Part shown: positions 1 to 64,000 of the stretch, piece by piece
Layout of the letters: each line of letters starts with the position of its first letter
Position numbering within the stretch: position 1 is the first letter of the stretch
Sequence record: OZ346212.1
DNA: 64,000 nucleotides
Origin: a phage
Reading direction: 5' to 3' (one strand)
Made by a program: the position numbers and the translations under genes
The notes under the pieces: generated by a model
Database searches by the model: none
Seen by the model: the letters and a program-made list of their open reading frames with translations, nothing else
Told to the model about the DNA's origin: nothing

Positions 1-1
1 C

Positions 2-1462
2 TGTGGATGTGCAAACGCAGTAGATACTTTTGCAAACAATGAGAAATTTATCCGTAGCTACGGAACAGTGGTCCTTGCAATGGACAACGATGCGGCTAAC
101 GAGGTAGAGAAGCAAAAACACGTTATCAAAGGTGTTGAAGCCACACATAATATTGCAGCATTTTTGATGGCTGACAACGTTTACCACGTGGAATATCCTG
201 GCGAGGTAAACGACCCTGATGGTGTAAAAGATATCCGTGACATGCTGAAGGCTAAAAAGCTGGAAGATATTGTAAACATGTTCCGGCATCCTGTTAAGTA
301 TGTGCCTGATGCTGTGTCGGATTTAGAAGACTTCTCTATCGAATCTTTGCGGAAAAAGACTTCCAACGGGGTAGATATCAGCGCAGAGTTTCCAAAACTG
401 CAAAAAATGCTAAAAGGCTTGCACAAAGGGACACTCGTAATGCTTACAGGTCCATCAGGAGGTGGTAAAACAACTGTAGCCAAAAAACTGGAACACTGTA
501 TTGCAAGATACCTAATGGACCCGACATGTCCAAAGGCCGATGACTACGAAGAGGATGATCGTCTATGCATGATTCATCTTGAGGAGGACCCAGAGGAAGC
601 AATTAACTCCTTGTATGCAAACCAGTTAGGGTTTGATGTTAAAGAGTTTGTTGAAGATCCTAGCCAGTTTTTAACTGATCAAGAACATGCAGAGATTCAC
701 CAATCATGGGCAAAAGCTGGAAAAATCAAAGTGTTCAAACATTTCGGGTCTATTCCAGTGGACGAGTTGATTACCAAGCTTAAGCAAATGGTCTGCCTGT
801 ACCATTGTCGCTATATTGTGCTGGATCACCTGTCTATGGTAATTTCAGGGCTTAATGTTAAAGATGAGCGAAAAGAACTGGACATGGCTATGACTCAGCT
901 GGCTGCGTTTTGTAAGCAGTTTAACGTGTTTATCTTGGTGATCGCTCACCTCAAACGTACAGAGATTGTGCCTCCTAAGGACAAGGATGGTAACCCATTA
1001 CCTTTCTGGTATCCTGTGCGAAAAGAGAATTTGCGAGGATCGGCTGGGCTTGAACAGTTGAGTTGGGTAGTCATAGGTGTCGAGGCCGAAGAAATGGTGG
1101 ATCGTTCTCGTGGGCGTGTCCGTCTGGTAGGTCTTAAAAACCGTCCAGCAAAAACTTTAGGTATTGCTGACACTTTAGTTATGGACCCACATACAGGTAA
1201 GTTCCATGATGCCAGTAATTGGTACTGGGACAAAGAAATGCAGATGTTTACAGACGGAGAAGGTGGGGAGGTTGTTTGGAGACCTCAGGCCATGTTTGAG
1301 GACCAAGAGCATGCAGTTGTAGAAACACCTATGGGCAAGGTTGTAGCCGATAAGGTTGTAACTCCTACTATTAAGCCTGTTGACACGCAGGAAGACCTTC
1401 AGTACGATGATCCATCCTCTGATCCGGTCCCCGGTTTTGAGGATGATGAAACACCTTTTTAA
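2..1462 (+). CDS. DNA primase-helicase (T7 gp4-like), 5' end outside window
   Basis: Frame open to window edge; TOPRIM-like LAMDNDAANE; Walker A GPSGGGKTT; DnaB-type motifs IVLDHL, LVIAHLKR; acidic tail DDETPF. Confidence 0.85.
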   Translation, partial: CGCANAVDTFANNEKFIRSYGTVVLAMDNDAANEVEKQKHVIKGVEATHNIAAFLMADNVYHVEYPGEVNDPDGVKDIRDMLKAKKLEDIVNMFRHPVKYVPDAVSDLEDFSIESLRKKTSNGVDISAEFPKLQKMLKGLHKGTLVMLTGPSGGGKTTVAKKLEHCIARYLMDPTCPKADDYEEDDRLCMIHLEEDPEEAINSLYANQLGFDVKEFVEDPSQFLTDQEHAEIHQSWAKAGKIKVFKHFGSIPVDELITKLKQMVCLYHCRYIVLDHLSMVISGLNVKDERKELDMAMTQLAAFCKQFNVFILVIAHLKRTEIVPPKDKDGNPLPFWYPVRKENLRGSAGLEQLSWVVIGVEAEEMVDRSRGRVRLVGLKNRPAKTLGIADTLVMDPHTGKFHDASNWYWDKEMQMFTDGEGGEVVWRPQAMFEDQEHAVVETPMGKVVADKVVTPTIKPVDTQEDLQYDDPSSDPVPGFEDDETPF

Positions 1463-1520
1463 TGTTTAACAAAGAGTGGGAGGGGTAGTACAACCGCCTC
1501 CCCTTTAAGGAGAACTGTAT

Positions 1521-3944
1521 ATGAGCATGTGGTCGTTCGACTTTGAGTCATCCGGTTTGCTGGAAGACCCAGATCTTTATTATCACTGCGGCCTGTTTAA
1601 AGAGCTGAATAAGAACCGTTTTATGCTGTTCCTTCCTCTAAATGACCGCACACACTACTCCGAGGAGGATATAGAAAAGGCTAAGAACTTCATTCTGGCA
1701 AAGAAAACTCTTTATAAAGATTTTGAAGTTCGCATAGCAGATTTTTCAGAGTTGGAAGGTTGGCTTACAGGAAATTCTGACTGGTCACCAACAGCTTTGA
1801 ACTGCCATAACTGCTACAGTTATGACTTTATGCTGATGGAAAGATTATCTGGTATTCATTTTGATATGTTCCGTGATCCTAAGTGTATGGGGACTATCAA
1901 CGATCACCAGGTTAACCTGTTTGATACGTTGGCGATGAGCCGAATCTTGTGGCCTGATCGCCCTTTACCAAAAGGTTGTCCGGACTCTGTATTCAACCCG
2001 GTTACTAAGAAAATGCAGCCTGTTGGTCCTCACGGCCTTATGGCATGGGGCTACGCCCTTGGTAACCAGAAAGTTCAAATTGATGACTGGCGCGATCTTC
2101 CGTTATGGAAGTATGTGGATCGTGTATTTGAGGACGTTATCATCCAGGAGCTGCTCTGGAAAGAGCTGGTAGCGGAATCAAAAGGTGTATTCTACGGCAA
2201 ATCTGACATGCAGAACTTTATGTACGATCCTGCCAAAGAGAAGCCGAAAGGGTTCAAGAAGATCACCTGGAAGAACGCATTACGTCGAGGCATGTTGCAG
2301 CACTTCCTGATGGAGCTGCAGGCCCGTCAGGGTGTATACTTCGACATAGATGGGGCTATTGCTTTACGTGACCGCTGCGATGCGTGGATGAAAGAGATCG
2401 CTGATCGTGTTGAACCACAACTGCCTTTAAAAGAGCTGTCAATGTCTCAGCGGCCCAAGTTCCCTGAAAAGCCGTTTAACCAAGATGGGACAATCTCTAA
2501 TAATGGTTGGAAATGGTTAAAAGATAAGCTTGGCTATCCTGTGGACATGAGTGCTTTAGAGTTCAAAGCCCCACCTAAGCGAGCATTTACCTCTACAGGA
2601 GATGTCAGTAAGATGGGGATAAAATGGTGTGAAGAGATGGGCTGCAAAGACCACGATAAGATGGCTGATTTCTTGAGAGGTTATATTAAGGGCACCTCCA
2701 CACCACAACCTTTACCTAAAGAGCTGATGGATCAGGCAATAAGCGATCTGCAACAGAAGCGAATGCCTGACTGCAAGATACCTATGAAAATCAGCAATCA
2801 GGACGACATTAAGCGATACCTGATCAGTGCTGGTTGGCTTCCGACAATGTGGAGAACTAAGGATGTAACTAAGGACAGCAAGAAGAAAGCTCTACCTGAT
2901 GCAGATGTTGATGCACGAGTATATGCATACATGGACGAGCTTTTAGAGTCAGAGTATTGTGACCTAATTATCAACTTCTGGAACAAAACTGATGCTAAGT
3001 TTCAGACAACAGTGCACAAGTTCCGAAGCTTTCCTAACTCCGAAAGGATTAAAAAGGAAGTGTTCGGGAAAATACGCAGAAAAGCCAGGGCACTTATTAC
3101 TTCTCCGCAACTGAAAGATACGTTTGGACACCTATGTCCGAATCTTGAAAAATTGAACGGAGAGATGGCTAAAGATATCGTCTTGTGGTTATCATTGCGA
3201 AACCGCAGATCGGTCCTTGATCCAATCAAGGAGGATAAGGTTGATACTGGTCTTCTTAATCACCCACGTTTGAAGATTGACCATAAGCTTCCTGCTAAAA
3301 GCTCTGGATTAACAAACACTTCCCGACAGAAACACAGTATTTGTGCAAACATGCCTAAACCATCTCCTAAAGTGGTTATGGGTAAAGAGATGCGTAGCTT
3401 GTGGGGTGTTCCTCCTGGATACTTTGAGATCGGTATTGACGGGTCCAACTTAGAGCAGCTTATCGGGGCTTGGGGTGCCTTTGAGTTCGACAACGGCTTG
3501 TACTATGATGTTGTAAGTAACGGGGACGCACACCAAAACAATGCTGAGGCATATACAAAAGTAGCAGGCAGAGAGGTGTCTCGTAACGACGGTAAACCTA
3601 TCACGTATGGGGTTATGTACGGGGCACAAAAAGATAAAGTTGCAGATATGCTGGATATCTCCCCAGAGTTGGGGCAAAGGGTGATCGATGCACTTTGGGA
3701 TGCCAACCCAGGTCTTAAGGGGCGCAAAGAGGATCTGGAGAAATTCTGGGAAGCAACAGGTAAGAAGTTTATCTACTCTTTTGATGGTCATGCTATCTGG
3801 ACCCGATCTAAACACTCTTTACTTAATGCATACCAACAAAATGGCGGCGCATCGTTGTGTGACTTAGTTGGGATACTCATGCACCATCAAATGGTGAAGC
3901 GTGGGTGGTACGATGAAGGTGTTCGTCGTATTATCTATTACCAT
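1521..3944 (+). CDS. DNA polymerase family A, exon 1
   Basis: RBS AAGGAG before ATG 1521; Exo I FDFESSG; motif B KPITYGVMYGAQ; ORF ends at the His that should start motif C (HDE). Confidence 0.85.
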
Positions 3945-4786
3945 AAATAACATTGTGGCTTCGTGCAGTGATGCACGTCGAAAACCTCTTTAATTGACGG
4001 GAAGGCTAAGTTGACTTTTACACCTAAACATGGTAAAAGCTCAATATGCTAATCCGCAGCGAAGACTAAAGGGGTGTAGTTAAAATGGCTAGATCAGTTG
4101 AGTATCACGGATATACCGTGTTTGATGATGGAACAATACCTTTATCGAAACGTGATCATACAACAATGTTTTGTTTTGATAATGGTCGAGGTTACCTTTG
4201 CGTAACCATGTTCATCGAGGGGAAGCAGTGCACAAAAGGTGTCCACCACTTGGTTGCTGAATGCTTTGTATCAAACCCTGATCCTGAAAGGCTCACATGG
4301 GTGAACCATAAGGACGGAAACAAATACAACAATGCATACTGGAACCTTGAATGGACCACCCCTGGTGGAAATATCAAACACGCTTATGATAATGACCTCA
4401 GAGTAAGGCCAGTCGGTGAGTATAATGCCAACGCTGTACTGACCGAGGATGAGGTAACGGAGATTTGCGAACTGTTACAAAGTGGTTTACGACAATGCGA
4501 GATTAGGGATCTTGGGTATCCTTATGAGACGGTCAGAGCCATAAAGCAAAGAAGACAGTGGAAACATATCTCTAAAAACTACACCTGGTAGTAACGTTCA
4601 GAGACTATCGAAAGCATAGCGCCAACATAAATTGGTGCGAAGAAGCGAGTAGAGTAGACCAGCAAGTGCGGTCGAAATGGGAGGTGCCTTGGTAACAAGG
4701 TAGTGAGATAGTCCGATCCATACAGGAAACTGTATGGCTGTGCACGTAATGGTGCGGGGTAGCTTAACGACCTACCTGAACTATTG
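3945..4786 (+). mobile_element. group I intron interrupting DNA polymerase motif C
   Basis: Exon 1 ends in T3944, intron ends in G4786; P/Q/R/S-like elements at 3994, 4051-4060 (AATCCGCAGC), 4596-4610 (GTTCAGAGACTATCG), 4705-4714 (GAGATAGTCC); contains HNH ORF. Confidence 0.7.
4085..4591 (+). CDS. HNH homing endonuclease (intron-encoded)
   Basis: RBS AAAGGGG; HNH signature NHKDGNKYNNAYWNLEW; located inside intron. Confidence 0.8.
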   Translation: MARSVEYHGYTVFDDGTIPLSKRDHTTMFCFDNGRGYLCVTMFIEGKQCTKGVHHLVAECFVSNPDPERLTWVNHKDGNKYNNAYWNLEWTTPGGNIKHAYDNDLRVRPVGEYNANAVLTEDEVTEICELLQSGLRQCEIRDLGYPYETVRAIKQRRQWKHISKNYTW

Positions 4787-5140
4787 GATGAGTACCAACT
4801 TCAAGTCCCTGACACACCGAAGTATAAGACTGTGTACACCTTCGACACAATCGAAGAACTGGAAGCATTTAAGGCAGAGCAGGAGGCCAAACTTCATGTG
4901 TTCGACGGTCATAAGTACAAAAAGGCACGCAAGGATGAGGACGGAAACGAAGTGGTTGACAGAGACGGAAACACGGTGTACGATCCTATCCTGAACGATG
5001 ACGGAAAGCTTGAACTTATCTGGAGCCCTGTGGGTGAAATGGTGGTGCATTGCTTCTGGCAAGCTTCTAAAATGATGGGCGTCCCGTTCCAGATCACGGG
5101 TGAATACCTGTGTGGTCGTAATTGGGGTGATTGTCACTAA
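4787..5140 (+). CDS. DNA polymerase family A, exon 2
   Basis: Begins with DE completing motif C (IIYYH|DEYQLQV); C-terminus GRNWGDCH matches Pol I / T7 pol ends. Confidence 0.75.
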   Translation, partial: DEYQLQVPDTPKYKTVYTFDTIEELEAFKAEQEAKLHVFDGHKYKKARKDEDGNEVVDRDGNTVYDPILNDDGKLELIWSPVGEMVVHCFWQASKMMGVPFQITGEYLCGRNWGDCH

Positions 5141-5189
5141 TGTAAACTATCAACACATGGAAGTGTTGTTGAGCAAAGAGGAGACTTTT

Positions 5190-5474
5190 ATGGTAGTAGA
5201 ACCAACAAAAACATTTACATCCATGACTATCCCTGTTATTATGCAGGTGGAGTGTGTTCAGGTATCTCAAGTGTGGCCTGGCACCAAAATCCCGACAGGG
5301 CCTGATTTCTTTCAGGTTGGCAAAGTGTACAATGTCTGGAAGGCACCAGATTGTTACCCTTTCATCAAAGATGACCGTGGGATGCTGTGGTATCTTGGAA
5401 ATGATTTGACACTGCACCTTGGGAATGCTATTATTGCAGTATTCAGACTTAACAAGAAGGAGACTGATCAATGA
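5190..5474 (+). CDS. hypothetical protein
   Basis: ORF track; start moved to ATG 5190 with RBS AAGAGGAG. Confidence 0.45.
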   Translation: MVVEPTKTFTSMTIPVIMQVECVQVSQVWPGTKIPTGPDFFQVGKVYNVWKAPDCYPFIKDDRGMLWYLGNDLTLHLGNAIIAVFRLNKKETDQ

Positions 5475-5698
5475 CGACTTTGGTTAAAGCTACCTTTGTA
5501 GAAGAAAAGATGACAGACCTGTCATTCTTTAAAGAAGGAAAGACCTACGAGGTTTATTACGATAAAGCTCGTGCAAATAAAATGATTAAAGACGAGGAAG
5601 GGGTTGCCTGGTTTATCTCCCATCTGGCAAACGGTGAGTATCATATCTACGGAACCACCCTGCTTGCCAAGTTTGTAGCTGTTGAAGAGGACCTATGA
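5471..5698 (+). CDS. hypothetical protein
   Basis: ORF track; RBS AAGGAG; ATGA overlap with upstream gene. Confidence 0.5.
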   Translation: MTTLVKATFVEEKMTDLSFFKEGKTYEVYYDKARANKMIKDEEGVAWFISHLANGEYHIYGTTLLAKFVAVEEDL

Positions 5699-5889
5699 AA
5701 GTAAAGTATCTGGCTGAGGGTATGAGTAGGTATTTCACCCTTGGTGAAGAATATTGGCCATTTACAAGCAACGGCGATGTCTACGTGAAAGATAATTTCG
5801 GCACGCCATGGTTTTTGCACCCTAACGGGTTAGGGTATTCTATTTATCGCAGTGCAATGAGCGACACAACCCTTGCAGAGTTTGTATAG
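5695..5889 (+). CDS. hypothetical protein
   Basis: ORF track; RBS GAAGAGGA. Confidence 0.45.
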   Translation: MKVKYLAEGMSRYFTLGEEYWPFTSNGDVYVKDNFGTPWFLHPNGLGYSIYRSAMSDTTLAEFV

Positions 5890-5899
5890 AGGAGGTAGA

Positions 5900-6271
5900 A
5901 TGTTAGTAAAAGGTACTCACACAGTCAAACAACGTATCGAAGTTGAGATCGATGACTGCGAGCTGAAGCATATTTTACGGTCATGTTCCAACGTTTTGCT
6001 CCTTAGTATTCTCCAGGAGCGAGCGGAGAACGAGTTCTTAAATGCACTGGCAGGCCGCCCTGGTGATTTCTGTGTGCGTAAGCGTGGTGACAACAAGTCA
6101 TGGCTGTGGGAGATAGACGCAGAATGGGATTACCATAAAAATGAGGGTATAGATGAACCTATTCGTGAATTGACGGACAACGAGGTTCAGATGTACAATG
6201 AAGTTTGTCAGTGGGCAAAAAGTCAACAAACTTATCTTGATCCTTGGTGGATGATCGAAAATAGTCGTTGA
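5900..6271 (+). CDS. hypothetical protein
   Basis: ORF track; start moved to ATG 5900 after RBS AGAGGAGG. Confidence 0.5.
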   Translation: MLVKGTHTVKQRIEVEIDDCELKHILRSCSNVLLLSILQERAENEFLNALAGRPGDFCVRKRGDNKSWLWEIDAEWDYHKNEGIDEPIRELTDNEVQMYNEVCQWAKSQQTYLDPWWMIENSR

Positions 6272-6296
6272 CAGGAAGTAAGATTAGATATAAGAT
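6268..6296 (+). promoter_or_regulatory. sigma70-like promoter (TTGACA-N17-TAAGAT)
   Basis: Hexamers read directly from sequence. Confidence 0.5.
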
Positions 6297-6347
6297 GCTT
6301 CACACAAACAGAGCGTTGATTGTTTAACACTTAAGGAGACCGCTAAG

Positions 6348-6602
6348 ATGAAAATTACTCTGAAGCCAGAATGCGTTGAAAATGACCGAGCTTTTAAAGA
6401 TTGCACAATCGGTGCAATTTATGAAGCAGAGTTTTGTGAGAACCCTTTGGTAAAAGCCCTTCTGGAAGAAGGAGCTCCTCTATCACAGGAAGAGCTTGAT
6501 GAGTTGGAAAACTCAGCACAGTGCCTTACCTTTAAAGATGATGAAGGAGACTCTGTCTGGTGCACTGTTAATGAAGTAGTTTTTGTAAAACCTGAACATT
6601 AA
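6348..6602 (+). CDS. hypothetical protein (paralog of 6666..6938)
   Basis: RBS TAAGGAGA; shares KP-Y/CVE-D-AF-DCT pattern with next gene. Confidence 0.55.
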   Translation: MKITLKPECVENDRAFKDCTIGAIYEAEFCENPLVKALLEEGAPLSQEELDELENSAQCLTFKDDEGDSVWCTVNEVVFVKPEH

Positions 6603-6605
6603 TGC

Positions 6606-6634
6606 TTGACAACAGTCATAGGGCCTACTATAAT
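6606..6634 (+). promoter_or_regulatory. consensus sigma70 promoter (TTGACA-N17-TATAAT)
   Basis: Perfect -35 and -10 hexamers, 17-nt spacer. Confidence 0.65.
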
Positions 6635-6665
6635 GGCCCTATCAAAACGAAAGGGGACCACAGCA

Positions 6666-6938
6666 ATGACCAAACAATATCAACGAATTAAAGCCAAGGT
6701 TAAGCCAGACTATCTGGAGAAGGACTCTGCTTTTCGGGACTGCACAGCTGACAAAGTTTACACAGGGGCCGTCCTGTTGAACGATGAACTTGAAGTAGAT
6801 ATTCTGGGTAAAGAGGCCACTATTAAGGACGACCAAGGCGATTATGTTTGCTGCACCACACGTGAGCTAGAAATCTTAGAATACTTCGGTGAAATCTTCA
6901 CCTCTCTTGATGATTACTTAGATGATGAGGAAGCGTGA
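6666..6938 (+). CDS. hypothetical protein (paralog of 6348..6602)
   Basis: Track TTG start at 6606 is actually the promoter -35; ATG 6666 has RBS AAAGGGGA. Confidence 0.55.
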   Translation: MTKQYQRIKAKVKPDYLEKDSAFRDCTADKVYTGAVLLNDELEVDILGKEATIKDDQGDYVCCTTRELEILEYFGEIFTSLDDYLDDEEA

Positions 6939-7327
6939 TGAAAAATATTTGGGATATCGATATCTTTGAAGCCTCTAAGCTTGATGGTGCTGATGGAGTG
7001 ATTATGGTGTCTGATGGCAAAGCAACACTAACTTCCGGAGATATCATCTATGCCTTGGACGAGCTGGCGCTTCTGAAATCTACCGGTAACACTTTAGAGG
7101 AGCGTCTTCAAGGCTTCGCCTTCAAAGAAGGCACAAATACCGCCATGATGTGCACCACACGGACAGTTCAAGTTGGTAACGGTGTCTATATGATCATTGC
7201 TGTGTGTCCTAAATTCAGCAACGTCAACAAAGATGATGCTGACGCTGTCAACGATGTGGTTGTTCTCTTCGTGGGTGACGCTATGGCAGATCTGATGAAT
7301 GCAGGAGAAGCAGCAAATGAAGACTGA
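6938..7327 (+). CDS. hypothetical protein
   Basis: ORF track; ATG 6938 after RBS GAGGAAG. Confidence 0.5.
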   Translation: MKNIWDIDIFEASKLDGADGVIMVSDGKATLTSGDIIYALDELALLKSTGNTLEERLQGFAFKEGTNTAMMCTTRTVQVGNGVYMIIAVCPKFSNVNKDDADAVNDVVVLFVGDAMADLMNAGEAANED

Positions 7328-7619
7328 AAACATCACCCCCGCAGGGTTCTTAAAAGTATACCGTGAACTGCTATATACTACAGAGGACAGTGTTCTAGAG
7401 TATCCAGAATATCTTTTGCTGTATAAGTATCTGCAGGAGGCTGGTGAAAATCTGCCAGTTAGTGCAGAAGGTGGTCCGAACTGGATATACAGCGCATGGA
7501 GAAAGGTTGACATTCTCCCAGATCCGGGTAAAGATATGGTAGTTTGGCAGCTTATCAACAACATCGGGATTCCAATCTTTGATGAAGCTGTTAAAATCTA
7601 TTTTGAACTTGACGATTAA
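7317..7619 (+). CDS. hypothetical protein
   Basis: ORF track; internal ATG 7317 with RBS AGGAG chosen. Confidence 0.45.
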   Translation: MKTENITPAGFLKVYRELLYTTEDSVLEYPEYLLLYKYLQEAGENLPVSAEGGPNWIYSAWRKVDILPDPGKDMVVWQLINNIGIPIFDEAVKIYFELDD

Positions 7620-7636
7620 TATCAGGAGACCTTAAG

Positions 7637-7882
7637 ATGGCTGAAGTAGTTGCTCGCGCAGGACAGAAAGTACGTTGTGTGGAAGTAGGTTTTGGTGGCA
7701 AAGGGTGTCAAAACTTGACTCAAGGTAAGGAATACGCTGTTATTTCTGGTGGTGGCGACGAGAGTATTGTGTTCGAGGGCCACATCCTGGATGCTGAAAA
7801 CTTTGAAATCTTTGACGACGATGGAGATCCGATCACCTGCCTGCTGGACGGGAATTGGGGAACTTTCGAAGTGATTGGCTAA
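7637..7882 (+). CDS. hypothetical protein
   Basis: ORF track; RBS CAGGAGA. Confidence 0.5.
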   Translation: MAEVVARAGQKVRCVEVGFGGKGCQNLTQGKEYAVISGGGDESIVFEGHILDAENFEIFDDDGDPITCLLDGNWGTFEVIG

Positions 7883-7965
7883 CAAATACCTATTGTAATT
7901 TACAGAAGGGGATGCTAAAATAGTGTCTCCTTCTATGTTGTTCAAATAAAATCGGAGATTCCATA

Positions 7966-8331
7966 ATGGAACAAATGAACGATCAAGCGTCGGTTGCGAT
8001 GAACGAGCAAGAACAACCTCAAGAATTTTTCTTAGGGTTAAGTAAAGATCAAGTGTCTCTTCTGCTAGTGCTTTCTTCTTTCATGGGAAGACTTCAGGAG
8101 CTCACACAACAGCCAGAGGCTGAACAATTATTCCAAGCTTTGCGTGAAGAAGAAAAATATCGTCGTTTGGACTATGCCTTAGGTTGGGTAGCTCAACAAC
8201 GAGATATGCTGATGGCCCTCTCTGGGACCACAAGTTTTGCAATGGGGCTGTTGGCTCAAGTTCAGGACAAATTAATTCAAGCAGGGTTTGCACACACGGC
8301 AAACACTAACGAAGAACAAGGAGACAAATAA
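7966..8331 (+). CDS. hypothetical protein
   Basis: ORF track; RBS TCGGAGA. Confidence 0.5.
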   Translation: MEQMNDQASVAMNEQEQPQEFFLGLSKDQVSLLLVLSSFMGRLQELTQQPEAEQLFQALREEEKYRRLDYALGWVAQQRDMLMALSGTTSFAMGLLAQVQDKLIQAGFAHTANTNEEQGDK

Positions 8332-9557
8332 TGAGCGTTATTCAACAATTCGCTAACCCGATGAATCCGCGTGAAACTGTTTTACTGGCTCACGGCATGA
8401 TTAAACGTGTCAGCATCAAGCCTATCAAAGGTGCTGATCCTACAACAGGTATTAAAACCACTGTGTGGCAAGGTAAGAAAATTGAATCCAGCCACACCAT
8501 CTCTTTACTGATTTCTGAACTGGATTCCTCTGATAACCTGCTTCAAGGTGGTGAAGAAGTTTGGATCAGCATGGGTGATAAGCTGCTTAAACCTGGTCAT
8601 CAAGACTCTGTCTCTGTTAAAATTGATGACAAGTGGGAAACCGTAACGCCGGGATGGATCGTAAATATTCCTTTGAAGGCAAACGAGCATAACGGTAAGA
8701 CCTATTACAAAGGCTCACTGGCTAAGATGGTCAAGCTGGGTGCAGGAGAGGCTCCAGCAGCGACTCAGCAGCAAAAACAGCAACAAGGTGCACAATCACA
8801 AGGCCAGAAGCAGAAACCTCAGCAGAATGCCAATCAGGACGTTTTACGCATCTATGGTGATGTGACTCAGATTGTTGGCAACGTGGTTACTGTTAATGAC
8901 CACAAGATTGGCGAAGGTGCTATGGTTGTAACTGATGAGCAGCTTAAAGACCTGGTGGTAGGTGGTCGTGTTGCAGCCATTGTTGACAAAGACACCGGAA
9001 ACATTATCAGTGGTTTCAAGGCCTATCCTCCTAAGGCAGAGAACGGCACTCAAGGCTCTGGTGGCAAGCGTAAATCCTCTTACGACCCTATCGGTGTGGA
9101 AACGGGGCATAGCATCAATGCGTTGCAGATCATCCTGGATCGCGGGTTTAAGGTAGACGACCCACTGGGCGTGGCTAAAACACTGCACGTAGTCACCATT
9201 GAGCTTAAGAAAGAGTATGCTCAAGCCACCAACCGAGCTGAAGATGAAGTAGGTGCCAGTGTCGGTAATGCGGTGTTGAACGCTTGTCGCCGTATTGACA
9301 AGAAAACGAAAGTTGATGATTTTGCAGTGGCAATTACTGCAGAAGCAAAAGATGTCTTGACTAATCTAGCTGAGCCGTTGTACGATTGGATCAAGAACGG
9401 TGCTGAGTCCACTGACCATCAAGAACCTCAGGCTGCCAAACAGGAAGCAGCTCCACAGCAAAACACTGTAGACGCTCCTCCTGTAAATGATGCGGAAGAT
9501 GACCCAATGGATCAGAATCCAGCACAGTACGTCTTTGATGATGACATCCCATTTTAA
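8331..9557 (+). CDS. ssb: single-stranded DNA-binding protein
   Basis: C-terminal DDDIPF identical to the bacterial SSB acidic tip; Q/G-rich linker; RBS AAGGAGA. Confidence 0.75.
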   Translation: MSVIQQFANPMNPRETVLLAHGMIKRVSIKPIKGADPTTGIKTTVWQGKKIESSHTISLLISELDSSDNLLQGGEEVWISMGDKLLKPGHQDSVSVKIDDKWETVTPGWIVNIPLKANEHNGKTYYKGSLAKMVKLGAGEAPAATQQQKQQQGAQSQGQKQKPQQNANQDVLRIYGDVTQIVGNVVTVNDHKIGEGAMVVTDEQLKDLVVGGRVAAIVDKDTGNIISGFKAYPPKAENGTQGSGGKRKSSYDPIGVETGHSINALQIILDRGFKVDDPLGVAKTLHVVTIELKKEYAQATNRAEDEVGASVGNAVLNACRRIDKKTKVDDFAVAITAEAKDVLTNLAEPLYDWIKNGAESTDHQEPQAAKQEAAPQQNTVDAPPVNDAEDDPMDQNPAQYVFDDDIPF

Positions 9558-9619
9558 CATTTAGTTAACATAGCCCTGCCAGAAAGGGTGGGGTATTTTT
9601 GTATAAGGAGATCTAAAAA

Positions 9620-10036
9620 ATGACATTAGAAGATATCATTGTTAAACCTGAGAACTATGACCAATACAACCTGTCAACTCAATCTGTAGACCTTGGATGC
9701 GCCACGGTCAGTGCGTGGCTGGTTAACGGAAAAGAGCTGGATAAATGCTTAGAAGCTCACATGTCTATTAACAAGTTTCTGGATGAAAATACTCACTGGC
9801 TTGAGGGTGCAGGAGTATATGCTTCATGGTTGGAAAGTATGGGATTCGACTACCAATCTGAAGAAGGGTGGTGGAGCTATTTAGCTATCTGCCCAGAGAC
9901 GCTGCAATGCTTCATGAAATATTCTGAAGATTTGGAGTACCGGGCGGTGGTTGATAGTGCTATTGCCCGTTATAGCCGTAAACCTTTTTCCCACGACATT
10001 AAAACTGTGGAAGAGTTTGTTGAAGTTTTCTGTTGA
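9620..10036 (+). CDS. hypothetical protein
   Basis: ORF track; RBS TAAGGAGA. Confidence 0.5.
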   Translation: MTLEDIIVKPENYDQYNLSTQSVDLGCATVSAWLVNGKELDKCLEAHMSINKFLDENTHWLEGAGVYASWLESMGFDYQSEEGWWSYLAICPETLQCFMKYSEDLEYRAVVDSAIARYSRKPFSHDIKTVEEFVEVFC

Positions 10037-10132
10037 CACAGGTGGAAAGGTGTGCAATTATAACTTCATAGAACGGGAGGACGTGATGAACGAAGAAAAC
10101 TGGGATGTATAACTAACAGGAGGCCACTGCCC

Positions 10133-10330
10133 ATGATTTATCGAATCCGTGTAAGAGAAGATGCACCAGGCTGTTACTTTGACTGGCGTGGGTGGTGGTT
10201 TCTCCACCCAATGGATGGACTCACAGATAGAATGCTGGATGCTGCCCTTTATACAGATACCGACATAGAATATAATCTCTATCTGAAGGACGGTATAGAT
10301 AACGGCCTGTTTGAAGCAATTCCTGTGTAA
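10133..10330 (+). CDS. hypothetical protein
   Basis: ORF track; RBS ACAGGAGG. Confidence 0.45.
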   Translation: MIYRIRVREDAPGCYFDWRGWWFLHPMDGLTDRMLDAALYTDTDIEYNLYLKDGIDNGLFEAIPV

Positions 10331-10398
10331 GAGACTGTAATAGCTATGTTTTATGATCTTCCTGTAGCACCACCACCTGTTGAACCCGGAGAACTAAG

Positions 10399-10824
10399 AT
10401 GATCTATGAAATGCCAAAACTGATTCGTGACGATGCCCAAAACGCCCACACCTTTATCATGGGCAAGCGCATGGATATTATTTGTCATAAAGATTTCTGG
10501 GAAGGTAGTTACTTCACAGAATATTTTGGTAAACTGGATAATGGTCTGCTGATCCAGTTCTACACCGATGCGGAAAACAATATCTGCTGGGAGTTCGAAA
10601 CTGAAGATATCCATAAACTTTTCACCTTCCTAGGTATTAAGGTTGAGGCCAAGTTTGAAGAAGGCGAGTGCGACGATTGTGGATTCTACGAGGTAACAGA
10701 TTTCTATCTCCCAAGTGGTGAGAACCTTTACTATGAAAGCCACTTCGGCAACTCAAATATGCCACAAGGTTGGGATGAGTTTTTTGAAATTGCGGAAGAG
10801 GAGCTGACATACCGTGATTATTGA
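10399..10824 (+). CDS. hypothetical protein
   Basis: ORF track; RBS CCGGAGA. Confidence 0.5.
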   Translation: MIYEMPKLIRDDAQNAHTFIMGKRMDIICHKDFWEGSYFTEYFGKLDNGLLIQFYTDAENNICWEFETEDIHKLFTFLGIKVEAKFEEGECDDCGFYEVTDFYLPSGENLYYESHFGNSNMPQGWDEFFEIAEEELTYRDY

Positions 10825-11272
10825 TACTGTAGCGGGAGATTTAATCTCCCTTTTTAAGAGCGGTGCTGGTCACCTGATCCACGGTTGTAACTGCTTTCAT
10901 ACAATGGGTGCAGGCATAGCGAAAGATATTGCCCGTGAGTTCCCTCAAGCACTGGCAGCCGACAAAGAGACTGCCTATGGTAATCTGGACAAGCTGGGTA
11001 TGTTTTCTTGTTGGGAGCATTTTGCCAAGAACAGGGTCGTATATGGAATCAACCTGTATACCCAGTTCTACCCAGGGCCCAATGCTGAATACTTCTCAAT
11101 AATGAAAGGTTTTGAGCGAGTCAACGAGGTATTCAAAGGTGTGTCATTGCCGTTCTACATTCCTAAAATTGGATGCGGTATTGGCGGTCTAAAGTGGGAA
11201 CATGTAGAAGATGTAATTAATCTTGCAACCACAGATATTGATGTGGTTGTAGTAGAGTACAAAAAGTGTTGA
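10814..11272 (+). CDS. macrodomain (ADP-ribose binding/processing) protein
   Basis: HGCNCFHTMGAGIAKDI resembles the macro-domain N..N / GxG(V/I) ADP-ribose pocket; GTG start. Confidence 0.6.
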   Translation: MIIDTVAGDLISLFKSGAGHLIHGCNCFHTMGAGIAKDIAREFPQALAADKETAYGNLDKLGMFSCWEHFAKNRVVYGINLYTQFYPGPNAEYFSIMKGFERVNEVFKGVSLPFYIPKIGCGIGGLKWEHVEDVINLATTDIDVVVVEYKKC

Positions 11273-11296
11273 CGACCATCTTCTGAGGTGATATAG
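11268..11296 (+). promoter_or_regulatory. sigma70-like promoter (TTGACG-N17-TATAGT)
   Basis: Read from sequence. Confidence 0.5.
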
Positions 11297-11523
11297 TTTC
11301 CACAACAACTAAGAGAGGAGAGCACTGTGGAGACTAAAATCTTAATTCTTGCTGTGGTAGATACAACCGAAGGAGCTATATTCGAATCTGCAGGGGGGTA
11401 TTTCTACCTACCATACGGAAAAAGAACTTCCGAGCCAAGTAAAGATTCAATCCTCAAGGTGTTCCCGTGTGCTTTCTGGCTGGAGATTTTGGTATAAGAT
11501 TGCAGAGGATTTGGGAGAGAATT

Positions 11524-11718
11524 ATGAGAAACAAGAAAGAGCTTTACTCTGGTGAGTGGATCAACGATCAACAGGTGGGAGAGGTAACCTGCTTCCGATG
11601 TTTTACCAGGTACAATCTTAAAACTGCACCAAAAAGTGTTCCAAAGACTGACGGTTATTACATAAAAGAACCTCATTGCCCAAAATGTAAATGCCGATTA
11701 TACTGGAGTAACCTGTAA
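11524..11718 (+). CDS. zinc-ribbon protein
   Basis: CFRC...CPKC; start moved to ATG 11524 after RBS GGGAGAG. Confidence 0.45.
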   Translation: MRNKKELYSGEWINDQQVGEVTCFRCFTRYNLKTAPKSVPKTDGYYIKEPHCPKCKCRLYWSNL

Positions 11719-11723
11719 AAGAT

Positions 11724-11751
11724 TGACATCTGAAAACTGCAGTGTATAATA
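11724..11751 (+). promoter_or_regulatory. sigma70-like promoter (TTGACA-N16-TATAAT)
   Basis: Read from sequence. Confidence 0.55.
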
Positions 11752-11781
11752 TATGCATAAACTAACAGAGAGTGATGTATT

Positions 11782-11973
11782 ATGGTAATTTTTAACCGGG
11801 ATGGTATCATAGTTAGACAGCACCCGTTCCTTGAATACTATCAAATTGAGCAATGGTGCTACGGGGATTGCAGTCACTCCTATGGGCAAAGTTGGGGATA
11901 TCGTACAGTTTTTGAATCCACAGACCTTGACAAAGTAAAACAGAAAGTTTTAGAACTTCTTAACAACAAGTGA
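11782..11973 (+). CDS. hypothetical protein
   Basis: ORF track. Confidence 0.4.
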   Translation: MVIFNRDGIIVRQHPFLEYYQIEQWCYGDCSHSYGQSWGYRTVFESTDLDKVKQKVLELLNNK

Positions 11974-11983
11974 GTATCGTGCC

Positions 11984-12316
11984 ATGGTAACATTGGAAAG
12001 ACGTAAAGCTATTGCCGCCACACTGGCAGACATCTTTTGGGATTGTAATTTAAAATCTACCCGAAATTGTGGTGCATCTGTAGATGTATTATTCCCACGG
12101 CCTACTATTGTTGCAATGGGCAACCTGCTCGATGTGGTATATGGAGCATGGGACAAGGAAGGTGGATTCTATATCTGGCAACCTGACTACGGGACTTGGA
12201 AAGAGGTTAGTGGTTCTTCGGACTTCACTCCTGCAGTGGCTAAAATGGATGGCTGGAAAATCTATGTCGGTAACGACATGGAACTGAAAGGCGAAATTGT
12301 TTACTGGTTACCTTAA
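11984..12316 (+). CDS. hypothetical protein
   Basis: ORF track. Confidence 0.45.
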   Translation: MVTLERRKAIAATLADIFWDCNLKSTRNCGASVDVLFPRPTIVAMGNLLDVVYGAWDKEGGFYIWQPDYGTWKEVSGSSDFTPAVAKMDGWKIYVGNDMELKGEIVYWLP

Positions 12317-12337
12317 GAAAGTCCAGGAGATAAAGTT

Positions 12338-12583
12338 ATGAACAAAGGGTGGACATTTGTAGACGGCGTTAAAAACATGCCTCTAGGAAAGTATATTGTA
12401 GCCATGGCAGATGAGAATGGCAAGGTTGATTTCGGAGTTTGCGAGGTTGTTCTTGCAGGATCTGGTGACTATGCTCACAAAACTGGGATAATTAACGGTC
12501 ATTTCTACTTTGATTACAACCCTGTTGTGGCGTATATGGCTATGCCAGAGTTCGAGCTCCCAAAGGAAGGTGCAGATGTTTAA
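12338..12583 (+). CDS. hypothetical protein
   Basis: ORF track; RBS CAGGAGA. Confidence 0.45.
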   Translation: MNKGWTFVDGVKNMPLGKYIVAMADENGKVDFGVCEVVLAGSGDYAHKTGIINGHFYFDYNPVVAYMAMPEFELPKEGADV

Positions 12584-12773
12584 GCTTAAATCTGCATGGA
12601 ACATCGCTGTGGGGGACGAGATCCGTATCCCAGGTGGAAAGACCATTATGAAAATATCTCGTATCGAGTACGAAGGTGATCGTGTATTTCATATCTTTGC
12701 AGAAGATGGTCGAGAGATTTATATACAGGTAGGATCTCACATCTATATTCGTAAGAAAGGGGAGGACAAATGA
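12576..12773 (+). CDS. hypothetical protein
   Basis: Start moved to ATG 12576 after RBS AAGGAAGG. Confidence 0.4.
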   Translation: MFKLKSAWNIAVGDEIRIPGGKTIMKISRIEYEGDRVFHIFAEDGREIYIQVGSHIYIRKKGEDK

Positions 12774-13099
12774 CAGAGATCATCATTTCAACTGCAGGGT
12801 ATGTATTCCTGACAATCATTGCACTGGCTATTTTGGTGACAGTGTATGGGTTTGTTATCCTTCCTATCCTTGAGACATTTAGTTTGTGTCGGTGTTGGAG
12901 AAAAGCTTACGGTCCACAACCATGGAAGGACTGGCCCCACCTGGTGCGCTTAGCGTTCTCTTATGCTTACGATCACTCCAGTAGTGCATGCATAACCGGA
13001 TACCACGCCCACAACTGGAGCTGGGAAGGGTTGAGGAAATGGAATGTTACAAAGACCATACCTCTGCGCATGTACAAACCTAAAAACAAAGACAACTGA
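12770..13099 (+). CDS. membrane protein
   Basis: N-terminal hydrophobic helix; RBS GGGGAGGA. Confidence 0.45.
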   Translation: MTEIIISTAGYVFLTIIALAILVTVYGFVILPILETFSLCRCWRKAYGPQPWKDWPHLVRLAFSYAYDHSSSACITGYHAHNWSWEGLRKWNVTKTIPLRMYKPKNKDN

Positions 13100-13705
13100 T
13101 ACTTGAAAATTCCTGGCATATCAAGTATAAGGGGGATTTCTAAAATGGATTTCCTCCTTTTGATATTTCACCGGGCTGGATATTTTAAAATTCTTAGAAA
13201 ATCAGAAAATGGATCGAAAACTAAAATGGATTTTTCAGAGTAGGCGCGACAAGCTGAATAACTCATCCTATCGTTTGCACCATATTCCAGGCCACCATTA
13301 TAGATTTCCCACACATGCTAACCTCTCCCTACTAGAACTTCCTCCACTTACCCTTGACCTTCTATGGTAACAATCTAACCGCTATCTTGAAGTTGCGGTG
13401 CAGCTTTCCAGGTACTCGATCTACTTTTCATTTCAGGGCTTGGATTTTCTGAAAATTTTTCTCGATAAATTTCTCAGTACTCGATCTGTTTTTCGTTTTC
13501 TGAATCGGATTTTCTGGAAATCGTTCCGGCTCTCAACCTGAAATTTTTGGGGACGAAATCGATTTTTCGTTTTCAGAAATGGATTTTTAAAATTTCTATA
13601 TGGGAATATTTTAGTGGATACTGTTTTATAGGAAATTGTTACGGAGGGTAATTAGCATGCTAATTAAATTTATTAAATGCGAGGAGTTCTCATTTAGAAT
13701 TTTGA
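13100..13705. repeat. AT-rich non-coding region with reiterated TGGATTTT-type motifs and ~50-bp direct repeats
   Basis: No credible ORF; motif at ~13147, 13181, 13230, 13440, 13510, 13590; direct repeats at ~13407 and ~13475. Confidence 0.6.
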
Positions 13706-14280
13706 ATGATAATCATTCTCGTTTGCAGAATAACGGGCAGGCCCGGTGATTGTCTCCCGGCCCCTGTTGCCCCGGCTTGTTATTATAGTATCACACAGGA
13801 CAAAGAAAGCAAGGACTTTTTGCATAAATTTTTAAATGATAATGATAACCGTTCTCATTTTATGCAGCGCCCATCCCCGGTGGTTGTCTCCCCCGTCACC
13901 GGTGCCTGCCGTCCTTTCGATATGTATATTGTGCCACCTGGCGGGGCCGCTGTCAACACTTTTCAAAAAATTTTTCTAACCTGGTGCGCTAACCGTTGCA
14001 ACCTGGCGGGGCCAGCCTGGCAGGACCTAACTGACCAGGTAGGGGAGAATGAAGGCTTGTAAACCTGGTGGGCCTATGCTACAGGATAGGTAACAATTGA
14101 AGAGGAGGTACAAAAATGATATGATCCCCCTGGAAAATGTAGCTATTAATGACTCTGAGGCTATCGCCCTGGTTGAAAAGGCTATGGCGGGAGCGTTGGA
14201 ACATAAAGAAGAGTACGAAAATGGTGGTTAACCTGGCGGGGGCGGCAGGTGGATTCTATCATAAAAATAATTTAAAATAG
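13706..14280. repeat. GC-rich repeat family (AACCTGGCGGGGCC) and duplicated ~60-bp segments
   Basis: Motif at ~13936, 14000, 14229 (also 20056); segments 13700-13790 and 13830-13920 share TGATAAT...CCGGTG(A/G)TTGTCTCCC. Confidence 0.55.
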
Positions 14281-14283
14281 TAG

Positions 14284-14311
14284 TTGACAACAAGGTTAAT
14301 CATGGTATTAT
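14284..14311 (+). promoter_or_regulatory. sigma70-like promoter (TTGACA-N16-TATTAT)
   Basis: Read from sequence. Confidence 0.55.
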
Positions 14312-14361
14312 TACCCTACAAGGTGAACAACACCGCACTAACCAGTAAAGAGGATAAATTT

Positions 14362-14559
14362 ATGAACGCATACGGGATCAAAGTACGTCGCAACACTCGC
14401 CAGGTGGTCACCAATCAAGTGATTTGCCGGGTGGATGTAACCATCAACAACGGGCAAGGCCTTTATAAATTTCGTCGCGGTCATAGCTATACCCTGCAAC
14501 AGCTTAATCGTTGCGCCCTGACAAAAGGTCAGATCAACCACTGGTTTAATAAAAAATAA
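14362..14559 (+). CDS. hypothetical early protein
   Basis: ATG 14362 after RBS AAGAGGA. Confidence 0.5.
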   Translation: MNAYGIKVRRNTRQVVTNQVICRVDVTINNGQGLYKFRRGHSYTLQQLNRCALTKGQINHWFNKK

Positions 14560-14623
14560 GTATTGACATACAGTCAGACACCAAATACACTAAAAGCACA
14601 AAAGACACTAAGAGGATAAAATC

Positions 14624-14809
14624 ATGAAAACCACTACCTTTAATTTTGATAATGCAGACTTTTCTTTTTCTGATGTCAAGAACTGCCGCCGTGATCGTGG
14701 ATTTTACAAGGCTTATAATCTGGTGGGCCTGGACGATGACAATAATTTGCACGAAGTAGCTGAGATCCAGCTTGACAGATTGGACGGGAAAGTACTAAAA
14801 ACTTATTGA
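14624..14809 (+). CDS. hypothetical early protein
   Basis: RBS AAGAGGA; own promoter at 14563. Confidence 0.5.
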   Translation: MKTTTFNFDNADFSFSDVKNCRRDRGFYKAYNLVGLDDDNNLHEVAEIQLDRLDGKVLKTY

Positions 14810-14811
14810 GT

Positions 14812-14856
14812 TTATTTTTAGATGGCCTTGACACCAGGGCCATCAATAAAGTAAAC
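14812..14856 (+). repeat. conserved 45-bp promoter-associated element, copy 1
   Basis: TTATTTTTAGATGGCCTTGACACCAGGGCCATCAATAAAGTAAAC; TTGACA sits in the loop of the ATGGCC/GGCCAT inverted repeat. Confidence 0.6.
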
Positions 14857-14889
14857 TAACCACAGTTGAGCGGAAAAGGAGGCTTAAAG

Positions 14890-15012
14890 ATGAGCACTAC
14901 ACGCCAGCACACAAAGGTAACCATCATCGTTTGCATCATTGGGTACATCCTGGCGCAAATGTTGATGGGTAGCGCCAACGGTGTCGCAAAATTTTTCTTA
15001 AACTTTTAATTG
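14890..15012 (+). CDS. small hydrophobic peptide (40 aa)
   Basis: Not in ORF track (<60 aa); RBS AAAGGAGG; MSTTRQHTKVTIIVCIIGYILAQMLMGSANGVAKFFLTFN. Confidence 0.45.
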
Positions 15013-15036
15013 ACAAGCTAACTTAAATCGATATAA
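15009..15036 (+). promoter_or_regulatory. sigma70-like promoter (TTGACA-N16-TATAAT)
   Basis: Read from sequence. Confidence 0.6.
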
Positions 15037-15088
15037 TAAGCACATAAACGGGAAAACTTCCCAGAACACACAAAAGGAGAAAAACACC

Positions 15089-15430
15089 ATGACTACTATG
15101 ACCGCCTCAGAAAAAGCTATGCAGATCGCTGAACTGAAAAAACAGATCGCAGACCTTGAGAATAAGATCGATAACTTTGAAATCGACGAGGACAAGTACG
15201 ACGAAAACTATGATGAATGGTTAGACGAGATCTACGGCGAAATTATGATCGGAAACATTTCTTTTCTTCCGTCGCGTATCCTCAAGGAGCTAGATCCTAT
15301 CGCTTACCGCTGCGGATTTAGCGACTACATCGACAGCCTGGATATTGAGGACGATGAAGAATACCAGGAATTACAGACAGAGTTAGAAGAAGCAAAAGAA
15401 GAGCTTGCGGAGCTGGAAGAAAACGAGTAA
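15089..15430 (+). CDS. acidic coiled-coil protein
   Basis: RBS AAAGGAGA; E/D-rich. Confidence 0.55.
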   Translation: MTTMTASEKAMQIAELKKQIADLENKIDNFEIDEDKYDENYDEWLDEIYGEIMIGNISFLPSRILKELDPIAYRCGFSDYIDSLDIEDDEEYQELQTELEEAKEELAELEENE

Positions 15431-15432
15431 GC

Positions 15433-15477
15433 TTATTTTTAGATGGCCTTGACACCAGGGCCATCAATAAAGTAAAC
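15433..15477 (+). repeat. conserved 45-bp promoter-associated element, copy 2
   Basis: Identical to copy 1. Confidence 0.6.
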
Positions 15478-15519
15478 TTTATACTGTTAACACTGAACTA
15501 ATGCATAGGAGTTAAAACC

Positions 15520-15765
15520 ATGGCAGCACTAATCACCAAATATTATGCCCCTACCAACACCAAAAGCGCCCGTATCATGGTAAAAGGCTTCGGACGTAAA
15601 AAGGTGTACACCTGGGATTATGCCTTAGACACGGAAGACAACTACACCAACGCAATGACCGATTTTATTAATGAACTAAATAAGCAGATCTTGACAAGTT
15701 ATAAAGTGACCGATATTGCTTATATAGGTGAAGGCGGGATCTGTTTTGTAGGCATTGTGAAATAG
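15520..15765 (+). CDS. hypothetical early protein
   Basis: RBS TAGGAG. Confidence 0.5.
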   Translation: MAALITKYYAPTNTKSARIMVKGFGRKKVYTWDYALDTEDNYTNAMTDFINELNKQILTSYKVTDIAYIGEGGICFVGIVK

Positions 15766-15839
15766 TTATTTTTTCGGTGGTCCTGGTTGCAGGGCCATCT
15801 ATAAAGATAATTTATTAACACCATGAAAGGAGAAAGTAC

Positions 15840-16193
15840 ATGATCAGCGGGGCAAGTTTTATTATTGGCGCTATTGCTACGGCTTTAATTGTAAATAAGA
15901 TCCAGGATAAAAAGGAAAGAGGAAGTACCGCCCTTGCAGAATATCCATTTTGGGCATTCAACGATAACGAAGATTATATTATAAAGTATAAAAATAAAGA
16001 AGGTGACCAAGTAACACCGCGACCGATCCCGGCTTACAAAATGCAGGAAACACTATACCGCCTGGAGGCGGGTGGCGCAAAAATTGTAGACTTTTGGGGA
16101 TACGACCACACAGATCAGGAAGTTATAAAGCGCCGTATCCGGGCTATTCAGGCCAATATTGAAGTTAGCAAGGGGGGAATATATGAAAATTAA
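15840..16193 (+). CDS. membrane-anchored protein
   Basis: N-terminal TM helix; RBS AAAGGAGA. Confidence 0.5.
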   Translation: MISGASFIIGAIATALIVNKIQDKKERGSTALAEYPFWAFNDNEDYIIKYKNKEGDQVTPRPIPAYKMQETLYRLEAGGAKIVDFWGYDHTDQEVIKRRIRAIQANIEVSKGGIYEN

Positions 16194-16380
16194 TTTCGAG
16201 AAAATTGTAAAGCGCCCTCATGATTCCGAAGAGCTGCCAGAACGCCGCCAGCGTAACAATAAACTGAATAAGCCAAAAAGGTTTGGGAAGATCTGGCGTA
16301 ATCATTATGATCGTAAATTGCCCGGCCTACTTTTGGAACGTGAACGACAGGCAGAACGATACCGCCATAAAGACAAATAA
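16183..16380 (+). CDS. small basic protein
   Basis: Start moved to ATG 16183 after RBS AAGGGGGG; K/R-rich. Confidence 0.45.
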   Translation: MKINFEKIVKRPHDSEELPERRQRNNKLNKPKRFGKIWRNHYDRKLPGLLLERERQAERYRHKDK

Positions 16381-16388
16381 CAACCAAC

Positions 16389-16418
16389 GCCCCGCCATTG
16401 TGCGGGGCTTTTTATTTC
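16389..16418 (+). terminator. intrinsic terminator
   Basis: GCCCCGC-cattgt-GCGGGGC followed by TTTTTATTT. Confidence 0.75.
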
Positions 16419-16537
16419 TATCCTACGAATAGCGCCCCTGGTTGGCCCTGTAAGCGCCAAAAAGGCCCCCACCTATGCAATCGCCCCTTTAACCTGAAAA
16501 CATCGCCCAGGGCCGTTTCATGGCGTTAAAAATATCA

Positions 16538-16565
16538 TTGACATCGTCAACAGGTTAGCTATACT
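16538..16565 (+). promoter_or_regulatory. sigma70-like promoter (TTGACA-N16-TATACT)
   Basis: Read from sequence. Confidence 0.55.
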
Positions 16566-16597
16566 AACCACATCAAAGAGAGAAAGGAGTAAACGCC

Positions 16598-16858
16598 ATG
16601 CGTAAATTAAAAAATTTTGATAAAGTTGATGTTATCCTGAATAATTTTTACTACTGCAACAACAAGGCTATTTGGTGGCGTGATAGTTCCACCGATAAAG
16701 TCAGGGCGCGCTTTCTTCAGGGGCACTGGCAAGGCCGCCCAGTGATTAAAATCATGGGGCAATCGGTAGCGTTTAAAAATTGCCGCCGTGTTGATGACGT
16801 TGAGGAGATTTTAAACATTTTGCGCCACAATAATTTAAAAAATAGTGTTGACAAGTAA
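16598..16858 (+). CDS. hypothetical early protein
   Basis: RBS AAAGGAG. Confidence 0.5.
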   Translation: MRKLKNFDKVDVILNNFYYCNNKAIWWRDSSTDKVRARFLQGHWQGRPVIKIMGQSVAFKNCRRVDDVEEILNILRHNNLKNSVDK

Positions 16859-16875
16859 GCCTCAATAAGTATACT
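16848..16875 (+). promoter_or_regulatory. sigma70-like promoter (TTGACA-N16-TATACT)
   Basis: Read from sequence. Confidence 0.55.
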
Positions 16876-16932
16876 TAAACACACAGGCGGGAAAACTTCC
16901 CGCCACTAACAAAGAAAATAGGAGAAAATATC

Positions 16933-17556
16933 ATGACCACCGTTAACATTACCGCAGGTTACAATTTATCTTTCGACGTGCTGACCGACGAACAAAAAGA
17001 AAAAGCCGTTGAAATGGTCCGCGAAAGAGAAGAACACAGCGGGGATAACTTTTTTGCAGAAAGTGTAATTGAATACTATAAAGAATATGTTTTTCCAGAG
17101 TATGGCCTTGAAGATACCGAAGTACATTGGTCAGGCTTTTGGTGCCAGGGTGACGGCGCGTCAATCAGTGCTGAAAACGTGGATTTAGAAAAATTTTTAC
17201 GTAAAGTAAAGGCCCTGACCAAGTTCCGATCAATTCGTCACTTGTTCGGCACAATGCACGATGGCGAGTTATCAGCCAGTGTTGAACGCGACAAGTACAG
17301 CCATTACAGCCATGAAAACACTGTAAGCGGGTACATTGATACCACTTGGCTAGATCTGACCGCCAAACAAGAAAACAAAGTGGAAGACCTGGAAGAACTG
17401 ATCACCGAGACGGTACGGGAGCTATCCCGCAAGGTTTACGTAGACCTGGAGGAGGCCTATCTAGAACAGTTCACCGCAGAAAACCTGATCGGCCTTATCG
17501 AGGCCAATGATTGGCGGTTTGATGTCGATGAATATGGTGAGATGACTTTTTCATAA
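16933..17556 (+). CDS. hypothetical early protein (207 aa, acidic)
   Basis: RBS TAGGAGA; largest ORF of the early cluster. Confidence 0.6.
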   Translation: MTTVNITAGYNLSFDVLTDEQKEKAVEMVREREEHSGDNFFAESVIEYYKEYVFPEYGLEDTEVHWSGFWCQGDGASISAENVDLEKFLRKVKALTKFRSIRHLFGTMHDGELSASVERDKYSHYSHENTVSGYIDTTWLDLTAKQENKVEDLEELITETVRELSRKVYVDLEEAYLEQFTAENLIGLIEANDWRFDVDEYGEMTFS

Positions 17557-17564
17557 ATAAAGTG

Positions 17565-17592
17565 TTGCAATAACCTAAAAACCTGCTATATT
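17565..17592 (+). promoter_or_regulatory. sigma70-like promoter (TTGCAA-N16-TATATT)
   Basis: Read from sequence. Confidence 0.5.
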
Positions 17593-17646
17593 AAAACTCA
17601 AGGGGGCAAGACGTTTGCCCCAACACAAAACAAAGAGGATAACATC

Positions 17647-18027
17647 ATGAAAAACACTACCAAGGCTATTGACACCGTTATGTTTAACCTGGTTACATTC
17701 CGTGAAGATATGAAAGATCTTCCTCGTGAAACAGTGTGCGACCATATCGAAAACTATCGCAAACTAATCAAAGAGTTGCCTTTAAAACGTGATCAATATG
17801 CGGCTAACGCCATGCTTAATGCCATGATCAAAAAGATGATCCAGTGTGATTTAACCCTGGCCTATGATTATGCAGGCGGTCGTTTTGCAGTATACAATCA
17901 GCCCGTGCCCGGTATGAGCACCACCGAAGAATTGCACGCGCTCAATCTAAAACAAGACGTGTGGGATAGTATGCCTCGCGTGGTGGTATGGGTAGAAAGC
18001 GGAAAGATTTACGGCGATAATTTTTAA
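17647..18027 (+). CDS. hypothetical early protein
   Basis: RBS AAGAGGA. Confidence 0.55.
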   Translation: MKNTTKAIDTVMFNLVTFREDMKDLPRETVCDHIENYRKLIKELPLKRDQYAANAMLNAMIKKMIQCDLTLAYDYAGGRFAVYNQPVPGMSTTEELHALNLKQDVWDSMPRVVVWVESGKIYGDNF

Positions 18028-18037
18028 TCAGGTAGCA

Positions 18038-18063
18038 GGCGGCATATTTGCCGCCTTATTGTT
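18038..18063 (+). terminator. intrinsic terminator
   Basis: GGCGGCA-tattt-GCCGCC followed by TTATTGTT. Confidence 0.6.
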
Positions 18064-18091
18064 AATCAGAACTGTAAAAGAGGTACATAGA

Positions 18092-18463
18092 ATGGAATTT
18101 ATTATTTTGGCTGTATTGGTTGCCTTGTTTAACGCCTGGATCGCTGGCAAGATGGGAAGATCCGCCTTTTTATGGTTTATTATATCTATTTTCCTGGGGG
18201 TGGTTGCAACTATTGTATTGGTTATCCTTGCAATTGTTGACAAGGGGAATAATAGAAAGGGTAAAGTATTTTCAGACCTGTACGACGCTCAAACGTTTGT
18301 CAACGCCTATTATAGTGATCTTCCAGTCTCCCTACGTTGCAGCCTTGCACAACAGGTTTTCGATGAAGCTAAAACCAGAGATCACGCCCATGAGATTTGT
18401 TTAACTGAGGCGGATCGCCTATTTGAGAGGAATAGAAAATATGTGGACCAGCCGTTTAAATAA
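18092..18463 (+). CDS. membrane protein
   Basis: Start moved to ATG 18092 after RBS AAGAGG; two hydrophobic helices. Confidence 0.5.
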   Translation: MEFIILAVLVALFNAWIAGKMGRSAFLWFIISIFLGVVATIVLVILAIVDKGNNRKGKVFSDLYDAQTFVNAYYSDLPVSLRCSLAQQVFDEAKTRDHAHEICLTEADRLFERNRKYVDQPFK

Positions 18464-18682
18464 TGCCACGTTAATTAACCCCTTTAGTAAAGATTTGAAG
18501 CCAGCCGCCTGGCGGGATGGATTCAATAACGAACGCTTTATTTTCAGGCCTGATCTTGAGGAATTTTATAACAATGGATCGAACAACAGCGGAGATAATT
18601 TTTCTTGTGGTGTGTGTCGTGATAGGACTCCTGGGGGCCATTGTAGATCGCGTCACTACTACCAGAAGGAAAGGGGGAGACG

Positions 18683-18802
18683 ATGACAACCAAGGATAAG
18701 CCCCGCACCGATAAGGTGCGCCGTGTTATGGTATGGCTTGAGATCATCGCCCTTGAAATATTGTTAGGCGTAGGGATGTATTTTATCTCTGTAAGTAACT
18801 GA
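18683..18802 (+). CDS. small membrane peptide (39 aa)
   Basis: Not in ORF track; strong RBS AAGGGGGAGA; MTTKDKPRTDKVRRVMVWLEIIALEILLGVGMYFISVSN. Confidence 0.45.
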   Translation: MTTKDKPRTDKVRRVMVWLEIIALEILLGVGMYFISVSN

Positions 18803-18806
18803 TAAC

Positions 18807-18838
18807 GGCCCCCGATCCCTGGGGGGCCTAACTTTTTT
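18807..18838 (+). terminator. intrinsic terminator
   Basis: GGCCCCC...GGGGGGCC followed by TTTTTT. Confidence 0.7.
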
Positions 18839-18861
18839 CAAAAAATTTTTCTTCCGGGGTG

Positions 18862-18890
18862 TTGCAATCCGGTCCTGAATATGGATAATA
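18862..18890 (+). promoter_or_regulatory. sigma70-like promoter (TTGCAA-N17-ATAATA)
   Basis: Read from sequence. Confidence 0.5.
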
Positions 18891-18945
18891 ACAATCAACG
18901 GGGAAACATCCCCACCAACACAAAAACCAGAAAGGAGAAACAAAA

Positions 18946-19146
18946 ATGAGCAACAATATCCGCGTTATTAACTTCAAAAAAGAAGAAAAAATTGCCGTGC
19001 TGATTGACGGTCAAGAAATCTTCAAGGGCGACTATGAAGATCATCAAACGGCGATTAGTATCACTCGCGTGATTGGTTACCATAATTTTTACCCCCAAGG
19101 CGCTGAGGCGGCGGTTAAACGAATCAAAGAGATTGTAGGCCTGTAA
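18946..19146 (+). CDS. hypothetical early protein
   Basis: RBS AAAGGAGA. Confidence 0.5.
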   Translation: MSNNIRVINFKKEEKIAVLIDGQEIFKGDYEDHQTAISITRVIGYHNFYPQGAEAAVKRIKEIVGL

Positions 19147-19149
19147 AAT

Positions 19150-19194
19150 TTATTTTTAGATGGCCTTGACTCTAGGGCCATCAATAAAGTAAAT
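19150..19194 (+). repeat. conserved 45-bp promoter-associated element, copy 3
   Basis: Two substitutions relative to copies 1 and 2. Confidence 0.6.
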
Positions 19195-19233
19195 TTAAAC
19201 CCTGTTAAAATACCACGCAGTTAACAAGGAGTA

Positions 19234-19539
19234 ATGATCATGTTTATCCAGGCTAATAATCTTTATTTCTTTGATGGTCAGATCGTAGATGGTGTGGAAG
19301 TGGAGATCACTGGGTGCCCTGGTGGTCAGGCTATGACTTTTCGGAATAATGCCTTTGATGATTCTCATATCGTTATGAGAATGGAAGTTACAAAGCTGGA
19401 CGACAAGAAAACGCTCATTGACTATTCCGTGAAAGATCATCCAGACTACCACATGATCTATGGTGATTTGTGCATTGTTGACCGTGACAAGGTGGGCGGC
19501 ATTGTGATCGCTATTGTGAACGATGTTTTCTCTGTATAG
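19234..19539 (+). CDS. hypothetical early protein
   Basis: RBS CAAGGAG. Confidence 0.5.
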   Translation: MIMFIQANNLYFFDGQIVDGVEVEITGCPGGQAMTFRNNAFDDSHIVMRMEVTKLDDKKTLIDYSVKDHPDYHMIYGDLCIVDRDKVGGIVIAIVNDVFSV

Positions 19540-19600
19540 TTCCGGCAAATGATGCAAAATAAGGCCCCTAGCAGGGCCTACAGCGATATAATCACATAAA

Positions 19601-19630
19601 GGCCATGCAACCGCATGGCCTTTATTATTT
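19601..19630 (+). terminator. intrinsic terminator
   Basis: GGCCATGC-aacc-GCATGGCC followed by TTTATTATTT. Confidence 0.7.
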
Positions 19631-19678
19631 TGGCGTTACAGCGGCCCCAAGGCGCTTAAAAATTTTTTAAAGAAGTAC

Positions 19679-19706
19679 TTGCATCAAGCCCTACAATATG
19701 GATAAT
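19679..19706 (+). promoter_or_regulatory. sigma70-like promoter (TTGCAT-N16-GATAAT)
   Basis: Read from sequence. Confidence 0.5.
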
Positions 19707-19717
19707 AGGACGTGTCA

Positions 19718-19731
19718 GGGGGGGGGGGGGG
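19718..19731 (+). repeat. G14 homopolymeric tract in 5' leader
   Basis: 14 consecutive G between the -10 box and the RBS of gene 19771. Confidence 0.9.
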
Positions 19732-19770
19732 AGGCCCCAATCATTAACCGGATAGATAGGAGTTAAAACC

Positions 19771-20055
19771 ATGGCTATTGTTACCGCTGGCGATGTAGTA
19801 GAAATGGAAGCAAAATACTTAAAAGCGGGTATGCATATCCTACGCAACGATCTTGAACTGGTCCTGACAATGGTTGACTATAACCCAGGGCAAGATTATC
19901 CAAGTGTTGACTACTTTTTTGAGTATGTTGATGAAGAGTTGAAAGAGGATGAGGCCTATTGCGGTGAGTTCTGCAACTTCTTTTGTCCTGATGAGGTTGT
20001 AAAGGTTATCTATCAACCTGGCGTAGCTTTCCCGCTGCACGCTATCAATAAATAA
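19771..20055 (+). CDS. hypothetical early protein
   Basis: RBS TAGGAG. Confidence 0.5.
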   Translation: MAIVTAGDVVEMEAKYLKAGMHILRNDLELVLTMVDYNPGQDYPSVDYFFEYVDEELKEDEAYCGEFCNFFCPDEVVKVIYQPGVAFPLHAINK

Positions 20056-20117
20056 ACCTGGCGGGGCCGAAAAGGCCCCCGCCTGAAATTATGAAAAATA
20101 AAAAGAGGCAAACTATC

Positions 20118-20351
20118 ATGATGGAACAAATTAAACGCGCTGAGGCTATTAATGGCAATGTAATCTATTTTGTCAGCAAAAACGAAAAAGGCGTACCCTA
20201 TGCGGCGGTAATAGTACAGCCTGACGGCGATTATTGGTGCACTGTGTACGGCGCTTATTCTTTTGGGCGTCCAGTGCATGATAAAATTTTGAAAGTAGCG
20301 AACCCTACCGGGAAAAATATTACAGCAGAAAAATTTTTTGAAAAAAGTTGA
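20118..20351 (+). CDS. hypothetical early protein
   Basis: Start moved to ATG 20118 after RBS AAGAGG. Confidence 0.5.
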   Translation: MMEQIKRAEAINGNVIYFVSKNEKGVPYAAVIVQPDGDYWCTVYGAYSFGRPVHDKILKVANPTGKNITAEKFFEKS

Positions 20352-20375
20352 CATGACCATATAAAACTGTAGTAT
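20348..20375 (+). promoter_or_regulatory. sigma70-like promoter (TTGACA-N16-TAGTAT)
   Basis: Read from sequence. Confidence 0.5.
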
Positions 20376-20427
20376 ATAAATCAAAGGGGGCAACAAGCCC
20401 CACCAACCACAAAGAGGATAAAAAATC

Positions 20428-20607
20428 ATGGCTATTATTGCAAAGACCGAGATCGTAGGCTTAGATTCTATTCTCCTCGCATATGAGGAAGCTATAGAAA
20501 TGTATGTGGTTTCCTATGGTGAGTATATCCGTGAATATGAATCTATTGATCTAGCTTTTGAATGTTATATTCGCCAGGTTAATAAAGCGTACGATGATTA
20601 TCGTTAA
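20428..20607 (+). CDS. hypothetical early protein (59 aa)
   Basis: Not in ORF track; RBS AAGAGGA. Confidence 0.45.
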   Translation: MAIIAKTEIVGLDSILLAYEEAIEMYVVSYGEYIREYESIDLAFECYIRQVNKAYDDYR

Positions 20608-20698
20608 AATAGTTTGACAACAAACAACCATCTAACAAAGCATAATACATAAGGTGGTAGAATGATCCGCCACCCGGAACAAAGAAGAGGTAAACACC

Positions 20699-20944
20699 AT
20701 GAAAAGCAATAAAGGTTATAACGGTTACAAAAACAAAACTCATTGGAATGTAAGCCTTTGGATTAATAACGATGAGTCATTGTACCGGTTGGCCCAAGGA
20801 TTTATTAACGCTAATGCTAATCGTAATGATGCGGCGCGGGATATGATGCTTTTTCTGGAGCTAACCGGACAAGATAAGACCCCGGACGGCTTCAAGTACA
20901 GCACTACGGCGATCCGTGCCGCGATGGTTGGAATGAAACACTAA
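20699..20944 (+). CDS. hypothetical early protein
   Basis: RBS AGAAGAGG. Confidence 0.5.
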   Translation: MKSNKGYNGYKNKTHWNVSLWINNDESLYRLAQGFINANANRNDAARDMMLFLELTGQDKTPDGFKYSTTAIRAAMVGMKH

Positions 20945-21271
20945 AAGCACATAGCCGCCAGATCTCAGAATTTACGTACGCTCACCAGTCTATAGCCTGC
21001 TAAGTATTTATTCCAACCATAGAATAACGGAATAGTCAATACCTGCATAAAATAATTATTCGTGTAAACTGCATAACATAAATCGGCTAGGATGTCAACA
21101 TTTTTCGTAAACAGCTCGAAATTATAACGGTGAGTTATAATAAACAGAGAAATCTTTAGTCGTCTAATGTTTACTGTACATTACTATACTGACTGGAATC
21201 ATTAGATGACTAAGAGAAAGATAAGAAATCATTAACAATGCAATTGTTTTATTCGTAACAATAAGGCAACT

Positions 21272-21563
21272 ATGCAAACGGATGGCATGGCGCGACGGAG
21301 TCGCGACATAATATAAAAGCAGTAACCATCACCCCCGTGATAGTTTGTCTGCAAACTATTAATCAGATCATAGTTGCCTTGTATTTAGTTAATCATGACA
21401 TAACAAGCAAGGCAACTATAGATCTGCTAATAGTTGCCCTGCTTTTATATTATGTCATAGATTATTAGCCTGTTAATTGTTAGTCAGTCAAATCAACAAC
21501 GTTATCATTTCAGTCTTTATTGTTGTTGATCGTTATTGTTATCATGCAAACGAATGGCATGGC
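21272..21563. repeat. dyad-symmetry cluster bounded by 20-bp direct repeats
   Basis: ATGCAAACG(G/A)ATGGCATGGC at 21272 and 21544; between them AGGCAACTAT in both orientations, ATGACATAA/TTATGTCAT and CGCGAC/GTCGCG palindromes. Confidence 0.6.
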
Positions 21564-21936
21564 TTATCATTTTTGAGTAAACAATCTATACGTGAACAGT
21601 GAGGCAAGTTAGCAGCCGATAGATTAGATATTAACCTGCAGACTTCTGACCGTCTAGACGTCTAAACGCCCACACAACAAGGATTATACATACAATACTG
21701 AATGTAAACAGGGCCGCAAAAATGCTACCATACCACAGATTGTAAATTTTTCATGCAGCACTTGACAAAGAGGAGAACTTAATTTTATCAGGATAGGCAA
21801 GAATGTCAAGGCATGACTGCTCACTAAACAAGCAAACAGTCATGTGTGGGAGGTAAGTGATTGTGGTGGTAGGAAATTTAGTTGAAAGATGTGTTATAGG
21901 TGCTTCCAGCACTTTAGCCGGGCAGCTAATTGTGTG

Positions 21937-22152
21937 TCAGTCCAGCGGTTCATCCTCTACTTCACTGAAATCAATGTTCATGGTCTCTTCCCAACCATCG
22001 ATCTCAGCACAAGAGTGGAGTTCTTTAGGGTTTACTCCTAAAGCCTCAGCAACAGAGTCTATATTTAACACCTCTGGCAGGTATGATTCATCAAATTCAA
22101 GGTAAATCAGGCCACGAGTGTTGTCAGCTCCACCAAATATTTCTATCTTCAT
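21937..22152 (-). CDS. hypothetical acidic protein
   Basis: ORF track. Confidence 0.45.
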   Translation of the reverse strand: MKIEIFGGADNTRGLIYLEFDESYLPEVLNIDSVAEALGVNPKELHSCAEIDGWEETMNIDFSEVEDEPLD

Positions 22153-22273
22153 AAAATCTCCTCTGGAAATGAGAGTGTGAACAGGGTTTTATACGTCCCA
22201 ATGCACAGGAATTATGCACGTTTTCCTCTTCAGGCCATGCTTTAGCATGAGGAACCTGTGTGGGCTCGGTGCT

Positions 22274-22486
22274 TCATAGTCTACCACCTCTGAACTCTTC
22301 GTGCTCAGGCATAATAGAGAACCAGATATCTACGATGTCCTCCCACGTCAGGTCATCAGCCTCAGGATCTGTCTGGGACGAAGATGAAGAGTCCTCAGAA
22401 TCTAAGTTTTCCTCTTTAACTGGCTCATCCAAGGGACATATGGTCACTCCTTCGGATGTCTCTTCAGATGCATGTGTGTTGATCAT
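22274..22486 (-). CDS. hypothetical acidic protein
   Basis: ORF track. Confidence 0.45.
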   Translation of the reverse strand: MINTHASEETSEGVTICPLDEPVKEENLDSEDSSSSSQTDPEADDLTWEDIVDIWFSIMPEHEEFRGGRL

Positions 22487-22780
22487 GTTCCACCCGTGAG
22501 TATTCCGGCAACAGCTGCTATGGACGTAATGATCATCAGGATCACCACTAAAACTTCGGACAATGTTCTCATTGTGTACTCCATATTCTACAAACTATGT
22601 GTGGATACTATCACTGGATCGGTAATGTGTCAACAGAAACGCCGCGAGGGTTTGGTTAAAATCCGAGCGTATGGTGATTTGGGTCAAAACGGACGTGCGT
22701 TCTCGCTACGCTCGAAAGAGAGATTTGTTTGTAGGAAGCTCTTAAACGCTCTGTAATGAGATTATCTGTCCAAGGTATGC

Positions 22781-22812
22781 AATCGTGCACCAGATAAAGA
22801 AAAGGACGCCAC
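22781..22812 (-). terminator. intrinsic terminator (minus strand)
   Basis: AGGACGC-loop-GCGTCCT followed on minus strand by TTTCTTTAT. Confidence 0.55.
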
Positions 22813-22846
22813 AGAGCGTCCTAGGTGTCTTAAATTTGATATTTTG

Positions 22847-23158
22847 CTATACCCATGAGGGCTTATCAAGGTTGGAGTAGCTGAAAGGTGTCAAAAGGTG
22901 ACTGTCAAAATCTCTCAAACTATCTAAATCTTTTTCCTCGTCCTGACACCATCTGTGCCTACATTTATTGTTGTAGTGCATAGAATGCATAGCGTTCTGC
23001 AACTTAACAGGTACAAGTGATTCAGGAGTAGATAGTATTGTTGGGTATGCCAGAATCACCTCAAACAGTGGAAACACATCGAAACTAAAGTCTACCTCTG
23101 CAGAGGTTGATGGCATATAGGAGTATTTAGCCGCCTTTGTAGACATAATCCACCTCAC
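22847..23158 (-). CDS. hypothetical protein
   Basis: ORF track. Confidence 0.5.
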   Translation of the reverse strand: MRWIMSTKAAKYSYMPSTSAEVDFSFDVFPLFEVILAYPTILSTPESLVPVKLQNAMHSMHYNNKCRHRWCQDEEKDLDSLRDFDSHLLTPFSYSNLDKPSWV

Positions 23159-23481
23159 ACAGGTTTGATAATACCTTTACCGAATAATTCTTCGTATCTA
23201 ATCTTATCCGGATCCCACTCTTGGATAATTTCGAAGACAATATCCAACCCAGGGATAATCACTTCTCCAGTGTCAAGTTTGGCAAGAACAAAACCAGAAG
23301 GCTGAATGGTTTCCCAGTTGCGCCGATTGGAATAGAAGACCTCGAAAATATCGCCGACCTTTATCTGTTGATCAAGATGTTCAAGATTCTCTTTCATATA
23401 GACGCAGCGGATTTTTCGTGCAGGCCATAGACCACCTGCATCACGTTCATTTAGCTCTTTTACAGTAATCGGTATACCCAT
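23155..23481 (-). CDS. hypothetical protein
   Basis: ORF track; ATGA coupling. Confidence 0.5.
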   Translation of the reverse strand: MGIPITVKELNERDAGGLWPARKIRCVYMKENLEHLDQQIKVGDIFEVFYSNRRNWETIQPSGFVLAKLDTGEVIIPGLDIVFEIIQEWDPDKIRYEELFGKGIIKPV

Positions 23482-23534
23482 CTCAAATCTCCTTCATAGA
23501 TAGTAAAGAGGGGCCCAAGCCCCCCTCTTTGTCA

Positions 23535-23840
23535 TCATTCTACAGAGCGTTTGAACAGAATGTCTGCCTCAGACATGTGCTCAACCTCTTCTTCGATTTT
23601 AGCGCGACGTTTTTCAGCCTCATAGCGAATATCGAACTCGGTAGCCACCAGAGATTTGATGAATTTAGGAGAATACAGGTGATCCTGCTTCTCAACGAGA
23701 ATGATATCCTTAATGGCATCTTTCAGATCTTTAATCTGAAGTTGGAGTTCTACCAGTTCTTCGATTGTTTTGCGAAGGCGATCACGCTCTGCAGTGTCAG
23801 AAGGAAGAGAGGTGAACAGTTCAACTTTAGATTTAGCCAT
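23535..23840 (-). CDS. hypothetical protein
   Basis: ORF track. Confidence 0.5.
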   Translation of the reverse strand: MAKSKVELFTSLPSDTAERDRLRKTIEELVELQLQIKDLKDAIKDIILVEKQDHLYSPKFIKSLVATEFDIRYEAEKRRAKIEEEVEHMSEADILFKRSVE

Positions 23841-23868
23841 AGTAAGAGTCTCCTTATGTTGTTTTAAA

Positions 23869-24120
23869 TTAACGTTCTACAAAAATACCGTTCAGTTCAA
23901 TAACCAGGAATTTCTGGTCTTCACTATCGTCTCGTGCCAGCACCTCACAGACGTATCGGTCATCCCCATCATCATCGCAGTCAAATACAAGACTGAGGAC
24001 TTTATCATGGTAAACCTTCGCCACTACCGCCTCGTAAGTATTGCCGATTGTGAATCCAAGATAATCTCCGATGCATTTGACAACAACATGGTCTCCAGCA
24101 TTTAAGTCAATCTTCGTCAT
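23869..24120 (-). CDS. hypothetical protein
   Basis: Start moved to ATG at 24120 after RBS AAGGAG. Confidence 0.5.
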   Translation of the reverse strand: MTKIDLNAGDHVVVKCIGDYLGFTIGNTYEAVVAKVYHDKVLSLVFDCDDDGDDRYVCEVLARDDSEDQKFLVIELNGIFVER

Positions 24121-24247
24121 TACTGCGCTCCTTGGGTAATAATACTGTATGTAAAACTTTAACCAGAGATGTGAATAACGCCCCAAAACACACCGATAGC
24201 GCTAAAACAGACAAGGCCATCATTAAAGCTTCAGTAAAATCAGTCAT
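24107..24247 (-). CDS. small membrane protein (46 aa)
   Basis: Not in ORF track; RBS AGAGGTGAG; hydrophobic core. Confidence 0.4.
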   Translation of the reverse strand: MTDFTEALMMALSVLALSVCFGALFTSLVKVLHTVLLPKERSNDED

Positions 24248-24275
24248 TCCTCACCTCTTGTTAGCCACTATACTA

Positions 24276-24539
24276 TCATTTATCCTTTTCGTCAAGAACT
24301 TTTTTAAATCTTTCAGGGATATCTCCCGTTCTTAGATAGTTCATGACCTCGCAAGGTTCCCACTTGAATTTCTTACAGAGCAGGGCGGCTGAGATTGTTT
24401 CATTGCGAAAAGAAAGGATATTAATATCCCACTCTGAGAACCCCAACTTCCGAAGGGTAGCTACAGAAATCCTCACCGCAACCCAGCAGCAAAAACATGC
24501 AACAAACGCCACTGCTACAACCCACATCAGGATGTTCAT
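24276..24539 (-). CDS. membrane-anchored protein
   Basis: N-terminal TM helix. Confidence 0.5.
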   Translation of the reverse strand: MNILMWVVAVAFVACFCCWVAVRISVATLRKLGFSEWDINILSFRNETISAALLCKKFKWEPCEVMNYLRTGDIPERFKKVLDEKDK

Positions 24540-24628
24540 ATAAGCACCTTACTGAAATACAAGACACAGTGTTAAGGTTACTGACCAGCAAATAATTAGC
24601 AGGACCATTGCAACCTTGGCAAGATTTA

Positions 24629-24916
24629 TCATAGTGCCTCTAAGATTTCATATCCTTCAGGTCGAAATACAAGCCACTCCGTGGCTCCGTTTGGTCGATA
24701 CGCTTTATACAGAACAACCTGATCTCGGCACATGCACATGGCTACATAGTTTTCATCCACACCTGCAGCCTGCATTGCATCTTCTTCTCCGGCAACTGCT
24801 TTGCTTACAACTTCCTTGGTAGGTAGGTGTGCGATCAGCTCGTCACCATCATTAATTCCAAAATGACTGAGTTCTCCATTGGTATCTTTAATCTTAATCT
24901 TAACCAGATCTTTCAT
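24629..24916 (-). CDS. hypothetical protein (small acidic family)
   Basis: ORF track. Confidence 0.5.
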   Translation of the reverse strand: MKDLVKIKIKDTNGELSHFGINDGDELIAHLPTKEVVSKAVAGEEDAMQAAGVDENYVAMCMCRDQVVLYKAYRPNGATEWLVFRPEGYEILEAL

Positions 24917-25245
24917 TAGTCTTTCTCCAGGTTCAAAGGTCCTAAGATTTCATATGCCAGATTAGAAGTTACCAGAGGGTCTTCTGCATCTTTAGTATTG
25001 TACCACCCGTGAATAACCAGAGTCCCACTTTGTTTCATATCCAACTGGAACTGTTCTGCAGTTTCCTCATCCAGCTCCAAGATTTCCATAAGGTATTTGA
25101 TGTTAGGAAGGTATGCAGCTGTTACAGTTCCCTCCACCAAACCTTCGGGCCAACCTACATCCGGATGACAAGTAGGAACCAGGTTGGTCAACTTAATGGT
25201 GTACGCTTTTTCTGCACGAGCCTTCAGTAACGGGTCAATCTTCAT
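24916..25245 (-). CDS. hypothetical protein
   Basis: ORF track. Confidence 0.5.
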   Translation of the reverse strand: MKIDPLLKARAEKAYTIKLTNLVPTCHPDVGWPEGLVEGTVTAAYLPNIKYLMEILELDEETAEQFQLDMKQSGTLVIHGWYNTKDAEDPLVTSNLAYEILGPLNLEKD

Positions 25246-25595
25246 TATTCGTCCTCCTCTTCGGTGCCTGCTTCCAGTAATAAGTTAAGAATATCTTCTG
25301 CACAAGGCTCATAGAACTCTTGGCCTTCATTATCGATGATTTTGTAGTCATCTCCACGAATAATCAGGGGATCACTCTCAAAATTATCGAGACCTTTAAC
25401 AACGACAACACGATCGATTGCCATCATTGTAAGAACTTTATCGACATCTTCCTCTGCTACACCATACTGCAGCAGAATGTCTTTGGTAGGAGGAACAGCA
25501 TCCACCACAACGCCGTTACCAAAACCTTCTGGAAGTTTAGCTAAAATATCTTCCGGAACCACATTCACATCAAAACCGGTAATTTCTACTTTCAT
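25245..25595 (-). CDS. hypothetical protein (MK(V/I)(E/K)I family)
   Basis: ORF track. Confidence 0.5.
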   Translation of the reverse strand: MKVEITGFDVNVVPEDILAKLPEGFGNGVVVDAVPPTKDILLQYGVAEEDVDKVLTMMAIDRVVVVKGLDNFESDPLIIRGDDYKIIDNEGQEFYEPCAEDILNLLLEAGTEEEDE

Positions 25596-25856
25596 TTACA
25601 GCACCTCTTCGTCAACTACTTCATAAAAATGGCCTGGGATTGCAATAGCGTTCTCACCTTCACCTGCAAACACAGTTCCGTCAAGAATCAACATCATAAG
25701 AATTTCTGTAATATCCTCTTCCGGAACGTTGCCAAAACCTTTAATCAGCTCGTAGGTTGGAATATTTACATCTAAGATGTCACCATCTTTAGAACGGAAA
25801 TCAACACCGTCCTGAATCTCTGCCGTTTCAAGGTTTTTCAATTTAATCTTCATCAA
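25596..25856 (-). CDS. hypothetical protein (MK(V/I)K family)
   Basis: ORF track. Confidence 0.5.
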   Translation of the reverse strand: MMKIKLKNLETAEIQDGVDFRSKDGDILDVNIPTYELIKGFGNVPEEDITEILMMLILDGTVFAGEGENAIAIPGHFYEVVDEEVL

Positions 25857-25932
25857 TCGGTCTCCTGTCTTGTTAAGATGAAGGTATTATTTCACACAGG
25901 GTTGGCGTTGTCAACACCTGTGTGCAAGAAAA

Positions 25933-26328
25933 TTACTGAAACAGTGCGGATAAATTACCTTCTGGTGGGAACTTATCTGCCAAAAACGGTGTTAGCACAG
26001 TAGCCTTCTGAAGATCTGGGGTCCACTCGTTGTTCAGAACATCCCAGTAGTACGCAATGTTGCTGTGTGGGTGCCGCATTACGAACTTTTTCCCTTCGTA
26101 GTCGTCTGAAACCTCTACAGAAGAAATAACAACAGAATCTTCAAGGGTTTCTTCATAGAAAGATCCCCCTTCAAATTTCCAACGAGATGCAAGAGCCCCT
26201 GCCTTGAACGCTGCAGATAACGGACTGTCGGCAAGAACATACATTTCTTGCACTCTGTCGCTGCGATCTTTGCTTCTTACGTTGTATACAGTATCTGAGC
26301 TATACTCAACACGGTATAGGCTTACCAT
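25933..26328 (-). CDS. hypothetical protein, paralog of 28140..28538
   Basis: Shared FV(M/I)(R/V)HP.S...YW.....(E/T)WTP block. Confidence 0.55.
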   Translation of the reverse strand: MVSLYRVEYSSDTVYNVRSKDRSDRVQEMYVLADSPLSAAFKAGALASRWKFEGGSFYEETLEDSVVISSVEVSDDYEGKKFVMRHPHSNIAYYWDVLNNEWTPDLQKATVLTPFLADKFPPEGNLSALFQ

Positions 26329-26660
26329 TACCGCACCTCCTCAATAACTTCCACATCTGAACCTACCACAAATGCAAAAGGACAGGTTTCATGAAAGACA
26401 TCTGGATCGCCGCCAAGCTTGCTAACAATCTCTCCACCACTAATAAACACAAGCTCACCGATATTCATCAGATTGCTGAAATAGTAACCATAATGATTAA
26501 AGAATGCAGCAGGGTCAGGTAGACTGGTAGCCTCAAGCACTACATCGGTTGAGGTTACTTTCTTATCATAACCTCTCGCCTTTTGAGATGCAAGATCTGC
26601 AGAATCCTCAGGAGACCGGAGATGCACAGGAATTGTTTCACCAATAAAGCGTACTTTCAT
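26328..26660 (-). CDS. hypothetical protein
   Basis: ORF track; start uncertain (26660 or 26687). Confidence 0.45.
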   Translation of the reverse strand: MKVRFIGETIPVHLRSPEDSADLASQKARGYDKKVTSTDVVLEATSLPDPAAFFNHYGYYFSNLMNIGELVFISGGEIVSKLGGDPDVFHETCPFAFVVGSDVEVIEEVR

Positions 26661-26664
26661 ATTA

Positions 26665-26928
26665 TCACCCAACAACCATAGCTTCAAAAGGAGTCATGAA
26701 CGAATAAACGGCATCATCATCTGCTTCAGGGAATGCTCCCAAAGACTTCATATCTGAACCCTTGACAAATACAAGGTTTTGATCAAAGGCTTCTTGGGGG
26801 TCAATCCGATACATATTTCGTAGAATATCGCTTACCTCCTCATCAAGAGGTGAGTATGCTGTGCACGTTTTTCCGATCAAGCTTTGAGAATCAGGGTATC
26901 CACCTGAAGTTTTAAAATAAACAATCAT
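26665..26928 (-). CDS. hypothetical protein
   Basis: ORF track. Confidence 0.5.
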   Translation of the reverse strand: MIVYFKTSGGYPDSQSLIGKTCTAYSPLDEEVSDILRNMYRIDPQEAFDQNLVFVKGSDMKSLGAFPEADDDAVYSFMTPFEAMVVG

Positions 26929-27019
26929 ATAGTATCACCTCTGGTAAGAGATTGGGATTCCTTTCCCACAAATAATTACAAATCTTCCTTATCGAGGAAG
27001 TATGCTAATCCAAGCAGGA

Positions 27020-27289
27020 TTATTCCTCTACAATCTCATACACATCAGGAGTTACAATCAACTCTTCTCCGTTACCCGGTGCAACAAACACCACCAAACC
27101 TTCAGGTGTGTGCTTTTTAGCCATCTCGATAACATCTTCTCGCAGAGCTGGCTCCATCAGATCAAAACCTTCACCCAGGGCATCACGAACCACCTTCATA
27201 TAGTCAACTGGTTGTGCTTCAACAATCATGCCTTCAACCAGTCCACAGTTTTTGTCTGCCAGCTCAGTTTTGAATAATTTAATTTTCAT
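27020..27289 (-). CDS. hypothetical protein (MKIK family)
   Basis: ORF track. Confidence 0.5.
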   Translation of the reverse strand: MKIKLFKTELADKNCGLVEGMIVEAQPVDYMKVVRDALGEGFDLMEPALREDVIEMAKKHTPEGLVVFVAPGNGEELIVTPDVYEIVEE

Positions 27290-27315
27290 TTAGAGGTCTC
27301 CTCAATTATTTGATA

Positions 27316-27417
27316 TTAATAGCCGTAACCTAACACATTAACTACAACTGCGATTGCAAACATAATTTCAAAGCATGCAATCTCTACATTTGGGACTAAT
27401 TTCTTAATCACACCCAT
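27316..27417 (-). CDS. small membrane peptide (33 aa)
   Basis: Not in ORF track; RBS GGAGAATGAGG; hydrophobic. Confidence 0.4.
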   Translation of the reverse strand: MGVIKKLVPNVEIACFEIMFAIAVVVNVLGYGY

Positions 27418-27426
27418 TGTAGCACC

Positions 27427-27747
27427 TCATTCTCCAAAGTCAATCTTTACTTTGCCTTTCCCCTTACCTTTCTTTCCACCGCATTTAGCCAGCTGACGTG
27501 CTGCAACATCTACCATACGGTCAGTTGCCTCGTAAGCATCACTGCCTTTAGCCTTGGCAATAACTTCTTTTCCAGAATTGTCAAAAATGAACGCCATAAC
27601 TTCCTGGTGATCATTTTCAACTTTTACACTTACACGTGCATAGTTAACAGAGGGATGTAAACGCTCCAGCTTGGACATTTTGCGGGAAATAAAAGATACC
27701 ATACCTTCTGTGATTTCTACATTGTTGCCAGTGATTTCAATTTGCAT
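27427..27747 (-). CDS. hpf: ribosome hibernation promoting factor (HPF/RaiA family)
   Basis: MQIEITGNNVEITEGM...KLER...YEATDRMVDVAARQLAK aligns along its length with E. coli HPF as I recall it (MQLNITGNNVEITEAL...KLEQ...YAAIDGLIDKLARQLTK). Confidence 0.8.
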   Translation of the reverse strand: MQIEITGNNVEITEGMVSFISRKMSKLERLHPSVNYARVSVKVENDHQEVMAFIFDNSGKEVIAKAKGSDAYEATDRMVDVAARQLAKCGGKKGKGKGKVKIDFGE

Positions 27748-27796
27748 AACGTGTTCCTTTTAAGGAAGAGGGAATAACTATCTCTCTTTGAAAACA

Positions 27797-27825
27797 ATGA
27801 TACTAAATCTGAAGCGTTGTGTCAA
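27797..27825 (-). promoter_or_regulatory. sigma70-like promoter for hpf (TTGACA-N17-TATCAT)
   Basis: Read on minus strand. Confidence 0.5.
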
Positions 27826-27831
27826 CAGTTT

Positions 27832-28122
27832 TTACAGCTTGTTGTCGATAGTTTTTAAAATATCCACAGCAAGATCTGCCATTTTTCGAACATACTCTGC
27901 AAACTCAACAGGATCCTTGATCAAAGAATTCACAGGGTCGTACCCTAGAGCGTTTAAAATGGCTGCAGCATCTACAACCTTCTCATCATTTGCGAAGATC
28001 TCTCCGTCAAACTTGTAGGTCTATTTTGAGTCAACCTTAGCAGAGCAGGGTTTGTCCATGCTTGTTACACCATCGTCTTTAAACTCTCCTGCGTTATCAA
28101 TATTTAGAATTAAATCCATCAT
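27832..28122 (-). pseudogene. ORF interrupted by in-frame TAG (33 aa + amber + 62 aa)
   Basis: ATG 28122..28120; TAG at 28023..28021 in frame; same frame stays open to TAA at 27834..27832. Confidence 0.4.
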
Positions 28123-28139
28123 GGTGACACCTCACTGTT

Positions 28140-28538
28140 TCAGTTTAGCTTTTCTTCAACAACCCCATAACTTGGGGCAGAGTCAAGAGCTTTCTGGTTT
28201 AAAAGTGGCGTAGCAGAATCTGCAAACGGTGTCCAAGTTTTTGTTCTGGAATTCCAGTAATGCTTCACTCTGGAATCTGGATGCACTATAACAAAAACTT
28301 TTTCACTTGTCAACACATTAATTTCTTCTACACCCTTGCTGATAATTTCTCCGTCATAGCCCCCAGTCTGGTATCCTTCGTACCAGGTTCTTGCATAGGC
28401 ATAGCCAGCCTGCCAGCATGCAGCCTCCTCCGAGGTGGAGACTACGTAGAAGTCTTTCTCAAATTCCGGAATACGCCCTTGCTTTACGCTCCAAGCTCCG
28501 CGAATTTTCATTGTTACTTTGAAAAGCTTGTTCTTCAT
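28140..28538 (-). CDS. hypothetical protein, paralog of 25933..26328
   Basis: Shared motif block. Confidence 0.55.
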   Translation of the reverse strand: MKNKLFKVTMKIRGAWSVKQGRIPEFEKDFYVVSTSEEAACWQAGYAYARTWYEGYQTGGYDGEIISKGVEEINVLTSEKVFVIVHPDSRVKHYWNSRTKTWTPFADSATPLLNQKALDSAPSYGVVEEKLN

Positions 28539-28539
28539 A

Positions 28540-28794
28540 CTACCGCTCTACAATCTCTACGTCTGTTCCTACACCGAAGGCATAGTAATGTTCTTCCCCA
28601 AAGTAATACTTGGGGACACCCGCTTTGATCAGATCTAACCCGCGAATAAATACCACACCGTGTGATACAGTGGAATGCTTCTGACGCACAGGATCGTTGT
28701 CAGGCAACCATTCAAAGTACACCGCAGGTACAACCTTTCCCTTCAGGAAGGATTGTCCCAAGTAGACGTTAGAATCAAGAATTTTAACCTTCAT
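28540..28794 (-). CDS. hypothetical protein (MKVK family)
   Basis: Paralog of 28784..29011 and 32434..32667. Confidence 0.5.
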   Translation of the reverse strand: MKVKILDSNVYLGQSFLKGKVVPAVYFEWLPDNDPVRQKHSTVSHGVVFIRGLDLIKAGVPKYYFGEEHYYAFGVGTDVEIVER

Positions 28795-29011
28795 TCTCGT
28801 CCTCCACTATCTCTGCATCCTCACCAAGGGCAAAGTTGTAGGTCCACTGGCTGTCAAAGCAGTCCTGAGATGCACCAGCGGCAATAAGATCTGCACCTTT
28901 TATTTTTAAAAGGTCAGGATAATCTTCGTTAGGGATAGCGGTAAACACTTTCCCCACTAAGGGCTCCTGACCAATATAGAAGCTTGAATCTAAAACTTTA
29001 ACTTTCATCAA
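28784..29011 (-). CDS. hypothetical protein (MKVK family)
   Basis: ORF track. Confidence 0.5.
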   Translation of the reverse strand: MMKVKVLDSSFYIGQEPLVGKVFTAIPNEDYPDLLKIKGADLIAAGASQDCFDSQWTYNFALGEDAEIVEDENEG

Positions 29012-29295
29012 CGGTCTCCCTCAGGCGGTTGTGGGACGTAAACACTGTTACGAATATCGTCAGCAGTGTAGTAATAAGTGGTTCCAACCCTATCTCGGGC
29101 TGCAATGTACTCTGCTATACCAACAAGTGCCATTGATTTGGTGGCGTATCTTCCCCACTCGTTAGCTCCCCAGTAGAATTTAGACCAGTAGGGAATAAGA
29201 CCGAACAAATATACCTTTTGACGAACTTCCCAGTAAGTGCCTTTTCCGACAAGTTTAAACTCTACTTCACTACTGTTAATCTTTTTCATTATCAA
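29008..29295 (-). CDS. hypothetical protein
   Basis: ORF track; ATGA coupling. Confidence 0.5.
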   Translation of the reverse strand: MIMKKINSSEVEFKLVGKGTYWEVRQKVYLFGLIPYWSKFYWGANEWGRYATKSMALVGIAEYIAARDRVGTTYYYTADDIRNSVYVPQPPEGDR

Positions 29296-29588
29296 TCTCC
29301 CTCTACCGTGGTCGGATTGTCAGTAAGAAATTGAGCATTGGCTGGAGGCACGCCTGACATTTTCCACACAACCATAAGTTTATAACCAGGCACTCTATTA
29401 AGTGCAGATCGAGTAGAGTTTGTGCACGTATACTTTCGCTTTCCAAACCCGTTCTCCATCATAATCCAGTACCCAGTATCTTTGTCACCAGGTATCGGTA
29501 GACCACCTTCATCAACCCACTGAATTGACCACGGCACGATGGCTACAGCTTTATATTTAAACTTTTTAAACCACTCAAAAAGTTTCAT
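29292..29588 (-). CDS. hypothetical protein
   Basis: ORF track. Confidence 0.5.
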   Translation of the reverse strand: MKLFEWFKKFKYKAVAIVPWSIQWVDEGGLPIPGDKDTGYWIMMENGFGKRKYTCTNSTRSALNRVPGYKLMVVWKMSGVPPANAQFLTDNPTTVEGD

Positions 29589-29888
29589 AATTCAGCCCCG
29601 CATAGACATAATCACTATAAATAGGCAAACAATGAATCCGAATGCCACGCCACCCATAAACGTTAATATTGATGCAATCATAGTCAATCAGCCTCGCCTG
29701 GCAACTCTTCTACCTTAACATGCCGAAAAGTGTTACCGTAATGGTTGATCCATGACATCAGCTCACTTTCTTGCTCTTCCTCTGGGATGAACTCTCGAAT
29801 ACTGACAAGTTTTAAGAAAACCTAATCACAATCTGCACCCATTCTACCAGACAGACAATAGTGCTTCATAAAAACCCTCCCGCCCGGT

Positions 29889-30083
29889 TTAGAATATTGC
29901 TTCTTCCATTGCGCCTGAGAGCAACAAAGAGGTGATCTGGCTAACATTCATCTCAGACTCTACTTCCTCCCCTTTGAAAGGTTCGCGGCAGAATAGGACT
30001 GTTTCAGGACTTTTACTTCGAACAATATAATACAAATCATTCAATGTGTTGTAGTAATAAGTGTTAAAACGTAAGTTTTTCAT
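29889..30083 (-). CDS. hypothetical protein
   Basis: ORF track. Confidence 0.45.
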   Translation of the reverse strand: MKNLRFNTYYYNTLNDLYYIVRSKSPETVLFCREPFKGEEVESEMNVSQITSLLLSGAMEEAIF

Positions 30084-30367
30084 TTTCTAGTCCTCTTCTT
30101 AGATTTTTGGGGAGAAACGCTTTCTGCAATACGAGACAGACGTTCTTCTGAAGCCTTACCTACTCCAGGTTTTTTGAGTGGATTATCTTTATGACCACAA
30201 TCCAACTGGATATTGGATACCTCTCCAACTTTGTAAGTCAATTCTAGCAAAAGGTTGTCGTCCTTGTCAAATGTTTTTACGATAAATTTTTTATCGTTCT
30301 CCTGAACTTCATATCTGGTACCTGCAGTATACAGCATGGTGCCATCAGCATAGGATATCCAGATCAT
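30080..30367 (-). CDS. hypothetical protein
   Basis: ORF track. Confidence 0.5.
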   Translation of the reverse strand: MIWISYADGTMLYTAGTRYEVQENDKKFIVKTFDKDDNLLLELTYKVGEVSNIQLDCGHKDNPLKKPGVGKASEERLSRIAESVSPQKSKKRTRK

Positions 30368-30711
30368 TGAGCCTCCTTTTGCTGCAACAGCATTAACTCT
30401 TTGTTAGAGATCTTTACTGCTGTTTTTATTGTTCCATCTTCACGAAACCACGACCAGAACTCTACAGTGTCACCACTATCAAGTAAAGCATGCCCATGGT
30501 AAAAATCTTTGTCCTTAGACAGTTTCTCATCTATATCTGCATCAACACATTCGTGATCCAGAGCATTTTGCCTGAACGCATCGGTTATGCCAATGCACGC
30601 CTTGCTCTCAAGACTGGTATATCCGATATCTTTTAATTCAGTTTCCCAAGTCCAGTACCCTATAAAAGCTAAAACAGCTACCCACAGTAATAACGTTTTA
30701 ATCTTTGGCAT
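30364..30711 (-). CDS. secreted/membrane-anchored protein
   Basis: N-terminal signal-like hydrophobic segment. Confidence 0.5.
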   Translation of the reverse strand: MPKIKTLLLWVAVLAFIGYWTWETELKDIGYTSLESKACIGITDAFRQNALDHECVDADIDEKLSKDKDFYHGHALLDSGDTVEFWSWFREDGTIKTAVKISNKELMLLQQKEAQ

Positions 30712-30773
30712 TCTCTCTACCTCTTTCTTAGTTTATTTCACTATGGCACATCCTTTGTGCCATATCTCAACTA

Positions 30774-31244
30774 CTACTTAAATAGTAGTTCAAAATAGTG
30801 CAAAATTAACAGAAGTTGAACTACACCTAGTGCAACGGCGAGTATGTTAATCTTAGAATCGAAAAACTTCTTAACTTTTACTCTAAAAGGTTCCTTAATG
30901 TCCTTTACGATCCTATCTATAGATGACCTCATATCTCTGATTACCATCCTGAACATTAAAGACGGATGCTCCCCCATCTCCGTAACGGAATCGAAAACAT
31001 ACTCTCTTCGGTCATAAGGGCCGCCAGCTCTGCGTATTAACCTCTCCACAGAGACCTCGAACGTCACACCTGTAACGTAATCATCTATAACAAGTCGTGA
31101 CGGGTCTTTACCTTTACTATCAAGAGGTATCAAAGTTATCTTTCCAGATTTTGTTAAAATTTCCCCTTTTTCAAGCAAGGTGTACCAATGCTCTCTGCCA
31201 AGACTGTTGAGGCACGTTTTTACATATTTAACAAACATCGTCAC
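30774..31244 (-). CDS. hypothetical protein with C-terminal TM helix
   Basis: ORF track. Confidence 0.5.
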   Translation of the reverse strand: MTMFVKYVKTCLNSLGREHWYTLLEKGEILTKSGKITLIPLDSKGKDPSRLVIDDYVTGVTFEVSVERLIRRAGGPYDRREYVFDSVTEMGEHPSLMFRMVIRDMRSSIDRIVKDIKEPFRVKVKKFFDSKINILAVALGVVQLLLILHYFELLFK

Positions 31245-31444
31245 CCCTCATCGCACGTCTGATATAACCACTCTATAAAATCTTGATACCATTCGCCCTC
31301 TGAGCGCTCCGTAGGCCAATAATCTTCACCCTCTCGTGCATTAAAATCTGAGTATTCAACTTTCCACTCCTTTACCAGCTCGTGGAGAAGGTTTTCAGCC
31401 TGCTCTAAAGATTTATTTTTTACCATTGCTGTCTCCTTTTTCAA
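31241..31444 (-). CDS. hypothetical protein
   Basis: ORF track. Confidence 0.5.
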   Translation of the reverse strand: MKKETAMVKNKSLEQAENLLHELVKEWKVEYSDFNAREGEDYWPTERSEGEWYQDFIEWLYQTCDEG

Positions 31445-31509
31445 GATAGTTATACATCAGAACTGCACCACCTAAGATGGCTACCAGTAACAATATCCCA
31501 GATAGCATC

Positions 31510-31662
31510 TCAATAAACATGGCTTGAAACACTGGAAGGTCTCCCTAAATTAACGCACCATTTTAAATACATGCTCTTTTCCCATAAAGGTGCCTGGCTA
31601 AGATCTGCGTAGAACGCAATCTCTTTAAGAACAGTATAGATAGTTTTAGGTGCGGTCTCCAT
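31510..31662 (-). CDS. hypothetical protein
   Basis: Start moved to ATG at 31662 after RBS AGGAAGGAGA. Confidence 0.35.
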   Translation of the reverse strand: METAPKTIYTVLKEIAFYADLSQAPLWEKSMYLKWCVNLGRPSSVSSHVY

Positions 31663-31873
31663 CCCTACTCTCCTTCCTGATATTCTTGTAGTAATCAACT
31701 AGGCACATTATTACGATGAAGATAACAACAGGCCAAAAAGGTGCAGCAGTGATGATGGTGATAAAATCATCAAACTTCACCCTTCGTCTGGACACGATGC
31801 ATACACCTGTCAAGAATACCGCTGTTATAACGGACATTACCAGGTAACCTATTAGCACAACATTTATACTCAT
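31646..31873 (-). CDS. two-TM membrane protein
   Basis: Two hydrophobic helices, charged C-terminus; holin-like topology but no adjacent lysin. Confidence 0.5.
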   Translation of the reverse strand: MSINVVLIGYLVMSVITAVFLTGVCIVSRRRVKFDDFITIITAAPFWPVVIFIVIMCLVDYYKNIRKESRDGDRT

Positions 31874-31903
31874 TGGTCCTCCCTTTGTAGGTTAAATTGT
31901 ATA

Positions 31904-32437
31904 CTACAAATGGTCGCTGAGGGTGTCAAGAAAATTATCCCGTTCTTTCTCAGAGTTTTCATGTGTGTAGCTGAAAAACATATCGAGAATAACCTTATTG
32001 ATATATTCCAGCTCCTCTGTGTTCAGATGCTTAGCAGGATCTACAATGACATCCCAAATATCATACAGACCGCACTCATGATACCCATAACGCCACTCAA
32101 TTGTCAAGCTGAGCGGCAAATCTTTACCTTCACAAACAACCTTCCATCTACATATGTTGGTATCTGGTCGTACCTGTGCACGGTACACCTGCACAAAATC
32201 CAATTTGAATTTGAGGTACTCGTCATACAATTTAAGCACAAAGCTCTCGATTTGTGGAGACACTTTTGCAGCAAACTGTGCGTATTCGTACTTGCACTGG
32301 ATGATCTTTCTGCGTTTTGCAGTTAAATTTTTTGCCGCCAGTTGTTCTTCAGTGTATCTCCACCTACGATCAACAAACGCAACAGGGTCTTTGTCCCCAT
32401 AGAGGTCTTCCCAGTTAATCAGAAGCATACCTGTCAC
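31904..32437 (-). CDS. hypothetical protein
   Basis: ORF track. Confidence 0.55.
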   Translation of the reverse strand: MTGMLLINWEDLYGDKDPVAFVDRRWRYTEEQLAAKNLTAKRRKIIQCKYEYAQFAAKVSPQIESFVLKLYDEYLKFKLDFVQVYRAQVRPDTNICRWKVVCEGKDLPLSLTIEWRYGYHECGLYDIWDVIVDPAKHLNTEELEYINKVILDMFFSYTHENSEKERDNFLDTLSDHL

Positions 32438-32667
32438 TCCTCCACAACTTCAAGGCCTTTACCGCCTCGCTCTGGCAGATTACTTAAAGATAGGTAATAC
32501 ATATAATCAGGAGAGATCCTGCCAGACTCTGCACCTGCAGCTAGTAAATCCTTCCCTTTAACCAGGACAACATTCTCGTTTGCAGATAGCCGTTTTGCTT
32601 CCACAATTTTACCAACACAGTCAACCAAGGAAGGGTACCCTAAATCTGTAAGAAATTTAACTTTCAT
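32434..32667 (-). CDS. hypothetical protein (MKVK family)
   Basis: ORF track. Confidence 0.5.
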   Translation of the reverse strand: MKVKFLTDLGYPSLVDCVGKIVEAKRLSANENVVLVKGKDLLAAGAESGRISPDYMYYLSLSNLPERGGKGLEVVEE

Positions 32668-32704
32668 GCTACCTCCTACCTACCGTCCCTGGTAAGATAA
32701 ATTA

Positions 32705-33103
32705 TTACTGAACAGAGCGCGGTGCTGGGAAGGATAACTCTTCTAAAGAGAAGATTTCATTTCCTACCACCCAAGTTGCTGGGTCATCTGGATCAACAGG
32801 TTGGATAATCATTACCTCATCCGCCTCGCACACACGTTTCCCACCCATAGTAGCGTCAGCCACTAACATACGCGGCTCTTCAGAAATGCACAGGTAGCCA
32901 CCTCGGCCCACTGTTCCTTCCACGGGATCCTGCCCTTTGACCACAATGAATACCTTCTCTCCTGTGGCGATATTACTTTTCACACTAACAGTTTGACCAA
33001 CTTTAGATGTACCGATCTTGGTGGCTTCAAACATTAAATCCCGAATTACTGTTGCATAGTTGCCGGACACTTTCTTACCTTCTTTAGTAATCTCAATCTT
33101 CAT
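32705..33103 (-). CDS. hypothetical protein
   Basis: ORF track. Confidence 0.5.
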   Translation of the reverse strand: MKIEITKEGKKVSGNYATVIRDLMFEATKIGTSKVGQTVSVKSNIATGEKVFIVVKGQDPVEGTVGRGGYLCISEEPRMLVADATMGGKRVCEADEVMIIQPVDPDDPATWVVGNEIFSLEELSFPAPRSVQ

Positions 33104-33339
33104 AACCTAGGCTCCTTAAATGAATCTATGTAATCAATTAAATCCCAAGCATCGCGATGGGCTGTCAGAGGGTATACTTCTCCGAGAGGGATCATAGCAA
33201 TAAGTCTATCAAAAACCCAGTCTGGACGCAACATTTTATGGTGATATTCCCACTCACCTTCCACAGATTTTTTCTGAGTGATCAGGATCTCTGTGTAGTG
33301 TTTCGCCTGTCTTGAGTAGATTGAAAATGACTTGTACAT
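33100..33339 (-). CDS. hypothetical protein
   Basis: Start moved to ATG at 33339. Confidence 0.45.
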   Translation of the reverse strand: MYKSFSIYSRQAKHYTEILITQKKSVEGEWEYHHKMLRPDWVFDRLIAMIPLGEVYPLTAHRDAWDLIDYIDSFKEPRL

Positions 33340-33374
33340 AAAGACCCCCTCTTGTTGAAAACAACAATACACAA

Positions 33375-33659
33375 CTACCAGGTTACTGTCAAGTAGGCAA
33401 CCGTATTATTTTTCTCTGGGGAGATGCCAACAACATCTACCTGCAGACCTCCTGCCCTTAAATCTCCAACAATGTGCGGGAAGTAATCTGAGAGATGCGA
33501 GGGTAGATTTATCGAAAATCCGCACCCCAGAAAGCCTGCTAACGCTTTATTTTGTATCTCCCCTACAATCGCATCATAAATGGAGTTAAGCTCGTCAGGG
33601 AGCGTTACAGGACGTTTTAGCGCTAACTGGTGTAATTTGTCCTTAGCACTCATTTTCAT
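33375..33659 (-). CDS. hypothetical protein
   Basis: Start ATG 33659 overlaps upstream TGA (ATGA). Confidence 0.5.
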   Translation of the reverse strand: MKMSAKDKLHQLALKRPVTLPDELNSIYDAIVGEIQNKALAGFLGCGFSINLPSHLSDYFPHIVGDLRAGGLQVDVVGISPEKNNTVAYLTVTW

Positions 33660-34189
33660 TTCAGGTCTACCTCTGGTGGTGCCAACCACATAAATGGCGG
33701 CAAGCCTAAACGGTTTTTCTTATCCCACACAAAATATGCATATGCTTGCCCGTCAGTTCTGCCATTTGATTGAAAAGATGGACGCTTAGATATTGTGATC
33801 ACAGTGGTAGGTGCATTATCAAGCCACCATTCAAATCTGGCTTTGCTTTCCAGAAAATTAAGACGCAAAAGCATAATAACTACGTCAGCATCTTTCAACG
33901 CCTTGTCTACAAACTCACGAGCCAAACTGTATGGTGGGTTGGTGATAATACAGTCAACATGGTTGTATTCTGTATTCAGATAGTCAACACCTTCTTGGAT
34001 TTCTCCCCATGCAGATCCTAACGGCATACGGGAGTAGAACACACCTGAGGCACTATTCCTGCAAGGCTCTAAGTAGGTCCAGTCTTCTGGGAACGGAATA
34101 AGGTCATACAGCCCTTCTGCACACCACTCCGGTGTCACATACTCATCGTAGGCGTTACGTTGTTCATCAGGTTTTCGAGCACAAGTCAT
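33656..34189 (-). CDS. DNA N6-adenine (or N4-cytosine) methyltransferase, small phage type
   Basis: Catalytic motif IV in VDCIITNPPYSLA. Confidence 0.6.
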   Translation of the reverse strand: MTCARKPDEQRNAYDEYVTPEWCAEGLYDLIPFPEDWTYLEPCRNSASGVFYSRMPLGSAWGEIQEGVDYLNTEYNHVDCIITNPPYSLAREFVDKALKDADVVIMLLRLNFLESKARFEWWLDNAPTTVITISKRPSFQSNGRTDGQAYAYFVWDKKNRLGLPPFMWLAPPEVDLK

Positions 34190-34240
34190 GCAAATCTCCA
34201 GATCATAAAAGCCCTCCGAAGAGGGCTTTAGAATTAATGT

Positions 34241-35290
34241 TTAAGCTTCTTCGACAATTCCTGCACCCAGGATTTTTTCATTGAGCTCTTTTGCTGTTTT
34301 AATAATATTGTCCACCAGACGCTTGCGAGTCTTATCTTTTACCTTAACCTCTTCACCGCCGTTCAGGGTTGTCTTCAATTGGGACAGAATGTCTTGAAGT
34401 TCAACGACAGAGAATCGCTGCAGATCTTCTGAGGTAATCTCGCCTAAGGCAATCTTAACGGTCTCACCACTTTCCATCTGCAGGTTCAGGAACACAGTGT
34501 GAACATCACCTTTCGAACCACCCGCTTTTGCAGATTCAACAGCATGAACTAGCTCATCTAAAGAGGTGCACTGGTGAATCTCCGGAAGACCTGCTTCACC
34601 TAGCACACCTTCTTCATCACCTTTTGCCAAAAGCTTTTTAGGTTTTTGTCCGTTCTGGATGCGTTGTATGTTGCCTTCATCCAGAATGATAGCTCCAGTT
34701 CGAGCTGCCAGCTCCTCTCCGTCCAACCACACTTCGCCACCCGCTGTGATGGATGCGATCTCATCTTCTGTCAGCACCCAACCGTAGTATTTTTCGATCA
34801 GGCGTTCGAAACGTTTTTTCCAGTAGCTGACCTGAGTATTCATGTTCACACCATTGCCATAAGTGCCGCCTTGATAGTAGTGGAACATAAACTCTGTGTC
34901 CGGAGCCACAGTGCGTTCTTTGCAACCCAGCCATAGGATTGTTCCAGCAGAGCAGCACATCCCTTCAGCATGTGCAACAACGCTTGCCTGAGACTCGCGG
35001 AATGCCTGTAGATAAGCCATTGCAATGTGCACGCAACCCCCAGGGCTATTGATGATCACACGAATGCTTTCTTCCGGCTGAGCCATACGGATCGTCTGCA
35101 GACGAGACATATGATCCTGCAGGTCCTCCAAATCGTCGATATAAAGAACGTGGTCAACAACAGGTGTTGGGTAGCTGTATGTTTCCATAATACCACCCGG
35201 CATACCAAACATTTTATTACTCATAGGTTCGAAACCGTTCTGTTTTTCTTTCATGCCGTGTACCATGGTTCTGCGAGGTGTTAAATTCAT
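34241..35290 (-). CDS. ClpP-family serine peptidase with C-terminal extension
   Basis: IINSPGG, GMCCSAG (Ser), MFHYYQGG (His) parallel ClpP INSPGG / GQAASMG / MIHQPLGG; ~130 extra C-terminal residues. Confidence 0.7.
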   Translation of the reverse strand: MNLTPRRTMVHGMKEKQNGFEPMSNKMFGMPGGIMETYSYPTPVVDHVLYIDDLEDLQDHMSRLQTIRMAQPEESIRVIINSPGGCVHIAMAYLQAFRESQASVVAHAEGMCCSAGTILWLGCKERTVAPDTEFMFHYYQGGTYGNGVNMNTQVSYWKKRFERLIEKYYGWVLTEDEIASITAGGEVWLDGEELAARTGAIILDEGNIQRIQNGQKPKKLLAKGDEEGVLGEAGLPEIHQCTSLDELVHAVESAKAGGSKGDVHTVFLNLQMESGETVKIALGEITSEDLQRFSVVELQDILSQLKTTLNGGEEVKVKDKTRKRLVDNIIKTAKELNEKILGAGIVEEA

Positions 35291-35350
35291 GAGAAATCCT
35301 TAATATTGGAAGTTGAAAGCTATTTATTTAAACCTGATTCACATTTACCT

Positions 35351-35662
35351 TTATTTAGCAATCACTATGGAATACTTACGATTGTCAGAAGCATCACAAC
35401 TCAATGATTGCCAGTCTACCACATACCACGTATCATTGTCAACAATTACTTTATCGCCTGTTCTGTAGCAAGTGCTGCTTTCAATAATTCGAGACTCGAT
35501 AAAGAATCTGTGTCGGCGCTCACGTAGCAACGCTAAGTTAATTATATTACCACCGCTGTCCTTGGTCCACACATTCTTGGATCCCTTATTTGCCAAAATT
35601 GTCTCGCCGTTATAGACAAACAGGCAGTATATTTTATTCAGTTTCTCTTGTATTGTAGCCAT
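35351..35662 (-). CDS. hypothetical protein
   Basis: ORF track. Confidence 0.5.
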   Translation of the reverse strand: MATIQEKLNKIYCLFVYNGETILANKGSKNVWTKDSGGNIINLALLRERRHRFFIESRIIESSTCYRTGDKVIVDNDTWYVVDWQSLSCDASDNRKYSIVIAK

Positions 35663-35763
35663 ACTGTCCTTCTCTCTGTTTTGTCCGATAATAATATCTA
35701 AAGCTTACCTATTTGTCAACAACTGTTTTAGATATTTAAGGGTGGAATAACCACCCTTCTGTA

Positions 35764-36552
35764 TTACTCGGAAACAGGGGTCCAAATATGATTTGCACGA
35801 TCCTCAATAAGATTGAGTGCGATCTGACGACCCAACCCAGAACGAACGACATCGTCTGGACTATCAAAGCTGATCATTCCAACCTCAGGATCTGGATGAC
35901 GAGTAAAGAAATCCGTCACCCATGCAAGGCCAGATTTACCAGGGATGTCACGTTGGCTATTATCACCCATAATTACAAGGGTGGCTTGATCAGAGATCCT
36001 TGTGATAATTGACAACATTTCTTCAGGGTTAGTTTGCTGTGCCTCGTCAATCAGGACAAAGCATCGCTCATCGAAACTACGACCACGAATGCTTTCAACT
36101 TCACAAATCTCGATACGGCTGTTCTGACCGTCTCCCAGCATTGCGGCAAAAGCACCTTTGCCAACACGACGACAAATCGTGTCCATCATGCTTCGAAGAT
36201 AGGGCCACAGTTTCTGCATTGCATTTCCAGGTTTAAATCCTGAAGTCTTTCCTGTCTGAACGTAAGGACGTGCAACAATAATCTTATCAATCTCGTTCTT
36301 ACGCAGAAGATCACCTGCATATGCAGATGCCATGAATGTCTTACCGGATCCAAACACACCGTTTACAATAATAATCTTACGTGACCCTAGATAATCAAGA
36401 TACTTTTGCTGCTTCTTATTCATTGGTCTGAGAGCTGGAGCGGTGTGCTCTCTTTCGTCAGCAAATTTCTCAGCAGCCTTACGCAGGCGATCAGATTTGC
36501 GAGCCTCTCTAGCTTCATCACGCATGCGTTTTGTTTCTTTAGCTCGACCCAT
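35764..36552 (-). CDS. phoH: PhoH-like ATPase
   Basis: Walker A GVFGSGKTFMA; Walker B VLIDEAQ; basic N-terminus. Confidence 0.75.
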   Translation of the reverse strand: MGRAKETKRMRDEAREARKSDRLRKAAEKFADEREHTAPALRPMNKKQQKYLDYLGSRKIIIVNGVFGSGKTFMASAYAGDLLRKNEIDKIIVARPYVQTGKTSGFKPGNAMQKLWPYLRSMMDTICRRVGKGAFAAMLGDGQNSRIEICEVESIRGRSFDERCFVLIDEAQQTNPEEMLSIITRISDQATLVIMGDNSQRDIPGKSGLAWVTDFFTRHPDPEVGMISFDSPDDVVRSGLGRQIALNLIEDRANHIWTPVSE

Positions 36553-36590
36553 GTTGGGACTCCTTTCAGATTGAGATGTGCCAAGTACTT

Positions 36591-36941
36591 TTACTGCAAC
36601 AGTTTTTCAATAGCCGCTTCCATGCTGCTTGCAACAGCCTGAACTCGGATATTCATCTCTTCTTGGTGGATCAGCTCCTTAAGCTCTTTAATGGTAAATT
36701 CTTTAGAGAAACCTTCCACCATAATCTTGTGCAAGGCTTCTTGCGTGTCTACTTGCAAGAACTTTTCCAGTTTGTTGGCAGAGGCTTCTAAATCAGCCCG
36801 AATACGAGGGTCATCTGTGCGATTCAGCATTAGGCGTAAGCCATCAAGATTAGTAGAAATAGCATCTGCATGTTGAGTAACTAACCGTGGCAAAATGAGA
36901 TCTACAAACTTATTAGCCAAATCGATACGTTCTTGTGTCAC
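36591..36941 (-). CDS. hypothetical protein
   Basis: ORF track; GTG start. Confidence 0.5.
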   Translation of the reverse strand: MTQERIDLANKFVDLILPRLVTQHADAISTNLDGLRLMLNRTDDPRIRADLEASANKLEKFLQVDTQEALHKIMVEGFSKEFTIKELKELIHQEEMNIRVQAVASSMEAAIEKLLQ

Positions 36942-37051
36942 TGTTGCACCCCCTCTTCATCTTCATGATGTTTCTTTTCACGCTTGTGTTTTTTCTTAAG
37001 CTCAAGCGCAATCTCTTTCTTGTACGCCTTCTTCAAGGCTTTTTTAGCCAT
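36938..37051 (-). CDS. small basic protein (37 aa)
   Basis: Not in ORF track; strong RBS AGAGGAGG; MAKKALKKAYKKEIALELKKKHKREKKHHEDEEGVQQ. Confidence 0.45.
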   Translation of the reverse strand: MAKKALKKAYKKEIALELKKKHKREKKHHEDEEGVQQ

Positions 37052-37113
37052 TTGGCACCTCCTCTGCTTTCATTACGGCAATTATAACCAACTCAACAAA
37101 GCTTTGTCAACAA

Positions 37114-37587
37114 CTAGTCTACCTGAACCCAACCGCCTGATACTTTTTTAAACATTCTTTGGTTATCACTGCCTCGGAACGGTTTCTTGGTTGGTAAATC
37201 TTTTACATACTTACCGTCAATGATGATATCAGCCAGTTTAATAACATCACTAGAGATATGGTCAAATGTGAACCCAGTATATACAAGAATAGTTTTCTTG
37301 TCACCAAATTTTTCCTTAATTTTCTCCATCAGGCTAATAATATCTGGCTCATTATAGTATGCTAAGGGTTCTCCACCCAGTAGAGAGATACCGCACACAG
37401 ACGGGTTATCTAAATCTGACAAGATTTTTTGCAAGTCTTCTTCAGTGAACTTCCTCCCCTTATCTTTTGACCAAAATGCCTGATTAAAGCAACCAGGGCA
37501 AGCGTGTGGGCACCCAGATACCCACAAGGCAGTTCTAATACCTGGTCCTTCGGTGTAAGATATTTCTGTGTATCCAGCAATGTTCAT
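37114..37587 (-). CDS. nrdG: anaerobic ribonucleotide reductase activating protein
   Basis: Radical-SAM cluster motif CPHACPGC. Confidence 0.8.
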   Translation of the reverse strand: MNIAGYTEISYTEGPGIRTALWVSGCPHACPGCFNQAFWSKDKGRKFTEEDLQKILSDLDNPSVCGISLLGGEPLAYYNEPDIISLMEKIKEKFGDKKTILVYTGFTFDHISSDVIKLADIIIDGKYVKDLPTKKPFRGSDNQRMFKKVSGGWVQVD

Positions 37588-37700
37588 AGATACTCCGCAT
37601 CACATTTAGGGCAATGCCAAATAAAATCGTCTAGTGCCTTGCACCAACGAAGATTACAACTACAGCCGCACTTGCAAATTTTATAAATACCTGATGACAT
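37584..37700 (-). CDS. small Cys-rich zinc-ribbon protein (38 aa)
   Basis: Not in ORF track; RBS AGGAGG; CxCxCxC...CxxC; stop overlaps nrdG start (ATGA). Confidence 0.5.
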   Translation of the reverse strand: MSSGIYKICKCGCSCNLRWCKALDDFIWHCPKCDAEYL

Positions 37701-37763
37701 ACTGCACCTCCTAGCTCACTGTGTGTCAATAATATGCCACATCCTTGTGGCTTTTGTCAAGAA

Positions 37764-39035
37764 TCAGCAACCACAACTTCCGTAGTGCTTAACTCGCTCG
37801 ATAACTTCCGCTTGCTTACCTTTATTGTAAGGACGGGAGTTAGGACTGGAAAGGTATCCAGACACACGTCGAATTACACTGATCGTTCCCTCTTCATGGT
37901 TTCCACACTCTGGGCATACAAAGCCTTTAGCTGTTGCACTGAACTCACCAGAGAAACCACACTTGAGACATTTATCCACAGGTTGGTTAATACCAAAATA
38001 CATAATGTGTTTATACCCGAAGTCAACAAGAGCCTCTAAAGCATCCAGGTTGTTTTTCAGGTTAGGTGTTTCTACGTATCCGATGTTGCCACCAGAGGAT
38101 ATCATAGCAAAACCTTCTTCATACTCCCACTTATCAAAAGGAGAGCTATTGATCCATACTGGCTGATGGAAACTGTTGGTGAGATATTCATGCTCGTGCT
38201 TCAACACTTCAGGATATTCACGATCCAGACAGGTTGCAGCTTTATAGCATAGACTCTCAGAAGGGGTGCCGTACAAACTAAACGCTAGTCTACTTTTCTT
38301 CTTGTATCGCTCACAAGCATCTCTCATGTGCTGAAGTATTCCAAGAGCTAAAGCCTTGTCACCCTCTCTGCCCAAAATCTGACAGGTTTCATACACACCA
38401 ATATACCCAATACTGATGGAAGCGTACCCGTCATAGAAGAGTTTATCAATACTCTCTTCAGGATCCAGGCGAGCAAGAGCGCCTTCACACCACATGATAG
38501 GGTTCTGCCCTGCCTTAGTGCCTTTCAGACGGTTAACCCTTACAAGGTGAGCTTCATATGCCAAATCCAGATACTCGTCAAGAACGGAAAAGAAATCAAC
38601 ACCTTCCGTCTTAGCTTTTGCCGCAATCATTGGCAGGTTAAGACTAACAACACCCAAGTTGAATCTGCCGAGGTATTTCTCCTCACCTGTTTCCAAGTCA
38701 TTGTATTTGCTAAGAAAACTCCGGCAACCCATGCTCGTTACTTTACCATCTGTCGAGCCTGTCACTTTACGATTTAGTGGAACAGAAACAAAGTCAGGAT
38801 AAATCCGCTCTGCAGAGCATTCCAGAGCTAATCGTTTCAAATCATAGTTAGGATCTCCAGGGTTCATGTTGACACCCTCTTCTAGGAAGAACAACACTTT
38901 AGGGAACACAGGTGTGATACGTTCTTCACCAAGACCCATTTTGTGGACTTTCAAGTAGTTTTTGGTAATCATTCTACCAAAGACTGAGGTGTCCAGACCT
39001 AAACTTAATGTGATGAATGGAGTCTGCTGTCTCCT
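37764..39035 (-). CDS. nrdD: anaerobic ribonucleotide reductase NrdD, exon 2
   Basis: Glycyl-radical motif RRVSGYL near C-terminus; frame open upstream of the track start to 39065. Confidence 0.8.
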   Translation of the reverse strand, partial: RRQQTPFITLSLGLDTSVFGRMITKNYLKVHKMGLGEERITPVFPKVLFFLEEGVNMNPGDPNYDLKRLALECSAERIYPDFVSVPLNRKVTGSTDGKVTSMGCRSFLSKYNDLETGEEKYLGRFNLGVVSLNLPMIAAKAKTEGVDFFSVLDEYLDLAYEAHLVRVNRLKGTKAGQNPIMWCEGALARLDPEESIDKLFYDGYASISIGYIGVYETCQILGREGDKALALGILQHMRDACERYKKKSRLAFSLYGTPSESLCYKAATCLDREYPEVLKHEHEYLTNSFHQPVWINSSPFDKWEYEEGFAMISSGGNIGYVETPNLKNNLDALEALVDFGYKHIMYFGINQPVDKCLKCGFSGEFSATAKGFVCPECGNHEEGTISVIRRVSGYLSSPNSRPYNKGKQAEVIERVKHYGSCGC

Positions 39036-39832
39036 CCCTGTGTTTCCACAGGGCCAGACTATCTCTTACTCTACTTCAATAAGATAATAACCCTTTATTG
39101 TGAGATGCTTACCTTCGGCATTTCCTTCGATAGCCCTATGAACGTTACCTACGTTCAAATTTAAGGCTTTTGCACAGGCATAGAGTGAAGGATATTCACC
39201 CACCAAGGTTTTACCTTTGTATGCCTGCACTTTCCTATAGCACTTACCTGGACAAAGTCCTGTTCGGAAAGCATGTCTCTTATTATCTTCCGGCAAAACC
39301 CACTCTAGGTTAGACGGATGATCATTCAATGTATTGCCATCTTTATGATTCACTTCCCAGTTTTCAGGGTCTTCTGGGACATCCGGCAAACAATACAAGG
39401 CAACAATCCTTGAGGTTTGGATTCGAATCTTTTTACCTTTGTGGTTGAAAGAGTACATATAACGGCGTTTAACATGCTTGTTACCTTTTCCATAACCTCC
39501 CCACAATATTGGGTGTAGCATTCCACGTTTTCCGTATACGTTTCCAACCTCATCAATCACATAGTTTGATTCTTCACCATTAAGAATGATCTTTTTCATA
39601 GAGCCTCTCCATTTCGAAGTTAGTATTTCAACTAACCCCTACACTACTTGGTTCAGAAATGTTTGTCAAGCATTTCTGCCTTTCGTTAGTCGTTACAACC
39701 GTTCCAACTCCTGTAAGAACTAGTCACGGGATTGGCATAGCTTTCGCCTTAGCGTTCCCCGTTAGCCGGATTTACCGACCCCTCTTATGAGGTTAGGAGA
39801 GTTTTACAACGGCCAGTTTGTTAACCGTTGAC
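39036..39832 (-). mobile_element. group I intron in nrdD
   Basis: 5' intron core contains ACGGGGAAC...CAATCCCGTG as in T4 td/nrdB/nrdD introns; ends in G before exon 2; HNH ORF inside. Confidence 0.7.
39066..39599 (-). CDS. HNH homing endonuclease (intron-encoded)
   Basis: NHKDGNTLNDHPSNLEWV; paralog of the HNH at 4085..4591. Confidence 0.8.
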   Translation of the reverse strand: MKKIILNGEESNYVIDEVGNVYGKRGMLHPILWGGYGKGNKHVKRRYMYSFNHKGKKIRIQTSRIVALYCLPDVPEDPENWEVNHKDGNTLNDHPSNLEWVLPEDNKRHAFRTGLCPGKCYRKVQAYKGKTLVGEYPSLYACAKALNLNVGNVHRAIEGNAEGKHLTIKGYYLIEVE

Positions 39833-40684
39833 AGAAGTTAACGTGTTGATTTGATAGAGCAAAGTCTGCATGCTGTCAAATACGTCTTTATCTGTCATTT
39901 GCATTGCAACAGTTTCAGCATCCGGCAACCAATGTTCCTGGCAAAATTTAAGGTTCTTCTCATAGGTTGCTTCAGCATACTGTGCCAGATAATGATCAAT
40001 ATGGCTCATAGTCTGACCACCATATTGAGCACTAGCTACCGCACTAGAGATTTGGCTAAGGATTGTTGTTGCAACCCCTATTGACTTCGGCTTACTGACA
40101 TGGGCGTTACCAATGTTGAATCCGTTTTCCAACATATCTGGATAATTTACCAAACAACAGTTTGTTAACGGACTGATCAAGTAGTCAAGATCATGCACAT
40201 GGATGAATCCTTTATTGTGCTCTTCGGAGACACGGTCTGGCAGGATCTGTGTTGATGCAAGGTGTTTGCTAAGAATACCTGCAAGCAGGTCGCGATGAGT
40301 GTGTACATGATTAGTAGGCTTATTTGCGTTTTCTTTTGTAAATTCATCACAAGTTCGATCCAAGAAGCCACTAATATCTGCAAGCAGTTTTCCACCTGCC
40401 TCTCTGTTATTATCTCTTGTCTGTCTATACTGGATGTATTCTCTGGCTGCACATTTTAAACCCATATCCATAAGAGCATCTTCAACAAGGATATGGATAT
40501 TTTTTACAGAGATCGTGCACTGGTCGGTTGGTAGATTGTTAGCAACAACTTCATTAACCGCGCAGGCGATCCGGTAAGCTTCTTCTTCAGTATGTCCAGA
40601 CTCAAGTAAGGCGGACTCTGCCGCCTTGATCACCTTAATTCCGTTATAGAACTCTTCTCTACCGTCCCGTTTTACAACTTTCAC
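39833..40684 (-). CDS. nrdD: anaerobic ribonucleotide reductase NrdD, exon 1
   Basis: N-terminal ATP-cone MKVVKRDGREEFYNGIKVIKA; exon end placed at TCT (Ser), boundary +/- a few codons. Confidence 0.8.
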
Positions 40685-40959
40685 TTTTTCTCTCCAAAAC
40701 CATTCTTAACAAAAGAGATGAAATCGTCGGCACCGCCTATATGGACACTGTCAAGATCGCTTTCTAAGAAGATCTGCGGCAACGTTCTGGGGACAATTGG
40801 ACTGCACTTCTCAATAAGCTCTTCTTTTGTGTAGCCCTCGCCAAGTGTCTTATATACAAAAGGCAGACCTTTGCTGATTGCAAATTCTTTTGCTCTGACA
40901 CAATGTGGGCAGTTATCATTACCGTAAATGATGATGAAAAAAGATTTTTCGCAGCTCAT
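40681..40959 (-). CDS. glutaredoxin / NrdH-like redoxin
   Basis: CPHC active site and TLPQIF motif. Confidence 0.65.
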   Translation of the reverse strand: MSCEKSFFIIIYGNDNCPHCVRAKEFAISKGLPFVYKTLGEGYTKEELIEKCSPIVPRTLPQIFLESDLDSVHIGGADDFISFVKNGFGEKK

Positions 40960-40962
40960 ATA

Positions 40963-42051
40963 TTAAAACTCCCAAATTTCTTCTTCAGCGTCGTTAACAG
41001 TTGTGTTGACGCGGTAGTCAGTGTTCGACATTTCTTGGTTCGCCGTCTGTTGTAATGAAGGTTTCATCCACACCTGCATAAACGGTAGCGGGTCCTTTGT
41101 TGGCGGCACAAAGTCTTTGTCGATGTCGTAGTAATCATAAATCGGTGAGCAGTTATAGTCAACCCACTCTTTAAGCAACGGTGAGTTAAGACCTATAATC
41201 GCTCTTCCTTCGCTGAAAATATAGTCACTCCAACCGTACTCTTTGGTTCGTACTTCATCAAGAATCTCTTTTAACTCCCCCTTTATCTCAAGGAAGCTTT
41301 TCTCCCATGCGGGATCATTAAGCAAGATATCAATGATGGCAAAATCACCTTTCGAATGTAGCATTTCGTCAAGCATGATTTTTTGAACAAGCTGCGCCAC
41401 CTGAACAAAGATACCCTGTTCAGCTACTGCGAAAGTGCATGCAAAACTTGCAATAAACTCAATACTTTCCAGAGCTAAAAGTGCAAAAAGCGCTCTAAGA
41501 ATGCATTTCCGCACAACATCTTCTTCAACACTAGAAGGATCCAGTCGGTATTTTGCACCAATAACCTCAAGCTCTTGCATGTATTTGACAATAACGCCAG
41601 ATCTGCTCAGAACGTTTTGGTTTTCCTGAATCTCTTCTATAATCTCACGGGCATTGGGGAGGCATTGTCTAACAATCTCTGAGTAAGTTAGTGCGTGAAG
41701 AACTTCAATCTCTGACTGTTTCATCAATAGAGTGAAAAGCTCACTATTAGTGATGAATGGTGAAAAGAGGCAGATGATCGATCTTGCCGCAACGCTATCA
41801 GCCTCCCATTGCCACATCAAGGTCTGCACCATCACGTCATAAGTTGACTTTGAGCATGTTACAAAATCTGAAATAGATTGCGACAAATCCACTTCATCCT
41901 CTGCCCAATCTTGCTCTTTTTGTTTTTTGTATAGTTCAAACAGTTGTGGATATTTTTTGTTGATAGAGTCGTACATACCCATTTGCTGTCCCAGAAACAG
42001 CGGATAGTCACCAGTTTTATGAGCGGTGTTCTCAGCATTAAATACAGCCAT
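40963..42051 (-). CDS. nrdB: ribonucleotide reductase small subunit
   Basis: Ferritin-like diiron residues; start moved to ATG at 42051 after RBS GAGGTAG. Confidence 0.85.
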   Translation of the reverse strand: MAVFNAENTAHKTGDYPLFLGQQMGMYDSINKKYPQLFELYKKQKEQDWAEDEVDLSQSISDFVTCSKSTYDVMVQTLMWQWEADSVAARSIICLFSPFITNSELFTLLMKQSEIEVLHALTYSEIVRQCLPNAREIIEEIQENQNVLSRSGVIVKYMQELEVIGAKYRLDPSSVEEDVVRKCILRALFALLALESIEFIASFACTFAVAEQGIFVQVAQLVQKIMLDEMLHSKGDFAIIDILLNDPAWEKSFLEIKGELKEILDEVRTKEYGWSDYIFSEGRAIIGLNSPLLKEWVDYNCSPIYDYYDIDKDFVPPTKDPLPFMQVWMKPSLQQTANQEMSNTDYRVNTTVNDAEEEIWEF

Positions 42052-42089
42052 TATTCTACCTCTAAAATGGGGCCGAAGCCCCTTTAAAA

Positions 42090-44405
42090 TTATAGTGCAC
42101 AGCTTTCGCAATACGGATCTTCAACTGAACTATCTGCAATCAAAGGATAGTTCTTTCTGGTTTCATCTTCAGCCTGTTTCTTGGCATGGAGTTCCTCTGC
42201 CAAGGAGTCACCAGCACCAACCCTAGAGTTTAAATAATACCATGTCTTCATCCCGAATTTAGTGGCACGGATAAGGTACCCTAGCTGCTCCTTCATTGAA
42301 ATTTTACCATCTTTCAACTTGGTGTAGTCTATGTATAAATCCGCGCTGATTGCCTGACCTGTGAATTTTTGAATCACAGCATACATATCGATCATGTCGT
42401 TAGTATCAACGTCCCAAGCCGAAGTGTAATACTCTTTCAACTCATCGTATTCAGGAACGATAAACAGCACCTGCCCTTGTGGCGACTTTTTAAAGATAAT
42501 GTGCTCACGGACAGGATAAACCCCGTTAGTGGTGTTTGTTGCCAGCGAAGAGCTTTCATTAGGCATATATGCTTCAAGAACGCTATTACGTAGCCCACCA
42601 TTTTCAATGATTTCTTTACGTAACCCTTCCCAATCCTGTTTAAGAGAAGGATCTTTCACCACACTATCGACCTCTTTGTTATAAGTGTCGATTGGTAACC
42701 AACCTTCTGGATATTTTGTTTTATACATCCACTCGCAGACACCACGCTCTTTTGCCAACCGTAAACTTGCCTTATGCAAGCTGTAGCTGTGAAGTTCTGC
42801 AAGATCGTGAACAAGCTGTTTACTTTCAGGAGATCCGTAAGTAACCTTGTGGCTGGCAATAAAATGTGCAACATTGGTAAGGCCAACCCCGATGGATCTG
42901 CGTTTTTTAACAGTACTCTCCATGTTTTCATACGGATATGCCATGATTTCCATAACATTGTCAATCATAAGCACCGTGTAGTATGCAACATCCTCATACT
43001 CCTCTGGGGTAACCCTTCCAGCTACAAGAGATGACAGGAAGCACAATGCAACCTCACCATCATCAACATCGTACTTGAAGATATTACGCATATCTGAATA
43101 GCCTTTTGTCGGGAGGGCTATTTCTGCACACAGGTTGCTTGAATAGATCACATCTTTAAAAGGTGTATGTCTATTCATCTCATCTGTCCAGTATACGTAC
43201 AGCCTTCCCACCTCAGTACGCTGCGTGATCAGCTCAACAGCAAGATCTCTAGCCCGGATCCATGTCTTAGGAATACTGTCATCTTTAGCAATACGCTCAA
43301 CCTCTGCATCGAACTCCTCCATAGACATGGTGAAGATACCCTCATACAGTTGAGGAGCGTGCTTATAAGAAACAAGCATCCAATCTAAATTCTTAGCCAC
43401 ACGGTTGATAAACGACCTATTAATACCGATGGAGTAGTCCATGGTGTTGATTCTTTTTGAAGCAACAGTCATAGGGTTTCTCAAACGGATTAGCTCATCA
43501 ATCTGCGGGTCCAGTGCAAGGAATGATACTGTTGCAGAACCGCCACGTGATTGTTGTCTGTTCTCCTTAACACCAGCATCAATACCTCGATAATATGGAA
43601 TCTTACCCATGTGTTTAATAGTGTTACCGCGAACACCATCACCTGCAGATCTTGATGATAAATAGTAGCCGATACCTGCTTGGTTAACCGTCATTGTGTA
43701 CGCAACTTCACGTGCCACACCAATAGATTTTGCTGTATCGTCAGCTTTTATTACACAACAAGATGCATACCCTGTCTTACCTGTGCGCAGCCCGTTTAAG
43801 TACGGTGTCGGGGCATTGATCTTTAAGTCGGACAGATAAGTGTATAATTTTACAACATCGTTGATACGACGTTCTTTCGGCATATTCTTCATGACAGCCA
43901 TTGCTATCCCCATAAACATCATCTGGGGAGATTCAAACAAGGTGTCTTTAAGAGTATCCTTGATCCCGTATTTGTCGCGAAACTGTTTAAGGACTGCATA
44001 GCCATAGCCGAGATCTTTACTGTGGTCAATAACAGCGTCTAAAGTGTTTAGCTCGGTAAAGCTATATCCCATATCCTCCCAATACCCTTTCTCAACCATG
44101 TCGTTGTAAAATGATGGTAAGGAAGGGATCTTTGTAAACCCTCCAAAAGCCTCTTTATAAATCTGACCAATAAGAACACGACCAGCCATACGGGAATGTG
44201 CTTCGTCTTTACGGCTAACACAGGAGTCTATGATAGCTTGGTTAACTTCTTTGGTTGTACATCCATCATACAGTCGTTTGTATGCATCCAGTGCAATATG
44301 TGACCAATTGCCGTTACCGTCGTCACCGAAAATAGCTGCCTTATTTAAACGTTCTGGATCGAATGCCACTTCACATCCGTTGCTTTTAATTACCTTGGTG
44401 ATCAA
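42090..44405 (-). CDS. nrdA: ribonucleotide reductase large subunit
   Basis: 771 aa; ATP-cone VIKSNGCEVAFDPERL; class I RNR catalytic region. Confidence 0.9.
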   Translation of the reverse strand: MITKVIKSNGCEVAFDPERLNKAAIFGDDGNGNWSHIALDAYKRLYDGCTTKEVNQAIIDSCVSRKDEAHSRMAGRVLIGQIYKEAFGGFTKIPSLPSFYNDMVEKGYWEDMGYSFTELNTLDAVIDHSKDLGYGYAVLKQFRDKYGIKDTLKDTLFESPQMMFMGIAMAVMKNMPKERRINDVVKLYTYLSDLKINAPTPYLNGLRTGKTGYASCCVIKADDTAKSIGVAREVAYTMTVNQAGIGYYLSSRSAGDGVRGNTIKHMGKIPYYRGIDAGVKENRQQSRGGSATVSFLALDPQIDELIRLRNPMTVASKRINTMDYSIGINRSFINRVAKNLDWMLVSYKHAPQLYEGIFTMSMEEFDAEVERIAKDDSIPKTWIRARDLAVELITQRTEVGRLYVYWTDEMNRHTPFKDVIYSSNLCAEIALPTKGYSDMRNIFKYDVDDGEVALCFLSSLVAGRVTPEEYEDVAYYTVLMIDNVMEIMAYPYENMESTVKKRRSIGVGLTNVAHFIASHKVTYGSPESKQLVHDLAELHSYSLHKASLRLAKERGVCEWMYKTKYPEGWLPIDTYNKEVDSVVKDPSLKQDWEGLRKEIIENGGLRNSVLEAYMPNESSSLATNTTNGVYPVREHIIFKKSPQGQVLFIVPEYDELKEYYTSAWDVDTNDMIDMYAVIQKFTGQAISADLYIDYTKLKDGKISMKEQLGYLIRATKFGMKTWYYLNSRVGAGDSLAEELHAKKQAEDETRKNYPLIADSSVEDPYCESCAL

Positions 44406-44632
44406 TTTGCTTCCTCCACTTCATCAACGTATTTATCAAGGCAGGTATCAGTATCTTGCTGGATAAAGGTATCCTCTTCTACAGAGATATTTATAATTTT
44501 GCCTGTATACTCGTCATAATAAACATCATCATACATTTTAATATCGTTTGTCAGGCCGTTGAACCAAAGCCAACCAACATACTCTGACCGACTTGCAAAA
44601 CCAAGATCCTTCCACTTGGAGTTATGACTCAT
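44402..44632 (-). CDS. hypothetical protein
   Basis: Start moved to ATG at 44632 after RBS AAGGTGG. Confidence 0.45.
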   Translation of the reverse strand: MSHNSKWKDLGFASRSEYVGWLWFNGLTNDIKMYDDVYYDEYTGKIINISVEEDTFIQQDTDTCLDKYVDEVEEAN

Positions 44633-44642
44633 CTTCACCACC

Positions 44643-45143
44643 TTAGCTTTCAATACCGAATAATTTTTCCAGGCGATGCAGATCTTCAAAATTGAAAGGT
44701 TCATCAACAATATGAATATCTTCAGCCTTTTCAGATTGTTTTGTATACTTTCTTACATTAACACGATCCTCTACAGGAATATCATACGGAAGATCTTGAA
44801 CAAGCATTGCCTCACCAGGTGCTTTATCCACATCTAAAATATCTACACCGTTATACATTTGCGGGTATCTAAAGTCTGCACGCATGACACCAGCAAATAC
44901 ATCTGCCTTTCGATAATGTGTTGGCTTATTTTTGCATCGAACGTTTTTTCCACGAAGAACATCAATACTTTTTAAATCAAACCCTACGGCAAAGAGTGCA
45001 GCTCGGAGACCGTTTCGTGTGCGAACGTTAAACCCGGGAACGGTAGATAGGAAATCCAAAGTAACTGAAATAAATGTCTTTTTAGGAATCATAACATTAC
45101 TCATATCTGTCTCCATTTCTGGCTCACCAACAAAGTGAGCCAT
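44643..45143 (-). CDS. hypothetical protein
   Basis: ORF track; start uncertain. Confidence 0.5.
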   Translation of the reverse strand: MAHFVGEPEMETDMSNVMIPKKTFISVTLDFLSTVPGFNVRTRNGLRAALFAVGFDLKSIDVLRGKNVRCKNKPTHYRKADVFAGVMRADFRYPQMYNGVDILDVDKAPGEAMLVQDLPYDIPVEDRVNVRKYTKQSEKAEDIHIVDEPFNFEDLHRLEKLFGIES

Positions 45144-45202
45144 TATTATAGATTATCTAATACTATTAGTCAACACAAAAGTTACCTATCGCTGTGATAG
45201 GA

Positions 45203-46186
45203 TTAACCTTTCACGAAGTGGTTATTAAGCAGTTGTCTGTGCTGAACCCACCCACAAAAGTTGGCAGACCAGAATTTACCATCACGGTCTTGATGGGTTA
45301 CACCTTCCTGCCAAGTACTGATGTCTTGTGTGATTTCACATGAAGACAGGTAGTAGTTTAAACGTTCCATTGCGTTATCGTGATCCATAGGTGTTGCCTG
45401 GTGCTCGTAAGGGCTTGCATGAATACGATCCCCACCAATCAATTTTTTAGCCACACTGTCTGCCTTTTCAAACGTGCTGTCAATATTTCGATAAGATACT
45501 TGTGCACAGCAACTAGCACTGATAGACAGAGCTTCTTTAGTATCGAGAATGCAGAGCTTTCCTTCTGTGTCACGTACAGCGTAGTTAAACTCCCCGTCCA
45601 AATAAACGTGCTCTACATATGGAGTGTGCCATTGACCCGGTTTAAGGATTTCAGGAGTGCTATTCACAAGAGCCTCCCACATACAATTAGCTAACATCTG
45701 AATCGTAGGATCCGCATCGTGCCAGCAACGGAGGTGGAAAAAATTATTCCACTCGGTGCTTGTTACAACTGTTTTCATGCGCTGAAAAGGCTCCACTAAG
45801 CGGTTACATACTTGCTTATGGTAACCAGCAAGGGCAAACTTCTCTGCATGCCAAGCGGCGTTTTTTGCAGCTTCTTTCCAAAACTCTTCCGGAGTTAGCT
45901 CCATATCAGTGTACTCTACACGGATCTTTTGATCGTGTTCCCCACCATCTTCCATTCCTCGCTTATTTACACCGAAGCGAACTGGCATTGCCGGATTCTC
46001 CACAATCTGTTGCAGCATCTTTCCGACAGGCACTGCACGGGAAGACATGGCGTTTCGGCTGAACACTCGGTGCGTCATAAGCTCTGAGTGAATAATTCGA
46101 GGATACTCTAGCTCAAAAGTGGTGATGCGCTTACCTTTCTCGGAAATGCTGTCAGCAATGATCTTTGCAGTGCACAGTTTTAGCAT
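45203..46186 (-). CDS. thyX: flavin-dependent thymidylate synthase
   Basis: ThyX-type motif THRVFSRNAMSSR (H-R-X7-S). Confidence 0.65.
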   Translation of the reverse strand: MLKLCTAKIIADSISEKGKRITTFELEYPRIIHSELMTHRVFSRNAMSSRAVPVGKMLQQIVENPAMPVRFGVNKRGMEDGGEHDQKIRVEYTDMELTPEEFWKEAAKNAAWHAEKFALAGYHKQVCNRLVEPFQRMKTVVTSTEWNNFFHLRCWHDADPTIQMLANCMWEALVNSTPEILKPGQWHTPYVEHVYLDGEFNYAVRDTEGKLCILDTKEALSISASCCAQVSYRNIDSTFEKADSVAKKLIGGDRIHASPYEHQATPMDHDNAMERLNYYLSSCEITQDISTWQEGVTHQDRDGKFWSANFCGWVQHRQLLNNHFVKG

Positions 46187-46386
46187 TATTTAGCTCTCCT
46201 TGTTTTAATTTTGGAAATTTCGTCTGGGTTTATGTTGGCCTTAAATGCAAGGTATCTGTTGAACATATCGGAGCACATGTCTTGGGTGATCCTGGAGGCA
46301 TACACCAGCTTACCTCCCAGATCATACACCTCTAGCCAGTCACCGTATCTGACTACAGGATCGCCACCTTTAGAACATCTGCCCAT
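46186..46386 (-). CDS. hypothetical protein
   Basis: ORF track. Confidence 0.45.
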   Translation of the reverse strand: MGRCSKGGDPVVRYGDWLEVYDLGGKLVYASRITQDMCSDMFNRYLAFKANINPDEISKIKTRRAK

Positions 46387-46387
46387 T

Positions 46388-46981
46388 TCAAATACCTTCT
46401 AAAAACTTTCCTATTTTATACCAGCTATTAGCGGTATAGTCAACACTGACCTTTAACTCCTCAAATTGCTCATAAGGCGTATCTTTTAGGATTTTAATAA
46501 CTTCAGGGCGTGAAGCGAATTGGTTCAGGTATTCATGCCTGTCGTCAATTATAACATCTACAGCCACATTTCCCTTGAAATGCGTGGCGTAGAAGCCGTG
46601 ACCCTGGGTGTGATCGTCCAGATCCATAAAATCACTAGTCCAACGCTTTAAGAACCTTGATTTAGATGCAAGGTGACCTTTCTTGCATACCGAGATAAAT
46701 GCAAGCTTGTGACCACGAGCCACCAAATCTTTCATAACCTCAATAGCCCCCTCTTCAGGCTTAAGAAAGTCGTAGAGGAACGGGTCACTCCAGAAATCAA
46801 AAGGCCCTATGATGTTTTCTTTGGGGCGATCAGGCCAATACTTTGACAGATCGTAATACATTAACCCATTAGAAGGTTTAGTGACTGTCTTACTGGCTGG
46901 ACCATATAAACGCTCCAACCACTCCCACCATGCTGTTCCTGAATCTACCAGTGTCAAATCTACATCAATACCGATTAACAT
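46388..46981 (-). CDS. HAD-family 5'-nucleotidase / deoxyribonucleotidase
   Basis: HAD motif I DVDLT at N-terminus. Confidence 0.55.
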   Translation of the reverse strand: MLIGIDVDLTLVDSGTAWWEWLERLYGPASKTVTKPSNGLMYYDLSKYWPDRPKENIIGPFDFWSDPFLYDFLKPEEGAIEVMKDLVARGHKLAFISVCKKGHLASKSRFLKRWTSDFMDLDDHTQGHGFYATHFKGNVAVDVIIDDRHEYLNQFASRPEVIKILKDTPYEQFEELKVSVDYTANSWYKIGKFLEGI

Positions 46982-47592
46982 TCTTCTTGGGCCTCTTTAG
47001 CATCAATATACTTGCACACAATCTCCGATGCACATTCCCAAGGTGCACCTTCAGGGTTTACAACATCGAACTCAATTCCTTTTATTCCGTTCTTTTCCAG
47101 ACTTAGATAGGTTCTGGAATCATTTCCCCAGTCATATCCGACACGGTGAATACGGAACAACAACAGATCTCCACCTGTGCTGTACGCGTACTCGCTAAGG
47201 CATGCCAGCTCCTCTTTGAATCCACCATCGGAGTAAACAACAACCCCTTTACCTTTAGGGAAATCTTTCTTCAAAGATGCGACTGCGGCTTTACCGAAAG
47301 CATCTTCACCAAAGATAGGTTTAATCAGATTTTCACTACAATGGATCATCCATTCTCGCGGAGAAACATGCTTGCCGTCTATCATTAAGAAAGGGCAAGG
47401 CTCTTCTTTGTAGTGGCGGTCATAAAGTGCATTCCAGAGTTGAGGAGTTACACCAGCTGCCTTAATTGCCACACTGAAGAGCATCTCCTTAACCTCACGG
47501 TGGTGTGAGTTAGGAATAGCTTCCAACAAGAGATCTGCAATGTGATCCTTACCACTGCTGGGTGGGGCGTTAAGAACAATAATATCCATCAA
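46975..47592 (-). CDS. deoxynucleoside monophosphate kinase
   Basis: P-loop NAPPSSGKD like T4 gp1 SGKD. Confidence 0.6.
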   Translation of the reverse strand: MMDIIVLNAPPSSGKDHIADLLLEAIPNSHHREVKEMLFSVAIKAAGVTPQLWNALYDRHYKEEPCPFLMIDGKHVSPREWMIHCSENLIKPIFGEDAFGKAAVASLKKDFPKGKGVVVYSDGGFKEELACLSEYAYSTGGDLLLFRIHRVGYDWGNDSRTYLSLEKNGIKGIEFDVVNPEGAPWECASEIVCKYIDAKEAQEEC

Positions 47593-47792
47593 AAACCTCC
47601 GTGGTATTCTTCAACTGCATCAATAATACTTTTACACTTATCTACCAGCTCGTTAGCCACTACAGCATCGTCTTCCCAAACAGCTTCCTCGATCTGATCA
47701 AGCAATGATCGCATCTTACCCATCATTTCTGGGATAAAGTCTTCTGAAAAGCTGTCTGGAATTGTTAACTTTAGTGTCATTGCGTTCTCCAA
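47589..47792 (-). CDS. hypothetical protein
   Basis: ORF track. Confidence 0.45.
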   Translation of the reverse strand: MENAMTLKLTIPDSFSEDFIPEMMGKMRSLLDQIEEAVWEDDAVVANELVDKCKSIIDAVEEYHGGF

Positions 47793-47807
47793 TCATACTA
47801 TGCGTTA

Positions 47808-48266
47808 TTAGAAGTTTGTTTTTACACGTCCCTTTTCATCAACCTCGTTGTTGGCTAGAAGCGTTACAAAGTCTGTGAAACGGACATGAAGAACTCTTTT
47901 CTTATCAAGGTATCCTAAAGCCACCCCTGAGAAATTTAGCATCAAAGGGGCTAAAGAAGCTCTGGCACTGAAATGCTGTTGTTCTACCCTTCCAACACCC
48001 TTAGTGTAGGATGGGTTAAGATTGTAAGTTCTGAATCCCAGTTTTGTTGGAGCTTTAGAATTAAAAACAACTTTATAGCGTTTCTTACTCAACTTATGCT
48101 CCAGGATAAGCATTCCCTTATCACCCTTGATAAGTTGAAAATCTGTAAAGTGCTCTTTTAATACGAAAGGTAGTGCCAGTCCCATCGCCTGCCCCCTTTG
48201 TACCGCTGTCTCACCAAAAGCTTTTGCATCAGTAAGTTCTTTGGTCAAGTCTATGCTTTTGATCAT
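47808..48266 (-). CDS. hypothetical protein; possible 2H-phosphoesterase fold
   Basis: Two H-x-T/S motifs (EHFTDF near residue 39, QHFSAR near residue 98); weak. Confidence 0.5.
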   Translation of the reverse strand: MIKSIDLTKELTDAKAFGETAVQRGQAMGLALPFVLKEHFTDFQLIKGDKGMLILEHKLSKKRYKVVFNSKAPTKLGFRTYNLNPSYTKGVGRVEQQHFSARASLAPLMLNFSGVALGYLDKKRVLHVRFTDFVTLLANNEVDEKGRVKTNF

Positions 48267-49047
48267 ACCTAGTCTCCAAAATGTATTGTAGTTCTTTCTT
48301 ACCTATACTCTTCATTCCGGCAGTCTTACCTGCTTCTTCTTGAAAAGAAGAATAGCATTCAGCAAACACTCTGTCAACACCGTCAACTAAAGATTTTATG
48401 AAATATGTTGATTCTTCAGATTTTGGGTCATCCTCCCCCAATACTTTTCCAGCATTATACCCAACACGTCTTACACAGAAGTCGTAGTCATCTGGAGTGC
48501 TAAAAGAAAATAACTTATTCTCCCCAATCTCTACAGGATCCCTGTTGCACGCCTTTTTCTCCCAAATTTGGAAAACACACGGCACGTCATAAGGTTTGCC
48601 ATTAAGTAGAAACGAGTTCTTAGGGCACCTTTCACTGTAGACAAGGTGCATCGACATGTCCAGTTTGTTTGCAAAAAATATTTTTTCAAATGTCCGTGGC
48701 AAGATGAAGGCTATAGCCCCTCCAAGCTCTAGCAATGATGCACAATGGTTAAAGAATTTGCAAGCTAAAGATGAATTCTTGCCAAATGGTGGGTTACCTA
48801 TGAAGACATCTGCCTTGGGATGCACCTCCAAGAAGTTTGCCTGAATGCACGGTGTTGGTCCTTCAAATTCAGGATCTGGTACTAGATCGTAAGACAGTAT
48901 CTCTGAAAATAGTTTTGAAAAAGAACCCCTTCCAGCAGAAGGCTCAACGTATGCACAATTTCCATACTTATCTTTTACTTTACCAACAAGATATTCTGCA
49001 TACTCAGGGTTTGTGTAATATTTGTCGTTGGACTCTTTCTTGCTCAA
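48229..49047 (-). CDS. DNA N6-adenine methyltransferase
   Basis: Motif I VEPSAGRGSF, motif IV FIGNPPFG; TTG start after RBS GGAGG. Confidence 0.7.
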   Translation of the reverse strand: MSKKESNDKYYTNPEYAEYLVGKVKDKYGNCAYVEPSAGRGSFSKLFSEILSYDLVPDPEFEGPTPCIQANFLEVHPKADVFIGNPPFGKNSSLACKFFNHCASLLELGGAIAFILPRTFEKIFFANKLDMSMHLVYSERCPKNSFLLNGKPYDVPCVFQIWEKKACNRDPVEIGENKLFSFSTPDDYDFCVRRVGYNAGKVLGEDDPKSEESTYFIKSLVDGVDRVFAECYSSFQEEAGKTAGMKSIGKKELQYILETRYDQKHRLDQRTY

Positions 49048-49056
49048 AGTGCCTCC

Positions 49057-49084
49057 AAAAGGAAAAGGGAGGCGCAAGCCTCCC
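49057..49084 (-). terminator. intrinsic terminator (minus strand)
   Basis: GGGAGGC-loop-GCCTCCC followed on minus strand by TTTTCCTTTT. Confidence 0.55.
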
Positions 49085-49093
49085 TATACTTGA

Positions 49094-50083
49094 TTAGATT
49101 ATCTGAATCAGGGTGTTTTTCATTTCTTCTCTGGTACGGATGTTGTTACGGTCACGAACAACAGATCCACAACCTTCGCAGCGATATGTTTTAAATGCAC
49201 TCAGTTGAGTATACGCCAAAGCTTCTTCCTCGTGAAGGTGTTCTCCACCGCAGCGTGGGCAACGAACTTTTGGCTCCTCATCCTGGTAGTACAATGACAT
49301 ATTGGGGTGCTGCTTAGCAAACGGGCGTGCCAGCAAATACAGGCCTTCCAGAGATAGGATATCACCAACATTGTACTCCCGCATCTGTTTAAACGCCTCA
49401 AGATCACCATGAACACACTTGATCCACATTTCAAATGTGTGGTCAATCAGTTTCTGTCGGGCAAGTTGGAAGTATTTGCATGCATACTCCAAAGTGTTTG
49501 CATTCAAACGGAATGCCTTCTTGATCATTTTAAGGGTGTCAACCTCTTTGTATGGGCTTGTTGGAGGCAACCCGTGAAATGCAAATCGTTGGTTTGCCCA
49601 CCCACAGTCAAAACCTGAATTGTGGGCTACTGCGACATCACATTTATCCAGATAATACCACAAGTCCTGAATCAATTCGAGGTCATTGTGAATATCCTCA
49701 TCCCACATTTTGTAATCGGGAAGAGCGCAGTCAACCACACTAGGACTGTCTAACCACTTACCTGCGAAAGTTAGCATATAGGGCATAATTTCAATACCGC
49801 AGGTTTGAATGTTGGTCTTATAGTGCCCAAAGAACCAGCCGTTTGTTGGTGATGTTTCTGTATCATACACCCAAACTTTAGCTCCTTTGTGTTCTTCAAG
49901 GAAGCGCTCAGTTGCTTCTCCTACAATCTCTGACATATTCTCTTGTGCACGTTTAAGCTGTAGTCGGATCCAACTCTCACGTGACTCACGGCCTAAAAAT
50001 TCACGAGCAATTTGTCTATTAGTGTATCCCTGCTGCTTTAGTGTTAAAATTTGCTCAAGAGTTAACTTTGTCATCATCGTCAA
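49094..50083 (-). CDS. DEDD-type 3'-5' exonuclease with N-terminal HTH and C-terminal zinc ribbon
   Basis: Exo I VYDTETS; Exo III VAHNSGFD; CPRCGG...CEGCG. Confidence 0.7.
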   Translation of the reverse strand: MTMMTKLTLEQILTLKQQGYTNRQIAREFLGRESRESWIRLQLKRAQENMSEIVGEATERFLEEHKGAKVWVYDTETSPTNGWFFGHYKTNIQTCGIEIMPYMLTFAGKWLDSPSVVDCALPDYKMWDEDIHNDLELIQDLWYYLDKCDVAVAHNSGFDCGWANQRFAFHGLPPTSPYKEVDTLKMIKKAFRLNANTLEYACKYFQLARQKLIDHTFEMWIKCVHGDLEAFKQMREYNVGDILSLEGLYLLARPFAKQHPNMSLYYQDEEPKVRCPRCGGEHLHEEEALAYTQLSAFKTYRCEGCGSVVRDRNNIRTREEMKNTLIQII

Positions 50084-50089
50084 AATTCC

Positions 50090-50311
50090 TTAGTAAAACT
50101 GAAGAATGTCTTTTAAAGCGAAGTCACGATATTCGCCCTTGTCTACATCAAAGGCATGCATCAACCACTGCTCTTCTTTATGATACTCTGTAGAGCCAAA
50201 CCATAAATTAGGCTCAGTAACGCAGCGATCTGCAACAACACCTTTCCAGTTACGGTATTTCATCCTGATCAGGACTGAGTCGCAAGGATTGAATACCTTT
50301 TTCATCCCCAT
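50090..50311 (-). CDS. hypothetical protein
   Basis: ORF track. Confidence 0.4.
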   Translation of the reverse strand: MGMKKVFNPCDSVLIRMKYRNWKGVVADRCVTEPNLWFGSTEYHKEEQWLMHAFDVDKGEYRDFALKDILQFY

Positions 50312-50855
50312 AGAAATCTCTCTCCTCAGTTTTCTTTATAAACTCCTGCATGTAGGACTCAATAGCCTCATGCTTGGTGCACTCTGGATTAATGACAAGA
50401 TTGAGATCTGATTCTGCTCGTGCAATAATCGTAGCTTTAGAGCATCTCCTCAAGAACTTTGTCATATCATCTCTGTAGTTTTTGTGGAGCGGGAAGTCGC
50501 TGTAGTCTTTCTCCAGATAGTCAGCCATCCGGCGCAACGCCTCTGATAAACTGCAATCTGTATACTCGTTACAGTATTTCATCCAGTATTTAAGCACATA
50601 CCCCTCAAAGGTATTAGTGCACTGAGACAAAACACCCCTGCAACGACCAGTCAGATGATCATGATCTAAACAAGGCTTACGAAGTGGCTCGCACAAGATC
50701 GGATCAAGACCATCCTGCTCCTCTGACAATTCTTTTCGAAAGTTGGCTATGTCCTTAGAATCTTTTAGCCACCCGCTATGAACGGGGGCTTTGACAGCTT
50801 TCTTTCTTATTTTACGCTTTGCGATAACCCCTCCAGATGCGCCCTGCCTATCCAA
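50250..50855 (-). CDS. HNH endonuclease (free-standing)
   Basis: CLDHDHLTGRCRGVLSQCTN; overlaps both neighbours, start uncertain. Confidence 0.6.
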   Translation of the reverse strand: MDRQGASGGVIAKRKIRKKAVKAPVHSGWLKDSKDIANFRKELSEEQDGLDPILCEPLRKPCLDHDHLTGRCRGVLSQCTNTFEGYVLKYWMKYCNEYTDCSLSEALRRMADYLEKDYSDFPLHKNYRDDMTKFLRRCSKATIIARAESDLNLVINPECTKHEAIESYMQEFIKKTEERDFYGDEKGIQSLRLSPDQDEIP

Positions 50856-51436
50856 TAAGCATCTGCGAGATCGGCCTTACCTTGTACCAAATTGATCCCA
50901 TCTAGGAACCCAGGTTCAGATACTTCGCAGGCCTTAACCATCAACTTTTTATCCATCGTAACAGGTTTCTTCACAGTATGCTCTTTACCTGTCTTTTTGT
51001 CAAGCTTTTTCTTCTCCTCAAAAGCAAGTTCCTCAGGAAGATGACTACGAGCAAACTTTTTGGCAGTTGTTGGTGTCACAGTGTGGACCTTAAACAGGCC
51101 GTCATTTTCACAATCAGCTAAAGCATCCCAAAGCATAACTTCAAGACCGTAAAACAACCCAGCCAGTTCGCGTGTGGCATCCCCGCGTGATCCAAAGGAA
51201 AGCCCTTCCATAACCACGGTGTCAACGCCGTGCGTGTGGATGTAATATCTGACCTGTTTGCAGATCCAGTCAATACGCTCAGCAGCTGTTGCAAAAGAAA
51301 CCGTCCCTGGTTTCTTCTCTTTTGCAGATGAGCTTTGAGTTCGTAACACAACCTTATGAACAGGCTTTCCATCGTCCCATACAACGCAAGCTGTGTGTGT
51401 CAACGACTGGTCTATGGATAATAGACGCTCTCTCAT
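50807..51436 (-). CDS. RuvC-like Holliday junction resolvase
   Basis: LSIDQSLTHTACVV (cf. RuvC GIDPG), VVMEG, DLADAYWIG. Confidence 0.65.
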   Translation of the reverse strand: MRERLLSIDQSLTHTACVVWDDGKPVHKVVLRTQSSSAKEKKPGTVSFATAAERIDWICKQVRYYIHTHGVDTVVMEGLSFGSRGDATRELAGLFYGLEVMLWDALADCENDGLFKVHTVTPTTAKKFARSHLPEELAFEEKKKLDKKTGKEHTVKKPVTMDKKLMVKACEVSEPGFLDGINLVQGKADLADAYWIGRAHLEGLSQSVK

Positions 51437-51765
51437 GCTTCCTCGTCCTCCTCTCCTTCATCAGGAGCATAAGCCTTATCTTTGAACAAGACGAGAGAGC
51501 AAAGCTTAACATCTGTTTCCACACTGGTGAACATGCATAACCGCTCGCCCTCAATCAGCTCACAATCCTCTTTTAAAACAGCAGACCATACACGGTCATC
51601 TGCGTAATCATCCGTGTACAGGATGTATGAAATGGTGTCATCTTCATACAACCGCCACATACCTGTGGCAACAACGAATGTATTTTTTGTTTTAAGTGTC
51701 CCTGTTGTGTGATCATCCTCAAAAACAGCTTCCATAATTGCGTTATCTACAGCATTTTTAGTCAT
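51433..51765 (-). CDS. hypothetical protein
   Basis: ORF track. Confidence 0.5.
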   Translation of the reverse strand: MTKNAVDNAIMEAVFEDDHTTGTLKTKNTFVVATGMWRLYEDDTISYILYTDDYADDRVWSAVLKEDCELIEGERLCMFTSVETDVKLCSLVLFKDKAYAPDEGEEDEEA

Positions 51766-52904
51766 CAGATTGCTCCAACATTTCTAAGAACGTTAACAAG
51801 TTTTGTCTGGTCATTAAATGTCCGCTTCATATACAAACAGTCAAAAATTATACTCATCCATTGACCTACGGAAATTCTACGATCAATACCATTGAAGTCA
51901 GTATACTTAACAACACCTTTCGGGAACCACTTCTTGTACTGATCAATAATAGCCACCCACATCTCCTTTGGAGTGCTGCACTGAGACAGTAGGTAGAATG
52001 CTGAGGCATCCCCGAACTTACCCTTACCGATAAGTCCTTGATACGGCTTGATGTTGTCAGCAGAGTCACCACACAGCATTTGGTATCCGAAGAACAGCAT
52101 CCCGTAACCGCCAACCTCTCCATTGGGCTTCATGAAGATGTTCCCCATACCGTTATCGATCAGCATAGGGGTTTCCCTTACAAAATCTCCCTTATCGTTT
52201 CGCATGGGATCGAACACAAGCCCCGGTAGTGTTCTTTGGTCCTTATCAATAGAGATAATAAACTTGTTGAACTTACCTGTTTTTTGGTAGTGGTTCCAAC
52301 CTTCAAATTGCTGGATAGCTAACCAGTCGTCAGCCTCGATACCGTTGATCACTTGAGCATTATACTGCTTTTGGAGATACTGTCTTGCATCTCCAAGCAG
52401 CAGTGGTCGAAGAGTATTGTTACGGTTGGCTTTATATCTTTCCGGCATGGGAAGATCTAGTCTGAAATTACCTGTGCCTCCAAGTACCCCCACGCACCGA
52501 TCTTCCGGAATACCGAGATAATTAAGGACTGCATTAGCTTTACACTTAATTGTGTGCAAGCAGTTCTCTACAGGATCAGGGGTTTGGATATCCAAGACAT
52601 CGAAATCTTCTCGTGTCCACGGAATAAACTCCTTGCCAGCCTTTTTACATGCAGCTTCACGGTTGGTATTCTCAGCTTTTAACCAACCACCAACGGTGTT
52701 CTTCTGCCGCCCCCAGAACTCTGTTCGTGTTTTAAACATCTTCTTACGTCCGGAGGCTTTGTGTGTTACCTCAATTGTCCTTTTTTCACAACTTGCTGCA
52801 GCTTGATATGCAACCTGATCGAAGTCATAATAAACTATAGCGTCAGGTTCAAGAAGATCAGCCAGACAATCTATGGACTCAATAAGTGGATATTCTCTAC
52901 TCAA
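51765..52904 (-). CDS. 5'-3' exonuclease / flap endonuclease
   Basis: GIEADDWLA and LCGDSADNIKPYQGLIGKGK match the Pol I 5'-nuclease / T4 RNase H family. Confidence 0.7.
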   Translation of the reverse strand: MSREYPLIESIDCLADLLEPDAIVYYDFDQVAYQAAASCEKRTIEVTHKASGRKKMFKTRTEFWGRQKNTVGGWLKAENTNREAACKKAGKEFIPWTREDFDVLDIQTPDPVENCLHTIKCKANAVLNYLGIPEDRCVGVLGGTGNFRLDLPMPERYKANRNNTLRPLLLGDARQYLQKQYNAQVINGIEADDWLAIQQFEGWNHYQKTGKFNKFIISIDKDQRTLPGLVFDPMRNDKGDFVRETPMLIDNGMGNIFMKPNGEVGGYGMLFFGYQMLCGDSADNIKPYQGLIGKGKFGDASAFYLLSQCSTPKEMWVAIIDQYKKWFPKGVVKYTDFNGIDRRISVGQWMSIIFDCLYMKRTFNDQTKLVNVLRNVGAI

Positions 52905-53205
52905 AGACCCTCCTGTTAGTTATTCTGCAAGATGGTTGGATGCTGTAATGGAATGCATCATCACTCTCTGCAATAAGTGACTCAACATCCCAATACTTTT
53001 CAAAAAGGAACGGATTAGACCCCCAGTGGTGGGTTATTTTCATCAAGGAGTCTGGTATCATATAACCACAGATCTTAATTACATCGCCAGGTTGAATTGT
53101 GTTTTCATGAAGGTTGCTTGCCTTCTTCAGAATCATACCTTTATGATTCTCGTTTGCATACAACTGGACAATATCTTTATCTTCAACAATAAAAATTTTA
53201 AGCAT
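52897..53205 (-). CDS. hypothetical protein
   Basis: ORF track. Confidence 0.5.
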   Translation of the reverse strand: MLKIFIVEDKDIVQLYANENHKGMILKKASNLHENTIQPGDVIKICGYMIPDSLMKITHHWGSNPFLFEKYWDVESLIAESDDAFHYSIQPSCRITNRRVFE

Positions 53206-53264
53206 ATCTAGTTCTCCTAGTTTATAGATATCTGACCGATAATATCAGATTAATAACACTTTTG

Positions 53265-53558
53265 TCAAGACTTTTTAGTCTTTCTTGGAGAGCTTTTTGT
53301 TGATCTTTTCCTTTTGTGGTAGATTCCAAGTGCAGCGTTTTCTTGGGCGCACGTTTTAACAGTTCTCAGAGAAGAACTTTCAGCTTTAGGCAGGTTTAAC
53401 TCCCACCAACCGAGCCAGTAAAGTTCTGATTCCGACAGCTGCTCAGATTCAGCCTTCCGATACAATGATTGCATACCTCTAATGATGTCGTCCAGAGGTG
53501 TATCGAATACAAAAGCTGTCTTATCGAATTTCTCTTTTACAGGTCTCTTAGCCATCAA
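53265..53558 (-). CDS. hypothetical protein with basic C-terminus
   Basis: ORF track. Confidence 0.45.
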   Translation of the reverse strand: MMAKRPVKEKFDKTAFVFDTPLDDIIRGMQSLYRKAESEQLSESELYWLGWWELNLPKAESSSLRTVKTCAQENAALGIYHKRKRSTKSSPRKTKKS

Positions 53559-54063
53559 GGTAACCCTCTATCCACGAAAAGTCAGTCTTCCATTCTGGAA
53601 CTTTACTAAGCTCACGCCACTCTGCAAAGCAGTCTCGGTAATACGCCTCTGCCATACTCTTGGTGATCTTATTCACCTTAGCCAACTGATTAACTGCCTG
53701 AGCATACTTTCCACGGATATTTGCTAACCCAGGATGCACCGATGTGTGACAATCCGGGCACAGTGCTATCAGTCCGACAAGCCGGATCACTCCCTCTTCG
53801 AAAGTGTAAAGTTCATGACACTCCACTGGGTGTTTGCTGCCTTTACCGCCGCACACCTCACAAGTGTAGTTGGCTTCTCTATAGCACTTCTTACGTATCT
53901 TATCCCACTCACTCTTCTTCACAGCGTTTCGGAGGTTATTATACCAAGCTGTTTCTGGGATCAGTTGCACAATAAGCCTGCGTTCAGACTTCATTAAACG
54001 TCCGTCTTCCACGTGTTCTCCCTCATTCAAAGAAATGGGTGCGAGGGCAGGAACCTGCCTCAC
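53548..54063 (-). CDS. zinc-finger protein, possible HNH-like nuclease
   Basis: CEVCGG...ECHELY...CPDCH. Confidence 0.4.
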   Translation of the reverse strand: MRQVPALAPISLNEGEHVEDGRLMKSERRLIVQLIPETAWYNNLRNAVKKSEWDKIRKKCYREANYTCEVCGGKGSKHPVECHELYTFEEGVIRLVGLIALCPDCHTSVHPGLANIRGKYAQAVNQLAKVNKITKSMAEAYYRDCFAEWRELSKVPEWKTDFSWIEGYLDG

Positions 54064-54229
54064 CTTGTTTCACAAGCTCGTAGAGCTCACCTTGACTTGT
54101 CTCATAAAGGCAAATACGTTTACCATTGTCCCGATATACATCGACAAGATACGCTGTTTCACCTGCAAACACGACACCACAGGCCAGACATGCTACCATG
54201 AACAAAATTGCCAATAGAAAATCTTTCAT
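54023..54229 (-). CDS. small signal-peptide protein, possible lipoprotein
   Basis: MKDFLLAILFMVACLACG; directly downstream of endolysin. Confidence 0.45.
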   Translation of the reverse strand: MKDFLLAILFMVACLACGVVFAGETAYLVDVYRDNGKRICLYETSQGELYELVKQGEAGSCPRTHFFE

Positions 54230-54292
54230 GGTTAAGCCCTCCTAAACATTTTATGAGGTAACAATACCACGTCCGTGTGGTTATGTCAATGA

Positions 54293-54763
54293 TCAATCAA
54301 GGACAACACCGCCTGCCTTTTTAAACACCTCGATCAACTTCTCGATCTTCTGTTCATGCTGACCATATCCAGCACCAGGTAACGAAGCCCAGCGGGAACG
54401 GCATTTATGGATAGCCTCGTGGATACGCCCTTCGTCAATGTCGGCGAGAGCCTTGCACTCACGGATCAGTTGCAACGCAATCTTGTCCTGACTGGCGGGG
54501 CCAAAATCTGGCAATCCTAACTGTTCCATGTAGTGTTTAGCAAACTTCTCCAAAACCTGGTAACGACCAGCAGCGGAGGAGGTAAGTTTAGCATTTAGCT
54601 TAACGTACACACCTGGATGCTTGCTGTAATCGCTAAACAGCTTGCCACCAACTATGACATCGTATCCCCGATCCTTAGTGGGTTGCCTACCATTATCTGT
54701 GCCTTCCGAATATGCGATCATGTCCAAGAAAGCTTTTCGTTGAACATTTTTATCAAGTTTCAT
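54293..54763 (-). CDS. endolysin (lambda R-type lytic transglycosylase)
   Basis: NVQRKAFLDMIAYSEGTDNGRQ...DVIVGG...SAAGRYQ...WASLPGAGYGQ closely parallels lambda R as I recall it. Confidence 0.9.
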   Translation of the reverse strand: MKLDKNVQRKAFLDMIAYSEGTDNGRQPTKDRGYDVIVGGKLFSDYSKHPGVYVKLNAKLTSSAAGRYQVLEKFAKHYMEQLGLPDFGPASQDKIALQLIRECKALADIDEGRIHEAIHKCRSRWASLPGAGYGQHEQKIEKLIEVFKKAGGVVLD

Positions 54764-54886
54764 TTTTCATACTCTCCAGTTTACTCATAACTAACACGAT
54801 CAACAACACTACACAGTGTGGTTATGTAGGTGCCGATTGAAAACCATCATTCAATTGGCTACCGTTACCTACTGAACCTTCCTACA

Positions 54887-56170
54887 TCATTCAAGCACCT
54901 CCCAAGTGTCTGGGTTAACATTTCGGACGCAGATACCGACAGGGAATTGGTAATTGTTGTCTTCTGTCCTTGCTTGGTATTTGAAGGTGACAAACTTGCC
55001 GATCATTTCCTGCATCCTGTCATAGCTACGCTCCTCGTGCGTGCCTTTCATCTTCATTTTAACAACAACACCTTCCTTGTCAACACAGATAAGAACACCT
55101 TCATCATTCTTATCTTTCTCAACGTCAATAACTTTCACCTCTGCGTCGTTGAACTTTTTCCATTTCAATGCTTCAGATGTTCGCTGACCATACTCATATT
55201 TACCGCAGAAATTACGCATGATAGTACCTTCATATCCTTCGGACATGAATATACCAACAGATTCTTCGCAATGATCAACTGTGTACGCAAGCTCTGCGTC
55301 AACAACCTTGATATGATCAAGCATCAGAGTGGTAACGGTATCCTCTGCATCCATAAGATCCTTGCAGCGTCCAGACTCTGTTTCTGGATCCCACCACACC
55401 TTGTCGCTAGGAATATCAAAAATGTGATACTCCAGATCGTAGCTACAGTATCCACCGTAACGCAAATCATCACGAACAGGCTCAACATCGACAGGAATAT
55501 CTACCTTGTTGAAGTTTTTGTATGTTGATAAGCCTGCCTTAATTGCTGCATGACGGCGTTTTTTATCTGCCTCATAGTCTTTATCGATCTCGGCCTGAAT
55601 CTCTTCCTGTGTGCGCCACCGTTTAGCAAGAGACACTATTTTCTGCAAAGGAAGACCATGAATGTATAGTTCCCCATCAAGTTGTTTAATCCCAGTGGTA
55701 GAATGGAAAGAACGAAGTTGCTCTAAAAGCTTTCCTTGAATAGGGTAGGACTTATTACCACGGGAAATAAATTTAGGCTCACCATTTTGGAAAACAACAA
55801 GCAGACGAAGGCCATCTAACTTACGCAAGATCCAGCAAGGTAATTTAAGTGCCTTGCCACGCTTCAGGTAGTCATGCACCAGCATAGGTAAAAGATCAAC
55901 ACCCTGCTCGCAATCTTCCATGTTTTCAACATACCCCAGACGGACTTGTTTTTCCCACTTGCTGATAGCCTCAAGCTCGGCCTGTTGCTCAGCTGTAGTC
56001 TCGTTGGCACGACCTACGTTTTTAGGTGTACATACCGTCTCTTTGTACTGCAATTTACCGTCAAGCTTGCCAAACTCTACGATAACCTTTTCGCCATCAG
56101 TGAATACTTTCCACTGTTGGTAGCTGCCATCTTTGTTCAGTGCGTACAGTGTTGTTTTGATTTGATGCAT
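54887..56170 (-). CDS. ATP-dependent DNA ligase
   Basis: Motif I RKLDGLR, motif IV EGTIMR, motif V LKWKKF. Confidence 0.8.
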   Translation of the reverse strand: MHQIKTTLYALNKDGSYQQWKVFTDGEKVIVEFGKLDGKLQYKETVCTPKNVGRANETTAEQQAELEAISKWEKQVRLGYVENMEDCEQGVDLLPMLVHDYLKRGKALKLPCWILRKLDGLRLLVVFQNGEPKFISRGNKSYPIQGKLLEQLRSFHSTTGIKQLDGELYIHGLPLQKIVSLAKRWRTQEEIQAEIDKDYEADKKRRHAAIKAGLSTYKNFNKVDIPVDVEPVRDDLRYGGYCSYDLEYHIFDIPSDKVWWDPETESGRCKDLMDAEDTVTTLMLDHIKVVDAELAYTVDHCEESVGIFMSEGYEGTIMRNFCGKYEYGQRTSEALKWKKFNDAEVKVIDVEKDKNDEGVLICVDKEGVVVKMKMKGTHEERSYDRMQEMIGKFVTFKYQARTEDNNYQFPVGICVRNVNPDTWEVLE

Positions 56171-56439
56171 TACTCGGCCTCTTCCTTAAAAATTTTAAAC
56201 ATCTCTTCTTTACTCATTACCAACCAGTCTCCCATAAAGTCAACTAACCAATCTCCCTGGTACAAAACCAAGTTGCCAAACGGCTCAACAAGCTCACACA
56301 TGCGACGAATATCTCTGGTCCGAACAGGTGACGATGTAAACACACCTGTATCAATCCACCGTTGCAGATCAGATACTGATGAAGAGCTTCCATCAAACTG
56401 GTGTGCTTCTACAGGTTTAGCAAGATTAAATAACGGCAT
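56170..56439 (-). CDS. hypothetical protein
   Basis: ORF track. Confidence 0.45.
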   Translation of the reverse strand: MPLFNLAKPVEAHQFDGSSSSVSDLQRWIDTGVFTSSPVRTRDIRRMCELVEPFGNLVLYQGDWLVDFMGDWLVMSKEEMFKIFKEEAE

Positions 56440-56734
56440 TGCAGTCCTCCTTCTGTAGTAGGTCTTTTATAGGATAAACAAGTAAGTGTGGATCGGAATA
56501 ACGTATAGTCCTATTCTGCCACACTATGAACTTTATTACAACCAAATTTACAATATCTTTATCACCATGTAGCCCAACACACACATTTGTCCATATTTTG
56601 TGGTTGAAGATCTTGCTATCGATGTAGATTTTAGTGTCAAACTTATCTTCCATTCTACCTATAAGTTTGATCAGCTCCTTCATCTGGTCGCCAAACACAG
56701 CATCTTTTTCAAGATCTCTGGAATGCTTGTACAT
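56426..56734 (-). CDS. hypothetical protein
   Basis: ORF track. Confidence 0.45.
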   Translation of the reverse strand: MYKHSRDLEKDAVFGDQMKELIKLIGRMEDKFDTKIYIDSKIFNHKIWTNVCVGLHGDKDIVNLVVIKFIVWQNRTIRYSDPHLLVYPIKDLLQKEDCNAVI

Positions 56735-56796
56735 AACTAACTACCTCACTGCATACTTTCCATAATAAGTAAAGCCGGGTAATCCCGGCTATGTTG

Positions 56797-57510
56797 TTAA
56801 ATATACTCTGTTACATCCTTGAAGCTCGAAGGCTTCATAATCTTACCTTTACTGTCAAGGAATATAATAACTTTATTACCGTTGTAGAACTCCTCTTTAG
56901 CAACGAAACCTTCGTAGCGACCACCAAAACGACGCTCAAGATCTTCAATCTCTAACTCTATGAGCAATTCAGTAGACATATCTGCACTGGCACCGTGAGA
57001 ATATCGTAGATGGTTGATCCGTGCAAACTTGCTGTCATTAGATTTGAGAACCTTCCGCATCATCCCACACACATCGCCGCGAAGCTGGAACAGCAAAGCT
57101 GTTGACAACTCCGCTAAGCGGTAAGCTGACGCTCTTTGCTTGGATGTGTTTTTCGCAGCGATCAGTGTATCATAGAACTCACCGATCTTGAACTTAAGAC
57201 CTCGTGGATTATCAAACAGGTTTGACCACTTTTCGTGATTATCATTAACAAGATAAGCGGCATAACTTGTGACAACGTGAAGATCGCAGGCCTCTTTTAG
57301 CAGGTGATCTCCACCATCACCTTTCTCCAGCTCTTCCAAAACCTCATTGAACTCTTCCTCAATGAAGCTAAGCTGTAATTCGAATGGTGTGTATGATTTT
57401 TTCACTTTAGCTGCCACACGGTTCCAGTTTTCCACCCAGTTGGCAGACCAAAGGTAGTTTTCAGGCTGAGACAGTTTTTCCAGGTTGTCGATCAGTTTAG
57501 TATTCAGCAT
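56797..57510 (-). CDS. hypothetical protein, possible MazG-like NTP pyrophosphohydrolase
   Basis: EEEFNEVLEELEKGD...LLKEACD; weak. Confidence 0.5.
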   Translation of the reverse strand: MLNTKLIDNLEKLSQPENYLWSANWVENWNRVAAKVKKSYTPFELQLSFIEEEFNEVLEELEKGDGGDHLLKEACDLHVVTSYAAYLVNDNHEKWSNLFDNPRGLKFKIGEFYDTLIAAKNTSKQRASAYRLAELSTALLFQLRGDVCGMMRKVLKSNDSKFARINHLRYSHGASADMSTELLIELEIEDLERRFGGRYEGFVAKEEFYNGNKVIIFLDSKGKIMKPSSFKDVTEYI

Positions 57511-57523
57511 TAAAGGTCTCCTT

Positions 57524-58285
57524 TTAAAGTTCCATAAAGTTTTCTACAGTTTCAATAAATGCTTTATCAGAGAAAGCGTCAACAGCACCGTTAAACCATA
57601 CAGGGATCCCGCGATCCTCATATTGATAAAGGTCGCTACGTGAAATGCCACTCCCATCTGCACTCTGCGAGTCATACTTGTTTACAATCAGCAGTTTTGT
57701 GCCTTTACAAGTAGCAGGAAACAATTCCCAGTTAAAATTAATAACTGTGTTAGAACAACCTACTAGGATCACCATATCATTGCTTGTGAGAGATGTCAAC
57801 AGGTCATACATGTCTGTATACTTAGGAGCAACCTCACCGAAGAACACTACATTGGGCTTAACCCAGGTATACTTGCCTGTATCTACCTCCGTGTATCCGA
57901 TATTTTTAATTACATCATTACCTTCAGCATCTTCGTAGGTGATTTCAGGCAAATACCCGTGGACATGTAAAATATCTTCATGTTTTACACCAGCACGCTC
58001 CAGCAAATCATCTACATTGGTGGTAAGGTTGATCACACGACCAGACCAGCGGGAATACCACTCAGCGATCCGAAGATGTGCAAGGTTAGGATCAACACTG
58101 CCCAGAGCTACACGACGTGCATTGTAAAAGTCATGCACCTTATAGTAGTTCTTGGCAAAGGTGTGGATGTTGCACACCTCATCGATGCTGAAATTCTCCC
58201 ACATTGCAGTGCTACCAGATCGGAAAGTGGGAATACCAGATTCAGCGCTCAAACCAGCACCGGAGATAATAATCAGTCGTCGCAT
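57524..58285 (-). CDS. Sir2-family (sirtuin-like) NAD-dependent protein
   Basis: N-terminal GAGLSAESGIPTFRSGSTAMW matches sirtuin GAGIS..SGIP.FR. Confidence 0.75.
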   Translation of the reverse strand: MRRLIIISGAGLSAESGIPTFRSGSTAMWENFSIDEVCNIHTFAKNYYKVHDFYNARRVALGSVDPNLAHLRIAEWYSRWSGRVINLTTNVDDLLERAGVKHEDILHVHGYLPEITYEDAEGNDVIKNIGYTEVDTGKYTWVKPNVVFFGEVAPKYTDMYDLLTSLTSNDMVILVGCSNTVINFNWELFPATCKGTKLLIVNKYDSQSADGSGISRSDLYQYEDRGIPVWFNGAVDAFSDKAFIETVENFMEL

Positions 58286-58293
58286 AAGTGTCC

Positions 58294-58644
58294 TCAGTAG
58301 ATGTTTTGTTTAATCTCTATTCCAAACTTCTTGAATGAGTCAGCAGCAAGCATAAATTTACGAGCTGCCGATGGATTAGAAGTATGCACGAAAATAATCA
58401 CGTTGTCAATAAGTGGTGGCTTTCCGAATACAAGTTTCTCCTCTAGCGCAGAGAAGCAGTCGTACCCTTCAAGCACTTCACCTAGATCATTGTCAAAATA
58501 CCACTCAGATACGCGTCTGTAGAGCTTTCTCTTATCATTAAGAAAATCCATAAACTCAGAAGAATTCTTTAGCCACAGAGCGTCTGGGAGTCCATAATCT
58601 GACGGATCTCTAAAATCATCAAGCCACACAATCCACTTCTTCAT
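58294..58644 (-). CDS. hypothetical protein
   Basis: ORF track. Confidence 0.5.
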   Translation of the reverse strand: MKKWIVWLDDFRDPSDYGLPDALWLKNSSEFMDFLNDKRKLYRRVSEWYFDNDLGEVLEGYDCFSALEEKLVFGKPPLIDNVIIFVHTSNPSAARKFMLAADSFKKFGIEIKQNIY

Positions 58645-59576
58645 TGCATATAGTCCTCGTTGTGGAAATAGTAGTCCAGTATCTCACGACGCTCCTGCTC
58701 TAATAAGCAATTCCACACATCTTCTGTATAGTTGCTACGAATAAATTTTACCATACCGTAAAACTCTTCGTCAACACGTTTAAAGATATCATCATCCCAA
58801 ATCTTCCAAGCTTTACCCCTCATTACTGCCTTCCGTGCCAGATAGTATGGAGACTTGATCTTCAGCTGCAGATCATAAGGGTAGTAAGGCTTACGAATCA
58901 TATACCCTTCACCTCTTGTTTCTGCAGCTAATTCTTTTGCATAGCTGAACGGAATTTCACGCACAGTGTTAGGACGTTTTGCACCAAGGTATTTGGCAAT
59001 CCCATCTAAAGCTGCTTCTGGTAGCATTATTCCAGAATCATTATATCTGCAACCTATCAAATATGCGCCATGGTCTTCTTGAACAATATGCGGATCTGAA
59101 GGGTGACAAATTTCAAACATGAATGTCATGTTTTCATTGCCCATAACCTTCTTGATAAGATCTAAATTACCACATTGCTCTTGGATGGTTTCCTTTGCAA
59201 GGTTACAATATGGAGAATCAAGAGACCCGGTTGTTGAGAACAATAGGTCACCTTTATGAGATGATACCACACCAAGGAATCCGTTCTTTTTCTCTACCGC
59301 AGTCACAAGCTTATTGTCAGGCAGGTTGGTGGAGTTTTCTCCCAAGTTAAACACTTTTGTGAAGGGCCATGCCACAACATTTCCTTCATTACCTACAACA
59401 ATGCCTCGGCACTCCAGTAAACGAGGGGACAAATGCCATAAATTGTTGTAAAATACTTTTCTAGCATATTTATAGATCTTTAACCCGAGATCTGGGTAAT
59501 ACCTACTGGTTACAAGACCTTTGTCAACTAGGTCGTCTGCATTAAAATACTTCATTATATGTTCCTCATTTGTCAT
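58641..59576 (-). CDS. RNA ligase (nucleotidyltransferase superfamily)
   Basis: Motif I VEKKNGF (KxNG), motif IV EGYMIRK, motif V LKIKSPYY; alternative start at 59555 has the better RBS. Confidence 0.6.
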   Translation of the reverse strand: MTNEEHIMKYFNADDLVDKGLVTSRYYPDLGLKIYKYARKVFYNNLWHLSPRLLECRGIVVGNEGNVVAWPFTKVFNLGENSTNLPDNKLVTAVEKKNGFLGVVSSHKGDLLFSTTGSLDSPYCNLAKETIQEQCGNLDLIKKVMGNENMTFMFEICHPSDPHIVQEDHGAYLIGCRYNDSGIMLPEAALDGIAKYLGAKRPNTVREIPFSYAKELAAETRGEGYMIRKPYYPYDLQLKIKSPYYLARKAVMRGKAWKIWDDDIFKRVDEEFYGMVKFIRSNYTEDVWNCLLEQERREILDYYFHNEDYMQ

Positions 59577-59619
59577 TTTGTCAGTCTATCCTGCCACACA
59601 AATAACCTAGTGTCAACAC

Positions 59620-59648
59620 TTGAAATTAACAAAACAGTTAGGTATACT
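59620..59648 (+). promoter_or_regulatory. sigma70-like promoter (TTGAAA-N17-TATACT)
   Basis: In the divergent intergenic region. Confidence 0.5.
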
Positions 59649-59676
59649 ACCGTTGAAATTAAAACGGAGGGTCGCT

Positions 59677-60087
59677 ATGTCTAAAATGCTATATATCGTG
59701 CGTGGTCTACCAGGGTCTGGCAAATCAACACTGGCAAATGAGCTATCTTTAGAGGGTCTGTATCCACATTTTGAGAACGACATGTTCTGGTATGACGATG
59801 ACGGCAATTACAACTGGGATGCAAGTAAAGTAACACTCGCAGCAAAATGGTGCAAAGATAACGTAGAAGATATGATGCGTATGGGATACGACCGTATCGT
59901 GGTAAGTAATACGTTTACAAAAGAAAAACATGTGCAGGAATATGTTGACATGGCAATCACTCACGGGTATAGTTATACCGTGATCGTGGTTGAAAACCGC
60001 CACGGTAATAAAAGCATTCATGATGTTCCAGACAAGGTTGTGGATCGTATGGAACGCCAGCTTAAAAACTGCATTAAACTTAAATGA
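59677..60087 (+). CDS. polynucleotide kinase-like P-loop kinase
   Basis: MLYIVRGLPGSGKSTLA (cf. T4 Pnk GCPGSGKST); start moved to ATG 59677 after RBS ACGGAGGG. Confidence 0.65.
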   Translation: MSKMLYIVRGLPGSGKSTLANELSLEGLYPHFENDMFWYDDDGNYNWDASKVTLAAKWCKDNVEDMMRMGYDRIVVSNTFTKEKHVQEYVDMAITHGYSYTVIVVENRHGNKSIHDVPDKVVDRMERQLKNCIKLK

Positions 60088-60094
60088 GGAATGT

Positions 60095-60649
60095 ATGAAA
60101 TACTTTGTAACAAGCGACACACACTTTCTCCACCAGCGGGTCATGGAGTTTGATTCATGTCAAAAACACAGATCTCAGTATGATCACAATCTTGACAGTA
60201 TGAATGCAGGAATCATCGCCGAGTGGAACTCTGTTGTGTCACCTGCAGACACTGTGTTCCACTTGGGAGATATTGCGTGCACTAATGATAAGAATATCAA
60301 CAACTTACTTCCAGATATTCTAAATATGTTGAACGGACATATTATTCTTGTTCGTGGCAACCATGACACAAGGACGACTGTCAGAATTATGAAAGAGTTC
60401 GGTCATGAGGTTGTAGATTATTACGAGCTTCGCCACAACAAGAATTTGATCTGTATGAGCCATTACCAGTTTGCAAAGTGGAACAGAAAGCCTCACGGAT
60501 CAGTCCAACTGTTCGGTCATGCTCACGGAACCACACAACAGTTGTTTGGCAGGCAGCTTGATGTCGGTTGGGATGTGTGGGGGAGACTCTTACCATTAGA
60601 AGAGGCATACCGTATTGCAATGAGTTTTGATATTGACAGCAGGGAGTAA
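60095..60649 (+). CDS. calcineurin-like metallophosphoesterase
   Basis: DTHF, GDIACT, VRGNHD, GHAHG motifs; start moved to ATG 60095. Confidence 0.8.
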   Translation: MKYFVTSDTHFLHQRVMEFDSCQKHRSQYDHNLDSMNAGIIAEWNSVVSPADTVFHLGDIACTNDKNINNLLPDILNMLNGHIILVRGNHDTRTTVRIMKEFGHEVVDYYELRHNKNLICMSHYQFAKWNRKPHGSVQLFGHAHGTTQQLFGRQLDVGWDVWGRLLPLEEAYRIAMSFDIDSRE

Positions 60650-60696
60650 TCCCTGCTATTTTAAAGAAAATTGCCACACAAGGAGAATCAGGAGAT

Positions 60697-61047
60697 ATGA
60701 AAGATGGGGATAAGCTGCTATATCTTAAAGTCCCCCTTGAAATACTATCTATGTCAAAAGTTTTGAATGACACAACTGGGGAGGTTGTTGTTCTTGACTT
60801 GTATGACAAGATCGTATACTGCTACCTGCACAACTGGTATAAGCTTGGAGGAAATTCACGCTTCACACCAAGCACAAGGAAAATTGCAGCAGATGTTGGG
60901 ATAAAGAAAACAAAAGCAGCAGCGTGCGTTAAAACTTTAGAATGTGCAGGAGTGGTTGAAACATCCACACAAGGGAGAGGTAAAAGATGCACATTTTCCA
61001 AAGTTTTGCCACCAGAAGAAGTTATTCGGATGTCAACAACTGGTTAG
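60697..61047 (+). CDS. HTH DNA-binding protein (possible initiator/regulator)
   Basis: RBS AAGGAGA; helix-turn-helix-like STRKIAADVGIKKTKAAACVKTLECAGVVE. Confidence 0.5.
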   Translation: MKDGDKLLYLKVPLEILSMSKVLNDTTGEVVVLDLYDKIVYCYLHNWYKLGGNSRFTPSTRKIAADVGIKKTKAAACVKTLECAGVVETSTQGRGKRCTFSKVLPPEEVIRMSTTG

Positions 61048-61122
61048 ACCAGTAAAAACTTAAATATCTGTACTATAAGGATTCGTATGTTTTATGTTCG
61101 CCATGGAACGGATACTATTAAC

Positions 61123-61203
61123 TGTCCGTGATACGGACACTACTGTCCGTCACGCGGACACATCTGCCCGTAATACGGACACTAACTGTCCGTGATACGG
61201 ACA
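61123..61203. promoter_or_regulatory. array of four 17-bp palindromic sites (TGTCCGTgatACGGACA) at 21-22 bp phasing
   Basis: Sites at 61123, 61144, 61165, 61187; followed by a ~120-bp AT-rich tract. Confidence 0.65.
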
Positions 61204-61329
61204 CATAAAGAATATAACTAAAATAACTAAATAATAAAAAATAAAAGATCTAGTACTTATGGTACTAAGTACATATACTTAACTTATGTAGAATATACTA
61301 GATCCTAAGTACCATGTTTTAAATTTATT

Positions 61330-61600
61330 ACTTACTATGGGCAGTGTCGGCCCTTCATTGGCACTCGCCTACGAGGGGGCGAGATGCCGGGCCTCCTTGG
61401 CGCACACAATAACAGAAGTTCATACATGCAGGTCTGTTAACATGTGTGGGAGCGAAGCGATAGCGCAGGCCAAAGGCCGAGCACTGATGTGGACCACCGA
61501 CGAAAGCTTGCCAGCGCCGTAAGGAGTCGGTTGAGAGTCTCCCGCGCGAGCTTGGATGAAGTTTATGTGTGGAAACTGACAAGAAGGCCCCTAAATCGCT
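61330..61600. ncRNA. GC-rich island, candidate structured RNA
   Basis: Local GC jump; only overlapping both-strand ORFs without RBS; several short hairpins. Confidence 0.25.
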
Positions 61601-61708
61601 CCACAGCTATATAAACTATACCAGGTAATGCAATCGCACCAGTTTGATAGAAAAGCTCGTTACAAAGCGATACAGTGAGTTTTTCTATAACTTGAAGAGG
61701 AGGCAGCT

Positions 61709-62287
61709 ATGGGTTCACGCAAAGATGACCGTGAAAAGATTGCAAAACGTTATCAGAATGAAGAACAGATGGAGAAAACTTTCAAGTGGAAGCCAGGTTT
61801 CCAGCGTAATCATTCTAACGCTCGTGATCGTAAGCATCCGGATAAGTGGCTAACACCGCCAAATGATGGCATGCAGGTTGGGGATGAGAAGGAGATGTCG
61901 CCTGGAAAAGATGGCAACTACATTCGCACTAAGGACGCTGGTCCAAAGGATGACAGCTATCTTGTAGATAAGGTTCTTGATGGTATCAATGTAGATGTTG
62001 ACACTGCACGAAACCTTTTTCTTGGGTGGTATCGCACAGGTTTTTTCGACATCAAGGCTATTCGTCGTGTTTGTGATATTAAAAAGTCTGCATATGATGA
62101 CGACTCGTTACATCGCACCCTGAGACAATATTCAGAAAGATATGGTCATCCGGTTATCACTCTTGACGATGTTAACGAAGTGATGTATCATGCAGAGGTT
62201 GTTGCAGGAAGATTCGGTGATGCATATCTTGATATCCTTTCTGCAAAGGATGAGGTAATGTTAAATAAGATTTACTATGAACGCTGA
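61709..62287 (+). CDS. hypothetical protein
   Basis: Strong RBS AGAGGAGG. Confidence 0.55.
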   Translation: MGSRKDDREKIAKRYQNEEQMEKTFKWKPGFQRNHSNARDRKHPDKWLTPPNDGMQVGDEKEMSPGKDGNYIRTKDAGPKDDSYLVDKVLDGINVDVDTARNLFLGWYRTGFFDIKAIRRVCDIKKSAYDDDSLHRTLRQYSERYGHPVITLDDVNEVMYHAEVVAGRFGDAYLDILSAKDEVMLNKIYYER

Positions 62288-62297
62288 GGAGCGCTTA

Positions 62298-62486
62298 ATG
62301 AACAACCCGGTAGCAAAGAACTGTAATAAGTTCAACAAGTCTGCAATTCACACTGACAGGAAAAAGAGCTGGTCTCCTGACATTGACGAGGAGCTTGAGA
62401 GTTACTTTGAAGACCTGGTCACTAATGCAGATGAGGTTGCGATTAAAGAATACGCAGACAGGAAGGATAAGGCCGGAATCTGTTGA
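62298..62486 (+). CDS. hypothetical protein
   Basis: Start moved to ATG 62298 after RBS GAGGAG. Confidence 0.45.
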   Translation: MNNPVAKNCNKFNKSAIHTDRKKSWSPDIDEELESYFEDLVTNADEVAIKEYADRKDKAGIC

Positions 62487-62511
62487 CAAAAATAGTGTTA
62501 CCTGATAAGAT
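62483..62511 (+). promoter_or_regulatory. sigma70-like promoter (TTGACA-N17-TAAGAT)
   Basis: Read from sequence. Confidence 0.5.
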
Positions 62512-62562
62512 CTGCAATATGATGTGATGCAATTTTAACTTACGAGGTCTACAGGTAATGCT

Positions 62563-62805
62563 ATGTTTAAGGTTAAGCTCGTTTTTCGTTCCATGAATGA
62601 GGATTATTTAGAAGATGAAGGTGAATTTCGTGCACTGGATGATGCAATAGATTTTGCCAACGACTTAGCTTGTATGAATACGGGTTATGGGCTATGCTGT
62701 TGGGATGGTGGTGTTCAGATCGGTGATAGCAAGATCTTCTACTTCTACCCTGAGCCTGATAACAAACAAATTAAGTATGTTTTATTTATTTGTGCTTTAC
62801 AATGA
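62563..62805 (+). CDS. hypothetical protein
   Basis: ORF track. Confidence 0.45.
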   Translation: MFKVKLVFRSMNEDYLEDEGEFRALDDAIDFANDLACMNTGYGLCCWDGGVQIGDSKIFYFYPEPDNKQIKYVLFICALQ

Positions 62806-62829
62806 GGTTGTTTTCGTGTATCATGATGA

Positions 62830-63092
62830 ATATCCAATTTAAAGATGAATTTGATGGCTTTATCTCCGGATGCTTTGAAACAGGGTTCGGAGAAGGCTGA
62901 GTTCCCCTTAGAGGGCTTGATAGTGCACCACACTTAAAATGGTAGGGGCAGCCAGCACATGACGATGTGACCCCAGCCAACCTGTAATAAGGTCGAGCCA
63001 AAGTGCGGTAATGGGCTCTGGTAACCCACTTGTTGGGTCTTGCTGGTCCAGGACGCTGGACAAGTCGCAGGGAATACCACCCTGCGGCGAAC
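62830..63092. ncRNA. GC-rich island, candidate structured RNA
   Basis: GC-rich, overlapping short ORFs on both strands, no RBS. Confidence 0.2.
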
Positions 63093-63121
63093 TTGACAAT
63101 CAGTATTTGCTATGATAAAAT
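63093..63121 (+). promoter_or_regulatory. sigma70-like promoter (TTGACA-N17-TAAAAT)
   Basis: Read from sequence. Confidence 0.55.
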
Positions 63122-63149
63122 CCACCTATCACGTGATAATGGAGGAAAC

Positions 63150-63488
63150 ATGGCGGATACAACTAAAAAGCGTCGCCGTAGAGGCAGACCTCTGAAAGAG
63201 GAGTCCAACGCCATTCAGCTAGAGAAGAACATCCTTGATATGAAGGAATCTTTTATAGCGATGGTTCCAGAAGCTCACAAAGTTTTAAGAGAGCTGATGT
63301 TGGACCCGAAAACCAAACAAAATATTCGTCAAAGCATTGCAGAGTATGTTCTTGATAAGGCAGACCGAATGCAGGAAGAATATGATGAGATGTTTGGTGA
63401 AGAGGAAGAGGTGGTAGTAGAAGAGGCTGAAAAACCAGCACCTTTTATGCCATTCACCACAGAAATACAGCCTGTTGGCAATAGTTAA
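63150..63488 (+). CDS. hypothetical protein with basic N-terminus
   Basis: Start moved to ATG 63150 after RBS GGAGGA; KKRRRRGRP then acidic tail. Confidence 0.5.
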   Translation: MADTTKKRRRRGRPLKEESNAIQLEKNILDMKESFIAMVPEAHKVLRELMLDPKTKQNIRQSIAEYVLDKADRMQEEYDEMFGEEEEVVVEEAEKPAPFMPFTTEIQPVGNS

Positions 63489-63497
63489 AATATTTTC

Positions 63498-63526
63498 TTG
63501 ACAAACTTTGCTTAACAGTGTAATAT
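63498..63526 (+). promoter_or_regulatory. sigma70-like promoter for tRNA cluster (TTGACA-N17-TAATAT)
   Basis: Read from sequence. Confidence 0.55.
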
Positions 63527-63584
63527 TGTAAACATGGTCTCCCACCTTTTCTGGCGGCTAAGGTGTAAAAGAAAGCCACCCAGT

Positions 63585-63659
63585 GCCCTGTTAGCTTAGT
63601 GGATAAAGCAGCGGCCTTCTAAGCCGTTGACACTGGTTCGAGTCCAGTACGGGGTGCCA
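63585..63659 (+). tRNA. tRNA-Arg (anticodon TCT)
   Basis: Cloverleaf folded by hand: acceptor GCCCTGT/ACGGGGT, D-stem GCTT/AAGC, anticodon loop CTTCTAA, T-loop TTCGAGT, encoded CCA. Confidence 0.8.
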
Positions 63660-63663
63660 AATT

Positions 63664-63750
63664 GGGGAGTTATCCCGTAGAGGTAGCGGTGTAGACTGTA
63701 AATCTATTGTCATTGCGACTCGGGTGGTTCGACTCCACCACTCCCCACCA
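63664..63750 (+). tRNA. tRNA-Tyr (anticodon GTA)
   Basis: Acceptor GGGGAGT/ACTCCCC, anticodon loop CTGTAAA, long variable arm, T-loop TTCGACT, encoded CCA. Confidence 0.8.
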
Positions 63751-63864
63751 AATTTATATTTTTAGATGCATAAATAATACAGATAATGGCATTGATATTT
63801 ATCGTCGTTTATACTAGTCACTAACTGCTCGAAAATCAGTGTCATTATCAGTATTATTTATAAA

Positions 63865-63955
63865 GGAGGGTAGGGAGCAATGGTGCTCAATCGGTCTTGA
63901 AAACCGTCCCGTTGAGGATGACTCGATGATGGTTCGATTCCATTACTCTCCGCCA
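63865..63955 (+). tRNA. tRNA-Ser (anticodon TGA)
   Basis: Acceptor GGAGGGT/ACTCTCC, anticodon loop CTTGAAA, long variable arm, T-loop TTCGATT, encoded CCA. Confidence 0.7.
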
Positions 63956-64000
63956 CATTGTTGACCTTGTAATTAAGCGAAAGTCGGAAGCAGAACCGGA

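Follow-up and report, generated by a model that had tools for sequence, protein, structure and literature searches.

A sirtuin gene among RNA-repair genes of a phage raises the question of whether its product acts on protein or on RNA. We analyzed such a gene at positions 57524 to 58285 of a 64,000-nucleotide stretch of phage DNA (sequence record OZ346212.1; hereafter, the window). The source phage is a Vequintavirus, an rV5-like E. coli phage, and positions 56500 to 60700 are 100% identical to phage isim, where the same gene is annotated as a Sir2 deacetylase; over 100 phage records in GenBank already annotate it. The exact neighborhood was described, with phage V5 as a prototype, by Iyer et al. 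in 2022 (PMC9503650, section 3.7.3; Viruses 14:1977), who predicted that NAD is used there, in the manner of KptA/Tpt1, to take a 2'-phosphate off RNA. Both the gene and its RNA-repair prediction are thus already known. In the literature searched, this Sir2 has two in silico treatments and no experimental or biochemical test; a NARP3 paper in which "phage Sir2" is mentioned deals with PnuC/NadR-like genes instead.

Sequence and predicted fold of the Sir2 protein

The initial annotation had proposed a Sir2-family protein at 57524 to 58285. These coordinates hold, but the strand to be read is the minus strand: the open reading frame runs from 58285 to 57524, encodes 253 aa beginning with MRRLIIISGAGLSAESGIPTFRSGSTAMW, and has a GAGGA Shine-Dalgarno sequence 5' of its ATG, whereas the plus-strand translation is riddled with stops. 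The product is a Sir2-family protein, with a match far past chance to Pfam SIR2 (PF02146; residues 9 to 181, E value of 6.9e-28, 98.2 bits against a curated cutoff of 24 bits) and further matches to PHROG 2162 "Sir2" (E value of 1.5e-108), E. coli CobB (1s5p; E value of 3e-21), and SIRT5 (E value of 6e-21). The protein is small and well modeled: AF2, bearing out the proposed family, predicts a two-domain sirtuin fold (pLDDT of 90.1, pTM of 0.88), for which the best Foldseek match is again E. coli CobB (E value of 8.5e-18, TM score of 0.73 to 0.84), and each of the best 50 fold matches listed is to a canonical sirtuin (CobB, Sir2Af1, SIRT5, SIRT2, or Sir2Tm).

We then looked at conservation in 120 homologues. 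The positions G9AG11, F21R22, Y54/R57, T89N90xD92, H109G110, F149GE151, and N202 are invariant, and the Rossmann NAD-binding motif GAGxSxxSG and the F-R cofactor loop are kept, with G9-A-G11, S13, S16-G17, and F21-R22 invariant or nearly so. H109, in the string LHVHG, aligns with the catalytic histidine of CobB (IHMHG), which settles a check that the initial annotation had called for. The class III YxxR motif is present, Y54 and R57 aligning with FYNARR of CobB and with Y102/R105 of SIRT5, and the equivalents of the acyl-lysine tunnel residues (V91, F149, and V181) are invariant. In a BF-like subgroup of jumbo phages, R57 is replaced by Leu (YNTLR) and R58 is retained.

The phage protein thus has the GAGxSxxSG, FR, N/D, HG, FGE, GxS, and YxxR motifs in common with CobB and SIRT5, its best sequence and fold matches, and differs from them in its small domain. 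The four-Cys zinc ribbon expected between HG and FGE is missing. As the initial annotation had suspected from the lack of a CxxC pair, only three cysteines occur in the protein (C38, C177, and C193) and none in the 32-residue segment from 111 to 142, where AF2 confidently predicts a beta-hairpin in place of the zinc module. The ribbon is likewise missing across the 120 homologues and the entire clade, whose members have 0 to 2 cysteines in the HG-FGE segment versus 3 to 5 in outgroup sirtuins. Loss of the ribbon goes together with a change in the TQNID motif: its Gln, present in 58/58 outgroup cellular sirtuins examined, is Thr89 here, invariant in the close clade and T/S/A across the wider clade. 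Invariant features new to the clade are FFGExAPxY (APxY after FGE), C38, and Y47, with an extra invariant F184. The NCBIfam CobB equivalog cutoffs are missed (122.6 bits versus 243 for the best model, NF001753; 104 versus 320 for NF040867 CobB). The protein is acidic (pI of 4.9; clade median of 5.1), and no RNA-binding domain was found in it. It is apparently a competent zinc-free sirtuin with its catalytic core intact, and its clade is a phage-centered sister clade of CobB/SIRT5.

The Rnl1-cREC-Sir2-MazG-like unit

The initial annotation had placed the gene between RNA-repair genes and a possible MazG-like protein, and both neighbors are borne out. On the minus strand, the leading gene encodes an Rnl1-family (T4 RnlA-like) RNA ligase (58641 to 59576; Pfam RNA_lig_T4_1, E value of 1e-14; PHROG 562, E value of 2e-65), whose start is given as 59558 or 59555 in GenBank records. 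It is followed by a gene for a 116-aa cREC (cyclic-phosphate-processing Receiver-like) protein (58294 to 58644; Pfam cREC_REC PF20274, E value of 9e-14; PHROG 1479), a domain defined, with a function that is predicted only, in PMC7824862. The ligase stop and the cREC start share 4 nt, and a gap of 8 nt separates the cREC stop from the Sir2 ATG. Neither the ligase nor cREC matched PDB sequences; the ligase may be either T4-like or, as Trl1 is, dependent on a 2'-phosphate.

Downstream of the Sir2 stop, after a 13-nt gap with an AAGGAG Shine-Dalgarno sequence, comes the gene for the 237-aa MazG-like protein (56797 to 57510, minus strand), which is of the all-alpha NTP pyrophosphohydrolase-like type. 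It matches the nucleotide pyrophosphohydrolase family PHROG 671 (E value of 6e-22), shows an EExxE...CD and SNDSK(F/Y)P pattern, and carries a conserved C-terminal extension. It had no match in Pfam and, as a single sequence, no useful match among PDB sequences; a profile of six homologues weakly matched phosphoribosyl-ATP pyrophosphatase (1yvw; E value of 0.31) over the EExxE...D motif. Iyer et al. place it in the MazG superfamily (PMC9503650). Six nucleotides past its stop, a GC-rich hairpin (AGCCGGG-ATTA-CCCGGCT, 56773 to 56790, minus strand) followed by a T-rich tail is likely the terminator of the unit, as a consensus match in a region where the total number of terminator-like sites is not above the shuffled expectation. 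The 4-nt overlap, the 8- and 13-nt gaps, the Shine-Dalgarno sequences, and the closing hairpin mark Rnl1, cREC, Sir2, and the MazG-like gene as one tight four-gene transcription unit. The initial annotation had taken the RNA-repair genes as flanking only; the Sir2 gene sits inside this unit.

Two plus-strand genes diverge from the ligase. One encodes a P-loop polynucleotide kinase-like protein (59677 to 60087, from the annotated start; Pfam AAA_33, E value of 1e-10; PHROG 2071 and 505, "polynucleotide kinase"). The other encodes a calcineurin-like metallophosphoesterase (60095 to 60649; Pfam Metallophos_2/Metallophos; PHROG 547, E value of 2e-52) that is homologous to the phosphoesterase beside Rnl1 in phages PAK_P1 and PD06 and is a candidate RNA 3'-end healing phosphatase or cyclic phosphodiesterase.

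This locus is indistinguishable from neighborhood type 2 of Iyer et al. 2022, for which Escherichia phage V5 and Proteus phage Mydo serve as prototypes; the gene is the same one, and so is the genus. The sirtuin, T4-like RNA ligase, cREC, nucleotide kinase, MazG-like pyrophosphatase, and calcineurin-like phosphoesterase of that type are all found within 56797 to 60649 (Pfam and PHROG), likewise with no adjacent Macro domain; none was detected among the neighbors scanned with Pfam and PHROG. Genes of NAD salvage (NAMPT and PRPP synthetase) were not found within the 64-kb window.

Distribution and recurrent partners of the clade

Sir2 occurs in 976 of 50,697 phage records, about 2% of sequenced phages. 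Within about 5 kb, though in shuffled order, the gene set of the window recurs in PVP-SE1/Mydo-like phages and in other phages with a Sir2 that is only 44 to 56% identical; 6/29 Sir2 clusters show this. The jumbo phage SHEFM2K has, in targeted scans, a contiguous Sir2, Nudt16-like Nudix, and cREC_REC arrangement (its Sir2 is 39% identical, is also zinc-less, and has a TSN motif), and in phage 7t3 one open reading frame separates Sir2 from a Nudt16-like Nudix gene. The absence of Nudix and cREC from the best 25 families listed in a pooled Pfam scan of 102 neighbor proteins has no weight as evidence. The recurrent core is thus Sir2, cREC, and a pyrophosphatase, MazG-like here and Nudt16-like Nudix in jumbo phages. 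Because a nonhomologous pyrophosphatase replaces the MazG-like protein in the latter, this pattern argues for a functional coupling of the three.

The ligase context is absent for most clade members, of which T5-like phages are the largest group. In T5, Sir2 (T5.102) and a HAD_SAK_2 phosphatase ("RNA-repair") lie in one promoter-terminator unit. Among Salmonella phages, Rnl1 has only 14 records versus 287 for Sir2; in the phi92-like phage PD06, Sir2 lies 33 kb away from cREC-Rnl1; and PAK_P1 has the trio of kinase, metallophosphoesterase, and Rnl1 with no Sir2 or cREC annotated less than 5 kb from the ligase. About 20 Marinobacterium species (open reading frames in these high-GC loci are from GC3-guided calling) carry the clade Sir2 as a stand-alone chromosomal gene amid metabolic genes and without a ligase, and Haliea chromosomes also have a stand-alone member. 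Elsewhere, genes related to NAD+ salvage are found near Sir2 (NMNAT and NAMPT in 7t3; AAA_28/NadR-like and NAPRTase among other neighbors). To the description of Iyer et al. 2022, we add the missing ligase link in most clade members, the core of Sir2, cREC, and pyrophosphatase, and the cellular stand-alone members.

RNA phosphate or acyl-lysine as a possible substrate

Following Iyer et al. 2022, we tentatively propose, as the most likely role of Sir2, an accessory NAD+-consuming step in a phage cassette for repair of tRNA/RNA breaks. A phosphate anionic oxygen on damaged or religated RNA (the 2'-phosphate, as for Tpt1/KptA) would attack C1'' of NAD+ and nicotinamide would be released; Sir2 shares its unit with Rnl1, cREC, and the MazG-like pyrophosphatase and lies opposite the kinase/metallophosphoesterase pair. 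In this scheme, we infer which acceptor is used, which products form, and what cREC and the MazG-like protein do. A bolder version, possible and rather doubtful, has the zinc-free clade act on nucleic acid and not on protein, replacing Tpt1/KptA: with NAD+, it would remove a 2'-phosphate from tRNA that is broken or has been religated, or would ADP-ribosylate some other terminal phosphate; cREC and the MazG-like or Nudix protein would clear the ADP-ribose cyclic phosphate, and the three enzymes would be an add-on to the kinase/phosphatase/ligase cassette against tRNA-cleaving host immunity.

In favor of RNA repair are the four-gene unit, the recurrence of its gene set and of the core of Sir2, cREC, and pyrophosphatase, and the unit with HAD_SAK_2 in T5. 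The remodeling of the clade, moreover, falls precisely on the small domain that binds substrate (loss of the zinc ribbon, T/S in place of Q, new invariants), and its scores lie far under the CobB equivalog cutoffs. The sirtuin reaction has two steps. PMC11417386 gives two steps for the Tpt1 reaction too, and this parallel in chemistry is a point for the RNA 2'-phosphate. Membership in Tpt1/KptA itself (PF01885) was rejected, as SIR2 is the sole domain detected and the Rossmann sirtuin fold is unrelated to the ADP-ribosyltransferase fold of that family; at most, the phage protein may be a functional analogue. The trio of kinase, metallophosphoesterase, and Rnl1 stands alone in PAK_P1; if it works as T4 Pnkp and Rnl1 do, no 2'-phosphate should be left behind, and the need for a Tpt1-like step is then not obvious. 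Speaking against RNA repair as well are the acidity of the protein, its lack of an RNA-binding domain, the retained CobB/SIRT5 acyl-lysine tunnel residues, and the position of most of the clade outside a ligase context (T5-like phages, PD06, and Marinobacterium). The activity ascribed to cREC is a prediction as well, and phage auxiliary genes are often grouped without joint function.

Nearly as likely as the role in RNA repair is plain lysine deacylation of proteins with NAD+, by an enzyme that probably would desuccinylate and demalonylate as well as deacetylate, as CobB and SIRT5 do, and that would share no more than its location with the RNA-repair genes; on its own, we regard this as a possibility that falls well short of probable. 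Its targets would be host or phage proteins (translation apparatus, metabolic enzymes, or lysine-adenylating ligases), and the pyrophosphatase would clear O-acyl-ADP-ribose. Among the general activities raised by the initial annotation, deacylation has the strongest backing from sequence and fold: the nearest relatives are the genuine deacylases CobB, SIRT5, and Sir2Af1 (TM score of 0.73 to 0.84), H109, N90, D92, FGE, the tunnel equivalents, and the anion-binding Y54-x-x-R57 are all invariant, the protein is acidic as is CobB, and for most of the phage lineages, as well as on the chromosomes of Marinobacterium and Haliea, the gene stands alone. Skliros et al. 2016 (PMC5107563) gave the same reading to the Sir2/CobB of KVP40-like Vibrio phages, which belongs to the same zinc-less clade (41 to 45% identity), has TANVS in place of the TTNVD found here, and has no RNA-repair genes within ±6 genes. 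Plain deacylation, however, leaves unexplained the repeated tight linkage to cREC and a pyrophosphatase, or to HAD_SAK_2, and duplicates a CobB already present in the host. The clade, moreover, falls under the CobB equivalog thresholds with altered peptide-binding loops, and the BF-like jumbo subgroup has lost R57.

Sir2 domains that lack zinc are typical of NADase effectors. This likeness, the NAD+ salvage genes near Sir2 in other phages, and partners that process nucleotides would suit an NAD+ glycohydrolase or small-molecule ADP-ribosyl transferase whose ADP-ribose cREC and the pyrophosphatase would break down, for instance in remodeling of NAD+/ADP-ribose pools or in interference with NAD-derived immune signaling. 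We consider this improbable: the salvage genes are missing from the window, destruction of bulk NAD+ would harm the phage, and a defense effector is absent from the best 50 fold matches listed. A defense-type NADase is the least supported of the activities that the initial annotation raised. We rejected Thoeris ThsA, DSR, SIR2-HerA, and SPARSA, as PADLOC gave 0 families at an E value of ≤0.01, with no defense Sir2 model matched, and the best 50 folds listed are canonical; the phage protein shares with ThsA, DSR1/2, SIR2-HerA, and SPARSA a Sir2 domain without zinc ribbon and a setting of phage-host conflict, and differs as a phage-encoded, stand-alone 253-aa protein without a sensor or partner domain (SLOG, HerA, pAgo, or TIR) and with a fold nearest to deacylases. 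More unlikely still is mono-ADP-ribosylation of host proteins, in effect like SirTM or the T4 Alt/Mod enzymes; it was proposed in the initial annotation and is known of some sirtuins (PMC9503650), but the closest relatives are deacylases and not SirTM, and the neighbors scanned with Pfam and PHROG include no partner macrodomain. SirTM itself was rejected on the missing operonic macrodomain. Three further ideas were considered and found no support: that the enzyme deacetylates the N-acetyl-aminoacyl-tRNA that GNAT toxins make, that it guards the catalytic lysines of the adjacent RNA and DNA ligases from acylation, and that it marks repaired RNA for protection as Hen1 does.

T5- and rV5-like phages are under major pressure from host systems that target tRNA. 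If the RNA-repair prediction is true, the protein would be the first case of a sirtuin with demonstrated action on RNA, a convergent replacement of Tpt1, and would add a new enzymatic layer to the counterdefense of phages against such systems, anticodon nucleases among them. If it is a plain zinc-free CobB-like deacylase, about 2% of sequenced phages would bring their own lysine deacylase, a result of interest for host takeover, if unsurprising.

Sequence and predicted fold of the Sir2 protein

The initial annotation placed a Sir2-family protein at 57524-58285; the family assignment held, but the gene lies on the minus strand (58285-57524), and the plus-strand reading is riddled with stops. 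The 253-aa ORF starts with MRRLIIISGAGLSAESGIPTFRSGSTAMW and has a GAGGA ribosome-binding site overlapping the stop codon of the gene before it. The protein matches Pfam SIR2 (98.2 bits, E = 6.9e-28, residues 9 to 181) and PHROG 2162 "Sir2" (E = 1.5e-108), and its best sequence matches among solved structures are E. coli CobB (1s5p, E = 3e-21), SIRT5, and Sir2Af1. Structure prediction, a check proposed with the initial annotation, yielded a confident AlphaFold2 model with a sirtuin fold (30 homologues as input; pLDDT 90.1, pTM 0.88), for which the best Foldseek matches were CobB (E = 8.5e-18, TM 0.73 to 0.84), Sir2Af1, and SIRT5; all 50 of the best matches listed were canonical sirtuins. The NCBIfam CobB models scored well under their curated cutoffs (122.6 versus 243 bits), and the PADLOC defence Sir2 models gave no match.

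We then aligned 120 homologues (46 to 93% identity). Invariant or nearly so are the cofactor loop (G9-A-G11, S16-G17, F21-R22), P66-N67, H70, T89-N90-V91-D92, H109-G110, K143-P-N145, F148-F149-G-E151, G176-x-S178, and N202. The same holds for F53-Y54-N-x-R57-R58, which aligns with FYNARR of CobB and Y102/R105 of SIRT5, Y54 and R57 corresponding to the class-III anion-binding YxxR motif. The catalytic histidine, on which the initial annotation had made the assignment depend, is present as H109 and aligns with HMHG of CobB. That no CxxC zinc-ribbon pair had been seen was also borne out: Cys is absent from the 32-residue stretch that links HG to the KPNVVFFGE strand, where AlphaFold2 instead predicts a confident beta-hairpin (E110-118, E124-128).

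A survey of 80 cellular and 76 viral loci revealed that zinc-ribbon loss extends across the whole clade of phage-centred sirtuins related to CobB and SIRT5, and that the Gln of TQNID gives way in parallel to Thr, Ser, or Ala. The clade motif is T[TSA]N(V/I)D, or TANVS in KVP40-like phages, with 0 to 2 Cys in the zinc module; the outgroup cellular sirtuins have TQN(I/V)D and 3 to 5 Cys (58/58 examined). In the KVP40-like proteins (loci L061/L063), Ser replaces the otherwise invariant Asp92; the absence of zinc ligands from Sir2/CobB of such phages was already noted by Skliros et al. 2016 (PMC5107563). A plasmid protein of Paracoccus sp. ME4 (locus L100, 7923-8738; 46% identical) has C38 and YNxR yet keeps TQNID and five Cys, and may, judging from its sequence, be an intermediate form. 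Other clade-specific invariants are C38, Y47, A153-P154-x-Y156 just past FGE, N179, I182, and F184, which by homology would map to the peptide-substrate-binding loops of CobB and SIRT5.

Organization and annotation of the locus

The Sir2 gene follows, on the minus strand, an Rnl1-family RNA ligase gene (59576-58641) and a cREC_REC gene (58644-58294), which shares 4 nt with the end of the ligase gene and stops 8 nt from the Sir2 start. A 13-nt gap holding AAGGAG separates Sir2 from a MazG-like gene (57510-56797), and 6 nt past the stop of the latter is a GC-rich hairpin (56790-56773). Two small ORFs and genes for an ATP-dependent DNA ligase and an endolysin come farther along this strand. Divergent from the ligase unit, the plus strand carries a P-loop polynucleotide-kinase-like gene (59677-60087) and a calcineurin-like metallophosphoesterase gene (60095-60649). 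ARAGORN placed the start of a tRNA cluster (63585-63955; Arg-TCT, Tyr-GTA, Ser-TGA) ~3.5 kb away from the repair genes; for this cluster, Rfam at gathering score supports Arg-TCT and Tyr-GTA only. In a region without long ORFs, ~70 nt downstream of a gene for a putative transcriptional regulator (60697-61047), four 21-22-nt units (TAACTGTCCGTGATACGGACAC and variants) repeat in tandem (61119-61204), each holding the palindrome GTCCGT-nnnn-ACGGAC. Their sequence resembles an operator or iteron array, and the GenBank record of phage isim has a repeat_region marked there.

We call the 57510-56797 product MazG-like based on PHROG 671 (E = 6e-22), the EExxE...CD and SNDSK(F/Y)P motifs seen when six homologues are aligned, a weak profile match to phosphoribosyl-ATP pyrophosphatase (E = 0.31), and the description of the neighbouring protein as MazG-like in PMC9503650; a Pfam scan gave no match. 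Its C-terminal extension of ~80 residues (~150-237), with invariant E187, E192-x-R194, G197-x-Y199, and G222-K-I-x-K-P-x-x-F230, matched nothing in Pfam, NCBIfam, or the PDB. Between this gene and the DNA ligase gene lies an 89-aa ORF (56170-56439; PHROG 14585), whose 154-aa relatives in PVP-SE1-like phages (locus L024, 12060-12524) match PHROG 419 and, weakly, PHROG 4159 "nucleotide pyrophosphohydrolase" (E = 8.5e-4).

The 56500-60700 region matches Escherichia phage isim with 100% identity and reaches at least 90% identity in 121 of 122 matching phage records, nearly all from rV5-like Vequintavirinae. About 20 "Campylobacter phage" records (MG0656xx; H21-H23, H26, H28, etc.), most without annotation, are 97 to 100% identical to the Vequintavirus region of the window and are probably mislabelled or contaminant assemblies. 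Annotation errors are spreading through public records: several Vequintavirus entries call the MazG-like ORF "putative Sir2-like protein," the HAD_SAK_2 phosphatase T5.105 (locus L079, 8589-9095) is called "Sir2 (NAD-dependent deacetylase)" in RefSeq T5, and the "MutT/nudix" protein of phage PD06 (locus L161, 6848-7399) is a homologue of the metallophosphoesterase.

Partners of Sir2 in other phages

The clade is present in 976 of 50,697 phage records, from Vequintavirinae, T5-like Demerecviridae (T5.102 itself), PVP-SE1/Mydo-like, phi92-like, and KVP40-like phages, phage 7-11, and 350-kb jumbo phages. We compared neighbourhoods at 76 IMG/VR and two GenBank Vequintavirus loci (29 Sir2 clusters at 80% identity) by clustering ±6 genes, supported by a ±10-kb jackhmmer search. 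Six of the 29 clusters, with Sir2 just 44 to 56% identical and gene order rearranged, had nearby homologues of several of the MazG-like, cREC, Rnl1, kinase, phosphoesterase, and DNA-ligase genes. The T5-like phages, the largest group, had no ligase or cREC near Sir2; in T5, the "Swiss-army-knife RNA repair" phosphatase T5.105 lies three genes downstream, in the promoter-terminator unit that also holds Sir2. Jumbo phage SHEFM2K encodes a zinc-less Sir2 (39% identical, TSN motif) followed directly by a Nudt16-like Nudix and then cREC_REC, and in phage 7t3 Sir2 is followed by one ORF and then a Nudt16-like Nudix, with NMNAT and NAMPT 3.5 kb upstream. The recurring partners are thus cREC and a pyrophosphatase, the latter from two unrelated folds (MazG-like or Nudix). 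Of the contextual evidence, this non-homologous displacement argues best for the three proteins sharing one metabolite stream.

NAD+ salvage genes (NAMPT, PRPP synthetase, NMNAT/Nudix) and tRNA genes also stand beside the repair cassette or Sir2 in PAK_P1 (L160), PD06 (L161), Privateer (L162), and 7t3 (L163), a co-location that suggests a recurring counter-defence island; the 64-kb window has no NAMPT or PRPP synthetase homologue.

Candidate substrates of the sirtuin

Iyer et al. 2022 (PMC9503650) proposed that a "distinct clade of sirtuins" is KptA-like and strips 2'-phosphates left by processing of 2',3'-cyclic phosphate RNA ends, with 2H, cREC, HAD, calcineurin-like, or Nudix partners opening the cyclic end or processing the ADPr>P by-product. 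The cREC domain was defined, and a function predicted for it, in the same authors' 2021 jumbo-phage paper (PMC7824862), and our literature search found no biochemical or genetic test of cREC or of the KptA-like role. The Sir2 protein is well supported as a predicted active sirtuin that would bind NAD+, free nicotinamide, and pass ADP-ribose to an oxygen nucleophile. His109 would activate the ribose 2''-OH of NAD+, attack on C1'' preceding that of the 2''-OH on an electrophilic centre. We tentatively favour an RNA phosphate as acceptor, at somewhat below an even chance, because the Tpt1 steps, as given in PMC11417386, parallel those of sirtuins, because the Tyr/Arg pair could grip a phosphate, and because all three of Sir2, cREC, and pyrophosphatase would then have a job. 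Protein lysine deacylation, the default for a protein so near CobB and SIRT5, is almost as probable; NADase or small-molecule activity and protein ADP-ribosylation share most of the remaining probability.

Several observations count against RNA repair. PAK_P1-like Pseudomonas phages carry the Rnl1, kinase, and metallophosphoesterase trio on its own, next to NAMPT and PRPP synthetase, and the annotation shows neither Sir2 nor cREC within 5 kb of the ligase gene. T4 Pnkp/Rnl1 and bacterial Pnkp heal and seal ends without a leftover 2'-phosphate, and by analogy the trio would do likewise. Rnl1 homologues occur in 757 phage records with a taxon spread very unlike that of Sir2 (177 Pseudomonas and 127 Streptomyces phages; Salmonella phages, 14 versus 287 for Sir2). 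The phi92-like phage PD06 keeps cREC, phosphoesterase, Rnl1, and kinase together but has its Sir2 ~33 kb off, and Proteus phage Privateer has cREC near an RtcB ligase with no Sir2 annotated within 7 kb. A 41 to 48% identical protein with all clade signatures is encoded by some 20 species of Marinobacterium and also by Haliea and others; the gene is chromosomal and stands alone amid transporters, oxidoreductases, and c-di-GMP proteins, with neighbours that vary by species. Such cellular members, which the deacylase explanation fits, temper the RNA-repair reading. The acidic pI (4.9; clade median, 5.1), the lack of any extra domain, and the retained equivalents of hydrophobic acyl-lysine tunnel residues (V91, F149, V181) also count against it.

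The Sir2 gene is genuine but not new: more than 100 records of identical or near-identical sequence already name it ("NAD-dependent protein SIR2 family deacetylase," "sirtuin domain NAD-dependent deacetylase," or "cobB"), its lack of zinc ligands had been noted, and published work that took this phage genus as its prototype described the neighbourhood and put forward a specific mechanistic hypothesis. To this we add, modestly, where the operon begins and ends, the observation that zinc-ribbon loss coincides with Q->T/S, a triad of Sir2, cREC, and pyrophosphatase in which MazG-like and Nudix enzymes displace each other, a kinase/phosphatase/ligase trio that is self-sufficient, and stand-alone cellular members. 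Every step past an active sirtuin in an RNA-repair operon is one that we infer, and for this locus a role in RNA repair is, marginally, the best reading.

Follow-up and report, generated by a model that had tools for sequence, protein, structure and literature searches.

A predicted heal-and-seal RNA repair cassette built on separate ligase, kinase and metallophosphoesterase genes in a Vequintavirus

The 64,000-nucleotide stretch of phage DNA analysed here (sequence record OZ346212.1; hereafter the window) comes from a Vequintavirus, an rV5-like coliphage, and carries a gene group that is probably a phage heal-and-seal RNA repair cassette, which would mend tRNA or other RNA cut by host ribonucleases and so act in counter-defence. 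At its core are genes for a predicted RNA ligase, a small P-loop kinase and a calcineurin-type metallophosphoesterase, flanked on the left by three further genes. The finding is already known, as the genes are named in GenBank and the corresponding neighbourhood of Escherichia phage V5 has been described (Iyer, Burroughs, Anantharaman and Aravind 2022, Viruses 14:1977, PMC9503650); because this is the same V5 locus, the result is sound but unsurprising. The features are as follows:

56797-57510, minus strand: MazG-like NTP pyrophosphohydrolase, 237 aa (phrog_671, 5.7e-22), a possible accessory
57524-58285, minus strand: sirtuin (Sir2) without zinc-ribbon cysteines, 253 aa (PF02146), an accessory of one lineage
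58294-58644, minus strand: cREC (cyclic-phosphate-processing receiver-like), 116 aa (PF20274), its start overlapping the ligase stop by 4 nt
58641-59576, minus strand: predicted Rnl1/Trl1-type ATP-dependent RNA ligase, 311 aa from the first ATG (PF09511, phrog_562)
59577-59676, no strand: divergent intergenic region, 100 bp, holding a sigma70-like site and the ribosome-binding site of the kinase
59677-60087, plus strand: stand-alone P-loop kinase, predicted 5'-OH polynucleotide kinase, 136 aa (AAA_33, phrog_505)
60095-60649, plus strand: dinuclear metallophosphoesterase, aq_1665-like, 184 aa, predicted 2',3'-cyclic phosphodiesterase / 3'-phosphatase

The three core open reading frames lie exactly where a preliminary description of this DNA had placed them, at 58641-60649, and they are real genes, with every motif quoted for them found and with profile matches far above chance. 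The extent given in that description needs widening, since the core genes do fall within it but the cassette runs further left through cREC, Sir2 and the MazG-like gene, and all six genes of the V5-type neighbourhood are contained in 56797-60649. Both cREC and the sirtuin, which had been missed, count as parts of the system in the literature. The leftward string from ligase to MazG-like gene is tightly packed, the 4-nt overlap being followed by gaps of 8 and 13 nt, and on the other strand the phosphoesterase gene begins 7 nt past the kinase stop. The cassette region is 100% identical to that of phage isim and 97.4% identical to that of phage V5. It borders the replication and nucleotide-metabolism module, on the early side and far from the tail genes, and the leftward gene string also includes, at a distance of 2.5 kb, a separate gene for an ATP-dependent DNA ligase (54887-56170). 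The phage tRNA gene cluster is 3 kb from the cassette, so the phage probably can both replace and repair tRNAs.

As had been noted, the ligase is transcribed divergently (minus strand) from the kinase and phosphoesterase (plus strand), across the 100-bp gap at 59577-59676. This gap holds a sigma70-like TTGAAA-17-TATACT at 59620-59648 on the plus strand; evidence for promoters in it is weak, because promoter-like sites showed no excess over shuffled sequence (16 found against 10.8+/-3.1 expected). In the other lineages sampled the partners are all co-directional, and the divergent arrangement here reflects an inversion specific to the lineage, placed at the strand switch of the genome, with no evident functional meaning.

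The ligase matches PF09511 (RNA_lig_T4_1) at E=1e-14, with 55.4 bits against a cut-off of 28.3, and phrog_562 at 2e-65. Its true start is probably the second ATG, at 59555, giving a protein of 304 aa, a choice on which a GAGGA site, the N-termini of homologues and the annotation of MN850597 all agree. The KxNG, EGYxIRK and LKIK motifs on which it had been called a ligase are in the sequence as KKNG (K96-G99), EGYMIRK (223-229) and LKIK (238-241). Nucleotidyltransferase motifs I, III, IV and V (K96-K-N-G99, E155, E223-G224 and K239-I-K241) show no variation across 27 diverse homologues and align with K99, E159, E227-G228 and K240/K242 of T4 Rnl1 (2c5u), which the family profile matches across the nucleotidyltransferase domain at E=3.4e-13. 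Equally invariant in this set are the Rnl1-specific N-terminal residues R57, K74 and F76, and also Y245, aligned to T4 R54, K75, F77 and Y246; these four (Arg54, Lys75, Phe77 and Tyr246) are essential in T4. A Foldseek search with the AF2 model of the ligase (pLDDT 90) puts the ligase domain of fungal Trl1 and T4 Rnl1 on top, at about 1e-11, and DNA ligases come out much lower (ASFV DNA ligase at ~1e-5 with a TMq of 0.4, others at E>=1e-3). By profile and fold, then, the protein is assigned to the Rnl1/Trl1 RNA-ligase clade and not to the DNA ligases, and RNA sealing is its predicted activity, for which the strong fold neighbours, all of them RNA ligases, and the separate DNA ligase of the phage speak indirectly. 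The earlier reading of it as an enzyme of the RNA-ligase kind is supported.

Only ~65 helical residues follow motif V, compared to ~120 in T4 Rnl1, whose C-terminal region is about twice as long and whose C-terminal domain gives tRNA specificity. A T4-like C-terminal domain was not found in the ligase, for which the profile alignment to T4 Rnl1 ends at residue 249. Against the TIGR02308 equivalog model it scores 38.4 bits, far under the cut-off of 242, and this low score together with the short C-terminus indicates an Rnl1-family member rather than a T4 RnlA equivalog. The family has >1,600 members at 90% clustering.

The longest open reading frame of the kinase opens at a TTG at 59620, and the ATG at 59677 is preceded by a GGAGGG ribosome-binding site (59666-59671). 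The product matches PF13671 (AAA_33) at 6e-11 and phrog_505, 'polynucleotide kinase', at 1e-10; its top PDB profile matches are the Mucorales kinase 9d8a, Pnkp1 4xrp, T4 Pnk 1ltq and CthPnk 4gp7. The GLPGSGKST motif behind its description as PNK-like is present at residues 10-18, and in the family this P-loop (G10-L-P-G-S-G-K16-S17-T18) is invariant, as is D35. Alignment with T4 Pnk by hhalign (96.7% probability, E=4e-10) spans the whole kinase domain, pairing K16/S17 with T4 K15/S16 and the general base D35 with D35. The same alignment gave no counterpart of T4 Pnk Arg38, and it pairs the invariant R108 (ENRHG) with T4 R122, which lies four positions short of R126; alignment confidence is low in this segment, and the Arg126 equivalent is ambiguous. 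The AF2 model (pLDDT 84) yields TMq values of 0.79 for T4 Pnk, 0.73-0.77 for CthPnk and 0.73-0.75 for PSTK, compared to 0.44-0.55 for shikimate, gluconate and UMP-CMP (NMP) kinases. The best matches by sequence and by fold are polynucleotide and tRNA kinases. Sequence and model thus both place the protein, a member of a mini-kinase family of >8,000 at 90% clustering, closest to 5'-OH polynucleotide kinases and not to nucleotide or small-molecule kinases, and this is the activity predicted for it.

For the phosphoesterase, PF12850 and PF00149 match at about 1e-6 (29 bits against a cut-off of 27 and 27.9 against 21.5, respectively) and phrog_547 at 1.5e-51. Its SDTH, GD, GNHD and GHAH motifs are present, and D8xH10, H13, G58-D59, G88-N89-H90, H123, G141-H142 and H144 are conserved without exception in 34 sequences. 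With this full two-metal motif set the protein is predicted to be a complete calcineurin-type dinuclear enzyme, encoded, as had been reported, in an open reading frame apart from that of the kinase. The closest solved structure is 1xm7 (aq_1665, uncharacterised) at E=1.8e-23, with GpdQ and YfcE following weakly. Membership of the Pnkp / lambda-phosphatase subfamily, for which 2',3'-cyclic phosphodiesterase and phosphatase activities have been demonstrated, was not found, as the family profile leads to 1xm7 and the Pnkp model TIGR04075 is matched neither by the phosphoesterase nor by the kinase. Cyanobacterial fusion relatives carry a Pnkp-type phosphoesterase domain, and therefore a different subfamily appears to fill the phosphoesterase role there.

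Among the genes to the left of the core, cREC matches PF20274 at 9e-14 (52.3 bits against a cut-off of 27), belongs to a family of >6,600 members at 90% clustering and keeps the acidic pocket, with D10, R12, D51xD53-L-G and N90-P91 invariant. Iyer et al. predicted such proteins to be metal-independent cyclic phosphodiesterases that also process cyclic ADP-ribose derivatives. The sirtuin matches PF02146 at 7e-28 (98 bits) and retains the NAD-binding motifs GAGLSAESGIPTFR and TTNVD and the catalytic histidine of HVHG; E. coli CobB (1s5p, 3e-21) is its closest solved structure. It has no CxxC pairs and no counterparts of the four zinc-binding cysteines of CobB, and from its sequence it would be a sirtuin-fold enzyme of a divergent clade. 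The MazG-like gene, which gave no match in a Pfam search, is present in 11/11 Sir2-containing loci and is possibly an accessory that co-varies with Sir2.

Linkage across genomes was assessed in a ligase-centred set of 80 viral loci, forming 41 clusters at 70% identity, with a neighbourhood of 8 kb. The kinase lies within this distance of the ligase in 75/80 loci (37/41 clusters) and the phosphoesterase in 61/80 (34/41 clusters), in gene orders that differ by lineage, while Sir2 is near the ligase in only 4/41 clusters. The three activities are also joined physically. Kinase and ligase form a single open reading frame of 421-432 aa in two phage clusters, a kinase-ligase fusion in Cardiobacteriaceae is followed by a phosphoesterase of the same type as in the window, and Leptolyngbyaceae chromosomes encode a 712-aa kinase-phosphoesterase-ligase fusion. 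A kinase-centred scan of 78 loci found the phosphoesterase in 51 and an Rnl1- or Rnl2-type RNA ligase in 39, with all partner genes on the kinase strand (114/114) and an RNA ligase also present at 14 of the 17 cREC loci; divergent cREC members adjoin Rnl1- or Rnl2-type ligases in 3/4 sampled contexts. At loci lacking the Rnl1-type ligase, kinase and phosphoesterase are found together with an Rnl2-type RNA ligase. The clustering first seen at this one locus is therefore matched by conserved synteny and gene fusions in distant phages and bacteria, and a functional link of ligase, kinase and phosphoesterase, as read from these genomes, is strongly supported. The counts indicate a widespread core of these three, with sirtuin and MazG as lineage-restricted additions.

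The most likely function, by analogy with T4, would be repair of nuclease-cut tRNA. Host ribonucleases, whether anticodon nucleases or other defence or toxin RNases, would cut tRNA or other RNA, giving ends with 2',3'-cyclic phosphate and 5'-OH groups. The metallophosphoesterase, perhaps assisted by cREC, would first open and remove the cyclic or 3'-phosphate, the small P-loop kinase would then put a phosphate on the 5'-OH, and the Rnl1-type ligase would finally self-adenylylate at Lys96, activate the 5'-phosphate and seal the break. The analysis establishes the family assignments, the conserved catalytic residues and the close evolutionary linkage with its fusions. We infer the substrates, the step order and the counter-defence role, the last of these directed at anticodon nucleases on the T4 precedent. 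The orthologues in phage Bas54, bas54_0207-0211, take transposon insertions on E. coli K-12 and are dispensable there, as expected of conditional counter-defence genes. In one clinical-isolate comparison with Bas54, 0/5 genes were depleted (log2FC +0.1 to +0.4), and we know of no host nuclease that makes the cassette genes necessary.

This functional reading is the same as that given by GenBank annotations and by Iyer et al. 2021/2022. The 2022 paper predicted a sirtuin-linked RNA-repair neighbourhood 'type 2' in Escherichia phage V5 and Proteus phage Mydo, defined by a sirtuin, a T4-like tRNA ligase, cREC, a nucleotide kinase and a MazG pyrophosphatase, with or without a calcineurin-like phosphoesterase (PMC9503650). 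The window, from a phage of the genus to which V5 belongs, has this very locus, with every component found and no structural difference. That description took the sirtuin as the centre of the V5 neighbourhood, whereas the synteny counts given above put the core at ligase, kinase and phosphoesterase. The T4 system, in which Pnkp (pseT) and Rnl1 (rnlA) counter the PrrC anticodon nuclease, has the same three activities as predicted in the window, but there kinase and phosphatase share one polypeptide with a HAD-type (DxDxT) phosphatase, so the contrast with T4 Pnk drawn in the preliminary description, of separate genes and a calcineurin-type dinuclear phosphatase, is correct. The T4 repair genes are also not adjacent to each other, unlike the clustered window genes with their additional cREC, Sir2 and MazG-like partners.

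A calcineurin-type phosphatase in RNA repair has a precedent in bacterial Pnkp, which carries one. In Clostridium thermocellum kinase, metallophosphoesterase and ligase are combined in one protein, where the window has the same combination as separate proteins; CthPnk ranks with the top kinase matches by both sequence and fold, and the cyanobacterial relatives of the ligase have exactly the Pnkp three-domain order. The differences are that the bacterial Pnkp phosphoesterase is lambda-phosphatase-like and that of the window aq_1665-like, and that the window ligase is of Rnl1 type. A Hen1 methyltransferase was found neither among the genes at 54887-61047 nor adjoining the cassette in annotated records, the nearest methyltransferases being DNA methyltransferases several kb off. 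The fungal and plant Trl1 plus Tpt1 pathway is a further parallel, as the fold of the window ligase is matched equally well by the Trl1 ligase domain and by T4 Rnl1, and an NAD+-using enzyme stands alongside in both cases (Tpt1 there, the sirtuin here), although the window has neither a 2H cyclic phosphodiesterase nor Tpt1/KptA. In Mucorales the kinase is stand-alone and the ligase sealing-only, and kinase and ligase are likewise separate in the window, where the Mucorales kinase is the top PDB profile match.

These traits bear on an NAD+-dependent, yeast-like route alongside or instead of direct dephosphorylation, which we consider unlikely. In such a route cREC (or the phosphoesterase) would open the 2',3'-cyclic phosphate so that a 2'-phosphate is left, kinase and ligase would act on the ends next, and the sirtuin would use NAD+ to take off the 2'-phosphate as KptA/Tpt1 does, with the ADP-ribose 1'',2''-cyclic phosphate cleared by cREC, the phosphoesterase or MazG. 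It was explicitly proposed for phage V5 (Iyer et al. 2022, PMC9503650), and it would be needless if the metallophosphoesterase removes the phosphate outright. The tight leftward string of ligase, cREC, Sir2 and MazG-like genes is in its favour, as is the arrangement in sister phages, MPE>Rnl>cREC>Pnk>Sir2, with the genes all on a single strand and cREC between ligase and kinase; yet a ligase accompanied by Sir2 and MazG occurs in only 4 clusters, compared to 37 for the kinase and 34 for the phosphoesterase, and the core therefore works without a sirtuin. Fungal Trl1, which requires a 2'-phosphate, is among the top ligase fold matches, and the sirtuin has an NAD site and catalytic histidine without the zinc module of protein deacylases, but its nearest relatives are CobB/SIRT5-type protein deacylases and RNA 2'-phosphate is not a known substrate of any sirtuin. 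If true, this route would give the first sirtuin shown acting on RNA and, in cREC, the first enzymatic role of a receiver-fold domain outside phosphorelay.

That kinase and phosphoesterase instead heal 5'-OH and 3'-phosphate DNA ends for the neighbouring DNA ligase, like mammalian PNKP, with the Rnl1-like enzyme acting on DNA or RNA-DNA junctions in replication or repair, is very unlikely. An ATP-dependent DNA ligase does lie within 8 kb in 41/80 viral loci (14/41 clusters), including the one 2.5 kb away in the window, the cassette borders the replication and nucleotide-metabolism module, and DNA is also a substrate of T4 Pnk. The kinase is, however, fused to an RNA-ligase-type enzyme and never to a DNA ligase, and the Rnl2-type replacement of a missing Rnl1-type ligase, the RNA-ligase fold neighbours and the association of cREC with RNA ligases all point the same way. 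We give a little less credence again to a role of kinase, phosphoesterase, cREC and Sir2 on soluble nucleotides (breaking down cyclic-nucleotide or ADP-ribose-derived immune signals, for instance, or tuning NAD+ pools) with a purely positional linkage to the ligase. The fusions of kinase with ligase, and of both with phosphoesterase, argue for a common macromolecular substrate, and the kinase model resembles polynucleotide kinases (TM 0.73-0.79) far more than nucleotide kinases (0.44-0.55), even though the phosphoesterase subfamily and cREC are biochemically uncharacterised, cyclic ADP-ribose derivatives are among the predicted cREC substrates and 17/78 kinase loci have no detected phosphoesterase, ligase or cREC nearby. 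Finally, it is extremely improbable that tail-fibre attachment is the main role of the ligase, a reading inherited from T4 gp63 that survives in the name 'RNA ligase 1 and tail attachment protein' of many GenBank records and in the filing of phrog_562 under 'tail', since bas54_0209 takes insertions at a normal level on K-12 (mean 192 reads per site), in contrast to the insertion-intolerant N-terminal domain of T4 rnlA, and the gene sits in an early replication-side module beside repair enzymes, remote from the tail genes.

Defences that cleave tRNA, among them PrrC, RloC, PARIS, retron and Septu effectors, Cas13 and OLD, are now seen as a large part of bacterial immunity, and to our knowledge T4 is the sole phage RNA-repair system tested by experiment. 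Read as an RNA repair kit, the cassette stands for a toolkit far more widespread than that of T4. As E. coli phages that lend themselves to genetics and for which a transposon library exists, Vequintaviruses are a practical place to learn which host nucleases such kits counter and what part cREC and the sirtuin may have in RNA repair.

The DNA comes from a Vequintavirus, an rV5-like myovirus of E. coli. Over 58200-61100 it shows 100% identity with Escherichia phage isim (MN850597) and 97-99.9% with about 100 further records, among them phage V5 at 97.4%. The preliminary description had reported three open-reading frames here, carrying ligase, P-loop kinase and calcineurin-type phosphoesterase motifs, and these were confirmed by ORF positions and by Pfam and PHROG matches. 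Its interpretation of them as an RNA-repair cassette also stood, but the cassette had been drawn too narrowly, missing the genes for a cREC (cyclic-phosphate-processing receiver-like domain) protein, a sirtuin and a MazG-like protein.

56797-57510, - strand, MazG-like protein (phrog_671), 13 nt past the sirtuin
57524-58285, - strand, sirtuin (PF02146, 7e-28), 8 nt past the cREC
58294-58644, - strand, cREC, 116 aa (PF20274, 9e-14), its start overlapping the ligase stop codon
58641-59576, - strand, ligase (PF09511 RNA_lig_T4_1, E = 1e-14; phrog_562, 2e-65)
59677-60087, + strand, kinase (PF13671 AAA_33, 6e-11; phrog_505 'polynucleotide kinase', 1e-10)
60095-60649, + strand, phosphoesterase (PF12850/PF00149; phrog_547, 1.5e-51)

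The leftward gene string runs on from the MazG-like gene to a bona fide ATP-dependent DNA ligase, encoded separately at 54887-56170. The kinase start (ATG 59677) is preceded by a GGAGGG ribosome-binding site, and the ligase most likely starts at its second ATG, 59555. GenBank records already name the genes RNA ligase, polynucleotide kinase and phosphoesterase. Public records also contain erroneous labels: the ligase is still called 'tail attachment protein' in many of them, and in MN850597 'putative Sir2-like protein' is attached to the MazG-like gene (56797-57510) and 'putative phosphoesterase' to the P-loop kinase (59677-60087). Megablast of 58200-61100 also matched 18 'Campylobacter phage' records, 16 of which give Campylobacter jejuni as host; unexpected for so different a host, these may be mislabelled or contaminated entries.

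PDB searches with the single ligase or kinase sequence returned no meaningful match, and family profiles were used instead. The ligase family (~1,680 members when clustered at 90%, almost all of ~300 aa and on phage-like contigs) matched T4 Rnl1 (2c5u, 9do4) at E = 3.4e-13 over residues 50-249. The residues invariant in 27 diverse homologues (R57, K74, F76, K96-x-N98-G99, E155, E223-G224, K239-x-K241 and Y245) fall in the profile alignment on R54, K75, F77, K99, E159, E227-G228, K240/K242 and Y246 of T4 Rnl1. The AlphaFold model (pLDDT 90.2) matches the fold of the fungal Trl1 ligase domain, T4 Rnl1 and archaeal Rnl3 at ~1e-11, while DNA ligases are far weaker matches (ASFV DNA ligase ~1e-5 at TMq 0.4, others E >= 1e-3). 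Only ~65 helical residues follow motif V, and the T4 RnlA equivalog model scores 38 bits against a cut-off of 242, indicating that the protein belongs to the Rnl1 family of RNA ligases, has a reduced C-terminal module and is not a T4 RnlA orthologue.

The kinase has more than 8,000 homologues, almost all stand-alone proteins of ~130 aa, with an invariant P-loop (G10...G15-K16-S/T-T18), D35, T79, E106-N-R108-H109 and H115. The top PDB profile matches were the Mucorales stand-alone kinase 9d8a, Pnkp1 of the Pnkp1-Rnl-Hen1 complex, T4 Pnk, CthPnk and tRNA(Sec) kinase. Alignment with T4 Pnk spanned the kinase domain from end to end (probability 96.7%, E = 4e-10), placing K16/S17 on K15/S16 and D35 on the general base D35; Arg38 of T4 Pnk has no counterpart in this profile alignment and the equivalent of Arg126 is ambiguous. 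The structural model (pLDDT 84) gave TM scores of 0.79 to T4 Pnk and 0.73-0.77 to CthPnk, and of only 0.44-0.55 to shikimate, gluconate and NMP kinases. Across 34 homologues of the phosphoesterase, every motif of the dinuclear metallophosphoesterases is invariant; among solved structures the closest is Aquifex aq_1665 (1xm7, E = 1.8e-23), an uncharacterised protein. Family-model and profile searches detected no membership of the Pnkp/lambda-phosphatase-type subfamily, and an enzyme of that type was rejected. The protein is predicted, purely from genomic context, to be a 3′-end healing enzyme.

That context was surveyed by scanning 2.9 million viral contigs for the ligase, which yielded 80 loci in 41 clusters at 70% identity.

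Table. Partner genes within 8 kb of the ligase (loci; clusters)
Kinase: 75/80; 37/41
Phosphoesterase: 61/80; 34/41
DNA ligase: 41/80; 14/41
cREC: 13/80; 6/41
MazG-like: 13/80; 4/41
Sir2: 11/80; 4/41

Gene orders vary among these loci, for example MPE-Rnl-Pnk and Pnk-Rnl-MPE (MPE, phosphoesterase; Rnl, RNA ligase; Pnk, kinase). A kinase-centred scan of 78 loci found the phosphoesterase in 51, cREC in 17, and an Rnl1-type ligase in 22, an Rnl2-type in 19 and either in 39, and separate context look-ups agreed with the associations from both scans. Kinase and phosphoesterase thus act like a unit for end healing that can partner RNA ligases of two different families, and the linkage is strong evidence that kinase, phosphoesterase and ligase work jointly in healing and sealing. 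One 3.5-kb contig (GCA_019971425.1, locus L003) has the ligase-kinase pair twice, as inverted copies set face to face, probably an assembly artefact.

The cREC domain was defined by Iyer et al. 2021, who remarked on its operonic ties to RNA ligases. Here its acidic pocket (D10, D51xD53) is invariant, and a protein search with four context look-ups found it again adjoining RNA ligases in divergent phages; 145-kb sister phages carry MPE>Rnl>cREC>Pnk>Sir2 on a single strand. The sirtuin is nearest to CobB (3e-21) and keeps the NAD+-binding motifs and catalytic His, but lacks all four of the cysteines with which CobB-type sirtuins bind zinc. For phage V5, Iyer et al. 2022 (PMC9503650) published a predicted sirtuin-linked RNA-repair neighbourhood. 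Its members are the sirtuin, T4-like tRNA ligase, cREC, nucleotide kinase and MazG, joined in some cases by a calcineurin-like phosphoesterase; a KptA-like removal of 2′-phosphates is proposed for the sirtuin, and cREC is described as experimentally uncharacterised. Such an NAD+-dependent variant of repair is an unlikely account of the cassette, weakened by the confinement of Sir2 to 4 of the 41 ligase clusters.

Healing of DNA ends on behalf of the nearby DNA ligase is improbable. A role in soluble-nucleotide or immune-signal metabolism is likewise improbable, since fusion of the kinase to an RNA-ligase-type enzyme counts against a nucleotide kinase. Kinase and ligase form a single 421-432-aa protein in two clusters, and chromosomal relatives of the phage ligase are fused as well. 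In a Cardiobacteriaceae MAG (L175, 5383-7513) a 493-aa protein joins kinase to ligase, and an aq_1665-type phosphoesterase comes next. In Leptolyngbyaceae cyanobacteria, a 712-aa protein (L185, 4726-6864, Leptolyngbya sp. PCC 7375, and ~25 other loci) joins kinase, Pnkp/PrpE-like metallophosphoesterase and Rnl1-type ligase, with an RtcB gene 1.6 kb downstream. It scores 181 bits against the bacterial Pnkp equivalog (cut-off 750); compared with bacterial Pnkp, the chromosomal fusions show a Pnkp-like architecture with a ligase from another clade.

For the Vequintavirinae phage Bas54, transposon data cover the syntenic Sir2, cREC, ligase, kinase and phosphoesterase genes (bas54_0207-0211). In HIDEN-SEQ on K-12, mean insertion counts in these genes were 88-406, compared to 13.6 in the adjacent regulator, and they were undepleted in one clinical-isolate comparison (log2FC +0.1 to +0.4), and are therefore accessory. 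Virion assembly does not depend on the ligase, in contrast to T4 rnlA in the same study. On these data the tail-fibre attachment role suggested by the 'tail attachment protein' label was rejected as very unlikely.

The divergent layout is peculiar to this lineage. Among ligase loci, kinase and phosphoesterase lie opposite the ligase strand only in the Vequintavirus locus (L010); beyond that lineage all sampled loci keep the partners co-directional, and in the kinase-centred scan 114 of 114 partner genes share the kinase strand. The cumulative GC skew reaches its minimum at the divergence point, where gene orientation also switches genome-wide. There is no support for a shared bidirectional control region, given this switch, the one-strand partners elsewhere and the lack of enrichment of promoter-like sites in the divergent region. 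Two further features lie alongside.

60697-61047, HTH 'replication initiation protein' gene (phrog_12838, 5e-80)
61119-61330, four tandem 21-22-bp repeats (TAACTGTCCGTGATACGGACAC), each with the palindrome GTCCG-N5-CGGAC

The repeats lie 70 bp downstream of the HTH gene, at the GC-skew and orientation switch, and are followed directly by an AT-rich stretch of ~120 bp. The rest of the 64 kb has no further copy (0.04 chance matches expected), GenBank labels the repeats only 'repeat_region', and the Bas54 orthologue of the HTH gene has very few transposon insertions. The array resembles either a replication origin of the iteron type or a set of operators.

A phage tRNA cluster begins 3 kb downstream of the cassette, with Arg-TCT, Tyr-GTA and Ser-TGA inside the window (63585-63955) and Lys or 'other', Thr, Ile/Met and Pro following in related records. 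Tyr-GTA barely reaches the Rfam gathering score (29.9 vs 29 bits) and Ser-TGA, an ARAGORN call, falls below it; the Rfam scan of the window found nothing beyond tRNAs. A T4-like repair pathway carried out by separate proteins is the best-supported reading and probably correct. The phosphoesterase, possibly with cREC, would strip the 2′,3′-cyclic or 3′-phosphate, the kinase would phosphorylate the 5′-OH and the ligase would seal the break, likely countering host RNases that cut tRNA and complementing the phage tRNA cluster. A Pakpunavirus paper drew the same inference from kinase and ligase. Searches of the literature turned up neither a biochemical or genetic study of a cassette component nor a defence system reported as overcome by Vequintavirus RNA-repair genes. 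The cassette itself is already known from annotation and comparative genomics, and the real upside is confined to the putative roles of cREC and the sirtuin.

Follow-up and report, generated by a model that had tools for sequence, protein, structure and literature searches.

In the origin of bacteriophage lambda, tandem dyad-symmetric iterons spaced approximately two helical turns apart are adjoined by an AT-rich tract and then a palindrome, and the whole arrangement is located inside the O gene. RK2 oriV and other iteron plasmid origins contain iterons, an AT-rich region, and a GC-rich region. The RepA protein of the Vibrio cholerae satellite PLE binds semi-palindromic iterons at an intergenic origin (PMC7145576) and works with the PolA, gp4-type helicase-primase, and SF1B helicase of phage ICP1 (PMC7145576, PMC8263062). 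PLE RepA was placed in the RepA_N family on the basis of its structure, not its sequence (PMC7145576), and it was left open whether the N-terminal domain alone is sufficient (PMC7145576, PMC8263062). The genome of phage rV5 also encodes a PolA, the closest relatives of which include that of ICP1, as well as a gp4-type helicase-primase and an SF1B helicase (PMC3606486). The replication origin of rV5 was sought by skew analysis and left undefined (PMC3606486).

The 64-kb stretch of DNA analysed here (the window) belongs to a Vequintavirus (rV5-like coliphage) and is near-identical to phage isim, which has a complete genome of 138 kb. Sequence comparisons and structure modeling indicate that one locus in the window is probably an iteron-type replication origin of Vequintavirus, or one of several, served by an initiator reduced to its DNA-binding domain, because it combines four evenly spaced palindromes with the weakest duplex of the genome and a gene whose relatives are known initiators.

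Like the lambda origin, the locus has dyad-symmetric iterons in tandem at intervals of about two helical turns, a directly adjoining AT-rich tract, and a palindrome after it. The predicted binder has its DNA-binding domain encoded just upstream and with the same polarity, and the region is probably transcribed through, as in lambda. Unlike in lambda, the array lies outside the gene, because the gene ends 75 bp ahead of the iterons, and the iteron sequence is unrelated. The rV5 protein has no Pfam match to Phage_rep_O at E ≤ 1 and no equivalent of the P-binding C-terminal domain of lambda O. Furthermore, an rV5-like phage brings its own T7-type replisome, whereas lambda borrows DnaB. The order of iterons, AT-rich tract, and GC-rich island is also that of RK2 oriV; however, the initiator of RK2 is of the Rep_3/TrfA type and that of rV5 of the HTH_36/RepA_N type, and the rV5 locus has no DnaA boxes and a much longer GC island of approximately 270 bp.

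The closest solved relative of the rV5 protein in both sequence and fold is PLE RepA, although only about 28% of the residues are identical across the aligned fold. Both loci have a few semi-palindromic sites in a non-coding region, and the three types of phage replication proteins with which PLE RepA works are encoded by rV5. The differences are that the rV5 protein lacks the conserved C-terminal domain of PLE RepA, that the PLE iterons are approximately 30 bp long and those of rV5 17 bp, and that PLE is a satellite, whereas the rV5 module resides within the lytic phage itself. The staphylococcal RepA_N proteins (pSK41, pTZ2162; PDB: 4PQL, 4PT7, 5KBJ, 4PTA) resemble the rV5 system in the winged-helix dimer fold of the N-terminal domain (TM approximately 0.5, Foldseek E 1e-3 to 8e-2) and in the inverted sub-repeats of the iterons. 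In contrast to this structural similarity, the sequence match is not significant (E approximately 0.8), and the rV5 protein has no match to Pfam RepA_N (PF06970) at E ≤ 1. The staphylococcal proteins also differ in having a primase-binding C-terminal domain and an origin inside the rep gene.

The array is formed by four 22-nucleotide direct repeats, which were identified by a repeat search and start at positions 61119, 61140, 61161, and 61183. TRF describes it with a period of 21, 4.0 copies, and a score of 110, and it is the sole substantial tandem array in the window. Iterons 1 (TGTCCGTGATACGGACA, 61123..61139), 2 (TGTCCGTCACGCGGACA, 61144..61160), 3 (TGCCCGTAATACGGACA, 61165..61181), and 4 (TGTCCGTGATACGGACA, 61187..61203) were located by repeat and motif searches, and iterons 1 and 4 are identical. 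The original prediction of four 17-bp sites with starts at 61123, 61144, 61165, and 61187, two helical turns apart, agrees with the repeat search and TRF, and the spacing is 21, 21, and 22 bp. The prediction had also assigned single mismatches to two of the sites. This holds for their dyad symmetry only, as iterons 2 and 3 differ from the reference copy at three and two positions, respectively. The invariant part of the units is the half-site pair TGTCCG-N5-CGGACA. By chance, 0.12 matches are expected per window, and the observed count was reached in 0 of 100 shuffles. With up to one mismatch allowed, the complete isim genome contains no matches other than these four sites.

The array is followed by a tract of approximately 80% A+T (61204..61335), which is a candidate DNA-unwinding element. 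Its G+C content of 0.19–0.20 is the lowest of any 100- and 130-bp window in the 138-kb genome, and the next lowest is 0.25–0.26. According to nearest-neighbour energies, the tract is the least stable duplex of the genome at lengths of 50, 100, and 130 bp (-134.5 kcal/mol versus a genome mean of -173.6 with a standard deviation of 6.6). It contains the inverted repeat GATCTAGTA (61247) / TACTAGATC (61296), three copies of TAAGTAC/GTACTTA, and two GATC sites (61247 and 61301). Sites for DnaA and IHF are not enriched, with one weak DnaA-box-like and one IHF-like match, at or below the genome density. At the far edge of the tract is a GC-rich imperfect palindrome (61343..61390) with hypervariable bases on both sides, which as a DNA hairpin has an energy of -14.5 kcal/mol (z -2.47). 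Only one of its 48 columns is variable (diversity 0.003), and 1-bp indels within it are confined to the loop or the G-run. The palindrome is part of a GC-rich non-coding island (61337..61640), where the window of 250 bp with the highest G+C content in the genome (0.576) is located at 61337–61600. The AT-rich tract with its inverted repeats and the GC-rich island beyond it are both present as originally described.

The gene upstream of the array (rV5 ORF79, 60697..61047, + strand) was predicted to encode a helix-turn-helix protein, and its 116-residue product is a winged helix. The only gene product of this kind in the genome, it matches PHROG 12838, "replication initiation protein", with an E of 5e-80. 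Its scores are 24.5 bits against HTH_36 (cut-off 25) and 27.4 bits against DUF6945 (cut-off 28), whereas the homologue from phiPMW is above both cut-offs (42.6 and 29.5), and that from Henunavirus reaches 32.2 for DUF6945. PHROG families labelled "O-like" match relatives of the protein weakly. The N-terminal domain of PLE RepA (PDB: 4RO3) is matched with an E of 3e-6 by the protein alone and 1.7e-15 by its profile. AlphaFold prediction from a four-sequence alignment gave an unusable model (pLDDT 40), and that from 20 sequences gave an AF2 model with a pLDDT of 76. The best PDB matches of the latter identified by Foldseek are 4RO3 (TM 0.64) followed by 4PQL, 4PT7, and 5KBJ, all of which are N-terminal domains of RepA_N proteins, one of them in a Rep-DNA complex. 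We infer that the ORF79 protein is a stand-alone iteron-binding domain of the RepA_N/HTH_36 type and the predicted binder of the array. The protein ends after the wing and lacks a C-terminal domain. With the single sequence as query, a word-indexed protein search returned near-identical proteins only, and IMG/VR yielded no relatives by protein or exact junction pattern.

A sigma-70-like promoter (TTGACA-18-TATTTT with a TG ahead of the second hexamer; 10 of 12 consensus positions) is predicted on the + strand at 60633..60662, coinciding with the annotated promoter P76 of rV5 (DQ832317). Transcription starting there would cross the array and the AT-rich tract. The 75 bp that separate the stop codon from the array (61048..61122) are conserved in the first 51 bp (diversity 0.031) and hypervariable in the last 24 bp (0.265) among 12 Vequintavirus genomes. 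In the same genomes, the diversity is 0.026 in the array and 0.016 in the AT-rich tract, about ten times lower than the approximately 0.27 of the adjacent spacers. The array is 1.0–1.5 kb from the main divergence of transcription of the genome. The cumulative GC skew has its global minimum at this switch in transcription direction, at about 98.5 kb of isim and approximately 1–1.5 kb from the array, and a small oppositely transcribed block flips the skew locally. Because the skew tracks the direction of transcription in this rV5-like genome, it is not independent evidence of an origin. In isim, the array is at about 97.3–97.5 kb, and an alternative location for an origin would be a non-coding region rich in repeats where transcription converges (about 0.5–1.4 kb).

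Natural isolates carry three or four intact units, which result from unit-length deletions that leave the half-sites unchanged. Iteron 1 is missing as a whole unit in phage A135, and iteron 4 in phage A112b. Iteron 2 of phage Aya is a perfect palindrome, TGTCCGC-CAC-GCGGACA, and iteron 3 has a mismatch in one half-site wherever the unit is present intact. The ORF79 protein is confined to Vequintavirus sensu stricto. The homologues in sister genera are different or differently placed, and none was found in the stretch examined beside the phosphoesterase gene of Phapecoctavirus. Henunavirus gp227 and phiPMW gp115 are distant short homologues that adjoin palindromic repeats 23–33 bp apart and an AT-rich tract; the phiPMW repeats share the GGACA/TGTCC half-site. 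A homologue from Seunavirus is apparently fused to a T5orf172 nuclease-like domain (weak match). Contigs L018/L019 contain AGGTACA repeats in a divergent intergenic region, and in SSE121, ATTCCC-N4-GGGAAT palindromes adjoin a pair of HTH genes, one of which is apparently fused to a nuclease-like domain. Both cases are suggestive but ambiguous as to which binder goes with which sites, and they carry no weight in the present argument.

Public contigs were scanned for two adjacent TGTCCG-N5-CGGACA sites. Arrays of 2–7 copies with a spacing of 20–25 bp, mostly 21–22 bp, were found inside full-length phage initiator genes of HTH_36 or PHROG-270/345/8102 ("O-like") type (L027, L037, L038, L040/L056, L044/L048, L045, L052, L055, L060, L063, and L072). 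The weaker of these loci are L038 (A4 E 0.0023, no HTH_36) and L052 (HTH_IclR only). Together with L042 and L066, both without a family match, they make up 13 candidate loci, in nine of which the G+C content falls just 3' of the array, with the same polarity as in rV5. The arrays within the initiator genes begin no more than about 60 bp past the part encoding the winged helix. The N-terminal domains of the metagenomic initiators are homologous to each other, and to the rV5 protein through profile and PHROG matches. The metagenomic loci thus share with rV5 identical half-sites, the 20–25-bp tandem spacing, and usually the drop in G+C content, but their arrays are translated as part of proteins of 260–450 residues with a variable C-terminal domain, whereas the rV5 protein stops ahead of the array. 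Proteins adjoining the motif have no clear common signature in the residues of the recognition helix, and we found no experimental study of metagenomic O-like/HTH_36 initiator loci in the literature. The double motif also occurs beside transposases of the Mutator family and YhgA-like transposases in bacterial MAGs, and is therefore not exclusive to initiators; no transposase genes flank the rV5 array. The original prediction had likened the locus to the lambda origin, offering it as a candidate origin or operator. Its origin alternative gains support from the homology to initiators in sequence and fold, from the PHROG assignment, and from the same arrays in initiator genes of unrelated phage contigs, where the winged helix is followed by iterons and an AT-richer tract, and the operator alternative is weakened.

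In the proposed mechanism, the early-expressed winged-helix protein would bind the three or four TGTCCG-N5-CGGACA sites as dimers, which would line up on one face of the DNA because the sites are two helical turns apart. The nucleoprotein complex would open the adjoining 130-bp tract, possibly helped by read-through transcription from the gene's own promoter. The T7-type primase-helicase, possibly with the SF1B helicase, would then enter the bubble, and PolA-type replication would start. The module may descend from a widespread layout, in which an O-like/HTH_36 gene contains its own iterons and AT-rich tract after the part encoding the DNA-binding domain. Since the rV5 gene stops 75 bp short of the iterons, its initiator would consist of the DNA-binding domain only. 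Several observations speak against an origin: the protein lacks the C-terminal domain through which RepA_N and O-type initiators presumably recruit the replisome, it is restricted to Vequintavirus sensu stricto, and its gene is remote from those for the polymerase and primase-helicase (97 kb versus 22–27 kb in isim).

A more far-reaching, tentative proposal has two parts. The 116-residue protein would be a minimal initiator without a recruiting domain, so that its binding and read-through transcription open the duplex and the T7-type primase-helicase loads itself, perhaps with the SF1B helicase. TGTCCG-N5-CGGACA would be an iteron code common to HTH_36 initiators of phages with hosts in many phyla, so that the origin of one phage or satellite could be recognised by the initiator of an unrelated one.

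It is unlikely that the sites are instead an operator array, through which the winged-helix protein blocks or modulates read-through from its own promoter into ORF77–ORF74 and the tRNA block, with no role in replication, or acts on an unrecognised promoter within the AT-rich tract. The annotation of rV5 has no promoter for ORF77, and the region is therefore probably transcribed through. The gene is named "putative transcriptional regulator" in GenBank, and the weaker PDB matches of its product include many repressors, such as CodY, MarR/SlyA, and LexA. Moreover, the palindromes of Henunavirus and phiPMW are positioned directly upstream of the homologous gene, in its own promoter region, as is classic for autoregulation, and the Henunavirus and Seunavirus proteins preceding the PRPP synthetase and NAMPT genes have weak "wHTH-PRTase associated" matches. 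In the rV5 locus, however, the sites are downstream of the gene and away from its promoter, and consensus scans identified no sigma-70-like or late-type promoter motif overlapping or adjoining them, or elsewhere in 61100–61700. The genome has no further site that a regulator could occupy, the protein matches initiators, not repressors, most strongly in both sequence and fold, the same arrays occur within initiator genes elsewhere, and a weakest duplex of 130 bp and 80% A+T exceeds the needs of a promoter.

The same loss of the C-terminal domain that leaves a minimal initiator could also indicate a relic, a module captured from an O-like replicon that no longer fires and serves another function at the level of DNA. 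Such a function might be to mark the genome for packaging or recombination, or possibly to titrate the iterons of competing phages or satellites. Cross-recognition is conceivable since the motif is common to many other phage initiators, and in ICP1, the nuclease Odn has recruited a RepA-type DNA-binding domain for conflict between elements (PMC8263062). The apparent nuclease fusion in Seunavirus, the large terminase gene, which follows downstream on the same strand after about 4.5 kb, and the start of one GenBank record (H140) exactly at the array would also fit. We consider a relic improbable: the AT-rich tract and the flanking hairpin are conserved to the same degree as the sites, in line with a functional origin; the protein has no nuclease or terminase-type domain in Pfam; records that start at repeats are a common assembly artefact; and 5,426 complete E. 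coli genomes contain no copy of the array or the AT-rich tract that could be a resident target. Least probable is a role of the palindromes at the RNA level, as hairpins for the stabilisation, processing, or termination of the read-through mRNA. Each unit can form a 6–7-bp stem, the single-stranded array folds strongly (-25.1 kcal/mol, z -6.9, DNA parameters), and the upstream promoter probably drives transcription across the region. Nevertheless, it is the sequence that is conserved and not the pairing: the half-sites are identical across all copies and genomes, the mismatch of iteron 3 is a retained C-A pair, and a change at position 7 in SYGMH1 breaks pairing. The hairpins are not followed by a T-run, the region contains no terminator-like sites, and the strict two-turn spacing and the occurrence of the motif within coding regions of initiators fit protein binding.

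Few coliphages are isolated as often as the rV5-like phages, which serve in typing, biocontrol, and therapy cocktails. Marker-frequency and engineering work on them would become possible with a defined origin and initiator, which would also help in building replicons amplified only during infection; we found no published Vequintavirus transcriptome in the literature. The locus would also be a natural setting in which to ask whether, given a self-loading T7-type replisome, RepA_N/O-like initiators can fire an origin with the N-terminal domain alone. The recurring iteron sequence, if real, would be a marker for phage origins in metagenomes and hints at cross-talk between co-infecting elements.

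A separate counterpart of the missing C-terminal domain was found neither in ORF77, considered as a split-off domain, nor in the GC island, considered as a decayed one, since neither is similar to any full-length relative; the C-terminal domains of these relatives are not conserved among themselves. The GC island was also rejected as an RNA gene, with no Rfam family and RNA folding z-scores of only -1.3 and -1.0, and no covariation between its two hypervariable spots is apparent by eye. Its coding frame 61337–61522 is broken by 1-bp indels among isolates, and the rV5-annotated ORF 61444–61614, which has a GTG start and no obvious Shine-Dalgarno sequence, has no support as a gene. An 18-bp deletion in the island is present in rV5, A135, and Pr121LW. 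The next gene downstream is located at 61709–62287, and its ribosome-binding site is preceded on the + strand by a conserved inverted repeat with 12-bp arms (61647..61688; DNA fold z -2.29).

The studied region shares 99.9% identity with Escherichia phage isim, and the 119 GenBank phage records that match it all belong to Vequintavirus, the rV5-like myoviruses with genomes of about 136 kb. The element lies between rV5 ORF79 (60697-61047, plus strand) and ORF77 (61709-62287), in a 660-bp gap that holds no credible gene; the rest of the genome is tightly packed. ORF79 is far from the replisome genes. The cumulative GC-skew minimum, 1 kb from the element, is confounded with the direction of transcription.

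A repeat search identified four 22-nt direct repeats, starting at 61119, 61140, 61161, and 61183 and spaced by 21, 21, and 22 bp, each of which contains a 17-bp palindrome. The four palindromic sites, about two helical turns apart, are therefore arranged as the original prediction described. The array (TRF period 21, 4.0 copies, score 110) is the sole substantial tandem array within the window. The invariant part of the sites is TGTCCG-N5-CGGACA. The predicted single mismatches in two sites are correct for dyad symmetry, but relative to the reference copy, site 2 differs at three positions and site 3 at two. Chance would provide 0.12 site matches per window, and the whole 138-kb isim genome, searched with up to one mismatch allowed, contains the four array sites only.

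The AT-rich tract and the GC-rich island expected beyond the sites are both present. The tract (61204-61335, G+C 0.19-0.20) has the lowest G+C content and the least stable duplex genome-wide at 50, 100, and 130 bp, with a duplex energy of -134.5 kcal/mol versus a genome mean of -173.6 (sd 6.6). Directly 3' of it are the highest-GC 250 bp of the genome, opened by a conserved imperfect palindrome (61343-61390) with a DNA hairpin energy of -14.5 kcal/mol (z -2.5). The GC-rich island is non-coding, because indels between isolates break its frames. It has no match in Rfam, and its folding stability as an RNA is not unusual. The island was also considered as a gene remnant, which was rejected as it has no recognisable similarity to the C-terminal domains of full-length initiators. 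Further downstream, a conserved inverted repeat (61647-61688; arms of 12 bp, loop of 18 nt) directly precedes the ribosome-binding site of ORF77, a member of PHROG 12226 with no function assigned there, and may regulate this gene.

The gap between ORF79 and ORF77 was aligned across twelve Vequintavirus genomes. Nucleotide diversity is 0.026 in the array, 0.016 in the AT-rich tract, and 0.003 in the GC-rich hairpin, and reaches 0.27 both in the 24 bp immediately 5' of the array and in the 7 bp separating the AT-rich tract from the hairpin. Phages bov22_2, V18, and typing phage 4 have one unit fewer in the region of sites 2 and 3, the former two with a fused site 2/3 and the latter with site 2 lost, while A135 is without site 1 and A112b without site 4. 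Every deletion removes a clean 21-22-bp unit, and the remaining sites stay intact and in phase. Within the sites, only position 7 and the five central bases vary. Site 3 keeps its half-site mismatch (TGCCCG) wherever that unit is intact, and one within-site change breaks the dyad; thus, it is the sequence that is conserved and not the pairing. This pattern argues for protein-binding sites rather than RNA hairpins, a role for the palindromes that we consider very improbable.

The 116-aa product of ORF79 is the helix-turn-helix protein proposed to be encoded upstream of the sites. Its Pfam matches lie just below the cut-offs (HTH_36, 24.5 bits, cut-off 25; DUF6945, 27.4, cut-off 28), and it belongs to PHROG family 12838 'replication initiation protein' (E 5e-80), with weaker matches to other initiator families. 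RefSeq already names it 'replication initiation protein', and the repeats are annotated in some records. In a set of 50,697 phage records, the protein is limited to Vequintavirus, and an exhaustive phmmer search of 1.84 billion representatives returned eight matches; it is nearly an orphan. A profile including distant matches detected PDB 4RO3 with an E of 1.7e-15, and the rV5 protein alone matches it over residues 12-89 (E 3e-6). The AlphaFold model built from a 20-sequence alignment (pLDDT 76) is most similar to 4RO3 (TM 0.64), followed by the staphylococcal RepA N-terminal domains 4PQL, 4PT7, and 5KBJ, the last of which was solved as a complex of Rep with DNA. Generic winged-helix regulators rank below these domains.

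The structure 4RO3 represents the DNA-binding N-terminal domain of RepA from the V. cholerae phage satellite PLE, a RepA_N-type initiator that binds semi-palindromic iterons at an intergenic origin, as established by EMSA and genetics (PMC7145576). Its N-terminal domain co-varies with the origin, and recruitment of the replisome is attributed to its C-terminal domain, presumably (PMC8263062). No second protein of the ORF79 kind is encoded elsewhere in the genome. By these comparisons, the rV5 protein corresponds to the DNA-binding domain only; no substitute for the missing C-terminal domain was detected. It may be of wider interest as a putative initiator reduced to its DNA-binding domain. Phage rV5 encodes PolA, a gp4d-type primase-helicase, and a PIF1/RecD-like SF1B helicase, and the closest relatives of its polymerase include ICP1 (PMC3606486). 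PLE RepA works with that same ICP1 toolkit and requires an SF1B helicase (PMC7145576, PMC8263062). Longer metagenomic homologues of the rV5 protein (P0011, P0014, P0019, P0021, and also P0009; about 195-217 aa) have acidic tails ending in ...D(A/E)PF or ...EEPF, which are similar to the tip through which the C-terminus of bacterial SSB interacts with proteins, whereas the rV5 protein is without such a tail.

Public contigs (596 Gb) were scanned for two adjacent sites, equal to 24 fixed bases, for which a rough chance expectation is far below one match. Bacterial genomes or MAGs contributed 12 loci and metagenomes 37; of all these, only four are rV5-like. In the initiator-class loci (L027, L037, L038, L040/L056, L044/L048, L045, L052, L055, L060, L063, and L072), arrays of two to seven copies, mostly 21-22 bp apart, sit within an ORF of 260-450 aa. 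The N-terminus of these ORFs matches HTH_36 above the cut-off (42, 38, and 46 bits), PHROG 'replication initiation protein / O-like', or the rV5-family profile; L038 has a weak profile match only, and L052 a generic winged-helix match only. The array starts at most about 60 bp from the end of the winged-helix part. When L042 and L066, whose host ORFs have no family match, are added, the G+C content drops in the 80 bp 3' of the array in 9 of 13 candidate loci. The neighbouring genes checked, at L037 and L052, match phage protein families. The origin of phage lambda likewise lies inside the initiator gene O. The lambda-like architecture proposed for rV5 holds in order and polarity, apart from the gene ending 75 bp before the first iteron. 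A literature search for the TGTCCG-N5-CGGACA motif found no description of it, and it would be of wider interest if distant phage initiators do share one recurring iteron sequence.

The remaining loci (within L024-L072) carry pairs of the motif 21-22 bp apart in GC-rich bacterial MAGs and soil contigs, and their neighbouring ORFs include five Mutator-family and three YhgA-like transposases. The double motif thus serves in at least one further setting, and its neighbours suggest use at insertion-sequence ends or by another protein family.

Other large lytic phages also encode short homologues. Henunavirus gp227 (107 aa) is accompanied by two TGCTCAATTTGAGCA-type palindromes 23 bp apart, with an AT-rich tract before them, and gp115 of Pseudomonas phage phiPMW (136 aa) by three GGACA-AAA-TGTCC palindromes at intervals of 33 and 23 bp, after which comes a tract rich in purines and A+T. 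The phiPMW half-site is identical to that of rV5. Both loci are divergent intergenic regions that border the RNA ligase/kinase-phosphatase block, as in rV5. These comparisons show a recurring module of protein, nearby phased palindromes, and AT-rich tract. In Seunavirus SSE-121, a Salmonella phage (L022, 1216-2350), an unannotated 120-aa ORF (1788-2147, minus strand) with a weak, sub-threshold HTH_36 match occupies the gap and adjoins a winged-helix protein of 186 aa that has weak T5orf172 nuclease-like matches; both are located next to palindromes of the ATTCCC-N4-GGGAAT type, spaced 24 bp apart, and to an AT-rich tract containing four GATC sites. The AT-rich tracts of Vequintavirus, Henunavirus, and Seunavirus (regions L022 1216-2350, L010 2780-2910, and window 61240-61305) have in common the 9-mer AAAAGATCT, which occurs five times in the whole isim genome.

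On sequence grounds, the element is best filed as a putative iteron origin with a RepA_N/O-like binder. Early transcription from a sigma-70-like promoter (60633-60662) would supply the ORF79 protein, dimers of which would fill three or four sites along one helix face. The nucleoprotein complex, possibly together with read-through transcription, would melt the adjacent AT-rich tract and give entry to the phage gp4-type primase-helicase. T7-type hexameric primase-helicases can load on single-stranded DNA without a loader, and therefore a recruiter domain would be dispensable. The literature search found no paper describing a Vequintavirus replication origin, and the attempt to define one in the rV5 genome paper was inconclusive (PMC3606486).

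The sites could instead be operators, as the GenBank label of ORF79, 'putative transcriptional regulator', would imply; in Henunavirus and phiPMW they equally fit autoregulation, because they are upstream of the gene there. We regard this as unlikely in rV5, where the sites are downstream of the gene, have no sigma-70-like or late-type promoter motif, and are unique in the genome, and where the protein is homologous to initiators. Reuse of a relic origin in packaging, recombination, or conflict between elements is conceivable from the precedent of ICP1 Odn (PMC8263062), but the AT-rich tract and hairpin are conserved as much as the sites and there is no copy in 5,426 complete E. coli genomes, which makes this explanation improbable.

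Eighteen UNVERIFIED GenBank records labelled 'Campylobacter phage' (MG0656xx) are rV5-like coliphage genomes, and the E. coli 'plasmid' CP057073.1 in PLSDB (cattle faeces, 137.6 kb), which has the length of an rV5-like phage genome, encodes the ORF79 protein at 97% identity. Record MG065672 (A141) begins exactly at the first repeat of the array, probably at an assembly break.

Three other regions were observed. A second GC-rich non-coding island (62830-63095), between ORFs 62563-62805 and 63150-63488, is flanked by sigma-70-like promoters (62796-62824 before, 63093-63121 after) and has a fold significantly more stable than those of shuffled sequences (-96 kcal/mol, z -3.04). Neither Rfam families nor tRNAs match it, the genome contains no paralogue of it, and it is a candidate gene for a small RNA, located upstream of the tRNA cluster. 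The two long transcription arms converge on about 0.7 kb of non-coding sequence without long ORFs (20950-21850; about 560-1400 in isim MN850597, L006). Several inverted copies of ATAGTTGCC(C/T)TG and an 18-bp perfect inverted repeat there are probably bidirectional terminators. In isim, this region also contains about five 15-bp direct repeats (ACTGTTCACGCATAG-like, 947-1017), 2.4 copies of AACAATTAGCAAGTT, and, at about 1283, the second least stable tract of the genome; it could be a packaging site, terminus, or second origin. The third region (about 13370-14060) juxtaposes AT-poor/GC-rich sequence, with G+C of 0.26 at 13541 and 0.57 at 13861, and roughly corresponds to a 1-kb isim stretch without annotated genes (12473-13491). 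It includes a short tandem repeat (13445-13472), and its GC-rich part overlaps an unannotated 118-aa ORF (13706-14062).
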